Shown here piece by piece: positions 1 to 64,000 of a stretch of 64,000 nucleotides of DNA. The notes beneath the pieces are model-generated. The model saw nothing but the letters and a program-made list of their open reading frames with translations, searched no databases and was not told where the DNA came from. Position numbers and translations under genes: made by a program. How positions within the stretch are numbered: the stretch's first letter is position 1; each line of letters starts with the position of its first letter. The stretch is from the human T2T-CHM13v2.0 reference genome, Homo sapiens. The stretch is taken from assembly GCF_009914755.1 (NCBI RefSeq), contig NC_060945.1. The stretch is one strand, 5' to 3'.

Positions 1-930
1 TTAGTTAAAACTGACAAACTAAACAAAACATGCTTCATCTAGTATCAATTTTTTTATTTATTTATCTTATGAAAGCATGTAGACTAGGAAGAAAAATGCG
101 CTATCCATAACAACAGTGTATTGTAATTTCTGTAATTTTCAAACAAAGTTTCCAAATGTTCCCAAATTACTAAGGTTGGGACACACATCATCAAGAGGGA
201 AACTGAGTGGGCTCCCAGAGATCAACACAGAGAACTCAAGAGACATTTTGGTTTTTGAACCTCACTAGTTATGAAGTCTTTCAGGAATACTGACTATCTC
301 CTATTTTCTGATGCAGATGTATATTATTAATATGAGTGATATATCATCTGATTAATACAATTTGCAACAATGAGCACATGTTTATAGTAACCTAGACCAG
401 ATTCTTACTTATCTTAGATCCCTTAATTAAGAGTTGAAAGAAATGTGTTATCAAGGACCTAATTTTTAGGCATCGCTAAGAAGAAACATAAAAGTATCAG
501 AAATATTTGTTAGTCACTTCCCTCCTATAATTTGTTTGGCAGTTTTTAATCTTATTTTTGTTGCTTAAGAATTTCCTAAAATAAAATTAAATATACATAT
601 ATGTTTTCCCTGAATAATTCTGTCTGAAACTCAATAAAATCTTTCAATCTGCTATTCAAATCTATTATTCACCCAAAAACCAATCAGAAAACACATCTGG
701 TACTTTTTTGTACTCATTGCCTCTTCCCATCTGACTTATTTTCTTTCTTGATCTTTCAATACTCACATATTAGATCTATAATACCACTTGTTTTCCAATT
801 ATTTCCTCTACACCATTGCCTCTTTTTGTATTTTTACTTCAAATTATTTCTTTTGTTTGGTTTTCATCTCTTTATTCAGATCTCAACACTGGCCATTTCC
901 TTAGTTCATCTACAAAAATCTCCTTCCATG

Positions 931-1238
931 ATTTATTTATTTATTTATTTATTTTTAGAGCTGGAGCCTTGCTCTGTTGCCCAGGCTGGGGTATAATAGT
1001 GTGATCTCGGCTCACTGCAACCTCCACTTCTGGGGTTCAAGCAATTCTCCCGCCTCAGCTTCCCAAGTAGCTAGGACTGCAGGCGCACACCACCACATCT
1101 GGCTAATTTTTGTACTTTTAGTAGAGATGGGGTTTTAACCATGTTGGCCAGGCTGGTCTCAAGCTCCTGACCTCGTGATCCACCCACTTCAGCCTCCCAA
1201 AGTGCTGGGAGTACAGCTGTGAGCCACTGCACCTGGCC
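931..1238 (-). mobile_element. Alu (AluS-type), full length
   Basis: (ATTT)n tail, Alu body ending gagccactgcacctggcc; TSD tcctt(c/t)catgatttatt at 921-937 and 1240-1256. Confidence 0.95.
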
Positions 1239-2575
1239 TTCCTTTCATGATTTATTAACCTACGCTTGATGAAATTGATCTGTTACTTCAAGGAAAGCTC
1301 AAATAGTCAGCATCTGCCTGTAATTGTGAGAGACCTAATTCTGAAGTCTGTAATTCAGGATCTTTCCAGAGCCTCCCGTAGAGCTTGTTGCTACATCTCC
1401 CCAGGTTCCCCTCTGGCCCAGAGAAGATAGTTTCTGCACTGATCTTCTTTTTCAAAGCTTTTCCTTATCACTAAACTCAATGAAACAGTCATCTGGCTTC
1501 AGAGACTTCCTCTGTTTCATGCAGAAAAGTGATTATTAAGTGATGTGTGCCTTAAAGAGAATTTTATATCTCTCCTTTTATTTACAAAGTATAAGAACAG
1601 TGATAGATGTTGTTTGTTATTGTTGCCTTTTTGTAATTTACATCCTTGGGCCTTTTATTTTCTCTCCTTAAACATCATGTATTTACATCAAGTAAAACCA
1701 GGCACCAACCTTGAGACAGTATTGTAACATAATATTTAATATTTAATTTAGGGAATATGAAAAGAATCTCCACCAAAATCTCAGTCACTAGTTGACCTAA
1801 TGGACACAATTATCTTAAGAAGCTAACTTGATCAATTATTTAACCATATCACTCTTTTTATAGATAGCTGAGGTATGGCATTTTAATAATTAATCAGGAA
1901 GGATACATATAATTTAATATCTATTTTGGAAAAAGCTTTCATATGGGTCTAAAGATCATTAAGCAATAAAATTTAAGTTGAGTTGGTACAACATAAATAC
2001 ATATACATGCTTCAAAGAAGATGGGTGAATTTTTACAGTACAGTGAAAAGAGGAACTGGATTAAGGAATAGTTAATAAGTTTTTCTGCTGAAGAAAGTTA
2101 TTTGGTTCCTATACCCAGAATACCCCATATCTTTATCTTTCATGAAGGCATTTCATCTCTTACTGACAAATCCCAAAGCAACATGTTACGTTCCCATCAA
2201 ATTAAAGCGAAGACCAGAGCTTCATTGACTCAAGAGAGAATCTGTACCTGATCAATGAACTGTCATTTGTATCTTCTAGAGCATATTAAAAGAAAATAAG
2301 GATTCCAACGTGTGACATTTCATAGATTTGTGCTTTTTGTTATAATGTATGTAGATTTCATGAGTTGTATGTACATTGTTTAACATATGCTTTGGAACAT
2401 TGCATTAATTCTGAAATTTAAAATCAGAAGACATGGCAATGGATAAAACATTTATATGCCTTTATATCATGAAGATACAGTTCCAGCTTTGTAATTTGGG
2501 TGACAAATGAGTAATAACTTTTTAAGTCAGTAAAAATATTTCATCTCTTTAGTCGGTGTCTGTGAAACAGAGTGA

Positions 2576-2640
2576 TAGAGAGAGAGAGAGAGATACAGAG
2601 AGAAAGAGAGAGAGAGAGACAGGGGCAGGGAGAGAGAGGG
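2576..2640. repeat. Imperfect (GA)n microsatellite
   Basis: Direct reading. Confidence 0.85.
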
Positions 2641-2875
2641 AGTGAGTCATGTGTTGCTATATAAGCTATATAACTTACTGTTTCATATATACCAGCTGGG
2701 TTTCTCATAACTACCAGTAGCTTCCATGGAAATTTCTTTTATAGGTTAGTGATATCAGACCACTGCAGTATAACAGTTTTCACTCCCAAATTATTACATG
2801 ACACACTAGAATTTTCACTGGTAGATGTTATAATTTAAGTCAGTATTGATTGTTCTATCCTTTTAAAGATCAGTT

Positions 2876-3719
2876 TCTTTTTCAATTTTTATTACAGGTT
2901 CAGGCAGGACATGTGCAAATTTGTTACAAAAGTATATTGTGTGATGCTGAGGTTTAAAGGACAAATGAATCTATCTCCTAGGTAGTGAGCATAGGTAATT
3001 TTTTAGTTCTTTCTTCTCTCATTCTCTCCCCACTCTTGTATTCCCCAGTGTCTATTGTTCTCATCTTTATGTCCATGTATACTCAGTGTTTAGCTCTCAC
3101 TTATAAATGAGAACATACAGTATTTGCTTTTCTGTTTCTGCATTAGTTTATTTAGGATAACAGAATCAAGCTGCTGCAAAAGCTGATTATATTCTTTTTT
3201 ATGGCCGCATAGTATTCCACGATATATGAACTACTTTTTCTTTATCCAGTCCAGAGTTGATGGGCACCTGGGTTGATTCCATGTCTTTGCTATTGTGAAT
3301 AGTGCTGTGATGAATCTACAGATGCATGTGTCTTGTTGGTAGAACAACTAATTTTCCTTTAGGGATATACTCAGTAATGGAATTGCTGGATGGAATGGTA
3401 GTTCGACTCTTTGTTCTATGAGAAGTCTCCAAAGTGCTCTGCACAATAGTTGGACTAATTTACATTTCTTCTGACAGTGTATGTGTTCTCCTTTCTCTGT
3501 AGCCTCACCAGCATCTGTTGTTTTTAAACTTTTTAACAAAGGCCATTATGACTGTTGTGAGATGGTATCTCATTGTGGTTTTGATTTGCATTTCTCTAAT
3601 GATTAGTAATAATCATCTTTTTTATGTTTATTGGCAGCTTGCATGTCTTCTTTTCAGAAGTGTCTGTTCATGTTCTCTGCTCACTTTTTAATGGAGCTGT
3701 TTTTTGCTTGTTAAGTTCC
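2876..3719 (-). mobile_element. L1 (L1PA15/16-like) 3' segment of a 5'-inverted insertion
   Basis: T-rich tail, L1 3'UTR, ORF2 C-terminal remnant (ORF 3348-3539: ...LVQLL...LPFHPAIPLL). Confidence 0.9.
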
Positions 3720-5364
3720 AAAAAAACTGAGGAAGAGAGACCCCGCCTTAATTCACTCTATAAAGCTAGCATCATTGTGATACCAAAACCTGGCAGGGAG
3801 GCAATGAAAAAGAAAAACTTCAAGCCAATATCTCTGAACACAGATACAAAAATTCTTAACAAAATATTAGCAAACTGAATCTAGCAGCACATCAAAAGTT
3901 AATTCCCCACAATCAAGTAGGCTTTATCCCTGGGATGCAAGGTTGGTTTCCACATATACAAACCAATAAATGTAATTCACCACATAAGCATAATTAAAAA
4001 CAAAAAAATGATCATCTCAATAGATGCAGAAAAAGCTTTTGATAAAACTGAATATTCTGTTATATTAAAAACTTCAACAAACTAGGCATCAAAGGAACAT
4101 ACCTCAAAATAATAAAATCTATTTATGACAGACTCACAGCCAACATCATACTCAATGGGCAAAAGCTGGAAGCATTCGTCTTGAGAACTGGAACAAAACA
4201 AGGCTGCCTACCATCACCAATCCTATTCGGTGTAGTACTGGAAGTCCTAGCCAGAGCAATTGGGCAAGACAAAGAAAGAAAAGGCGTCCAGATAAGAAAA
4301 GAAATAGTCAAACTATGTGTCTTCACTGACAATATTATTCTATAACTAGACAACCCTAAAGATTCTACCCAAATGTTCCTAGACTGATAAGCAACTTTAG
4401 TAAAGTTTTAGGATACAAAATCAATGTACAAAATCAGTAGCATTTCTATATACCAGTAACGTTCAAGTCGAGAGCCAAATCAAGAACGCAGTTCCATTTA
4501 CAGTAGCCAAAAAAGAATAAAATACTTAGGAATCTAGCTAACCAAGGAACTGAAAGATTTCTACAGAGAGAAATACAAAACAGTGCTAAAAGGAATGAGA
4601 GATGATACAAGCAAAAGGGAAGACATTCCATGCTTGGGGATAGGAAGAATCAAAATTGTTAAAATGGCCATACTGACCAAAGCAATTACAGATTCAGTGC
4701 TATTTCTAGCAAACTACCAACAAACTTTCCACAGATTTAGAAAAACTATTCTAAAATTCATATGAAACCTAAAAAGATTCCCAATAGCCCAAAGAGTCTT
4801 CAGCAAAAAGAACAAAGCCGGAGGCGTCACACTGTCTTTCTTCAAACTATACTGCAAGGCTGCTGTAACCAAAAGAGCATGATACAGGTAAAAAATAGAC
4901 ACATAGACCAATGGAACAGAACAGAGAACACAGAAATAAGGCCACTCACCTACAACCATTTGATCTTCGACAAGTCAACAAAATAAGCAGTAGAAAAAGG
5001 ACTCTCTAGTCAACAAATGGTGCTGGGATAACTGGCTAGCTGTATGTGAAAGAATGAAACTGGACCATTACCTATCATTATATATGAAAATTAACTCAGG
5101 ATAAATTAGTCACTTAAATGGTAGAACTCAAACTATAAAAATCCTAGAAGAAAACCTAAGAAATACCCTCCCTGATATCAGCCTTGGCAAATAATTTATG
5201 GCTAAGTCATCAAAAGCAAGTGCAACAAAAACAAAAATTGACAAACAGAACCTAATTAAACTAGAGGACTTTTGTCTAGCAAGAGAAACTATCAACAGAG
5301 TAAACAGATAACCTACAGAAAGGAAGAAAATATTCTCAAACTACACCTCCAATAAATGCTTAAT
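3716..5364 (+). mobile_element. L1 ORF2 (RT region) inverted segment of the same insertion, degenerate
   Basis: Translations [18 protein letters not shown] and GRIKIVKMAIL; ends in L1 coordinates close to where the minus segment starts. Confidence 0.9.
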
Positions 5365-6360
5365 TTTAAGGAAGGAAACATCCTAATATACATATCTTAG
5401 TTTTCAAATTTCTATTTTATTTAAATATGTTGTATTAGCTCTGCAATAAAATTACAAATAGTATTTCATCCTCTATTTTATCTGAAATCTCACATTTACA
5501 ACCAACCTCAAAGGCCCTGTTAAAATGTATCCTTTTAATTTATTTTCTTTTATTCCCATTGGATCTGCTGTGAAACACTATGCCTAAAACTATTTGGGAA
5601 GGGAAAAATGCAAGTAACAACTAACAAATGTATAGAATCTTTATTTTTGTGGTTAGGAAATTTTATTGCCAACTTAATGTTCATGATTCTTGTTTTATTG
5701 TCTGTTAACACACAGAAAGAGTCTTTAAAATGAGAATTTCTATTTTCATTGAAAATCAGTATTAACTGTACTTTGTACCATATCGTGGCAGTCTGTATTC
5801 AACTTACGAATGCTCTGCCTCCTGAGTGTGAGAGATAACAGGAATCCTACTGAGCTCATTATACTACTGGCCAGAGTGATTTGCTTATGGCCAAAGCAGA
5901 TAGATAAAGATATGCAATGCAAAGAATTGTCAGAAAGTCACACAATTAAATAGACTATTGTCATAATGTTATATATTACCAATGATTTTTGTTATAAATG
6001 TAATAATTACTTATTAAAACTATACTGATATACCTGTACACATATTTTTAAGTAATGAAAGCTTTACTCTCCCCACCACACAGACTTAAGAAAGAATTAC
6101 TGTTAAAAGTTTGTTGAATATTTGTACAAACTTTATTTAACTAGTCACCAAGAGAACTAGAGACATAGACATAGAATGACTAGGTAGTTTTAAGACATAT
6201 ACACAGCACACATTTAGGGTATGAATAAATCAACACTTCGGCCCATAACATGGACCAATTGGGGACAATTTTAGGCCATTGTTGCAAACACACACAAAAA
6301 TGAATCCCAGATAAATTAACAATTTTAAAGCAGTAACCATAATAATACAATAAAAAGTCA

Positions 6361-6545
6361 ATAGCAGCTAACGTTTGTTTTCTTCTAGATAGTATTTTAT
6401 TGTATATGTATTAACTCATTTAATACAAACCCACTATGTTTTAAGTGCGATTATCTTGGTGCCATATTTAGTTGAGAAAACTAGGACATGTTAAGTAACT
6501 CGTCCAAGTTCATACAGCTTATAGAGGGTGAAAGCTGATTTAAGA
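6361..6545 (-). mobile_element. MIR remnant
   Basis: Core-like attaactcatttaat...gagaaaactagg...gttaagtaactcgtccaagttcatacagct. Confidence 0.6.
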
Positions 6546-7645
6546 ATGATGACACCATAGAAAATTTGGTTCCCCCAGTTTTTGGCCCAAGGAAGAGCTT
6601 CTGTGATGTCTTGCATTTCCCTTTTTGCAACATTCATAACACTTACAGATATTTTACTATATCAGGTCAGCACCTGTTGTACAGATGGTCCAAACTCTGA
6701 CACTCAGAACAATTTCTAACTTATTTTTGATCCCTAATAGTGAGTGACTGATTTTCTTAGTCCCCCCCAAAATTGGCTTTCTAAATTGCCAATCGAAATT
6801 TCAGCAGTATCTGTTGGGCTGTTTATGATTATTCTTATTTTTTACTTTAAATAATGTCTTCTTTTTCTCTCATTTTTTTTCATAGCAATATGATTTTTCT
6901 TCACATATGAATCAGGCTTAGGAATCTTACTAATAAAATATTTACTTCATGTTAAAACTACTTTCCTTTCTTAAAATCATTATTGTTCATTTTGATCCTT
7001 TTGGCTCTAATAACTTAAAAGTGTTCCCATCACATTTTTCGGTATGTGAGCAAACGTTAAATGACATAGTGGGGTCGGTATTTGCAGCCTGTGGACTACA
7101 CCTGTGTATTGTGAAGTCCACTGAATGGACTTCTGGAAGATTCCAAATCCTGCCTCACCATCCCTTAGCATAAACTTAGTGAGGTGGGGAGCTCTGGTGA
7201 TCCGAGGGAAGTCTTCATCCTTTAAGGAGCCGGCAGTTGGGAATGGAGATCATGTCGACTTCTTTTGCTTCCATAACAAAGCTAAAAGATTTGGGGCATG
7301 AGGGTGCATCCAATGTGGCATGTATTGCCAACTTCATAAATGCTGATTATTTCCCAACAGCATCCCAAGAGTTGATGTTCCAGTCATGTCATCTGGGGAG
7401 AGAACTCTGATGAAATTCCGGAAGTCCGTTGTGCTGTGCGTTCTCTTGTCCCTAATTCATCTCTTCATCAGCCTCTGCCAGTGAGATCTCTGGATAACTG
7501 TGCCTTAGAGCTACGGTTGCCTGTGGGAAACAGAAAAGGGTTATCATTAAAGGAGCATCTGTTAGAGGGGTGTTCTTGTTCTGTTTTTGTTTTCTCAGCT
7601 TCTCTATTTGGTGTCCATTCATCACAAGGCAAATTATATTAACTA

Positions 7646-8169
7646 TGTGTTCTTATTTTCTGTATTCTTTATGATCTGGCATTTGGGAACATCAGACCCA
7701 CTATAGACGCAGGGAGAGACTGCCCCTTCCAGGGTTAGCTAATTCTTAAATACAGCAACTTGTGTAAAAGCATGCCTTTCATATGCAAGCCAACCACTCT
7801 CTTTATCTCACCCTCACACACTAAGCCAATATTCTTCTGCTCTAAATCATCCCAAGCCTAGGTATCAGACAACTAGGGACAGCCTCTATCCCCCGAAGCC
7901 CACCAGAATTACTGAATCTAACCAATCCTAACCCATGCACCTTGTCCTGTCCTGCCTTTTCCACAGGAATCCCAATACAGACTCTGACTAAGGCTTCCCT
8001 TTTACTCTTATCTTCTGTCTCTGGACCATCTTGTGTCCCTGTGAGGTCTGACATGTACCCTTCGTTTGTGAAATGTAAGCAATAAGTTCTTCTCTTAATG
8101 GAATTCGCCTCTTCATGTTGTCACTCAGTCATACTTCTATAAATTAAAACCTGGGTATAATTTTAGAAC
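7646..8169 (+). mobile_element. ERVL solo LTR (MER54/MER73/MER74 group)
   Basis: Recalled motifs gactgccccttccagggttagctaattc, gcctttcatatgcaagccaacca, cagacaactagggacagcc. Confidence 0.65.
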
Positions 8170-8972
8170 GGTTATATCTTGTGGCTTCCTCAAAACACTC
8201 TGGGGGATATATTTGTTTGTTTCTAGCAACATAATACAGTCCTTGGCATTCTCTTAATTTGGAATATTCAACATTGTGTTGTGGTTAATATTGCATCACA
8301 TTTTCCTGATATGATTGGGGCTGGACTGGCTTTTCCTAAAACTTGTTATCTAATAAAGACTGCTGTTTTGGAGGAGAGTTTATATACACTAAGTTTGTAA
8401 CTAATTCAAATACAATATGTCTGATGTCAAATTTTGTGCAGAAAACTACTTCCTTAGGGTGTCCCTGCCTGTCTCCAGGGTTGCAGCATATGTGAGTTCC
8501 ACATCTGGACATTCTTATACTGTCTTCTTGGAAGGAAACCCAGCCTCCCAGCCACTTCTCTCTTAACTGATCTCTCTCACTTCTCCCAATAAGTTAGTCT
8601 GGGCTTATCACCTCAATAGCCATCCCTGATGTGGAGAGCCTGGGCAGCAACTGCAAATATAACAATTACCAGACCTGACAGCAGTTAGCACGATAAAGTA
8701 CAAGTAGAGACTGGTACTAAACTGATGAAGGAGAAGCAAGATCGGGAGGAGACTTGTATGGGCCTGTGGTTCTCCAGGAAATATAGCTGGATTTAGTTAG
8801 TTTCAGGATGAAAGGAAACTGGTAGTCAAGGTGAGGAAAAAATTTAGGCTAAGATTAGAAATTTGAGCAAATTGGTGTTTAAGTTAATATTTTTAAATGA
8901 GTCTCATAACTTTGAGTTCCCTAATCCCTAGGATCGCAAAAATTTTTTGAAAGCATTAAATAGAATGGCTTG

Positions 8973-9291
8973 GGCTGGGCACGGGGGCTCACTGCTCTTT
9001 GGGAGCTCACAGCACTTTGGGAGGCCAAAGTGGGTGGATCTCTTGAGTCCAGGAGTTCTAGACCAGCCTGGGTAGCATGTTGAAACCATGTCTCTAAAAA
9101 AAATACCAAAAGTAGCTGAGTGTGGTGGCCTGTGCTTATAGTCCCAGCTACCAGGAAAACTGAGGTGGGAGGATCACCTGAGCCTGGGGTTGTAGAGATT
9201 ACAGTGACCACTGATGGTGCCACTGCACTCCTGCCTGGGTAAGAGACTGAGACCCTGTCAAAAAAAAAAAAAAAAGAAAGAAAGAAAAAAA

Positions 9292-9326
<35 letters not shown>

Positions 9327-9327
9327 C
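8973..9327 (+). mobile_element. AluJ with A/(GA)n tail
   Basis: Alu dimer; TSD agaat(g/a)gcttg at 8962-8972 and 9328-9338. Confidence 0.92.
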
Positions 9328-10663
9328 AGAATAGCTTGGACTGTATTTTTAAATGTTAAGAAAGCACATTTTCCCTGTTTTATTGTCTCTGAAATTTATC
9401 ATCATTGAAGTGCCTACTGAGACTGCTAAATGCATATTTGATTGAGCAGCATTGAATTTAAAAATCAGGAAAAATCTCCCTTCACTAAGGAATATTTTGT
9501 TGTCTGAGCAAAGTCCATTTTGGTGTATCATTCTAATTTATTTTTTACCAAGTTTATTTTTGTTTCCTTTTGGTGTTAATTATGCTTCTGATCCATCCCT
9601 TTTATTTACATTTATATTTAAAATCAATGTTGTATATCATTTTAAATTGCATGTTTTACAACATCTGGTTTAATTACGCTTTCTCTCTTATTGCCATCTT
9701 TGCTGCAGCTGTTTCTCTCATTCACTGCTTGCTACCAGAAGTTTATTTTGCCTTATTTCTCAATTTCATTTTCATGATGTATGCAACATTTTTTTTTCAC
9801 ATTAGAGAAACTATTTTTTTCTGTATTTCATTTTTATAATAACAAATTAATCATGCCACAAGAAACACAGTGTTGACACAGACCCACAGGGAGAAACCAA
9901 CGGTGTGTGAACTCCACACAGAGAATAGCTTTGCATGCTCGGTTGCAGAGCATGAATTTGGTTGAGTTTCTTGCTTGCATGACATCTCCAGAGGCAGGAC
10001 TCAGGGAGCAGAAGGTTTAAAACTGTGAGCACAAGAGATAGTGAAAATCTTTCTCATCTAACACTTCCCAGAATCCCTAAAGGAGACCCATAATAACAGT
10101 GAGTAATACTTTTGAAACAGATAGACATAGAAGTTTCCATCTTTAGAGGAATAAATTTTTATTTTGCTGAGTTGGCAATCTAATGCTTAAGAAGAAGCAA
10201 AGAAGTCAAGGAGCAGGATATTATCTATTCCAGCTCCAATAAAATATAGTGTTTAAATCTTAATACAAAGTTCAGTTTTAAACCTATGAAAACTAATATG
10301 ATTTTGAGATATACATAGATCACATGAGCTACCGCTACACTGATACATCTAAAATTAAAATGTCATTAATTAAATAAGACACTGAGCAATACTTCCATAT
10401 TTTTAACTGTATGTGAGAAACCTATACAATAGAAGAACATTCATAAAATTGAAGCAATTGATTCTCAATGTCATTAGAACAGTTTAAAAGCAGTTTCATA
10501 TATATTAAACCACCAGATATCCATAACACTAAATAATTACTAACATACCCACTAAGTAAATGAGAAAGCTGAAATTCACAAAATATAATAGACCTGCTTC
10601 AGTTACAAATATATTAAAGAACAGAAGTGGGACTGGAATTTGAGTCTTTTAACTTCAATTTTA

Positions 10664-11023
<360 letters not shown>

Positions 11024-11813
11024 TCACCAGTCTAAGGTTCAGAAGATTGAAGTTCTAACTTCATTCACACTCTGCATTCACATCGTCATTCACAAGATGC
11101 TTCAAAAATGGAATGTTATTTTGCCTCTTTGCAATGTAGATCCAGAGATTTGGATGTAAAGTAAGGAATCTAGGGTTGCAAATATCTCAACTTCTCTCTC
11201 TCTCTCTGTCTCTCTCTATATATATCACACACGGTATTGAGTTACGCATTAACATAAATAAGTTCTTCCAGTGTTTTCTTTTTAACAGTAATAGAAAATA
11301 ATCTAACAATATTAATATGTTGCAAAAAACTCCACAGGGCCATGAGGACCATATACTTTTAATATTTGTGGCAAGACAACAAATATTATAATTCTGTGAT
11401 AATCAAAACTTCAGAAATACATTTCACTTTACCTGCCATATAGATGAATAGATTAAACCATTTATTTTATTTCAGAAAATGGTAATTTCAAGAAGAGGGA
11501 AATATTTAAGTGGAGATAATGAAATGTTCAAACTGAAATGATATTTTATTCACTTATTTTATACCAACCCAGTAAGAGTTCAACCTTTAATAATAGCTAT
11601 TGTAGGAACAGAGTTCTCAAATGCATTTTCAGTTGGGATTATTTTGGTTAAAGTAATTTTTTTATATTCGACACTTTGTTTTGTTGCCATGGCTTTGTGC
11701 TGCTAGAGTTTTAACATGGATTTCAATATGAGAACAAAGCCTAGAGAAATATGGTTTTAATTGTCAGCTTATAGATAAAAAGGATGTTGAAGAAAAATAA
11801 AACTACTCTCCTA

Positions 11814-11845
11814 CTATATATATGTATATGTAGTATATATGTGTT

Positions 11846-11886
<41 letters not shown>
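11814..11886. repeat. (TA)n(TG)n microsatellite
   Basis: Direct reading. Confidence 0.9.
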
Positions 11887-11888
<2 letters not shown>

Positions 11889-13177
11889 TTGGATAGTTAG
11901 CGTATTAGAAACAATGCATCTATTTATTTTTACAAGTGTAGAAATCCAGTTAGAACAGCAAATCATTTCACTTTAGACAGTTTGAAATCCATTTTATCAT
12001 TTATATAGAACCATATTTTGAGGTTTATGTTTATGAATTCTGAAGATAAATAATTCCTCTTATAAAAGTAAGAAGGGGAGTAAAAGAAATTTATCATAAC
12101 ACAATATTCAAATAGAACTAGAAAAATCTTACTTGAATACCTACAGTAATTGTTAGGGTAATTCCTTCCCAAAAGAGCTATTAATCAAATACACAATGAC
12201 AAAATTAGTATTGCTTTAAAATTCCTTGGAAAATATTAAAATAAGTTTTTTATATCATAACCAGATGGCAAAATGTAAAAAGAAGTCCGATTTTTTTAAC
12301 TGAGTACAATTTCACTGAACTAAATCTATATTTCATTTTTATATGAATTACTGGGATGATGAACATTTTAACATTTTTAGGTATGAAAGTACTGAGAAAT
12401 CTTGGTAATAAATTCCATTAAAAATTTAGGGCAAGTTTAAAGGTACAATTTATAAAAACATCATATTCGATATTATGATTTTGTGGCTGTAGAGTAGAAA
12501 TGTGCCAAATGTTTATAAATAAAAATCAGATCATTTTACATTCTTTTAATATTTGACATGGGGTTATTAAAGGGTTCCATAGTTTTTAGTTCCCCTGGTT
12601 GCAAGTAGTCAAATGCTCTTGAATTAGAGCAGTTTTTATTAAAAACAAAAATTATCATATTGATGGCCTATTTTCTTTTTTGTTTCATTTTATTTATACT
12701 AAAAAAAATTCCGGTAGGTAGTGAACCGTAGGTCTGTTATATAGTCTCCTAGGACATTAACATTGACTAGGTGATAATATTCATGTTGATGTTTCTGAAA
12801 TAAAAGCAATATGATGGAGTGAAATTTACTAAACAGAGACAAATGTGTTAAAAACTGCCAGTGTCATAAATATGTTTTAGGGTTTATCATTTGCAGTCTT
12901 ACCTCTTTTTTTTTCACACAATTTCTCTGTTATTATTTTTAACTCTTCACCCTTATGCAAACATATTGTTTACAAATTATGTTCTAAACACAGGAGATAA
13001 TGAAGTTATTTTGTTTTTGTGTGATTTTTAGGGGCAGTAAGTAGAACTAATGCAGGAGAGACTTCAGGTAGGCCTAAACTCTGAACCTGGTAGGAATATA
13101 CAATATTCAAGAAATTGTCTTTGGGAGACAGACCTTCAGCTTAGCCATTTTAGCAGAGATAATACCTAAAAGCCAAG

Positions 13178-13515
13178 TGCTTTCATCCAAGCTGCTATAA
13201 CAAAATACCTTCTCCTGGGTAGTTTATAAACAACAGGAATCTATTTCTCACCATTCCGGGGACTCAAAAGTCTAAGAGCAAGGTGTAGGTACATTTGGTG
13301 CCTGGCAAAGACCCCCCTTCTTGCTGCATCTTTACGTGGTGGAAAGCAAACAAATTCCACTGGGTCTCTATTACAAGGGCACTAATCTCATTCATGAGGA
13401 CTCTGCCTTCATGACCTAATCACTTCCCAGAGGCCTCACCTCTTAATACTATCACATTGGGGATTAGGTTTCAACATAATTGTTTAAGGGGCATGCAAAC
13501 ATTCAGACCATTGCA
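13178..13515 (-). mobile_element. MaLR LTR (MLT1A-like)
   Basis: gctgctataacaaaatacc...catgacctaatcacttccc...aaacattcagaccattgca. Confidence 0.8.
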
Positions 13516-14713
13516 AGCAGCATATGGAATGCGGCACCTGCACTGCGTTAGATGTAGGTGTTTTGGACTCTGATCTCTGATTAGAGCCTCCACAACTACT
13601 TTCGTATAATTCCCATTAGAAAATGATCTTGGCCTTCTGGTTGTGATGGTAGCTCAGAAAAGTTCCAGAAAGTATTATTAGTCATGAATCATTCAACAAC
13701 CTCAGGAAAGGTCCATTAATGAATCTGAATTGACTAGGACTAAAATCTTTATCCCCTTTACCTTGAGCTGATTGGAAGAATAAGAAACTATTTTTAATAA
13801 TTAATTGCTTTTGAGATACAGGACAGGCTTATTACAATGACACTGATGGTCCCTCATAGGACAGGCTTAGAATTTCATCAGTAAGTATGCTGTTAAAAAC
13901 ACACATGCTGAATTATTTTTCCAGACCAGTAGCGTGTGCATAATAGGCTGCATAGGAAATGGGTCTCCCTAACTAACTGCAGTCTCTGGAGCTAAGATTG
14001 TGTAGGAGTTGTGGATGGGGTTGGCCCATGATTGAAAAAACTGAGCAAGGGAACCCCCAAAGCCTTCATTGTGATGAGGGTCACCTCTTGAAATAGAATA
14101 AAATAAGAGTATAGCAATAGATCAAAAGCCAGATGATAGCAAATCAAAAGTTGGAGAGCTGTTGAGGATTACAGCATTCACCTGCTGGGAGTGAGGGAAA
14201 AGACAAAATGAACACGTTGCTAAAATTCTAGCTTACTAAACTTAATAAAAGGGAATGTCTTGAACCAAAATAACATGATAAGAAGTGCTCTTTAAGAGAT
14301 GTTGATGAGGATGAGCTTACTTTCTGAGCATATAAAATAGAACATTTTCCTCTAAGTCAGTCAGGATACCATAGTTAAACACATGCTGCATTCACATTGA
14401 GAATGTTGCGGAGAATTTAATATTCAGACTATTTACAATGTGTCGGAATGTTTAGAGAAGCCACAGAGAATAGTGCAGTATTTGGAGGAACGGAAGATGG
14501 GTTAGGGCAATATTCAGAAAACAGAAATAAAGATTGTCTTATTTTTTTTTTTGCCTGGCCTGAAGTTAATTGTCAGTACTAAGTACTAGGAGGAAGAAGA
14601 GACACAAAAAGATTCAAAAGTGGTATGTGTATGCATGCATGTGTGTATGTGCGTGTGTGCATGTGTGTGTGTGTTCCCTATGTCCTGGGGCAGAATTTAA
14701 AATATTATGCCTT

Positions 14714-15114
14714 TGCTATGATTTAAATGTTTTTCACCTCCAAAACTTATGCTGAAATTTAATTGCCATTGTTACAGTATTAAGAGGAAGGACCTTTAAG
14801 AGGTGATTAGGCCATGCATGAGGCACCCTCATGAATGGGTTAATGCAGTTATCATGGGACTGGATTCATTATAAAAGCAAAAGCTTGGACCACCTTTTTT
14901 CCTTCCCTCATTCTATCTTGCTCTTCCTCCACATGAGGACACAGCAATAAGGTATCATCTGGGAAGCAGAAAGCATCCCTCACCAGGCACCGAACCTGTT
15001 GACACCTTGGTTTTGGACTTCCAAGCCTCTAGAATCATGAAAAAGAAATTTGTATTATTTTTAAATTACCCAGACTCAAGTATTCTGTTATAGCAGCAAA
15101 AATAGATTAAGACA
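14714..15114 (+). mobile_element. MaLR LTR (MSTD-like)
   Basis: tgctatgatttaaatg...gaggtgattaggccatg...tattctgttatagcagca...taagaca. Confidence 0.8.
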
Positions 15115-17464
15115 ACCCTCTTCCAAAAAAAAAAGCGTCTTAGAAATTAGCTGCTCCAGACCTTTTTTACATATAATTCTTATAGAAACACTTCATATAA
15201 ATTACAATTCTTAATATGTTTACTTAGGTCTGTTCTCAATAGCTGATTTTATTTTATTTTTTGCTCTTATCTCATATGTAAATTTTAACTCCTAAAGGAA
15301 GCATACAAAATATACTTGTTTGTGTGTCTGTGTGTGTGTCTGTGTTTGTGTGTGTGTTTGGGGGAATACAAAGTTTTGAAGTTCTAGATTTTTAACTTAC
15401 AGTATAAAGTGTATGGCTTACTCCTCAGAACATTCTTCTATATTTTAATTGACTGTTTAACTTGTATATTTCCTCAATATGAACACATTCTTTGTTATAT
15501 TTCCTGTGTGTCTCATAGTTCCTAGAATACATTTGTCTATGTTGAGATAATGAATGAATTAATCAAATAGACATTTATGAAGAAGATTGACCATGAGGAC
15601 AAATGTGTACATACTATCAAATAGCATGTGCGAATAAAATGGTAGATTTTAGATTAATCAGCATCATTTATCACTAAATTTACCAACATAGCTAAAGTTT
15701 AATTTTACCCAATTTTGTCAGACTCAGTTTATAAACAAGAAATTGGCATGCATTTTGTTGAATTATCTAAAGATTTATCTTTAACTCCTAGGCATCACCC
15801 CAGTACCAACAATATGAAATTTGAAGCTTTAGTTTTTTTAAACACTTTGTAATAAAATCTAAATTTCTCCTTTAAAAATTACTGACTTGGTTATATTTCC
15901 ACCCCAAAGTGCACACTTCCGTTTCAACCAGTGATTTATCTTTGTCACCTTTTAAAGTAAATATCCTTGCTTTGTGTCCTCTAATGATAACCAAGAAGCA
16001 GTAATATGTAAATAGCTATAGACATTATCTCAGGTGAAACAAATATGTGAAAGCTGTCATGCATGGACTTAACACAAAGGAACCTTATACACTACTCTAG
16101 GTAATTTTTCCTGCAGGACTAACAGAGAGACATAATGCAGGAAAATATCAGGAAAGAGGTTCAAGAACATTTTAGGGTGACCTCTTATCAACCAGTTCTT
16201 TACCATTTTATGAGAACACACTCCACTCTCATCTATAATAGAACAGCTATTATGGATTATAATTTGAATGTTTCTTTTGGAGTATAAATGAATTGATTCC
16301 TACTCTACTGAAATTGAATGTTGTTTTCCTCTTCTCATATGGTGAATGTACATACGCCGCAGTCAAAGAAGTCTGAAGAAAACATTTCAAGGTTTTAGTA
16401 CAGGTGACATTTGTCAATGGCCTGCTAGCTCTTCATCATATTTAGCAGTGGAGCCTGTTCATGATGTGGGTCACAAATGAGGAGAACTAAAACAGTGCAC
16501 TATGTGCAAGAATTCAGACCACAGGAAATCATGCCATCTGGAACTGCTAAATGGCCAGCAGAAACTTAACAGATAAGCAAGGAAATACCTTAAAGAAAAA
16601 CGAAAAAAAACCCCACAACCTTAGTATAATTACACTGTTCAAACAGTAAATAAGTATAAGGTGTAGGTTATGCCTGTGCTCATGATTAAGCAGTAGGTCA
16701 AGTTTCTAGAAAATATCTATGAGAAAAAAATTTGCCTCCCAAAACCTGAAGTCTTTAAGTCATTTTAATTATAACAAAATCTTATCCATATATATAGAAA
16801 GGTGATTATTATTGTGATAATTTCATTATTTTGACTTTAAGGATGTAATAATAAAAATTTTATGATTTGAATTGATTATGTATAAGTTATGAGCCACATA
16901 CTCTAGAGATATTTTCCCTAGGTTTTAAAACATCGTTGAAAGGTAGCTTTTATTGTCACCATATTACCAATGAGAATGTAGATCCAACAACTAGATCCAA
17001 AAGTTTGGAACTTGTTTCCAAAAGTTTGAGTTGTATCACAATACATCATACAATGTTCATTTTTCAATATCAGACATAAATATGCTCGTGTATATTTTTG
17101 TCTAAATTATGTTGTATTATTTGCTTCACAAGTTCTTGTTGCCATCTGGATCATTAACAGAAAACATAAGACAGTTGCACAAGTAAATTATAATAGTTTT
17201 GAATTGATTTGCAGATTCAGTGATATGCTTTGGGTCACCATGTAAAATAAGTCCGATGTCACCAACAAGCAAGAGAGAAATGGAACACTAAGCTGGAATT
17301 TTCACAGGAAATTATAATTATAATCTTAAAATAATCACTGAGTACTTTTCCCTGTTCTATTGAAATATATTTAACTCTAAATAAACAAACCAAACCGAAC
17401 GAGACAAGGGTAAATTTTGTGATACAGCTATACTACTTGATTTCCATTTGCTTATTTACTCCTT

Positions 17465-17557
17465 TATTTATTTTTTATTTTTATAGATGTAAGGGGTACA
17501 AGTGCAGTTTTCTTACATGGATATATTGCATACTGGCGAAGTCTGGGCTTTTAGTGT
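17465..17557 (-). mobile_element. Very short L1 3'-end fragment (L1PB/L1MA-like)
   Basis: T-rich tail + aggggtacaagtgcagttt...catggatatattgcatactggcgaagtctgggcttttagtgt. Confidence 0.7.
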
Positions 17558-19734
17558 TGATTCCTATTTAAATTAAGTGTATATATTAATAATGGCATCA
17601 AAGCTCTAAGACTCAGATCTAGTACAACTGCCATTTTTAATGCCATTTCATCATCTTCGTTATCATTCATGCAAAGTATTGACATTAAGACAGATTCAGC
17701 AACAGCAAGACAAAGAACAGAACCACTTTGCCAATGTCACATATTAATCACATTTAGTGATACTGATCGCATAGTTGATGCTCAATTGGTAAGGCACAGT
17801 AAAGCAGCTATGTAGAAGATGGAGTTAAATGGGAAGACTAAAGACAGAGTGAAGGGATTGGCAGAAATATACCCTGAAATAAATTATTCCCAGAAACCCT
17901 GAAATACAACTTAAAGTAATGCCACACATCCCCAGCCTGCCAGAAAACTCCAGGTAGAAAGGACCTGGGCTATTATCAGATTAAGGTTACTTCAACAAAG
18001 GCTCTCAAGGCAATTTTGTGTTTTGCAGCCTTTAGCTATGGAAGAAAGAGTGCTGAGAACACATTCTTTCTGGCTATAGCTGCACACATAGGTGAGAATC
18101 ATTGTCAAGGGAAAGTAGCTATTTTATTCTCACCACAGCCAATGGAGAAAAGAATGAGACTGTGCGTGGGACGAAGCCTCATGATGGAAGTTGTTCCCAT
18201 CCTGATCGATCGCTGTAACAATCTGCGGAGCTGGTTAACTGTATCGATTTATGCCAGCAACCTCCCTTATACTAAGATGGGAAATGGTAGCGAGGATAGT
18301 GGGTCCCAGTTTTCATAATGTGTCCACTTGATCTACATTTTTTAAGTTCTCAAAAATGATTTTAACAAAGATCTAGGTTTCAAGGCCACTAATTTATTCT
18401 ACTTCTACTTTCCCCTAACACCCATCACTTTACACACCTGATGTATTGATATTTCAGATCAATGGAGGCCGATTTTGCCCAGAGAAGTCTCTAAGAAAGA
18501 AAAAACAGAGGGAAATAGAAAAATTGCATTATATACCTAGCTACAATTACGATAGTGAATCTGTGTTTCTTTGGAATCACAGACAATTAGTTTTTTTTTT
18601 TTATTCTGTATCACCCCATATAAACAGTCCATCTTCAATGCCTTTTTTTCCCCTTTTAAAAATCTCTTTTATTTCTAGTATCCTTTTCTTATAACAAGCA
18701 ATTAGGTCTCAGTTTCCAGGAAACCATGTGCACACATGCACACATACAAACACACACACATTATGGAACATTCAGATAATCTACAATCAATCCTGCTAAT
18801 CAAAACTCAATCTCATGGATTTTTGGAAATCCATGAGAAAATGTAAGTAAGAAAATGTCTAAACTACTTATTAAGCTCACATAAACCAATGGAATAGAAC
18901 CTAATGTGACAGATCAGATATTGGTTTGGGACGAGGTAGACTGGATAATATATATTTGACCTGGATTACTCTTGATTCACTATCATACTTCATGTAACAA
19001 AACTTGGCCTATGGTTCTATCTAAGGCAGTAGATAGTCTGGGCATGAAGAAATCATGCTACCAAACAGAATTGCTGGAGGAGACGCTCAGCATCGCAAGG
19101 ACTTGAGGATGATGACACATTATTCTCCCTGATGGTAAGCCTAAATCAGTGTTTTACATGCCGCTTCATAACAATAAATGGCTTCAGCATTTCTCTTTCT
19201 GGTTGTCCCATGTTTTCCTAAGATCCTACGTACCACATAAAGCATCTTGTTTGCTACCTCCTATTACTATAATATGTTAATTTTACTTCTAATAAGTTCA
19301 AAACCAAAAACCTCACTACCATCACTAAGAAGCTCCACAAAACAAAACAAAACAAAAAATAAAAACCCTGAACCAATTTCCTGATATTGAGTTTTCTCTA
19401 TTGTGTTTCAAAAAATATATCAGCTAGTTAAACAACTGTTTTGCCAAATTCGTACACAAAAGTGTTGGATAAAACAGTGAACCTATCTATCTGTATAAAC
19501 TGAATCTGGAACATAGCTAATAACTATTGTCCCTCTACAATGCAGGAGTAATAATAAAACCCAACTCCTTGGGCTTTTGAAAGGAACAAATCAATCAACT
19601 CAAATATGGCCTACAAAAATCATAGCCATCATACATAATATTATAGTTCACATGATTTGTGTTGAAGGTAATTATTTCATGTTGTAATTACTTTAGGTCT
19701 TACTTACATTTTTATTAAGACTACTTAATCTATT

Positions 19735-20240
19735 TCTTCCATTTATTACTTACGCAAATATCAGTTGAATATGTCCTGTATTTCAAGGTTCTAAACACTG
19801 GAAATTTTACAGTGACTAAGGTAAAGACCCCACCCTCATGAAGATTACACTCTAACTGGGGATAAGAGATACACATTCCCAAGAAACTAAATATGTGTAC
19901 TTTCTCAAGAATGATACACATTTTTAAGAAAATAAGACAGAACAAAGGCAGAGTAAATCAGGGTTTCTTGCTAGGTAGGGTGCTCTGGAAAGGCATGTTT
20001 GATGATTTGATGTTTTAGAAGAGTCCTGAATATATTGAGGGAACATTGCACATGTCTGGAGAGATGGTTTCAGTGAAATCAGCAAATGCAAAGGCTGAGT
20101 TTGTTGCATTGCTAACATATCTGAGAAGAAAATGAGCCAGTAAGGAGGAGTAAGCAGAGGTCAAGAGGCAAGATATGATACTGCAGTTATCCTACAGCCA
20201 AATCATTTAGGGCTTTGAAGAAAGTTGTAAAAAATCTGGA
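19735..20240 (-). mobile_element. L2 remnant
   Basis: Degenerate antisense L2 3' region (catttatt...caaatat...ccctcatgaagattacactcta). Confidence 0.55.
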
Positions 20241-21040
20241 GATGCATATAGTAATTTCTTTAAATGTTTCTCTTTCTTCTAACGACATAAATTGGAGGCT
20301 ATATCTGTTTTCAAATTAGTATATGCAGAATGTTAACTAATTAGAGTTAAAAGCATTTCAAATAATAGAATAAAAAAGAGTAATAAAACACATTTGATAA
20401 TGTACTATATATTTAGAACAGATGAAATGAAACTAGTTTAAAAATATAATATGTATGGTAACTTATAATTTCATAATTTTAAAGAGAGATTAACAGTATA
20501 TACATGATTAACTTTTTTATTAAAATGACATAACACATTTAATTTTCCTCCTTTTAATTCAATTTCATTTAGTTCACATTTACCAGTGCATTCTTTGTAC
20601 TCATCACTGAGTAGGGCAAAATAATAGCACTTTTGTTTTTTTGTTTGAAAGAAAAGTAACTTAAAAGGTAGAGGTGCAGGCAATAACACAACTATATACC
20701 CCATTCAGAGACAGCACAGCTCATACAACTCATATCTTCCAAGATGCTCTTTTTCACCTACAAAAGTTGATCCTCAAATGTTCGGCTTAAAGTTCTGTAG
20801 CAGTACTCATGATGTGAGAATTAGAGAGTGTGCAACTCAAACTATGCCATTTCCTGAACTTCCTGAAGTTCATGCAATAAGTATGGCGATGATCTCAACT
20901 GGGGCTTTGAGACTAAACTTATCTTGAGTGCAGATGATTTCTGATCTGAAAGGAAATGTAATTATTCATATAATAAATTATATTTTTGTTGTGTATATAT
21001 ATATTTATTGAAATACATTTTATGTATGCATGTATACATA

Positions 21041-21066
21041 TGTGTGTGTGTGTGTGTGTGTGTGTG
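21041..21066. repeat. (TG)n microsatellite
   Basis: Direct reading. Confidence 0.9.
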
Positions 21067-21149
21067 TTTATAATTTAGGGCATTTTATTGTATATGTGTA
21101 TATATTCATGCTAGATTCTCTGCCTATATTTTCATTTCCCATAACTTCC

Positions 21150-21543
21150 AAAAGCAGTGTCTCTTTCTCTCTGTCAAGGAGATTTTTCTTACTAATGGAA
21201 CCCTCAATCTTGTACGTGGGGCAGGCTAGAAGGACCAGGGAACTAATGTCCTTAGCCAGTGCTGCACAGAAGCACTGAAGTGGTTCATTTCCTTGAGCTT
21301 TCTGTTGCTGATTTTGAGGCCTGTGTTTCATGCTGATTCCCAGAGTTCCCAGGCAGAAGTAAGCTGTAGTATTCCACAATTGTGACTTGCTTTATAGTTG
21401 AAGCTTTGTTTTCCTTTCATCCCTTACCTGTTTAAACTCCCAATTCCCCTACTGGTGATTCCTGGATTCACTGCCTGAATAAACTACTCATACTTAATTC
21501 CTTGTCTTAGTTATCTGCTTTAGGGTGAACCCAATCTAAAACA
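21150..21543 (+). mobile_element. ERVL LTR16-like solo LTR
   Basis: 3' end aataaactactcatacttaattccttgtctt...ctgctttagggtgaacccaatctaaaaca; 5' boundary approximate. Confidence 0.65.
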
Positions 21544-21593
21544 AATGACATATAATATGAAATGCCTGTAAGATTTAAAAATCTGCGTCAACA

Positions 21594-21955
21594 CTGTGTG
21601 GGAGAAATCACACTCACCAGCTATGTACATGTTGCCTGGTATTTTCCATTCTCCCTTGCTGTTGGATTAAAATTGTAAACATTCTTCTGGCCTAAGGAGT
21701 GTGAGTGGTAGTGATTCGTGTTTTTGTTCCAAGCCAACGCAGCTCAGAGCCAGTCAACTGTAGCTCAGAGCCAGTCAACTGTTTTCATTTTTCTCTTCCA
21801 CTGTCACATCAACTTTGGAAAACAAATGTTCCACATGCCATTAAGGGGAGCCACTTGCCTATCTGAATATTTTATTATTGAGGGATACATTATTTTTCAG
21901 TGTTGGACCACTGAGGTTTTAAAATTCATTTTACACTAACACAGCCTAACATCAT
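21594..21955 (+). mobile_element. Old MLT1 LTR remnant
   Basis: ttctggcctaaggagtgtgagtggtagtgat and ccactgaggtttt...acagcctaac motifs. Confidence 0.5.
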
Positions 21956-22988
21956 TATGACCATTATAAAATTGGGCAGCAAAATGTTGCTGTCTAATGA
22001 AAAAAATTCCCCGATACATGGAATTATCTTTGTTGTTCAGGGATGAGAAATAAGAAAAATTAAAATTATTTCCAATCCCATCTCCAGTCCAGCTTTTAGT
22101 AGGTGTGTTGTGGTACACAAGTGAGTTTACTACCTTAATTTATAAAACATGACTACCTACATTTACAAAACATGTATATATAGTACTGTACTGATTTCAA
22201 CAGCCATTTGAAAAGTCAATGAGACAATTCACATAGAGTTCTTGGTATAGTTTTGGATATATATAGTATTTTCTATAGATATTAGTTATTAGGATAACTT
22301 TTTGTCTATATGTGTACATGTAATAGATACACATACCTAATGTGTTTATGTACTTATTCTGTGAGTTTTTCATGTCCTATCATTTTATATTTCCCTCATC
22401 AACATATTCAAATTATAGATATTCCACCAACATAAAACTTTTACCCTACCCAATTTGATTTCCCCAAATGCCGAAGAAATCTTGCTTTTGCTCATCATTA
22501 CTGTTTGACCTGCTTCAGAAATTTATATATCATAGTATGCTACAAATTCAGTATTTATCTTCCATTTAGATCTCCTGCTAATAACATAAGCTAATTAAGG
22601 TAAAAATAACAAAAGTTTTTTTTTTTTTTTAATGCAGAGCTGCTAACAGAAATTTGAGCTCTAGTGAAAAATAGTTTTAGGTTACTAAATATAAACTTGT
22701 TACTTCAAATTTATAATAGAGTGTATGGCTATTGTTATTTAACTATAAAACATTAAGTAACATCTTCCTAGTGTGAAATTTGGATTTTATTATATCATGG
22801 CTTTATGCCACTTCAAACTGACTTCAATAATGGAAAAATATTTCTTGTTATTAAAATTCCATTTGTAAGAATTCTGATTAGTTGATTAAATAAAAAAATT
22901 AAGGGTATTTAATGATGTTAAGCATCTATGGACTAAATGTTGCTTTGTATATAATATGTAATATACATAAGGCAATGGAGCAGGGATT

Positions 22989-23033
22989 CACACACATACA
23001 CACACAGACACACACATACACACACACACACAC
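22989..23033. repeat. Imperfect (CA)n microsatellite
   Basis: Direct reading. Confidence 0.9.
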
Positions 23034-23051
23034 TTCATGTACATATAGCTA

Positions 23052-23181
23052 GACCACCGTTGGCCTGACTTGAGAACATTGCTAAAAATGCACAATTTTA
23101 TTTCCCATCCAGGCCAGGCCTGTTGAATCAGAATCTACACTTTAAACAGGATCTTCAGGTGACCCTTATTGAGAAGCATTG
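23052..23181. mobile_element. MER5A-like hAT-Charlie MITE
   Basis: tgaatcagaatctacactttaaacaggatcttcaggtga...ttgagaagcattg. Confidence 0.6.
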
Positions 23182-24964
23182 GTTCATCTTACATAGCATG
23201 ATGCATATTTATCCTTTGATAAACTCATCATGACAAATTCATACTTTTATAATGAAGTCATATTTCCCAGATGAAGTTGTGAGAAGAAAAACGTGTGTGG
23301 AATTTTTTAAACTAAGCATGTGGGGGAAAGCTTCTGAACATACTCATCTCCAAATCTCATATCGAATTATGGGCATTTAATTGTGTTCCAAGGATATTTC
23401 TTATGGCAATAAAATATTAATTAAATTGTAAAGATTAATTATTACAAATTTCTAAATACTGGTTTTAATTAGGAGTATAACCCTGAAAAAGCATATGTTA
23501 TTTTAGTTTATGTGTGAGAATAAAATCGATATAGAAGAGAAGACAAGGAAGACTTTCTTCATTTATAAGCAGAATACCTATTTACTAGTGCATTGGGGAA
23601 AAACTAGGCTAATATGTTTGTGATATTATGCTAACATATTGTGCATAATATGCTGTTTATTTGAGTATGCTTTCCCTATTAGTTGGATAAATCAGAGTTT
23701 TTTCTTCATTGCATAGGGAATGATTTCTATACAAAAATTTCTGTAAGAAAGTTGAAATAGCTGATTATGCAAGACAAGTAGGATTTTGCCTGAATATAAT
23801 TTTATTGGACTAAATAATATGTTCCATTTGCTGTTCAAGCTTTAAAAATACAAAATATTGGTTTGCAGAAGTGGAAAAGGGCCTTAGAAAGCAATAGGAG
23901 ATGATGAAAATCATTCTGTGTGCACTAAAGAAATTTGCTCTGATATGGACTATCCCTTCTGACACTCATTTGTATCCTAAAGGTGGTCTTAAAATTGGTT
24001 TGTAGATGAACACAAACATTTTTGGTAAAACTTATGAAATTGGAAAACGTTCTTTTAATATTACAAATCAGCATGCAAATTTAACTGTATTATTAGAGAT
24101 ACACTTCTATTAGAATTACTTAATTTAAAACAACCACAAATATAATTGCAACCATTGTGCTCTATCCAATAATGCAGTTTGTGACATAGTTAACTGTATT
24201 TCCCACTGTGTAAACTATACCAGGGAGACTAAGAAACACTTTTGGAAGTTGTGTTCCAAAAAGGCCAGTTGGATATTATTTAGGAAATTAGCTCTCATTG
24301 TATAAAAATGATACACTTGGGGCTTGGAAGGTCAACATAATTTTCAAAAATTAGAACTTGTCGACATTATGTCTCCAAAGTGGTCATATTACTTCAACTA
24401 TATATTATTAAGAATTTGAAAATAAGAATCTTATTAAGGATAAGAAAAGTAAATATGCTTGGATTCAATGACATCAATTGCTGTAAAGAAGATTGAACAT
24501 AACTAGTTATGTGAAGAAAATAAAATAAATGAAATACAACACTAATCTTTGCACAGAAATATATTTCTATGTACACTAGAAGTAAACTCATGAACTCATT
24601 CCAATTTGGCCATATATGTTTAATGGAGAAGTATAATCATTTATTATTTCATCAGCACCATCATGAGTCCTATTAGTAGTCCAATTCTATGCTTATTTTG
24701 TAGAGTCAGAAAATTTTTGAATATTCAAACTCTTAGAAAATTATATATTATTGCAACTGCTCTATACAGATATGCAATACATGTCTGGTTTATGAATATT
24801 TTAAACTTATAAAAGCTTTAATGCAGATTTTATCATCTATATTTGATAATGCAAGATAATTTGCTTAGAATGTTTAATGTTAGAACGTTCTGCTTAAGAG
24901 TCAGAAATTGTTTCTTTATATCTATTCATGCCCCTTTTTAAAGTGACCTTATTATTTTACCCAT

Positions 24965-25168
24965 AGTGATGACGAGTTTTATGTGTTAACTTGTCTGGGT
25001 CACAGGCTGCTCAGACATTTATTCAAACATTATTCTGGTTGTGTCTGTGAAGGTGTTTCTGGATGGGATTAACATTTGAACAGTTGACTGAGTAAAGCAG
25101 ATAGTTTTTCTAAATGTGAGTGGGCCTTACTGGTGGTTCTTTTTCTCTGAAGAATTCTGTCTAATACG
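24965..25168 (+). mobile_element. MLT2 (ERVL) LTR, internally deleted
   Basis: MLT2 5' end (ttttatgtgttaacttg...aaacattattctgg...ctgagtaaagcagat) joined to the 3' end (ggttctttttctctgaagaattctgtctaatac). Confidence 0.75.
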
Positions 25169-25169
25169 C

Positions 25170-25400
25170 CCCTGTAGAAGTGAACTTTATTGACACCTTG
25201 AATCTGCATTTGATCACGGACTTACTTTGGGCAATGGTACAATAGTAAATATAACACAATAAATATCTGAAAAGACTTGCACATCAGTGCTGACTCATTA
25301 CCACTGGGAGCCCTCAATTATTATTTGAAGATGCCCAAGTTAGTCTGTTGGAAGATGAGACAATGTGGAACAAAGAAGAGCCATTGATGAAGACTTGGAT
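25170..25400 (+). mobile_element. MLT1 (F/G-like) LTR fragment
   Basis: ccttgaatctgcatttgatcacggacttactttgggcaatgg motif. Confidence 0.5.
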
Positions 25401-26324
25401 AACCTGTTGGAATGTTAGGCAATATAGATCAGAAAACATTCATCCTGACTAAGTTCCCCTAAACTAACCAGGCTGCCACCTGTCAGAAATAATTGAGGCC
25501 AACATTGTTCATCCAGTCATTGATCAACCAGTGGCAGCCATCCTGCCAGGTAATATAATTCTAACCATTATTGGTTAAATTTAAATGATTGATTTTTTTA
25601 CTTTATAGAACATTGTTTATATAAACCAACATACATAACTGTATATATTTTATACAGAATAGCAGACAACATGTGCTCCATGTTCACATTGGTTTCTGAC
25701 TATATAAAAGCTCTGGCCACATAAAAGTTGCATACAAGTCTTATCTTGAAAATTTTGATATACCTTATAATTTTTTAATATCCATATATAGTAAAGTATA
25801 ACATTTACTTGATTAAAGCAATGAAACAACACCTTTCTGCAACTGTATTTATTTACCTACAAATAATCCTATAAAATTAAAAAAAATTCCACTTAAATGC
25901 ACAATATACAAATTCATTAACACTGTCAAAAATAAGATCAATATCCTTTCTGACTATAAGGCCATATAAAAGTTATATACAGGTCTTATATTGAATATTT
26001 TGGTATACTTTATAATTTTTTAGTATCCATAAGAAAAACATATTGATAGAAATAACAATAGACTTTTATTTTACTAATATTTTTTAAAAAATAAATTGCA
26101 ATTTGATAGTTACTAGATATATTGGGTTTTAATAACTAAATATCTTAATTTATAAATTGATGTTGCTTAATATTTTAAGATTATAATGTAATAATATAAC
26201 ACAATAAATATACATTTTGTATGTTGCTATTTGAGTACATTTCATGTTGTTGTGGTGTTGTTGGCAAGACTCTGAACTAATTAATGCTTTAATTTAAATC
26301 TCAGTCACTCTCTTTTTGTAATTG

Positions 26325-27415
26325 CCTTTGAGGGATTTCAGTTTCTTTTTTCTGCACATTTTTTCTACACAGATTCATCGATGCTGGAAGAGCACATGAA
26401 ACACCTGGGTCAGAGACAAATGGTTTTTTTCCTCAAAGTAGAGCAGAAAACACGAGCTCCATGTTCACAGTGGTTTCTGACTATACGGCCAAATAAAAGT
26501 TGCATACAGGTCTTGTCTTTAATATTTTGATAGACCTTATAATTTTTTAGTATGCATAATGAAAATATATTGGGAGAAATAACAATAGACTTTTATTTTA
26601 CTAAGTTATTTCTGGGACCTCCAAGACTAAGGGGGCCGTGAGAAATGTCCCAGTGAATGCTGTACACAGTGGGTTTGGTCACACCTGAGGGACCCAGAGC
26701 AAAGAAAACCCCCCAGATTTTAAAGGGGCTACTAGAAGTTCTGTTCAAGCTTTGTTCCACGTAGAGATAATATTTTCACTTTCCTGATCAGGAAACAAAT
26801 CTTCCCTCTGCAGCAGGAGGGTGCTGCCTCTGTTCAAAGACTGCTAATCAAAGATTCAGGACAGGTCTCTGGATGGCCTTGGACAACTCAGTTCCCCTCC
26901 CTTTCTCATTTGTAATTCTCAAGAATAACTGAAATGTGCTGGGAATGCAACATCTTGAGATAGGGGAAGACTGGCTAGAATAGATCAGGCTCCATTCCAG
27001 TCCCCTCTAGAACAAAAGATCCTTCAGTGTTATACACAGCATGTCATTTTGCCCCCAGAATACAAAACTCAGAGCTACTTGCTTTCCAAGGTCCCTCAGC
27101 TGCAGTGCAAGTGAGGCACACATAGACAAGAACAGATTAGACTTCATTTGTCCCAGACAGCTTCCTTGAGCCTTGTGGGATGGATCACAGTGAATCCCAG
27201 ATTCTCGTTGTTCCTATGAGTGATGAACCTGCCGCATGTAGCTTGTTACCTCTATGTATGTTCTGTCTCATCAAATCCAAACAAGTCGGTAATCAGTGCA
27301 TGGTGAACCTTCTTCAAAAAGATCCTCGGATATAGAATTCAGAAGAAAATTTGGTAATGTATTTTCATAAGACATGCAGAAATACAAGTGATCCATGGAG
27401 AACCGTCTTCCAGTG
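26325..27415 (-). mobile_element. ERVL LTR (MER70-like), interrupted by a duplicated segment and a nested LTR
   Basis: ctgggtcagagacaaa at the left; agacatgcagaaatacaagtgatccatggaga at the right matches the recalled LTR 5' end in reverse. Confidence 0.55.
26850..27318 (+). mobile_element. LTR32-like ERVL solo LTR nested in the MER70-like LTR
   Basis: caggacaggtctctggatggccttgg...gggaatgcaacatcttgagatagg...gtccctcagctgcagtgcaagtg...cagtgcatggtgaacc. Confidence 0.65.
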
Positions 27416-29064
27416 TGAAATGTCTCCCACATCTTGGGTCCCTGAATGGCTGACTACATAGAACAGAATAGTCATTAAGTCATAACTACTACCAGATATA
27501 AAACCTGATGAAGAAACAAAACTTTTTGGCAATATCGTCTAGTCTAAGCTAACTAATATTGACTTTAAGAAGTGGGAATTATTCATAACAATATGGGATA
27601 ATATTTATATTGAAGATAATTTTCTTTTACACATTGGATTTGCCACAGAAGTAAGAGGGAGGCTGATGGATGTGAGAAATGAATCCAACATTCTGCAAGA
27701 AACCCACATGGAGAAAGAGACAGTTTGGTCTTACTATGGGCCGATGCCAGCAACCTAGTATAGAAGATGTAAGTATATCAAGATATGGGCTAAGGTAATA
27801 TTTTTAGCTGTATTTTCTCTCTTCTCCCACTTTTTTGGGGTTAATCACAGCCTTCAATGTTAAATAAGCAAGCACACAGTAAAGAACAAATAAAATCTTG
27901 CTTCTGCTCACAATCTAATTGTATATACTAAGTATGAAACAATACAATCCTAAAATTATTTATGTAATGTTATTTATTTTGAATATAGTTGGATATGCAA
28001 ATTTAGAGTCATTCCATTTCTATCATTGCAAAATTCTATATTGGAATATAAGTAGAAATCATTGAAAACATGGATCTATCAGTCTAATACATGGATTTCT
28101 CTTTCAAATCTATCTAAGATCAAGACTGAGAGGCTAAGGCCCAGCTTGAAGAGATTTAACAAAGTATGTACACACCACAAGTGACATGATGTAGAGAGAA
28201 GATCATCAGTAGTTTCCAATTAAGAAATCTCAAAGGGTTTCAGCCAACTAGTAACCTCTATGTGACCTGGTGGATCTACTTACTGCTTTCTGCTGAATTC
28301 AACGCAATCTCCATAATCAGTGTCTTGAAATCAGAATCAAGGCTACTGTGAGAAAATTGGTAAATATTTATCTACTGGTGGAAAATCAAAAAGAAAATAA
28401 TCCCCAACTCATATTTATTTTGATTTTGTATTATGCATCAGATTTACACAGCAACTAGAAACTGGGTATATGGCAAGAAATTAGGAAACTGCCACACACA
28501 CACTCAGGAGAATTTTGTTTTTAGCACATAGGAATAAAATTAGAAAACATCTTTTTTAATTGGAGGGCTTGGTGGTTCTAGAATATTTATATACTCTGCA
28601 GCTGCAATATGGCTCATAATTCAAATTCTGTATAAAATTCCCAAGTCTCAATGAGGACTCTAGAAATTCATATAAGAAAGAGAAATATGTTCCAGGGCAA
28701 CATAAATTTTTTCATTTTTTATTTAGTTCTGAAGTTATATCTAAAATACACAACACACAAAGTGTTTAGCCAAACATAACTAGAAAGACTGGATATGAAA
28801 AGGAGAGTCCTGCCTTCTCCAGACAGGTTTCTCAGGAAGCTCCATATTTAACTTGCCTTCTGGCATAAGCAAAGAAATTGTTAGACACTAAGATCTTGAA
28901 CTATTTAATTCAGGTGTATTTTTATATTAAAAAAACAAGAAGGAAAATCTCTTTAAGTAGATAGTGAAAATTTATCTTGAAAATTACATTTTCATATGGA
29001 AGGAGAAACAAATGAATATGTGAAAATGTAATTCACAGCCTGAAGATCAAGAAGAGTTAACCAT

Positions 29065-29335
29065 TCTTTCTTTTTTTTAAAGACATGGATCTTGTTTTGC
29101 TGCTCAAAGCTGGGGTGCAGTGATGTGATCATAGCTCAGCCACTGCAGCCTTCAACTCCTGGGCTCAAGGGATACTCTCACCTTAGCTTCCAGAGTGGCT
29201 GGGACTATAGGCATGAACCATCATGCCCAGCTAAGTTTTACTTTTTGTGGAATTGGGGTCTTGCTCTGTTACCCAGGCTTGTCTCAAACTCCTAGGCACA
29301 CGCAATCCTCTCACCTTGGCCTCCTAAAACACTAG
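29065..29335 (-). mobile_element. AluJ, slightly 5'-truncated
   Basis: Diverged Alu dimer; aagaagagtt repeated on both flanks. Confidence 0.85.
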
Positions 29336-29393
29336 AAGAAGAGTTCTTCATTCTAAAATTCTATGGAAGGATTCTCTATTAGAAACAGAAGCA

Positions 29394-30020
29394 CCAACTT
29401 CCATAATGGTTGAACTAGTTTACAGTCCCACCAACAGTGTAAAACTGTTCCTATTTCTCCACATCCTCTCCAGCACCTGTTGTTTCCTGACTTTTTAATG
29501 ATCGCCATTCTAACTGGTGTGAGATGGTATCTCATTGTGATTTTGATTTGCATTTCTCTGATGGCCAGTGATGATGAGCATTTTTTCATGTATTTTTTGG
29601 CTGCATAAATGTCTTCTTTTGAGAAGTGTCTGTTCATATCCTTCGCCCACTTTTTGATGGGGTTGTTTGTTTTTTTCTTGTAAATTTGTTTGAGTTCATT
29701 GCAGATTCTGGATATTAGCCCTTTGTCAGATGAGTAGGTTGCAAAAATTTTCTCCCATTCTGCAGGTTGCCTGTTCACTCTGGTGGTGGTTTCTTTTGCT
29801 GTGCAGAAGCTCTTTAGTTTAATTAGATCCCATTTGTCAATTTTGGCTTTTGTTGCCATAGCTTTTGGTGTTTTAGACATGAAGTCCTTCCCCATGCCTA
29901 TGTCCTGAATGGTATTGCCTAGGTTTTCTTCTAGGGTTTTTATGGTTTTAGGTCTAACATGTAAGTCTTTAACCCATCTTGAATTAATTTTTGTATAAAG
30001 TGTAAGGAAGGGATCCAGTT
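29394..30020 (-). mobile_element. L1PA3/4-like, inverted 5' segment (ORF2 C-terminal remnant)
   Basis: ORF 29353-29895 is L1 ORF2p C-terminus with CCHC motif [18 protein letters not shown]; TSD aaacagaagca at 29383-29393. Confidence 0.95.
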
Positions 30021-30614
30021 GTGGTGATTCCTCAGGGATCTAGAACTAGAAATACCATTTGACCCAGCCATCCCATTACTGGGTATATACCCAAACGATT
30101 ATAAATCATGCTGCTACAAAGACACATGCACATGTATGTTTATTGCAGCACTATTCACAATAGCAAAGACTTGGAACCAACCCAAATGTCCAAAAATGAT
30201 AGACTGGATTAAGAAAATGTGGCACATATACACCATGGAATACTATGCAGCCATAAAAAATGATGAGTTCATGTCCTTTGTAGGGACATGGATGAAGCTG
30301 GAAACCATCATTCTCAGCAAACTATCGCAAGGACAAAAAAACCAAACACCTCATGTTCTCACTCATAGGTGGGAATTAAACAATGAGAACACATGGACAC
30401 AGGAAGGGGAACATCACACACCGGGGACTGTTGTGGGGTGGGGGGGAGGGGGGAGGGATAGCATTAGGAGAAATATCTAATGCTAAATGACGAATTAATG
30501 GGTGCAGCACACCAACATGGCACATGTATACATATGTAACAAACCTGCACATTGTGTACATGTACCCTAAAACTTAAGGTATAATAATAATTTAAAAAAA
30601 AAGAAAAGAAGAAA
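30020..30614 (+). mobile_element. L1PA3/4-like 3' segment, 3'UTR and A-tail
   Basis: MFIAALFTIAKTWNQPKCP, G-rich 3'UTR, tail, TSD aaacagaagca at 30615-30625. Confidence 0.95.
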
Positions 30615-30709
30615 AAACAGAAGCAGTTTTAAGGCCTGAGGAATAAATACAAAGACAGTGTAAGAAAGAAGCTGAAGTTTCCCATGGCTTAGGGGAATTA
30701 AATGCATTG

Positions 30710-31094
30710 TGTTAGGGGGCTACATGTTTATGCTTACTCCACCCCAAATTCATTTATTTAAATCTTAACTCCTGCTCTGATGGTAGTAGGCAGTGGGATC
30801 TTTCAGAGGTGATTAGGTCTTGAGGGCGGAGCACTCATAATGGGATTAGCATTCTTGTATTAGTACTCTTATAAGACACATAACAGCTTGCTTCCACTCT
30901 GCTCTCTGCTTTGTGAAAATACAGCAAGAAGATAGCCATCTATAAACCGGGAAGCAAACCCTTACCAGACACTGCATCTGCCAGCACTTTGATCTTGGAC
31001 TTCTAGGCCTCTAGAACTATAAGAAATAAATATTTGTTGTTTAAGCCATCCAGCCAATAATAATTTATTATAGTAGCCTGAACTGACTAGGACA
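30710..31094 (+). mobile_element. MaLR LTR (MLT1A0-like)
   Basis: gaggtgattaggtcttgagggcggagc...ttgatcttggacttc...gaactgactaggaca. Confidence 0.8.
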
Positions 31095-31690
31095 CGTTGT
31101 AATAGAATGGAATGAAAAAGATAAAAGGAGATTTATATGTTTTCCTAGCTAGATTAAAGAAGTGTCCATGAAACAGTACGATATAAAGAACTGATACCAG
31201 GATGTGAGCTCTTGGAGGACAGAGGGGTTTGTTAAGTTTTGTTTGCTGCTATAAACAGGCATTTATAGTGGCATCTTGCCAATAACGCCTATTGATGAGT
31301 ATCTGCTTGAGATTTGAATGCACAAATTAAATTGAAACGGAAAAAAAAAAGAATAACCACAAAAGATAAAAATACAAGTTTTAGTTGTAGCAGGAATTAA
31401 TGTGAAGGTCTCGTATATTTGAAAGAAGCCTTTCAAAAAATGTACAATGAGTCTGAGGAGACCTTAGGGGTGGTAGTCTTTGAGAGATATTATTAGCAAC
31501 AGGATAGGATGAGCCAAATAACACTACTATTTTCTCATCGTCCAACAGAGTCCCTTGCATGTGTTGCTTTGCAGGGTGCCTTGTATATGAGCCCTCATTT
31601 AGTATTTTCTAAAAGACAAAATAACTTTTTAAAGGACCGTGTCTAAGGTATTGTTTTTATTACTTGTTGCTACAAGATATAGCACATACT

Positions 31691-31797
31691 CGGAGCCATT
31701 GTGGCTCTGGCCGGTTGTGCTGGCCCTCGGGGAGGCGAGGGTACGAGTTCGAGGCCAACCTGGTCCACATTGATTGAAAAAAAAAATAAAAAAAAAA
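31691..31797 (+). ncRNA. snaR-family Pol III RNA retrocopy, CAS-like (catarrhine ancestor of snaR)
   Basis: CGGAGCCATTGTGGCTC 5' end and CGAGTTCGAGGCCAACCTGGTCCACAT match recalled snaR-A; B box 31745-31756; poly(A); 18-bp TSD aagatatagcacatactc at 31674-31691 and 31798-31815. Expression not shown. Confidence 0.88.
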
Positions 31798-31914
31798 AAG
31801 ATATAGCACATACTCATCACTGTTTCACAAGAACCAGGTAGCACATGCATATAGCATAATTCCAGAAAAAGTTTCATTTTCATGCTATTTACAAAAATTT
31901 TAGCAGAGTATAGG

Positions 31915-32175
31915 AAAAACCACAAGGAATAATGCATCAATCCAGAGTTAGAAGGATCAAAGTGTCATCTCTCGTATGTCCTAAATAGAAGGAGGGGAGT
32001 GAGCATTACCTAGACCCAGAGGAAAGTCTTGTAGAACAGGCCACCTAAAGGGAAGCACTAATCTTAGTTGAAGGACACCACGGGCCCCAGATGAAAAAAC
32101 AAGGGAAATACATATTCCAGCTTCCGTCCCCCTCCGGACCATTGGGCAAACACAACTGGAATCCAGAGGGCAATC
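31915..32175 (-). mobile_element. Old ERVL LTR33-like remnant
   Basis: ccattgggcaaacacaactggaatccagagggcaa motif. Confidence 0.4.
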
Positions 32176-32990
32176 AATCATTCTAATCTTGCCTGTGAAG
32201 AATTTCCCCTCACATTGGGAAGAATTCTGCTCATGTTTAATATTCAGCCTCACGTTCGGAAGGGTGAAACATAGCTTTAGGAGCCAAGTGGACGGTAAGG
32301 AAGCATATAGCCCCACACTCCAGAGTGAAGGATTGGTAATTACATGCACCATTCTTTTTTCTAAAGTGTTTGATTACGTATTTACCTTAATAAATTGCTT
32401 ATTGGCATTCTATAGAAGAGACTCATTCGTGTTTTGATTATTTTAAAAACAATTTGCTTTTCCATAAATCCGGATCCTCTAAATTTAGATCTCTTTAGCA
32501 TAGGCTGGTGATTGAGTCAGACTATTCACAATGAACAGAACATTACATCACATACTTTAAAAGTTAAAAAATTCAACTGACACACAAGAAAATTCAAAAC
32601 CTACTTCGTTCTGCCCTGAGAACTTCCCTATCTTTTTGTTCTTTTCTGCCTCTACACAAAGAATCTAGGAAAAAAGAACACTAGGTGCTTAAAATGCACT
32701 GCCAAGTTTTATATCTTGAAAAGGGTAATTTCTTTTCCTGTAATAGGCCATTATAAATTCATATTTATGAAGTAGTTAGAAAATAATTCAATTAATATGT
32801 ATTATAGCCATTGGCCATTCATCTGTTCCATTCTAGTCATTCATTTTTATGATCACAGAGTCATAGGGGTTCTATGTGCAATTTGAAATTGCTCTAAAAT
32901 GTAAAGAATAAAGATTGCTTGTTATTTTAAAGTATCTGAATGATGATTGATAGATACATTTCCTCTGGGAACCTTATCATTTCAGACTTC

Positions 32991-33292
32991 AGAAGCTGGA
33001 AACCATCATTCTCAGCAAACTATCACAAGGACAAAAAACCAAACACCACATGTTCTCACTCATAGGTGGGAATTGAACAATGAGAACACATGGACACAGC
33101 AGGGGAACATCACACACCGGGGCCTGTTGTGGGGTGGGGGGAGGGGGGAGGGATAGCATTAGGAGATATACCTAATGTCAATGACGAGTTAATGGGTGCA
33201 GCACACCAACATGGCACATGTATTCATATGTAACAAACCTGCACGTTGTGCACATGTACCCTAGAACTTAAAGTATAATTAAAAAGAAAGAA
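32991..33292 (+). mobile_element. L1PA5-like, strongly 5'-truncated 3' end
   Basis: gaagctggaaaccatcattctcagc...ccctagaacttaaagtataat + short tail. Confidence 0.93.
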
Positions 33293-33624
33293 ATTCATTA
33301 ATTGTAAACTCTTAAGAATTTCCACTTCTGTAAGTAATTAAATGTAGATCAAACACTGTAAAAATGTCAACTAGGACAGAATTTAAAAGTCATCTACTTC
33401 TATCATCATTGCTTTATCTGAGAATGATTAAGCTGAGAGCCACGGAGACCAATATCATGCAGTTAGCTATGTAGAAGCTATATCAGGATAATGCTGGACT
33501 TCTAAATTTGGACCTGGGCCTTATTCACTATCCTAGTGGTTTTCAAAATGACTAGAGAATTTCTTGAGAATTTGGGATCTCCTAGTAGGGAGTTTATTAA
33601 AAACAAAATAAAAAGCATAGAGAC

Positions 33625-33931
33625 GCCCAGGAGCGGTGGCTCATGCCTATAATCCCAGCACTTTGGGAGGCTGAGGTTAAGAGTTTGAGGCCAGCCAGAC
33701 CAACATGGAGAAACCCTGTCTCTACTCAAAATACAACATTAGCCGGGCATGGTGGTACATGCCTGTAATCCTAGCTACTCAGGAGGCTGAGGCAGGAGAA
33801 TTGCTTGAACCCAGGAGGCAGAGGTTGTGGTGAGCCAAGATCGCACCATTGCACTCCTGCCTGGATGATGAGAGCAAAACTTCATCTCAAAAACAAAAAC
33901 AAAAAAAACAAAAAAACACACACACAAAAAC
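33625..33931 (+). mobile_element. AluSp-like with small left-arm deletion
   Basis: gaccaacatggagaaaccc; TSD aaaagcatagagac at 33611-33624 and 33932-33945. Confidence 0.93.
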
Positions 33932-34600
33932 AAAAGCATAGAGACTCTGGGTTCTCCTGTCTTAATTCAACCAGAGTTTCTCAATATTATTCTATTTTAG
34001 AAGTAAAGTTTATGACTTTATCCATTCTTCTTATTGGTATAGTTTACTATAGTTTTGAGTAGATAACATTTTTACCTAACTAAGCGACAGAAATTTATTG
34101 TCTCACAGGTCTGGAGGCTGGACATCCAACATCAAGGTGTAGGCAGGGGTGGTTCCTTCTCAGGACTATGAAGTTGAAGCCTTTTTCTGATCTTTTAATA
34201 GCAACAGCTTCAAACATTTTTTTTTCTAATTTCAAATTTATTTTAGATTCAGGGAGTATGTGCGTAGGTCTGTTACATGGATATATGGTGTGATACTGAT
34301 GTTTGGGGTACAAATGATCCTGTCACCCAGATAATGAGCATAGTACCCAATAGGCAGTTTTCAGTCCTTCCCTCCTCCCTTTCTCTCCCCTCTACTGCCC
34401 CCCAGTAGTTTCCAATGCCTATTGTTTCCATATTTATGCCCATGTGTACCCTATGTTTCTCTCTCTCTTATAAATAAGAACATATGGTATTTGATTTTCT
34501 ATTCCTGCTTTAACTTGCTTAGGATGACAGCATTCAACTGCATCCATTTTGCTGCAAAGGAAATAATTTTGTTCTTTGTAATGGCTTTGTAGTATTCCAT

Positions 34601-34601
<1 letters not shown>

Positions 34602-34642
<41 letters not shown>

Positions 34643-34703
34643 CACACACATATATATATACACACACACACATATATATGTGTATATACATATATATATA
34701 TAC
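34602..34703. repeat. Compound (TG)n/(CA)n/(TA)n microsatellite inside L1
   Basis: Direct reading. Confidence 0.9.
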
Positions 34704-35130
34704 ATTTTCTTTATCCACCATCGATGGCCACCTAGGTTGATTCCATGTCTTTGCCATTGTGAATAGTGCTGTGATAAACATATAAGTACATGTCTTTTTC
34801 GTAGCATGGTTTATTTTCCTTTGGGTATATACCCAGTAATGGGATTGCTGGATCAAATGGTAATTTTAAGATCTTTGAGAATCTCTAAACCGCTTTCCAT
34901 GGTGGCTGGAAATTTACATTCCCACCAGAAATGTATAAGCATTTTCTTTTCTCTGCAGCCTCACCAGTATCTGTTATTTTTATTATTTTTTATTTTTTAT
35001 TTATTTTTTTTTAATTTTTATTCCTAGTCATTCTGACTAGTGTAAGGTGGAATTTTGTGGTTTTAATTAGTAATGTTGAGCATTTTTTATATGTTTGCTG
35101 GCTGCTTGTAAGTTTTCTCCTAATAAATGA

Positions 35131-35447
<317 letters not shown>

Positions 35448-38400
35448 TTGCCTACTTTTCAGTGAGCTTGTTTGTTTTTTGCTTGAGTTGTTTAAGTTCC
35501 TTGAAGATTCTGGATATTAGACCTTTGTCAAATGCATAGTTTGCAAATATTTTCTGCCATCCTGTAGGTTGTCTGCTTTCTGTGTTAATAGTTTATTTTG
35601 CTGTGCAGAAGCTGTTTAGTTTAATTAATTCCTGACTGTCAATTTTCCTGCTTGTTGCAATTGCTTTTGGGGACTTAGTTAAATATTTGCCAAGGCTGAT
35701 ATCTAGTAGTGTATTTACTAGGCTTTCTTCTAGGATTGATATAATTTGAGTTCTAACATTTAAGTGCTTAACCTGTCCTAAGTTAATTGTTGTATGTGGT
35801 GATAGGTAGTGGTCCAGTTTTATTCTCCCACATATGCACAGCCAGTTGTCGCAGCACCATTTATTGAATTGGGAATCCTTTTATTATTGCTTATTTTTGT
35901 CAACTTTATCAAAGAGAAGATTTTGTTAAGTGTATAGCTTTATGTCTGGGTTCTCTGTTCTGTTCCATTGGTCTGTGTGTCTCTTTTTGTACTGGTACCA
36001 CGCTGTTTTATTTACTGTAGGCTTTATAGTCTGAAGTAGGGTAATGTGATGCCTCCAGCTTTGTTCTTTTTTGCTTAGCACATGAAATCTAAGCTGTGTC
36101 AGGCAATGACTCTCCCAGGTAAGTACGCCCTGTGGCACTGCAGCTGAATCAGATGATATGGCCACGTGTGCCAAAATATTGTATAGAGATGGTACTGGAG
36201 TCTTTGCCTGCGCCAGCCAAAACTACATGTAAGGAAACATTTTGAGAAACTGGTGATTCCACAAGTAACCAAAGGCAGTGATTCCGCAGAGAGAAGCATG
36301 AGAATAGAGTAAATGCACAGAAAATGGCAAAGATGAGAGAGATGGATGGCTCCATCAGAGAGAGTGATTTCTGCTTCTGCATTCAGCTGTATTTCCTGCC
36401 CTTGCATACCCATGAGATTACTGGTTTATCTGATGAACGAATACCAGCTTTGTTAAGCTAAAATCTATGCAGATCTATTATGGAAAACAATTATCCGTAA
36501 TTAAGGCAAGATAATTGTCTCAAGAATTAAGTATATAAATAAATTTTGAGAGAATCTTTAAATAAAGAAGGAAAAATATGTGAATACTTGGAATAAGTAA
36601 TTTCCAAGACTTAAGATGTATTTTTAGAAAAAGTTCAAGTTGAGAAGGAAGTAAAGCTAATTATTTTTTTAATTTAAAGAATATTGAACAAATGAGCTTC
36701 AGAGCAGTAAAGAAATAATACTGACAGAGGCTACAAGGGAGCCAGTCTAATTATGTAACTTACTGTAGAGACAAAATCAAGATGGAGCAAGCTGGTCAAT
36801 AATTGTTGTTTTATCTAAAACTCTATGTAATTGTAATTAATTGCATTTTAATTAGGACCTTCAATGCAAGAAGAGAAACCAACATTGACTTTTCCTGGAA
36901 TGTAAGGTACGATTTAACTATTCAGGTAAAGAAATGACAGCTGTAGAACTGGATCTCAGAGGCCATCTGAAAACTCAAAAATACTACGTTCTCTTTATCT
37001 CTAGCTTTTCTCTCTTAATCTCTCTGTGTGAGTGATTCTCTTTACTGGCATATTTTCACCACATGGCAAGAAACATGTCAGCCAACAGTTTCCTAATTGT
37101 AAAATTCATAGCTGTAGGCACCATGAGAGAGAATGACCAGCAGACAGTCCCAAACCTAAGTCCCATGGAGGTACTCCTTGGCCCAGATTAAATCAGGTAT
37201 CCATATTTGGATTAATCATCTGCTGTTAGCAGACAGAATAGCAAATTAATTGCCAAGACACTCATGGTTATATGTGTGGGGGACAAGGGAAATATGATAA
37301 GCAGGATAATGACCTTAAAGATATCTTTAATCTACAGAACCTGTGAAGGGCCAAAGAGAGAATTCTAGAAGCCGAAAAAAATTACTTTTTAGAGTCTTCA
37401 GAAGGGAATGAGCCCTCCCAACACCTTCATTTTAGACCAGTAAGGCCCATGCTGCTTTCTGACTTGCAGAATTTAAGATAATAATATTTTTAAAGCCACT
37501 AATCTTGCAGTAATCTATTAAAACAGCAATAGGAAATCAATAGAGAGAGGAAGGGAGAGACATTGTAAAAGGGATGTTGGGATGACTACACCATATCTAA
37601 TAACAACCATATTATTGTGGTTGATACTGTCAAGCTCTATTGACATGCTGTACAGTTATAAAGCCTCAGAATTAGAGATAGAGAAAGATAACTCAAAGTT
37701 GCCTCAAAAAATCATATCTTCAAATTACAATTCTTCATGGTTCATATAATTATTACACTTTTTATGGTTTGTTTTAAGTGCATTAAAACTTTAGGTTTGC
37801 ATATCTATATAATATTCACATTTAAACAAAATTAGTGAAAATTTATGCATTGATTTAATTATGCATTTTGTTGAGATATTTTTTAAAGCAGGAAAAATTA
37901 TTTTGTAACATGAAGGAATCATATCTATATTGTTCCATTTGTATTTTTCAATTTTACTATAATGTTTATTTTAAGGGTATAGACTTTCATCTGAATTTGA
38001 AATCATTACATAGAAAGTTCAAACAAAATCAATGCAAAGGCATTTGTCTATTTCTATAATAATTACATTAATGATCAAAAGAATATCTATACTAAATAAA
38101 ATATTGCATTTTTATTTTCTTTTGGTGTATATTGAAAATTGATCTGTGTTTTAGAAGGAATGAAACTATCAAACATATTATGGTAGGCATGGCATAAAAC
38201 TGGGTAAAAGAAAATCTTCTTTAGTTAGTTAATGGATTATCTGTTGCTAAACTGAAATAATCAAAAAGTCATCTAACATCAACTTGAATTCCTTCAAAAA
38301 ATAAAACAGGTATGCAAATAGCATTCAAAATAAGGAAAGTTGTCTTTATTAACCATGAAAATGGTAAATTTTATAAATTTAGAATTGACTACTCTCTTCA

Positions 38401-38600
38401 TCTTATGAAAAGTGGTAAAAATATGTAAATGAAATAGAAATAATTTTGAGGTGTTTATTTTCACTTACTTAGAACCATAATCACAAAATCAATTCCTAGT
38501 CTTCTTGATGACATAATACTGAAAAAAGGAAGGTGTATTTAGGTTGGAGATTTATATTTTAAATAAGAAGTAACCCTCTGTATAAACAATAGATCCTGGT

Positions 38601-38896
<296 letters not shown>

Positions 38897-38939
38897 TCAT
38901 AGTACTATGGGCTGTATGAATTGTATGGACCATTTAGGG

Positions 38940-39112
38940 GCACAGTGAGAAGGTGGGTACTTGCAAGTCAATGAGAGAGGACTCAGGAGAAACCAATTCT
39001 GCCAACATCTTGATCTTGAACTTCTAACCTTCAGAACTGTGAGAAAATAAGTGTCTGTGATTTAAACCACCCAGTATGTGGTATTTTATTACAGAAATAC
39101 TAGTATACTAAT
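38940..39112 (+). mobile_element. MLT1 LTR 3' half
   Basis: ctgccaacatcttgatcttgaacttc...agaactgtgagaaaataa...ccacccagtatgtggtatttt. Confidence 0.65.
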
Positions 39113-40134
39113 ATTGTCATGTTAATCACTCTTGTATTAAGATGAAAAGAAAACATTTAAAGCTATAGATGCCTCTTACTGCATCTTGTGCAATGTTCCA
39201 CTGTGCAATGTCCTTAATACCATTTCTGTGGAATTAGTTTAAAACAATAGTTCAACAGCACAATTAAATGTCATGTATTTACAAGACTCTCGTCATGCCA
39301 AAAACATTGACAATGCTTAAAACATTGACTTATTGTGCAAAAAAATGCAACATTATTATGTGCATACGTTGAGAAACAATTTGAGGATGATCAAGGGCCA
39401 ATATGAATGGGATGCAGGCCTGTTTCTAAAATCTCTGAAATGCTTCATATATTTTAAAAGCTAAACAAAAAGTAATAGACATTAATGGAAAACAATCATT
39501 AATTTATATTATTTAAGGACAGTGGATAGGATTCTGTTATTTCTGCTGTCCTTTATCTAAAATAAGCTTGCTTTGTTTTAAACTTCTTATTGCTTCTAAG
39601 CATTCTTTAGAAGAAAAGATTTGAGAACAATAATAATTAAAAACTACTAATGAAGTAATATATTTGCCAGCCCAGCCCATGGTTTACTTATAAAAGTTTC
39701 CAAAACTGAACATTTCAAAAGAAAGAGTAAGGTTCAACTTAAGCTATTTTTTTTAAATAAAACAACAGATGCAGAAGGCAGTGTCACAGTATAATACCCA
39801 AACTATTGCAACATATCACTATTGTTAAATAAAGTACCTATAAAGTTGATATTTTAAAGGAAAAATAAATATAAATATATAAGTTTGGGTTAGTATTTTT
39901 CTTGTTTTTAGCACAATTAGCTCACTAATTTACCCTAAAACCCTTATGATCATTTATTCACTATGCCTTATAAGTGAAACAGCTTTTTGGTTGAGGTTTT
40001 GTCTATCTTAGTTACTGCTAACTATATAGATCTAATAGATTAGTGACCATACTTTGTAAATGTGAACATTTATTCCTCTGGACATGATTTTTGTCCAACT
40101 TGGAGTAACATAATCCATTTATTATAAGACTGGG

Positions 40135-40475
40135 TGCTATGGACTAAATGTTTTTGTTCTCCCAAACTTTATGCGTTAAAATTCTAAACCCCAATATGAT
40201 GGTATTAGGAAGGGGACTCTTTGGAAGGTGACTAAGTCAAGAGTGGAGCTCTCGTGATGGGATTAGTGCAAATTACTCTAGAGCTCCGAGTTACCATGTG
40301 AGTACCAAGCAAGAAGGCCGGGTCTATGACCAGGATTTGGCCCCTCACCAGAACCTGACTATGCTGACACCCTGATCTTGGACTTCCAGGATCCAGAACT
40401 ATGAGGAGTAAATTTCTGCTGTTTATAAGCTACACAGTCTATGGTACTTTATTAAAACAGCCACAAATTATGACA
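40135..40475 (+). mobile_element. MaLR LTR (MLT1A-like)
   Basis: tgctatggactaaatg...gctgacaccctgatcttggacttccag...cagtctatggtac. Confidence 0.8.
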
Positions 40476-40682
40476 CCGAGAAAAAATATCAGATATAAAA
40501 TAATACTACATCATTTATGATCTTGTTTTTGTAAGGTACAATAACAGCAAAACCCTTTTAGGAGTGACAATAGCAATTACTCAATGATCCTTACAGGAGT
40601 TGGTAAGTAGTGACTGGAAAGAAAGGGCTTTCTAGGAATGGGTTAATGTGAAAACTCAGCAACTTGCATACTTGCATATCAT

Positions 40683-42642
<1,960 letters not shown>

Positions 42643-45600
42643 TAAGACCATATTAAAAATAAGCACAGGCTTTTAACAATACCAGTGATGCAATATAAAG
42701 ATGTTTACAAACAACTAAAAACACTGATTAAATTATGCTACTACACAATGAAAATTATTATATTACATTTTGTGTTTAATCAAAATAAGCTTATTTTCTT
42801 TCCATGTATATTAGTTTACATTTAAACTATATTTTATCTTCAGAAACATTTCGACATAACTTACAAAACTCCCAGTTCGGTAGTGGCAATTTGCTAGTTA
42901 TTAAAATACATTTTTTAAAATGTATAATTTAATTTTTAGTATCTTTTTTCTCATTCAGACATGATCTAGTATTGTTGATAATTTATAGGGCCACTTTATC
43001 TAAATAAGTTACTGAAAGTACTTCCAGTTTTTTACAATAAATAGATAAGAGCACAAAGATAATTGCAATACATTTTTGTAGCTTCTAAACATTTTATCAT
43101 TCTGTATTTACATTTTAATTTGATTTTTAGTTTATATTTTAGTTATTGATACATATTTGGCCACAAGTACTAAAATTGTGTCTTGATTAGCTAGATATAA
43201 TTTGCAGTTGTCAATTCTCTTATATAAATTATTTACTTGAAAATCCAATGCTAAATATAAAGTTTTATTTTGAGAATTATGCTCACAACTCGTGTGTGTG
43301 TGGGTGTGTGCCTGTGTGTGTATGTTTGTGTGCGTGTTTATTTCCTTTATCCTTCAGCTCTTAAAGAGGAGGGACATTTAAAAATTTTATAGTCATCAAA
43401 GTCTTCTTTACTTGAGAAAATGTTTAAGAAACGCATTGAAATATACATATTTTGGAATTATTGCCATCAGAAGGAATGTTTCACTTGGTTCCATGAACTC
43501 CCTGAAGAGCATCCTCGAATGTCCAGATCATTAGTAAGACCTTGGAGATTTAGCAGCCTTTCAATAATTCTTAATAGTACTACAGGTGTTTTTAAGATCA
43601 TATTAAATAAAGCCACTGACAATTTAATTTTTTAAAAAGAAAATAATAAAATATATTTGAAGGGTTTGAAGGATCCACAGGGCAGAATAGATGATGTATA
43701 AAATGAGGTTTGTGAGTCGGTCTTCTTCATTAAATTTTAGTTCACTATTTTTCACTAATCAATTCAAAGACTCTAAGTACTTCTTTTTTATAGTAGAAGT
43801 AATAGAAGTTGGTACAAGTGGGACAAAAAATAGGACTTCTGATACTGGATCTTGCTGTAAAATAAAAGCTGCAAGTTTATTTTCACTCTTGTTGAAGCCA
43901 AAAATGGCCATTTTGGGTTAACATCAAGAATGTAAATTCCAACCAAATGAACATATTGGGGATGAAAAAATATAAGTTGATAAAACATGAAACACAACAA
44001 TTTAAAGAACAAACATTTTGAAAAAATATTTAATAGTTATATTAATGAATATTTATTTTAAAATAAATTTATAATATTTGTTTTCTTTTTCTTTACATAA
44101 AAACTAAAATAGTTTTATAATTTATGCCTATTTTTCTGACACTCATGCAGGAAGTATTTTAAAGTGCATAAATAGTTACTAAAATCCAATCCATTCACAA
44201 TCTTTTGAAATATTTAATTAATATTTATGTAAATTGTTTTTATCACAAGACAATAATTTTTCTCCATTTTCTTGTGTTTTGATGTTAGAGGGACACATTT
44301 TCTTTCTAGTTAATGTAATAAGAAAAGTTAATGAGAATCTATTTTTAATAAACATGTCTAAGAATAAAACATTAAAATCTGTCCCTAAGGGTTATAATTG
44401 TGAAATGTTCTAATTGCACACATAATCAATTTTGATGCACCAAAATTAATTTCAACATCAAAAAATAATATTTCTTAACTAGCCTCTTTTTTGTGTATAT
44501 ATATTATGTGCAATTAACTTTGGTAGACTGAGAAGATAGCTAGCTTCTGGTGAGAGTCTATTATAGTGAACTGGTCTCATAGGCACATTCCAGCTACCTG
44601 AACTGCTTAAACATCAAAACCCTCAAGGGCCAAATAGAACCAGGTACAGATTATACACCCAATTACTATTTCTAAATAATAATGAGAAGCTGATATGTCT
44701 TGCCCCAACATAACTAGTGAAATTCTGGTAACCAAGTATCATTTATATGTAGTTTATATATTCCATGGTGTTCCTCATTGGATCCCCAGAATTCTCCAGG
44801 CAGTTCTAGAGATTAGCATGTGGTCAATCCAGGCCAGCAGATACTAACTCATATGTTATAGATAATTTCAGCTGTTTAAAGCATTTCGTGATATAGAAAC
44901 ACTCTGGCCATCACAATCTCTTACCAAGTGGCCCCATCTCCCTCTCTAGCTTGTTGGTTTACTTTCCTACTGCTCCCAGCCCTGGGGCCCGCTGTGCTTT
45001 ACTCAGCTTTATGATGAAGGCCTTCTAATTCTTCCTCCAAAACCTGGACCTCCCTCACCTTCAGGCCCTTGATACTCTTTGCAATGCTTTCTACACAGTC
45101 TTTTTGTGAGACCACCCCTTCTCATCACAGATCCATACTCACCTTCTCAGGGAGACCTTCTTTCAACATTGTCGGGGAGGAAACATTTCTCCCGTATCCT
45201 GTTGGCATCTCTGGCTGGGCCTAAGAATTAAACTGACATAAAACATATTAACAGGAGAAAAGAATACAACTTTTTTAAGACGTTGGGTGGCATGTTCTAA
45301 ACTCCTTGAATATCCTACCTATGAGAGTCCGCCTCATGGCAGTGCACACAGGCTGATATATTATTTCTCCTCTGTTTCTCCCATTTAAATGTAAAGCACG
45401 TGAGATCAGAAACAGCGTATTTCCAGTTCCTTAAACTATGTTTGTCGCATGTTATTCTGGCTTACATTTGCGAATTTACATTTGCATTTACATTTGTGAA
45501 TTCATAACAATGAATTTACCTTATTAGCCTCATCACTTAGATAAGCAAAACAATTAGATTTGAAAAAATAGTTTAAATATTGAAGTCATTTTACGTATAT

Positions 45601-46794
45601 TGGTGGATATTATTTATATTCAGAATGATCCATACACACTCGATCATTGTGTGATAAATGTCAGCTCTACAAAGGTCACCAAAGAGTCACCTAATTTTTA
45701 ATTACTGTTGATATTGAAAGGTTGATAAGATCAAACCTAGTCTGTGTCTCCAGACTTTCATGTTGTCAATGTGTCATAAAAACATATAGGCCATATCTTG
45801 CATTTTCTATTAATGTGACAAACACCATGCTTTTGAAGCCATCTTTTCCCAGTTGCTGGTACAGCTTAATGGCTGTAGAAAGTCTATATTTGTATCATTT
45901 TATTGTTTTTTCTTCTTTTTCTTTTTAGGTTTCAAAAATATCTTGAGAAATTACATAGAAACCGAATAATACTCAAAGAAAAAAACATTCCTCACCTTCC
46001 AATTAATGTACAAATTATACCTAAAAGGAAATTTTACAGCAGTTGATGTTTTTTATCAGCAATAATATAGCTTATCATCTGCTTTGGGGAACATAATTTG
46101 GAGAATTTATTTTCTTCCCCATTTTTTCAGGTTAACCAAGCCTAACTCTTCTTTTCAAATTACACTGAAACTTGAAGAATTAATCATTTGGGGTAGATGA
46201 TGCTCCAGGGTGCTTTTGAGAATGTGAATCACCTTTAAACCCATGGTGTTGCTCTGAACATGAGGCCACCAATCCTGCCCTGAGCCATAATTCAAATTTT
46301 TCTGAGCCTTGACCACTAGTTCTAGTGACAAATGGAACAGATTCTACAAACTACCTTGCACAAATAATGCTTTTGGATTCCTTGTTGTACTCACTTGCAG
46401 AGCTAAAAGACCCATTTGTCTTCTAACCCTTAAGGACAAAAATGCATTAGTCTTTCTACTTCTAATCCAATCAGTGCCATTTTTCTCTTGTGAGTGAATG
46501 GTTGTGCGGAGCCTCTGTCTGTCATTTTAACCACTGGCTTATGAAAGCTTTCAGTGTGATTCAGAACTCTATATTCTCCTGTAACCTTCATCACAGGACT
46601 TTAGTTGAAAAGAAAAAGGGAGATGCCTCAGAATAAAGCTGTTTTTAATCTTAGTGGTGTCTTAACTTTATATAGCACTTCAAGGAATAAAATCACTATG
46701 TTAAATGATCTATATGATAGAATAACAGGTAATATTAATTTTTACAAAATATAAAATATATTTGTTAAATTAAAATGTTCTAATTAGTTTGAAT

Positions 46795-46960
46795 GGAAGC
46801 ATAGTGTACCGGTCAAGACCATGAACTTAGAACACAGATACCTGGGTTTAAATCTCAACCAGAGCCAAGACCTCACTGTGGGGCTGTGGGCCAATTCTTT
46901 AATTATGTTGTGATGATCACCTCTGTTTCCTCAATTACGAGATGTTAATAAGAACAGTAG
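46795..46960 (+). mobile_element. MIR remnant
   Basis: agcatagtg...cctgggtttaaatctc...ctctgtttcctca...gatgttaata. Confidence 0.6.
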
Positions 46961-48365
46961 GTATATAAGTGACAAATTTAGGTATCCTGTGTTTCTGGAT
47001 ACCTCAAATATGTATCTATGTTTTACCTCATGTAGATTTTAAATTATTTACAGAAAATTTTGATGAATCAAACTGTGCCCAACGTTAGTTTGCACATACT
47101 TTGTGTCTAACAAATAACAATTGAGTGCTTGATTTTGAAATTTAAAAAAGCTAAATTTATTATTAATTTTGTCATACAAATTTTGTGCTGATCATGATAG
47201 CAGAGTTTGGCTAATTGGGAAAATATTCTTTAAAATTATAAGGGAGATGTTCTTGGTAGCCAGCCACTCCCGAACATACTTCTTATAAACTTCCAGGAAA
47301 TTCTGCTATGACTGTTGCAATTAAGGGTGTATAATAAAGAACTACATTGGCAGAGTATCCCATATGTCTTTGTCTTGGTCTCAACTTAGATGGTATCTCA
47401 TAATCAGGAGTTCTGATTTTGGATCCAACTTAGTACCCTCCTTAGCACTGGTTACTTCCCTCTTAACACAGTGACCAATACTTCAGGAAGAGGGAGCTAG
47501 ACTAAGAGGCTATGATACAGTATAGAATGATAATAGCTACTACTGAACTGCCAAGTCAGCAGGTGATTTAATGAAAGATATATTGCATCAGACAAAAAGC
47601 AGATGCAAATCAGATTAATTAAAGAGAATGTGGAATGATAAGTTCTAGGCAAATGTTGGCATACAACATTCTAATTTTCCCATTCTATTTTGGGGCTAAA
47701 GATGATTTCATGTTTGCTCTACTATTGTTAGATGTTACTGTTCTATAAATGTCAACAAGGACAAGTCAGTTAATAGCATCCTTCTGAGTCTGCTAAGTTT
47801 CTATCTACTCTTTCTATTAATTAGAGAGGAGAGTTGAAATCTGTGAGCATGACTTTATATTTTTCTATTTTTCCTTGCAGTTATATCAGTTGTGTGCCAT
47901 ATACCTTGAAGTACAGTTACAAGATTTATAAACATTTAGATGTTCATGTGTTCTTATTGAATTGATAACTTTATTATTTTAAAATGACCCTCTAGGAATG
48001 TTCTTTATTCGAAATCTATTTTGTCTTATAATAATATAGCCATTCCAGGTTTCTCTTGATTGTTCTTAGCAAAATTTTAATTATATTTGCTAAATAAAAA
48101 GTTCTAATTATACTTAAAGTGAGTTTCTTGTAACAGCATATAGGTAGGCCTTGTCCTTTTTATGCAATATGACAATCTGCATTTTAATGGGCATTGAAAC
48201 CGCTTAATCTAATGTATTATTGACATCTTCGAGTTTAAATAAATTTACTATCTTGCTATTTCTTTTCTATTTGTCCTACTTGTAGTTTGTATCATCTTTC
48301 CTGTTTTTTTTTGTTTGTTTTTGTTTTTTTTAAGTGCCTTATATGTATAAATCAATGATTTTTTT

Positions 48366-48418
48366 AACTGCTCCTTGCAGAGAAGGGCCACCCATAGGAA
48401 GTGTGCTTTGAGTAGCCC
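48366..48418 (-). other. 53-nt TSD-flanked tailless retro-insert, probably ERV1 LTR R-region-derived
   Basis: GC-richer insert between direct repeats caatgatttttt (48353-48364 and 48419-48430). Confidence 0.7.
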
Positions 48419-49992
48419 CAATGATTTTTTGTGATTCTGTTTTATCAACTTTTTTGGCTTATTAGCTAGGATGTGTATGTGTGAGCTAGGATGTGTATGC
48501 GTGTATGTATGTTTGTTGTCTTAGTAGTTGCTTCATGATTTATAATATATATCTTTAACTTTTTACAATCTACATCCAATAATATTATACCGTTTATGTG
48601 TAGTGAAAGAACCTTACAAAGATATGTTTTTATTTAAAATCCCCTGACCTTTGTACTGTTGTTCCCATGTACTGTGTGTCTATATGGTCCACAATACAAT
48701 TATTTTTAAATAGCTATTACCTTCAAGCATATTTAAATAAGAAAATTATTTTACATTTAACTCTGTAATTATCATTTATGCTTTTTGATTTTCTTTATTT
48801 TCTTGTGTGGATCCAGATTTCTCTCCAGTATTTCTTGCCTCCATTTCAAACACTTCCTTCTACTGGCTATAAATTCTGTCAATAACCCTTTGTTGAAAAT
48901 GTCCTTATTTCATCTATATTTTAAAATACATTTCTACTAGGTAAAGAATTCTAGGTGAACAGTTATTGTCTTCAGTACTTTAAACTTTTTGTTTCATTAT
49001 CTGAAGATGCTCATATTGCATATGATAACAAATGGTTTTTTAAAAAAATTTACTTTGTGTATAATATGTATGTTTTTCTGGCTGCTTTTAAGATTTTCTT
49101 AAATATTTTGTAAAGATGTTTAAGGTTTTAAAAAGATTTTCTTAAAATGAACGACAAACACATTTTAAGCACTTTGGGTACGATAGACTTTGGTCAAATT
49201 TTGTTCATTTTGTTGTACTTCAGTTTCTTAACCTTCCTTGATTTTGGAGTTTAGTGTTTCTTCCACTTGGACAAATTTTGACTATTATTTCTTCAATTTT
49301 CTGTGTGTTTGGTCCTGTTTCTCTCCCTCTCCCTTGAGAGCTTCAATTACATATAAATCAGGCCAATAACCTGAAGTTACTCCATATCTCACTGATGCTT
49401 TTCACCTTATTCCAGTCTTTTTCTCTTTGATTTTTACCATAGATTCTATTTATTTTCAGATTAATTAATGCTTCCTCCTTCAATGTTTACGCATTTGTTT
49501 TTCCAGATAAGTGCATTTTTTACCTCAGATATTAAAGCTTTTATTTATAAATGTGTGATTTGGGACTTTTTAAATATCCGTGTCTTTAGTTACCATGAGC
49601 AGTCTTTTTGCTGGCTTCTGGGAGATATAATAATAACTATTTTAATAATTTTGCTGTTAATATCTTCATCTTTTCTGGGTCATAATTTATTGATTTTTTT
49701 CAGTATTATGAATTACCTTTTCCTTCTTCTTTACCTTACTGGTAAATCTCAACTGAATGACATATATTAAGAATTGGCATTTTCGGGGTCCTGGATACTT
49801 TGTATTCCTATAAAAAATATTTAGCTTTGCTCCAGTATGTAATTAAGAAATATGATGTATTACTCACCATATTAGTTTTTAAGTTTGTTAAGGACCAGAA
49901 TAACATTTATTCCACAGTCAATTTGAATAATTATCATATTGTAAGAATATCAAAAAAACTTCAATATATTCTGTATCATGGCTCATGAATTA

Positions 49993-50077
49993 CAGGTTCA
50001 GCATCCCAAATCTAAAACAATCTGAAATCAGAGACATTTTTGGTCCTAAGCATTTAGACTAAGGGATATTCAAACTG
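49993..50077. mobile_element. Tigger4/MER46-like miniature DNA transposon
   Basis: TIRs caggttcagcatccc and gggatattcaaactg, with TA on both sides. Confidence 0.8.
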
Positions 50078-53000
50078 TATCAGGTCTCCTCTCTAACTTG
50101 TAAGAATAGGCACTATGCCGTATATTGACTACATTTACTTTTGCCTGTAATTTTTTTGGGCAGTTCTTTCCATAATTTTCTCTCTATAAAGTACTCTACT
50201 CTCTGGTGGTCTGCCCTAGGAACTCTAACTGCCTTGGTCTCTCCAGATTCCCAACTCAGTTCCAGCTCAACTCAGTGATCCTTTGCTTGACCTGGATTGC
50301 TACTCCTTATGTTGCAGCCTGGAAATTTTCTCTAACCAGTAACTAAACTGGGCTTTGCTGATGGAAAATCTAGGACATTCACTCTCAGAGATCATTTACT
50401 CTTAAAAACTTTTATTGACTCAGGATCAAGTAGAACCAAGTCTCACTTAAGATTTGACAGAGCTATCACTGTACAAAGAAATTTTTAATAAAATGTATTT
50501 TCAAAATGAATTATTGAAACTAAATGAAAGTGACAGGCTCCAGAAAAAACAAGAAAAATATGTTATTCTGAAAGCAAATGTAGCTTTTAATAGAAAACAT
50601 CCAAAGATAAATTAGGATTATTCATTTAGTCAAAGAACTGCTAGGGCAATTTTAATGGCTGTTTAATCTATTAATGGCACTAAAACAGACTCTTGATAAT
50701 CATTAAATCAAGGTAGTCTCAATTAAACTATAAGGATGTAGAACTAAAAAAAGGTAATATGATTTGTGCAAGGTGATATGATTTGATGCAAGAGTACTTA
50801 ATTCTGTTTATTAATTCTGGGATCTGGTCTCTATAACCATATTACATAAATTACATAAATAAATGATGTTAGTGAAGACATACTTAAAAATAATCACTAG
50901 AAAATATATTATATAGATGGTTACTCAATTTATTCATATGTAGGAACTTTTATTGTATCACTGCAAACTTTTTGGGCCATTTAGAACTGAATTGCCCCTC
51001 AAGTCCCATATTTGAAAACTGATCTGACAAAAGAATTATCTAAAAACTGGAAGTAAACGCTGAGCCTACTAATTTATGCCAGCTTCAATTCTCAAAATAT
51101 GCTATGTTCTTATTGCTAAGTCTAAGTGAGAACAGGTGTATTTAATTTGTATTTATTTCAGAACAGACGGCAATGTAATTTGTCATGCAAAATATCTATT
51201 ATAGTGTCATTGTGTTATATGGCTGTTATATAGACTTTGTGATCTGGACTAGCTAATGACAGTAGAAAGATTTAGCTAAAGATATAGTCATATACATGAT
51301 ATGTTTCTAAAGGAACTTGACTGAGAAGTGACCTCTTTCCTTTATTATTAGAATTTATTGACATTTTTTCATGCCACATTCAGCAATTTCATTTGTTTAA
51401 ATGCAAGCTATATTCATACACTTTATTCCATTTTTTAATAATTTGAAAAATATTGTTATGAATTTCAAAAGTTGCTCATAATTTTTATAAATTACTATCA
51501 TATAGCAGTCTATTCTTAAACAATAGACATAGAATTCTGTATGGACACAAATACTATTTTTCTACTTATTAGGTGTTATTTCTACTTCATATGCTAACAT
51601 TCTGAAAAACAGTAAATGACCTCTTGATACATTAAACTTTTTTTAACATCAAAGATTTTCCAATAAACTTTGTGCCTCTTAAAGGAATAATTTCAACATG
51701 CTAACTAATTTTCATAATTGTAAGCTGTCCAAGATAGCAGAAAGTGCCTGTTAGATTCTCAGAATATATCCTTTGTAGTCTCTGCCATTTATTTGTTATT
51801 TGACTTGAGGCTCTTTGAATTGATCAAACTGTATCTAGTTGTTCACAAAAGGCAGTTGGAATTGCATTAACTGTGACAACTCTCTGAAAGGGTGGTTTCT
51901 AGAATAAAATTATGTAGAATGGATAAAGATGTATTGAAAGTCACAAAATTTTTTCAAATTAACACTGACTGAGAAAAATGAAGTGTCATTGTTACTTGCA
52001 GAGGTTAGTGTATTGAAACTGGAGAGAAGAAAAATGAAAGCAATTGTCATATCACAAAGAGAATTTTGATTCTGATCATTTTATGTTATCTGGTCAAATT
52101 TGGGTATTTCAAAAGAAAAACTCTCTACAGTGTCTTAATTATGTTATAAAGTGTACAGAGCAGCTCAGCTTGTTCCCACATTAGTTTCTATTTATGGTGC
52201 ATTACAGAATTCTGCCATATTATGTTGAAGACTCAAAAAGAGCATTGATAACACATCACTTAAATGTGACACCTTAATATTGCCTTCTTATTGCTAAAAG
52301 TGCTCATAAAAATTTGATGAGATTAAATTGGTACCTTTTTACTTACTTTGGCTATTAAATTCAATTGATATTTGATCTTTTTATAGAAAGAAAGGAGGCA
52401 AAGTATAACTTTCAATGGTTTCCCCCCACCCCCCGAGGACTAATAACACTTGGAAGAAAGATTCAACACAACTAAACAAATTGGATGCAGCAAGAAAATC
52501 TCTTTCCTTGCCTTAATATCAAACACTACTCCAGGTGCAGCAAAAGCTTAAGTGTAGTAGGTTTAGCCCTGTAGCTCCACTTCCACTCAGAAGTTTTAGA
52601 GAAAAATTATAACTGGATGACACAGTACTCATTTTCCTTCTTATTCCCTTCTTTCAAAATGTACAGCTTACTTCATCACAGCCTCATCATTAGAGCATTT
52701 CCTTATGCATTACCTGTAGTCATCTCCTTGGTACTATTCAAAAGATGAACAGTTTACTTATCTCTCCCTTATAAGATCTAGTTATTCACTGAGAAATGTT
52801 CCTTAAAAATACTTACAGGATGAATGAGAACAAGTTATGTGAAAATACATAAGTTTCATTTAACCTCAACATCAAAGGGTATGTTGAAATCAAAGAAATT
52901 TTAAACGCCAAATAGTTATTATAAAATACATGTTTGAAAGCCCCTTGAGAACTTCATAAAATCAAGAAAGAGGAAATGGATGAGTCCTTAGCAACTCACA

Positions 53001-53959
53001 GAGCCAGTTTCACAACCTCCTGGCCTTGTGGCTTAGCTATACGAAATAGATGAAAAATAGAAAGCTTTTATTCATCACTCATGTTGTTCTCCAACTAAAG
53101 TCCTTTAAACAGAGAGGAAATGCAAATCCAAGTTGCCTTCTGTAAAAAAAAAAAGTCTGCAAACTGACATTTCAATGTCTTTATACATTGACCTCTAAAA
53201 CAGTATAAAGTAATAAAAACTGTTGGGTGAAGGATAAAGACAAGCAATAGCTTTATAACATATTCATAAAAGATGCCACAATACTGCCATCTACAGCTTC
53301 AGTATTTGCCATTTTTAGATATTACAATGCATGTTTCGTATTTTAAAATAAGAAGAACATGTGACTTGAGTTGTGTGAACATGTGATATGAGTTGAGGGT
53401 CATGTTGGGTGAACTGCTGTTAATAAAAGTATAAGTGGATTTCAGGATGGAGATGAAATGTTAACAATGAACAAATCAATTTATAATTATTTACATACAA
53501 CTGTAATTGAGGTTATTTATAATGTTTAAAATTAGTATGAAATTTACACCACCATTCTACATATTTCAGTTTTGATAATGGTCTGCTTGAAGAAAAGGAA
53601 AGAGAAAAAAGGAGACTCCAAAATCTTTTTCTTGTCAAAGAGACACACCAAGAAGATTGTCACTGCTCCTGTTTCTTTCCAAAGTCATTGATTGCCCTTG
53701 ACCTTAATACAGCCTCACATTAAGATCTATGGAGATGAACAGACTGTATTAGAAACTAATCTACTTTCAGAATTCTAGTGTCTTCTCAGACCCTGTATTG
53801 AAGATCTGGGATCAAACCTCACCACCATTTTCAGCTCCTGAAATACAAGGGTAAAAGACCTCGGTGAGAAATCATGCAAGCAGCCTTTCAATTCTAAATT
53901 AAACACCCTTTTTTGTTTGCTTTGTTTAACGGACGTGATAGAATAAATTTTCTGGTTAA

Positions 53960-54291
<332 letters not shown>

Positions 54292-54526
54292 AAAAATAGA
54301 CTTTATTTCTTAGAGCAGCTTTTCTATCCAAAGGTAAATGCTATTTTGCTATTTTATTCTTGTTTTGTTTTTAGTGAGAGTGCATATTGTACCACTCTTG
54401 CTTTGTTTTATTTGGCTGAATCTAAGGGGCAGATTGGCCTATACTACCCTTTGACTGTGCTGATTCTGTCTAGTAGGACAGGATAACAATGACTTGCTAC
54501 TATACAGAGAACTCACTAAGGAGAAT

Positions 54527-55278
54527 TCTTTTAACTTGTATTTTAAGTTCAGGGCTACAAATGCAGGTTTGTTCCATAGGTAAACTTGTGTCATGGGGGT
54601 TCGTTGTACAAATTATTTCATCACACAGGTATCAAGCCTAGTAACTATTAATTATTTTTCCTGATCTTCTTTCTCCTCCCACCCTCCAATCTCCAAAAGA
54701 CTCCAGTGTGTGTCGCTCCCTTCTGTGTGTCCATGTGTTCTCATCATTTAGCTCCCACTGATAAGTGAGAGAATATGCGATATTTGGTTTTCTTTTCCCG
54801 TGTTAGTTTGTTAAGGATAATGGCCTCCAGCTCCATCCATGTCCTTTCAAAGAACATGATCTTGTTCTTTTTTATGGCTGTATAGTATGCTATGGTATAT
54901 ATACACCACATTTTCTTTATCCAGTCTATTATTGATGGGCATTTAGGTTGATCCTTGTCTTTGCTATTTTGAATAGTGCTGCAATGAACACATGTGTGCA
55001 AGTGTCTTTATAATAGAATGATTTATATTTCTTTGGGTATATACCAAGTAATGGCATTTCTGGGTCAAATGGGATTTCTGTCTTTAGGTCTTTGAGGGAT
55101 CGCCACACTGTCTTCCAGGATTACCCAGCATCTATAAGGAGCTTAAACAAATTTACAAGAAAAAACACACACATTAAAAAAAGTGGGCAAAGGATGTGAA
55201 CAGACAATTCTCAAAAGAAGCCATACATACGGCCAACAATCATGCGAAAAAAAAGCTACATCACCGATCATTAGAGAA
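54527..55278 (-). mobile_element. L1PA13-like with short 5' inversion (minus to ~55117, plus ~55123-55278)
   Basis: 3'UTR ggtaaacttgtgtcatggggg; plus-strand ccagcatctataagg...cattagagaaa; aaggagaa core repeated at 54518 and 55279. Confidence 0.88.
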
Positions 55279-55759
55279 AAGGAGAACTTTTGCATATGCC
55301 TCACTCTATTGAAATCTCGTAATGTGGTTAATATTTTGTTTGTTTTTCATTAAAATTTCTATTGCTCTGGTGTTGCTGAATTTGGATAAATAACTTAGAC
55401 ACATCAAAGAGATTAGTCTGACAATTTTTATGTTAAGAATTATGGAATGTATTGATGGTTGATTGTCCATGTATTTCTGATCAAATAGTCAGAACACCTA
55501 AAAGACAGGCAAAGTTTCAGTATAGAAAACCAGGAAAACTGATCAATGATGAAAACAATATGGCAAAGCAATAACCATAGAAATAGACCCACTGAATGTT
55601 TCTCCCTGTCAGAAATCAGTGTTTCAATAAGCACAGGGCAGCCATTACTCTCCTTTGAAGAATCAGGCTCAGCTACTTCATCCCTTCCCTACTTCTCCAT
55701 TCCCCGCTCAGAGAGGGTAACATGCCTCTGAAATGGTTAAGATTAAGCAAGGCAATATG

Positions 55760-56530
55760 CCCTTAGGAACAAATAAGCAGAAGCAAATTGCCACACACTT
55801 TGTGGCTTAAAGCAGCAAAAATAACAAATACACATTTCATTGTAGTTCTGGAGGTCAGAAATTCAAAGCAGGTCTCACTGAGCCAAAATCAAGGTGTTAG
55901 GAGGCATGGGTTCTTTTTGGAGGCTCTAGCAGAGAATCTAGAGTTTCCTAGACTTTTCCACTTTCTAGAGGCCACCAGCATTCACTGGCTCCTGGTGTAT
56001 TCCTTCCTCAATTCAAAATGTATCACTCCACTTTGCTTCCTTTGTCATATCTCTTTTCTCTAATCTTTATATTTTTGCCTCCATCTTATAAGGAATTTTA
56101 TGATTACTTTGGGCCAATCTGGGAAATCTAGGATAAAATCTGGAGCACACTGGTTTGATCATGGCTCACTGTAGCCTCAAACTCCTAGGCTCAAGCAATC
56201 TTCCTGCCTCAGCCACTGAGTAGCTAGGACTATGGGCATGCACCCCCTTCACCTACCTAATTTTGTGTGTTTTGTAGAGATGGGATCTCCCTATGTCACC
56301 CAGGCTGGTCTGAACTCCTGGCCTCAAGCAATCCTCCTGCCTCAGCCTCTCAAATTATTGGGATTACAGGCATGAACCATTGCACCCAGCCTCAAGATAT
56401 TTAATTTAGTCATCTGTAAAGTTCCTTTTCCATATAAGGTAACATATTTACAGATTCTGGGGATTGGGACATAGATATTTTTGAAGGAGTGAGTGGGGCA
56501 GTGCTGTTAGAAATATTCAGTTTGCCACAA
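55760..56530 (-). mobile_element. MLT1 (C/D-like) LTR interrupted by AluJ
   Basis: gtggcttaaa...gttctggaggtcagaa...ataaggtaacatatttacagattctggggatt. Confidence 0.75.
56140..56391 (-). mobile_element. AluJ lacking its 3' end and tail
   Basis: gctcactgtagcctcaaactcctaggctcaagc...gaaccattgcacccagcc. Confidence 0.85.
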
Positions 56531-57102
56531 ATGCTAGTCACATGCAAGGGACGTAGCTTCCAGTGACAGTTTTGCAACACTTAATAGTCTCGGACACAGT
56601 GAACATTAAAAACTCTATTTTTCCTTCACTATCACAATTCTGCAATAACTTCCAATACATAGGAAAGGTGCCAAAATAATTATTATGGAATAAAATATCT
56701 TCTGTGAACTCACAATGACTGAAATTTACCATTTTAGGTTATTCTCTTCTGCTTTCCTTGTTTTATTCACAAAAGCATTTATTTTTCCAGTTCTTGAAAA
56801 GTGCCAAGTTCTTTCCCTTCTTGGTGCCTTCACATATAATTAATTTTCTGCACCGCCGAAGTCTTATAGCCGAATCCACTTTTTAATAGAATATTTAATG
56901 CCTTATGGTCTTCAAGCTTTTGTGTGTGTCTGACTTTGCATCATCACTATAAGGTGGACAAGGGAAATATCCTGAACACTGAGTTAATTGCTGTTCCTCT
57001 AAAAACAAATAAATAAATACAAACAAAAAAAGCTGTTTTGTAGTAAATTGTGAATTTGTTTTAAATTTTCAAAATGTGTAAATTCATGATTAATGTAAAA
57101 CT

Positions 57103-57420
57103 AGCCAGGCGCGGTAGCTCACGCCCATAAATCCCAGCAGTCTGGGAGGCTGAGGCATGCGGATCACCTGAGGTCAGGAGTTAGAGACCAGCCTGACCAA
57201 CATGGAGAAACCTTGTCTCTACTAAAAAATACAAAATCAGCTGGTCGTGGTGGCGTACACCTGTAATCCCAGCTACTCGGGAGGCTGAGGCAGGAGAATC
57301 GCTTGAACCCAGGAGGCGGAGGTTGCAGTAAGCCAAGATTGTGCATTGCATTCCAGCTTTGGCAAAAAGAGTGAAACTCTGTCTCAAAACAAATTAATAA
57401 ATAAAAATAAAAAAATTAAA
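57103..57420 (+). mobile_element. AluSp-like
   Basis: gaccaacatggagaaacc; A-rich tail. Confidence 0.93.
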
Positions 57421-58984
57421 ACATCCAAACAATGCGAATATATTTAAATAAAAAGTGTAATATCAACATCAGCCCCTCCAATCCTAACCTCTCTCCAAAG
57501 GTTTACACTTTGTAGCTCAAAGCAGGAGTCACCCAGGTATCTCACTTTTTCAGTGGGATTTTACATTGTCTCTGCAATGCTAGGATTGCAGCTCCTGGTT
57601 GTCAAAGGGAGAATTCACCAGGAACATGGCAAGGGTTTCAATGAACTCCAAACTATAAATGTTTGCAAAACACTGTAGAATTCTTGTAGCTGGGAAGTAG
57701 CCAGCTTGAATAGAAATTGCCGTTCATTGAGGGATAGTTGACTCTGGTCAACAGGTGGTAGTTGGTTTGCTTTTACAAAAATGAGAGCAGAGAGAAATAT
57801 GTATGGAGCCATGTCACTATTGGTCCCTCCTAGCTCTTCACTGATCCATTATAATGGTGAATGGATATGAGCAGCAACCCTTCCTGAAAGGAACACGGCT
57901 TCCATTGACTCAATAATGATGGCTGGTGTCACACTAATGAATAGTTCACTAAAAACTACCAAAGTGAAAGCAAAGGGCAAGAATAATTTAGAATGAATAG
58001 TATAGGAGAGAGAGAGAATGAGTACCAGTTGCAAGCTGGAGACCGTCTGCAGAGATGGAGCCTATATTTCATTCTATTAATCTCCCTCTTCTAAATTTTC
58101 TTACAGGAAGAGAAGTCTCCAGCAGCCATGGAGGAGCTATTCTCTAACACTGCTTAGAAAGTGGATCTGTGTGGCCCAAGTGGTAGACTGTGCTCACCAG
58201 GAAAACAAGTACTCAGATCTACTGCTTCTGGGAAATCTGCATAATTGACCAATGGCCTCAGTGCTACCCCACTGTTATAAAATGCACAGGAGACAAGGAC
58301 TAGAAAGAGAAACCTTCAACATATATAAGACATGTTTTTCCTTCCAGACATTTGCCAGGTTATGAAGCCACATGTGGTTAAAATCTAATAAGCTAAACTC
58401 AAAATATGCAAAGGCTAGAACTTCCAGGAAGATGTAACAAAGATCTGCCAAGTCCAGTGAAGTTGATACCTCAGTGGTCGTGGGCTGGACCTGAAAGGCA
58501 GTGTGAAATATTGAGAGGCATAGTCCTCCTTAAAGCAGAACCCTGCAGCATGTATACCAAAGTCACATCTTCAAAGCTAATCGCTGTGACCTGTTATTGA
58601 AACAGACATTTTACTATGACATTGAGGTGACCTCTCATGCCTTTCACCTGTTAACACAGGAGTGGACAGATACTCACAGGAAATAAATAATGAACTCAGT
58701 AGAAAAAAAGACCTATGAACTGAAAGAGAATACAATAGAAATTATATTTAGTAAAGCACAAAGAGAAAAATGAGTAACAAGAAGAGAACTTTCTATATGA
58801 TGCATATGGAACACAGTCAAGTAAAGACTAAGCAGAGCATCATAACAGCCTATATGTGGAAACTTCTCTATTCATTTATTACATTACATTTGTTTGTATC
58901 CTTTAATTGTACCCTTACTTTTTATCCTGTCAGCTTTATTCTTTCTGGCCAGTATCATTTATGTAAAAATTGATAGGTAGGACT

Positions 58985-59291
58985 GGCTGGGCGCAGTGGC
59001 TCACGTCTGTAATGCCACCACTTTGGGAGGCCGAGGCAGGCGGATCACCTGAGGTCAGGAGTTTGAGACCAGCCTGGCCACATGGTGAAACCCTGTCTCT
59101 ACTAAAAATAAAAAAATAATAAAAATAAAAAAAATAGCTGAGCATGGTGGCGGGTGCCTGTAATCCCAGCTACTTGTGAGACTGAGACAGGAGAATCGCT
59201 TGAACCTGGGAGGCGGAGTCGCAGTGAGCCAAGATCATGCCACTGTTTTCCAGCCTGGGAGACAAGAGCAAAACTCCATCTCAAAAAAAAA
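58985..59291 (+). mobile_element. AluSx-like
   Basis: 20-bp TSD aaaaatt(g/a)ataggtaggact at 58965-58984 and 59292-59311. Confidence 0.95.
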
Positions 59292-60833
59292 AAAAATTAA
59301 TAGGTAGGACTAACCAGATGTATTTCTATCAATATTATTTTTAATATTTTTCTTTTTAATCAAAATTTAAAAGTAAAAATATGCATAGGGAAAATGAGAC
59401 TAGTATTTATTTATTAGCTATTTAATTTCTACCAACTCTATTAAATCTTTTGGAATGTCTTAAAGTATAATTTATATTTTAGTTTGGATAAAGACATAGC
59501 TATATATTAACATGAATATGAAGTTATATATTGATTTATATTATATTTCCTATAAAATCACATAATACATAGTAAGAATGTATAAGATGATACAAGTCAA
59601 ATCATGGATGCTTGGAGATCTTGTGATGAAGCCTGTTCTTCCCTTGGTAGCTGGGCATGATGTGGCCCATCTTCATGCTAGGCCAGCATTCCCTTGCTTC
59701 TGTATACCTAATTTCTCCTTCTCAGATGCACTCCCAACAATGTATGCAGAAAGCTAAAAAAATGAATGAGTGTAGTTAATAAGATGCTATTGAAACTGAG
59801 CCCCAAATCTAGCTCTGAGCACAATGATAGCTAAAACTTAAGGAGAGGCAGATCAAATAGATTTCATCACCAAAGCACAGAAGCATATTTGTTCAACAAC
59901 AGAGCTTTGCATTTACAAAAGAGAAAAGAGCATGTTTGGGGTAATTTATTTTGAAATTGCTCTGTCAAAAGCTAATTTCATTTTGTTCCATGAGGCCAAT
60001 TTGGCTCATATGTTTGTGCTTTGATAAAGGCATAGGAATAATATTAAAATTGTTGCAACTCTACGGAGATTATAAAACTTTCTCAAGGCAAATTTCTTGT
60101 CTCTGGAAAGAAAGAATGGTGAATAATGAATGACGGAAATTTGAAAATGAATTCGTTCAACAAACACTTATTGAGTGAATGCTGTGTGCCCGATGCGTTA
60201 AGTCTAAATCATCTAGTGCTGCAGTGAGTGAGCCAGGGTGAGAAAACAATGAAAAGAGCAGACAGGTTGTTATTCAAAATGTCTTTTTTTTTCTCCATGC
60301 AATGTTTCAAATTTGGAGAGTCATAGTTTGTTATTGATCCATCAAATATTATGAACTATAAGACCCCAATATACAGTGGCTTAAAAATAGAGATATATTT
60401 ACCTCTCACCTAACATACCAGGGCATTTCCAGGTTTTATAGTAGCTTAATCATGTCAGGAAACCACACTTCTTTCATCTTCTACTCCTCTATCCCTATAG
60501 GCCTTTGCCTATCATGTGAAAAAGAGTGTTAACCAGTGGGAAAAATAAAAAAGAAAAAAGGGAAGAGTAATTCATATCATTTGAATTAAATAACCTAGAA
60601 TTTGCACACATCATTTCTGCTTCTATCCTTTTAACCAAAATAGGAAGTTACGGAACACCTACTGAAGGAGCTGGGCATAGAGTTTTGCTGGGTAGCCAGG
60701 CAGGTTATTCTTCCCACAAATGAAAAACACTCATTTTTAATGCAATAACACAGGGATCTGTGTTACAGGGTAACACGCAGATCTATTCATTCACTATCGC
60801 AAGGTAAATCCCACAATTTTTTTTTTTTGATAA

Positions 60834-61189
<356 letters not shown>

Positions 61190-62403
61190 CACCAGCAGGT
61201 TTTTGACTCATGGGCTAAATCAAATCCTCTCCGATATAAAATATAATAGAGAATAGGAATATGGTCACTACCATAATACTCTCATTTGGAAAATGGAAGA
61301 ATAAGAAACAAACATCCTCTTTTCTAAAGTAAATTAATACATACATGTGAAAAGTATCTGCTCTGCTACTCAAGAGATTTTCCTTGATGAATATTTATGG
61401 CAGTTCTGGGTTTCGCTCTCTTGAACGTTTTTCTCTGCTTAGAAACTTCTTGGCCACATCTGAGATTGGACTGAGAAAGAAAAATTATGTCCTTAAAACC
61501 TGCCTAACATTTACCCAAGTCATTGTAGTTTGTTGTTCATTTATTTAGGTAATAATACACTTGCTGCAAAACACACAGCAGGTTTTAAGTTTTCTTGCTT
61601 CTAATAAGTTTTGTGTGAAAATGATTAAACAAAGATTATATCTTTACATAGTTGGTTTGTTTTGTTGTCTGTTAATCTTTGAAATCTTGTTTGTTTTCTG
61701 GTGTTTACTGGCCACAGAACCTGCCATTTCTATCAATATAATGACAACTACTTTAAAGCAGGGCCTCAAAATGAGAGTTAGAGATGAGACACCACTTTGG
61801 AGGGATAGATTAGAAAAATAAACTTCGCTGGTGCTGCCGCGCTCCCCCAGGCATTAACTTAGCGAGTGGATAGTGCTTTTGTGAGAAGTAGATGCTCCTA
61901 TCTCTAGGCACAGCCAGCTTCAGTACATGTTGAATAAAGCTGAAGCAATGTTTCAGCCCTAGCCTGCTGCCTTCACTGGCAGCCTTTTAACAGTGTAGTT
62001 CGGCTGTGCAGACTGGACTTGCATTAAAGCATTCTGGTGCAATAAACCTGAGTGGTTAACGAATGTCCTTAATTTGATACTCGCAGTTGGACTGGCTTCC
62101 AAAGTCTAGCTGCAGAGGTAGAAAAAGCTTGAGGAAGAATGTTGGCTTCTGATCATGCTGCCTCTTTAGAAGCAAGCCAACTCTACGTAATAAAAGTTCT
62201 TCTCTGGTAGATCTTTACTAAGCGGAAAATATTTCGTGCTTTTTCAATTATTTCTGCTCAACAATCAAGCTATGTTGGTCTACCTTCCAGGGATCACTGG
62301 CGACATTTTTGCTATGACTTACCAAAGGTCATCAACTTCAGCAATAGTAGCTGTGAGTCCTTGTTCAGTCTTTTCCCTGTTCTGTTAGGGTAACACATTG
62401 TTT

Positions 62404-62727
62404 TGGGGTTTTTGGTTGTTGTTTTTGTTTGTTTGTTTTTTGCTTTGAGATGGAGCCTCACTCTTTTGCCCAGGCTCGAGTGCAGTGGCGCGATCTCGGC
62501 TCACTGCAACCTCTGACTCGCAGGTTCAAGCGATTCTCCTGCCTCAGCCTCCTGAGTAGCGGGGATTACAGGCATGCACCACCACAACTGGCTATTTTTG
62601 GCATTTTTAGTAGAGATGAGGTTTGGCCATGTTGGTCAGGCTGGTCTTGAACTCCTGGCCTCAAGCAATCCACCCACCTCGGCCTCCCCAAGTGCTGGGA
62701 TTACAGGCATGAGCCATCGAGCCCGAC
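62404..62727 (-). mobile_element. AluS
   Basis: Alu dimer with (GTTT)-type tail. Confidence 0.92.
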
Positions 62728-64000
62728 TGTTTTTGGTCTTTGTCCAGCATTTTCCTACATCTTTGTACCAAAATCCTTATGGTTAGAATGCAGGCTAAGC
62801 TGCTTGTATAAAGGACCACAAAACACAGTGACTTGAACAGTATATAAATTTGTTTCTTTTTTATGTGACAGTCACGTTAGGTGGACAAAGGCAAGCAGGA
62901 AAACTTAATGTTGTTAGAGAGGAAGATTATCTGTAGAATGGGTTGACAATCCACCGGGTTAAGGCTAACTCATCACACTATGTTGCAGTCTGTAACAGGG
63001 AAACGAAATGTGAAGATACAGCTTTTTCCTCCTTCCTAAAGACCCTTCCCAGAAGTTGCACACGTCTCTTCTGCTTCAATGCAAGACTAGAAATTATAGT
63101 CTGTAGTATGTAGTAAGAATATTAAAATATTCTTAGTAATAATAAAAATGGATAGATGTTGATGTAACCAACACCTTCTTTTAATAGAGTTTTGAATGTT
63201 TATTTTAAATATTTATAAGAATACAACTGAGGAAGCTAAAGGGTAGTTCATTTTTAAGTTATTTTATAGGTTATGTTGCCAGGTATTACATTAATAAAGC
63301 ATGTAACAAAGCACTAATGACACTTTTTCTTCAAAGTTATTTTCAAATAGAATTTTGAGGAAAAAGACCATTTTTCATTAAGCATGTAAAGACAAATATG
63401 TATAAACAATGAATGATATTCAACAAAATATTATGCAAAGACTTGAATAGAAATGAATGAGATGATCTGTTGGTAGTTGAGTATCTCTAGGCAACCTTCT
63501 TTTTATACCTCTCCTGCATCATGCCACCTTTTGTATCCCTCCATCAAAAGAAGCTGATTATCTGATTAATGTCCCATAAATTCGAAGTTGTTATTATAAA
63601 TGACCTGAAATCAGGCAAAAAATATATATAGAGACAAATTATATTAAACATACTAGCAATGAATTATCTTCTGCTATAGTTGAATGTAAGTTTAAGAAAA
63701 TATTAAAACATTCATAACAGAAAATAAATCTTTAATTCCTCTTGTTTCATAAAACACATTTTAAGTGCTTAAACTTATAATTAAGCATGTACTTTAGCCG
63801 CAGAGAAATATTACAACTACTTGATTATAAAAAAACAAAATTGTAGTTGTGTTGCACTTAAATTCTGAAGCTGATTATTTTTATCGGTTACAATCAGCAA
63901 ATAAGCTCAAAATGTTTTACAGGAGACTGCAGGTTAGTTTCTTCTTTGTCTAAATAAGAAATGTCTCAATGTCGAGGTCAACTTTTAAATACTTGACTAT

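What the first reader, a model, noticed from the sequence alone, without database searches (positions are those of the whole stretch)
31674..31815. Intact retroposed snaR-ancestor (CAS-like) Pol III RNA gene copy
Seen: an 86-nt GC-rich body (31691-31776) keeping 6 CpGs in CpG-depleted DNA, a ~21-nt A tail, and a perfect 18-bp TSD. It has an A-box-like TGGCTCTGGCCGG and a B box GAGTTCGAGGCC. Stems are visible: GGAGCCA/TGGCTCT, GCCCTCG/CGAGGGT and GGCCGGTTG/CAACCTGGTC. Known: snaRs are NF90/ILF3-bound Pol III RNAs derived from the Alu left monomer via ASR and CAS, which spread by retrotransposition. Against recalled snaR-A this copy lacks both internal expansions (GCCCTCAC and GTTCCAGG), which points to CAS. 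Inference: a relatively young L1-mobilised copy that may still be transcribed; the first T4 is at 31877-31880, predicting an RNA of about 190 nt with a unique 3' extension. It may be missed or mislabelled FLAM by repeat annotation. The family is described; whether this locus is catalogued I cannot tell.
Basis: partly seen in the sequence, partly recalled or inferred. Interest (0 to 1): 0.8.

Follow-up and report, generated by a model that had tools for sequence, protein, structure and literature searches.

The report
Known snaR-21 retro-pseudogene on chromosome 21
This is a small retrotransposed copy of an early form of the primate snaR RNA gene, already published as snaR-21, and nothing here shows that it is active.

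Summary
An 85-86-nt GC-rich body (31691/2-31776) is followed by a 21-nt A10-T-A10 tail and flanked by a perfect 18-bp target-site duplication. Rfam matches it end to end to snaR-A (70.7 bits, E 1e-15, below the 98-bit cut-off), with two 8-nt gaps where snaR-A has its internal expansions.

The locus is already described. Parrott et al. 2011 (PMC3045588) list "snaR-21 (Hs21)" at 21q21, 25.03 Mb in hg18. [quoted passage not shown] It has one copy in human and one in Pan; transcription was not determined. It is the only chromosome 21 hit in two whole-genome searches.

"CAS-like" is right for length only. By substitutions the copy belongs to the snaR lineage:
- It carries the snaR state at 8 of 11 diagnostic columns.
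- It sits in a 100/98-supported clade with all 14 full snaR copies sampled.
- Its nearest relative is the chromosome 12 copy (81/85), most likely snaR-12.

Ordinary Alu left monomers are only 62-66% identical. The B box is intact, but there is no terminator before 31877, and activity is untested. Verdict: already known, low interest.

The parts
31674..31691 (+). Left copy of the target-site duplication (18 nt). Its first two A's could instead belong to the tail/TSD ambiguity, and its last C could be the first base of the inserted RNA.
   Evidence: D1, 100% identity, spacing 124
31692..31776 (+). Body of the retrocopy (85 nt; 86 with the C at 31691). It is a snaR-lineage sequence lacking expansions epsilon1 and epsilon2.
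   Evidence: Rfam snaR-A, 31690-31788, 70.7 bits, E 1e-15, model 1-115, two 8-nt gaps
31702..31714 (+). A-box-like stretch. It has a T at 31708, where 3 of 14 sampled snaR copies have A and most others have C.
   Evidence: the exact 13-mer occurs in 0 of 14 snaR copies. The T is shared with the chr12 copy. PMC3045588 places the putative CAS A box at +11-22.
31745..31757 (+). B-box stretch, intact.
   Evidence: identical to 10 of 14 sampled both-expansion snaR copies. PMC3045588 places the B box at +57-65.
31777..31797 (+). A-rich tail A10-T-A10. The single T at 31787 lies where the source genes start their oligo(T) terminator.
   Evidence: (source genes read A-run then T7; the three other snaR-clade retrocopies examined have 2-3 T at the same place)
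31798..31815 (+). Right copy of the target-site duplication.
31877..31880 (+). First T4 downstream. This is the earliest canonical Pol III stop if the copy were transcribed, giving an RNA of about 190 nt.
   Evidence: (fold of 31691-31880)

Best explanation
The element is the published snaR-21 (Hs21) locus. It is a processed retrocopy of a Pol III transcript from the snaR progenitor gene. That transcript already carried the snaR-type substitutions but predated the two 8-nt internal duplications (epsilon1, epsilon2).

Inferred origin: the RNA ended in its encoded A-run plus about one terminator U and then acquired an A tail. L1 machinery reverse-transcribed it into an AT-rich gene desert on 21q21, creating a 16-18-bp target-site duplication. 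According to the paper's copy table this happened before the human-chimpanzee split.

The insertion carried the intragenic A-box-like and B-box sequences. It left behind the oligo(T) terminator and the conserved flanks of real snaR genes. Most likely it is a neutral, silent or at best weakly transcribed pseudogene. Its good preservation reflects its youth, not selection.
For: Shown here:
- Perfect 18-bp duplication and A10-T-A10 tail.
- Full-length Rfam snaR-A match with two 8-nt gaps.
- The only chromosome 21 match in two genome-wide searches: one search scored 40 of 108 candidates, with a CAS-type query, scored 40 of 55.
- Identity over the 85 shared columns: 81/85 to the chr12 copy, which has epsilon1 only; 78/85 to chr7:26.18 Mb; mean 89.1% to 14 both-expansion snaR copies; 80.3% to 22 short-form CAS-like copies; 64.0% to 5 Alu left monomers, with 40 gap columns.
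- 8 of 11 snaR-versus-CAS diagnostic columns are in the snaR state.
- Maximum-likelihood tree of 44 rows and 85 columns with indel columns left out: the window sits in a 17-row clade with all 14 snaR copies, support 100/98, and has an end branch of 0.013.
- The flanks share nothing with the conserved snaR flanks, and no T-run follows the A-run.

From the literature (PMC3045588; passages, Table 1 and sections 5, 14 and 18 read):
- snaR-21 is at 21q21, 25.03 Mb (hg18).
- It 'lacks both internal expansions'.
- One copy in human and one in Pan.
Against: - Identity with Hs21 is not shown letter for letter. The paper's Supplementary Data S3/S4 (.doc and .pdf) could not be read, and no liftover was available. 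The match rests on band, approximate coordinate, uniqueness on chromosome 21 and the listed features.
- The hg18-to-this-assembly offset it implies (about -1.93 Mb) is plausible only against chromosome lengths that I recall.
- Silence is inferred, not shown. The B box is intact, and snaR-A is transcribed in vitro without upstream sequence (PMC2094060), so some transcription cannot be excluded.
- The tree does not resolve whether the copy branches before the both-expansion snaRs or among them; that node is an open polytomy.
Confidence: 0.9

Rival explanations
1. It is an autonomously transcribed Pol III unit, not a dead copy. TFIIIC would bind the intact B box, transcription would start near 31691 and read through the A tail and the right duplication copy to the T4 at 31877-31880. 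The result would be an RNA of about 190 nt with a CAS-like 5' domain and a unique 3' extension. This rival concerns activity only and is compatible with the locus being snaR-21.
For: - The B-box stretch is identical to 10 of 14 snaR copies.
- snaR-A was made in vitro from constructs with little or no upstream sequence (PMC2094060, passages).
- 5 of the 6 CpGs I infer for the source are retained.
- The first T4 is at 31877.
Against: - No gene is annotated here (hub note).
- The authors list transcription as 'nd' and call it an apparent pseudogene.
- The A-box-like stretch carries a T at 31708 that is seen in 0 of 14 snaR copies.
- The element lies in a 35% GC gene desert.
- By general knowledge, most retroposed Alu-type copies with intact boxes are silent.
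- CpG retention is what I expect for an insert of roughly 10 My, using recalled mutation rates, and needs no hypomethylation.
Confidence: 0.1
2. It is a retrocopy of a fully formed snaR that secondarily lost both 8-nt tandem duplications, not a pre-expansion intermediate.
For: In the tree, the window plus the chr12 copy sit in an unresolved polytomy together with both-expansion snaRs (chr2, chr3, chr19) rather than clearly outside them. Short tandem duplications can be lost by slippage (general knowledge).
Against: - It needs two independent precise deletions.
- The chr12 copy, its nearest relative (81/85; sister with support 81/89), has epsilon1 but not epsilon2. This gives the graded series none, then epsilon1, then epsilon1+epsilon2 that the authors also infer.
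Confidence: 0.07
3. It is an ordinary CAS element of catarrhine age.
For: Length about 85 nt, no epsilon1 or epsilon2, A/T-rich tail and target-site duplication. All of these are CAS features (PMC3045588).
Against: - Only 2 of 11 diagnostic columns are in the CAS state.
- Mean identity to 22 short-form copies is 80.3%, against 89.1% to snaRs.
- It falls inside the snaR clade with 100/98 support.
- The paper lists the chromosome 21 element as present in human and Pan only.
Confidence: 0.03
4. It is a free left Alu monomer (FLAM) or an Alu fragment.
For: It descends ultimately from the Alu left monomer, and the B-box region is shared.
Against: - 62-66% identity to 5 Alu left monomers, with 40 gap columns.
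- The best blastn match to any Alu in the window is 45 bp at 78%.
- blastn at E <= 1e-3 found no match to the four fetched flanking Alus.
- No Rfam family other than snaR-A matched this stretch at E <= 10.
Confidence: 0.01

Closest known systems
snaR-21 (Hs21), Parrott et al. 2011, Nucleic Acids Res 39:1485 (PMC3045588)
   Same: Chromosome band 21q21. Lacks both internal expansions. Flanked by short direct repeats. Good similarity to snaRs. The only such element found on chromosome 21.
   Different: Nothing found to differ. Letter-for-letter identity and the exact coordinate could not be checked because the supplements were unreadable and no liftover was available.
snaR-12 (Hs12), taken to be the copy at chr12:20.99 Mb of this assembly
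   Same: Nearest relative: 81 of 85 shared positions. It shares the T in the A-box-like stretch and the 3' end, and is also a retrocopy with an A/T tail.
   Different: The chr12 copy has the 8-nt epsilon1 expansion and a C-to-G change inside the B box. The window copy has neither.
Hs7i, taken to be the copy at chr7:26.18 Mb
   Same: Short form without expansions. A snaR-clade member: 78/85 to the window and 9 of 11 diagnostic columns in the snaR state. Also a retrocopy.
   Different: It keeps CAS states in the apical stem, and it branches as sister to the other 16 members of that clade.
CAS (catarrhine ancestor of snaR) elements
   Same: About 85 nt. Both deletions relative to the Alu left monomer. 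No expansions. Retroposed, with target-site duplications. Predicted Y-shaped fold with a 5' hairpin.
   Different: Substitution pattern: 73-86% identity to 22 short-form copies, 2 of 11 diagnostic columns in the CAS state, and placement outside the CAS grade in the tree.
snaR-A (Rfam RF02556)
   Same: Full-length alignment at E 1e-15, the same B box, and the same 5' end.
   Different: - Scores 70.7 bits against a 98-bit cut-off.
- 16 nt of the apical stem are missing.
- It has no oligo(T) terminator and no conserved flanks.
- Its predicted fold is Y-shaped at -36.5 kcal/mol, whereas a sampled snaR-A-type copy forms one long hairpin at -56.5.

Membership tests
snaR-21 (Hs21) locus of PMC3045588 | Located at 21q21, 25.03 Mb in hg18 | tested here: inconclusive
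   The window is on chr21 at 23.10 Mb of T2T-CHM13 (hub note). The implied offset of -1.93 Mb is close to the chromosome-length difference I recall, but no liftover could be run.
snaR-21 (Hs21) locus of PMC3045588 | Lacks both internal expansions while resembling snaRs | tested here: met
   Two 8-nt gaps in the Rfam alignment. 8 of 11 diagnostic columns in the snaR state. snaR clade support 100/98.
snaR-21 (Hs21) locus of PMC3045588 | Flanked by short direct repeats | tested here: met
   18-bp perfect direct repeat.
snaR-21 (Hs21) locus of PMC3045588 | Single copy on human chromosome 21 | tested here: met
   It is the only C21 match (40 of 108 candidates scored) and (40 of 55 scored). Unscored candidates remain unexamined.
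snaR-21 (Hs21) locus of PMC3045588 | Sequence identical to the published Hs21 entry (Supplementary Data S3/S4) | not testable with these tools
   The supplement files are .doc and .pdf and could not be read.
snaR genes (Rfam RF02556 snaR-A; Parrott and Mathews) | Score at or above Rfam's gathering cut-off (98 bits) | tested here: not met
   70.7 bits. In the same genome, 52 of the 54 scored loci exceed the cut-off, all on chr19.
snaR genes (Rfam RF02556 snaR-A; Parrott and Mathews) | Internal expansions epsilon1 and epsilon2 | tested here: not met
snaR genes (Rfam RF02556 snaR-A; Parrott and Mathews) | 3' oligo(A) followed by an oligo(T) terminator, and conserved flanks of about 150 bp upstream and 100 bp downstream | tested here: not met
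   The alignment with flanks shows no T-run after the A-run and unrelated flanks. The first T4 is at 31877.
snaR genes (Rfam RF02556 snaR-A; Parrott and Mathews) | Pol III transcription and NF90 binding | not testable with these tools
   No expression, ChIP or CLIP data were available. The paper lists 'nd'.
CAS elements | About 85 nt, with deletions delta1 and delta2 relative to the Alu left monomer and no expansions | tested here: met
   The alignment with 5 Alu left monomers shows the internal gap and the 3' truncation. The body is 85 nt.
CAS elements | CAS-type substitution states; placement with CAS copies | tested here: not met
   2 of 11 diagnostic columns. The tree places it in the snaR clade.
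CAS elements | Orthologues in Old World monkeys or Asian apes | not testable with these tools
   No primate genomes are held. The paper's Table 1 gives human 1 and Pan 1 and leaves the gorilla cell empty.
FLAM / Alu left monomer | Full-length alignment to the left monomer without the delta1 and delta2 gaps | tested here: not met
   62-66% identity with 40 gap columns against 5 genomic Alu left monomers. The FLAM_C consensus itself was not available.

The most novel reading that the evidence does not exclude
The copy is a live Pol III unit. Its intact B box would recruit TFIIIC in some tissue such as testis, brain or transformed cells, and it would produce an RNA of about 190 nt. That RNA would carry an almost unmutated pre-expansion 'proto-snaR' domain (end branch 0.013) with a unique 3' extension. 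It would be a living sample of the CAS-to-snaR transition state, whose NF90 binding and ribosome association could be compared directly with snaR-A.
Probability: 0.08. Interest if true: 0.35.

Novelty: already known. Interest (0 to 1): 0.1.

Why it matters
It matters little beyond bookkeeping. The locus is a published evolutionary intermediate used to order the steps from CAS to snaR: substitutions first, then epsilon1, then epsilon2. This re-analysis on a complete human assembly agrees with that order and shows the copy is nearly unchanged from its inferred source. It carries no NCBI Gene ID in the paper's table and no RefSeq annotation in this window. An annotation pipeline could therefore miss it or label it as an Alu fragment. 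If it were transcribed it would be a minor addition to the Pol III transcriptome.

Tried and rejected
- The supplement of PMC3045588, which holds the Hs21 sequence and flanks, is in .doc and .pdf form and could not be read. Exact identity is therefore unverified.
- No primate genomes, ChIP-seq or RNA-seq are reachable.
- Thermodynamic support for structure is weak: z = -1.28. I do not use the fold as evidence of function.
- My first attempt to force a snaR-A-like long hairpin gave a meaningless -6.8 kcal/mol because of a faulty constraint. Redone, forbidding the 5' hairpin gives -33.1 against -36.1 kcal/mol.
- The Rfam family search of the whole genome scored only 54 candidates, all but one on chr19. 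It did not reach the window locus, so it says nothing about other sub-threshold copies.
- The other Rfam hits near the element (CRISPR-DR64, SmY, mir-7918, U4atac; E 0.43-9.6) are chance-level and were ignored.
- Literature searches found no paper other than PMC3045588 for 'snaR-21', and only the two Parrott and Mathews papers for 'Catarrhine ancestor of snaR'. A 2025 Pol III atlas preprint (PMC12424700, passages only) does not mention chr21 or CAS elements.

Full report
**1. What is in the sequence**

Window 31674-31815 holds a compact retroposon-like unit.
- An 18-nt perfect direct repeat lies at 31674-31691 and 31798-31815.
- It brackets a GC-rich body (31691/2-31776) and a 21-nt tail reading A10-T-A10 (31777-31797).
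- The body is 64% GC and holds 6 CpG. CpG observed/expected is 0.71, against 0.19 for the 64-kb window and 0.34 for 1 kb of flanks.
- One of the six CpGs is formed by the last base of the repeat and the first G of the insert.
- The first T4 downstream is at 31877-31880.
- From the window's composition, an 18-mer repeat inside 300 bp is expected about 3e-6 times by chance (my arithmetic).

**2. What it resembles**

Among all 4227 Rfam families, the only real hit is snaR-A (RF02556). It covers 31690-31788 at 70.7 bits and E 1e-15, spanning model positions 1-115, and falls below the 98-bit gathering score. The alignment shows two 8-nt gaps flanking the central loop. These are the two internal expansions that define snaR genes.

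**3. The literature already names it**

Parrott et al. 2011 (PMC3045588) describe the lineage FLAM-C, ASR, CAS, snaR. I read the abstract, passages, Table 1 and sections 5, 14 and 18. [quoted passage not shown]

Table 1 lists snaR-21 as follows:
- position 21q21, 25.03 Mb (hg18)
- one copy in human and one in Pan
- no Gene ID
- transcription "nd"

The window lies on chromosome 21 at 23.10 Mb of T2T-CHM13.

Two searches of the window's own assembly each found exactly one chromosome 21 locus, this one.
- One search used the element itself and scored 40 of 108 candidates.
- One search used a CAS-type copy as query and scored 40 of 55 candidates.

The other table entries have counterparts among the hits: chr12:20.99 Mb (snaR-12), chr2:77.96 Mb (snaR-H), chr3:193.69 Mb (snaR-I) and the chr19 arrays. 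I could not read the supplement with the Hs21 sequence or run a liftover. Identity is therefore very probable, not proven.

**4. CAS or snaR?**

I assembled the comparison set as follows.
- I fetched 35 of the 40 matches, leaving out 5 further chr19 tandem copies with the same scores.
- I added 4 high-scoring chr19 copies.
- I added 5 Alu left monomers: 4 next to fetched elements and 1 from the window at 33.6 kb.
- The 15 extra CAS-type loci that appeared only were not fetched.

I grouped rows by architecture only: 14 with both expansions ("snaR") and 22 short forms ("CAS-like", some probably ASR-like). The results over the 85 shared columns are below.

| Compared with | Identity to the window copy |
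|---|---|
| chr12 copy (taken as snaR-12) | 81/85 |
| chr2:77.96 Mb copy (taken as snaR-H) | 79/85 |
| chr7:26.18 Mb copy (probably Hs7i) | 78/85 |
| 14 snaR copies | mean 89.1% (85.9-92.9) |
| 22 short forms | mean 80.3% (72.9-85.9) |
| 5 Alu left monomers | mean 64.0% (62.4-65.9), with 40 gap columns |

At the 11 columns where the two group consensuses differ, the window has the snaR state at 8, the CAS state at 2 and its own state at 1.

A maximum-likelihood tree on those 85 columns, with the indel columns left out, gives these results:
- The window sits in a 17-row clade with all 14 snaRs, the chr12 copy and the chr7 copy (ultrafast bootstrap/SH-aLRT 100/98).
- It is sister to the chr12 copy (81/89).
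- Its end branch is 0.013, about one substitution.

The node joining it to the both-expansion snaRs is an open polytomy. The tree therefore allows the published order of events but does not prove it.

Against Alus, blastn finds only a 45-bp, 78% match in the whole window. It finds nothing at E <= 1e-3 in the four fetched flanking Alus. The label "CAS-like" is true for architecture only.

**5. How it arose (inferred)**

Real snaR genes read A-run, then T7, then conserved flank. The window copy reads A10, one T, A10, then the duplicated target. The three other snaR-clade retrocopies in my sample (chr12, chr7:26.18, chr19:49.66) have 2-3 T at the same place, followed by a second A-run.

The simplest reading has two steps. 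The template was a Pol III transcript terminated in the T-run and retaining 1-3 U. It then received an A tail before L1-type target-primed reverse transcription. The duplication starts with AAGA after a C. From general knowledge, that is compatible with the loose pyrimidine/purine preference of the L1 endonuclease.

The alignment indicates six internal CpGs in the source, and five are kept. The sixth is now TG at 31717-31718, where all snaR copies have CG. With recalled CpG mutation rates, about half a CpG loss is expected in roughly 10 My. The CpG retention and the perfect duplication therefore fit an insertion in the African-ape ancestor and need no selection.

**6. Could it work?**

Points for possible activity:
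- The B-box stretch (31745-31757) is identical to 10 of 14 sampled snaR copies.
- snaR-A was transcribed by Pol III in vitro from constructs with little or no upstream sequence (PMC2094060, passages).

Points against, or showing it would differ from snaR-A:
- The A-box-like stretch has a T at 31708 that is found in 0 of 14 sampled snaR copies.
- The copy lost its terminator, so any transcript would run about 190 nt to 31880.
- The body is predicted to fold into a 5' hairpin plus a branched stem (-36.5 kcal/mol), like the CAS copies. The single long hairpin of a snaR-A-type copy reaches -56.5.
- Forbidding the 5' hairpin costs 3 kcal/mol.
- The fold is no better than shuffles (z = -1.28).

No expression or occupancy data could be consulted. 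I put about 10% on measurable autonomous transcription.

**7. Verdict**

The locus is the published snaR-21 retro-pseudogene. It is more precisely a snaR-lineage pre-expansion intermediate than a CAS. It is already known and of low interest.

Noticed in passing
window 31787; L002 (chr12:20.99 Mb), L003 (chr7:26.18 Mb), L010 (chr19:49.66 Mb): All 4 snaR-clade retrocopies examined have 1-3 T between a first A-run of 10-15 and a second A-run. This is exactly where the source genes begin their T7 terminator. It suggests the templates were terminated Pol III transcripts that were A-tailed after transcription.
   Followed up: partly
own genome, chr19 50.74-50.95 Mb and 53.09-53.20 Mb: The Rfam snaR-A search of this complete assembly scored 54 loci, and 52 of them, all on chr19, exceed the 98-bit cut-off. 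Table 1 of PMC3045588 lists 26 human copies on chr19 in hg18, 14 of them snaR-A. The tandem arrays appear much larger in this assembly.
   Followed up: no
window 33626-33930: This is an Alu flanked by a 14-bp direct repeat (33612-33625 and 33931-33944). Its left monomer lacks about 19 nt at the same place as the delta1 deletion that defines ASR/CAS/snaR. That would be an independent recurrence of the deletion, perhaps by slippage between the short GAGG repeats there.
   Followed up: no
L032 (chr10:34.47 Mb): A short-form element carries about 16 extra nt before its A tail. It may be an ASR-type copy that keeps the segment removed by delta2. It clusters with two other divergent copies (97/89).
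   Followed up: no
L002 (chr12:20.99 Mb): The copy taken to be snaR-12 has a C-to-G change inside its B box, unlike the window copy.
   Followed up: no
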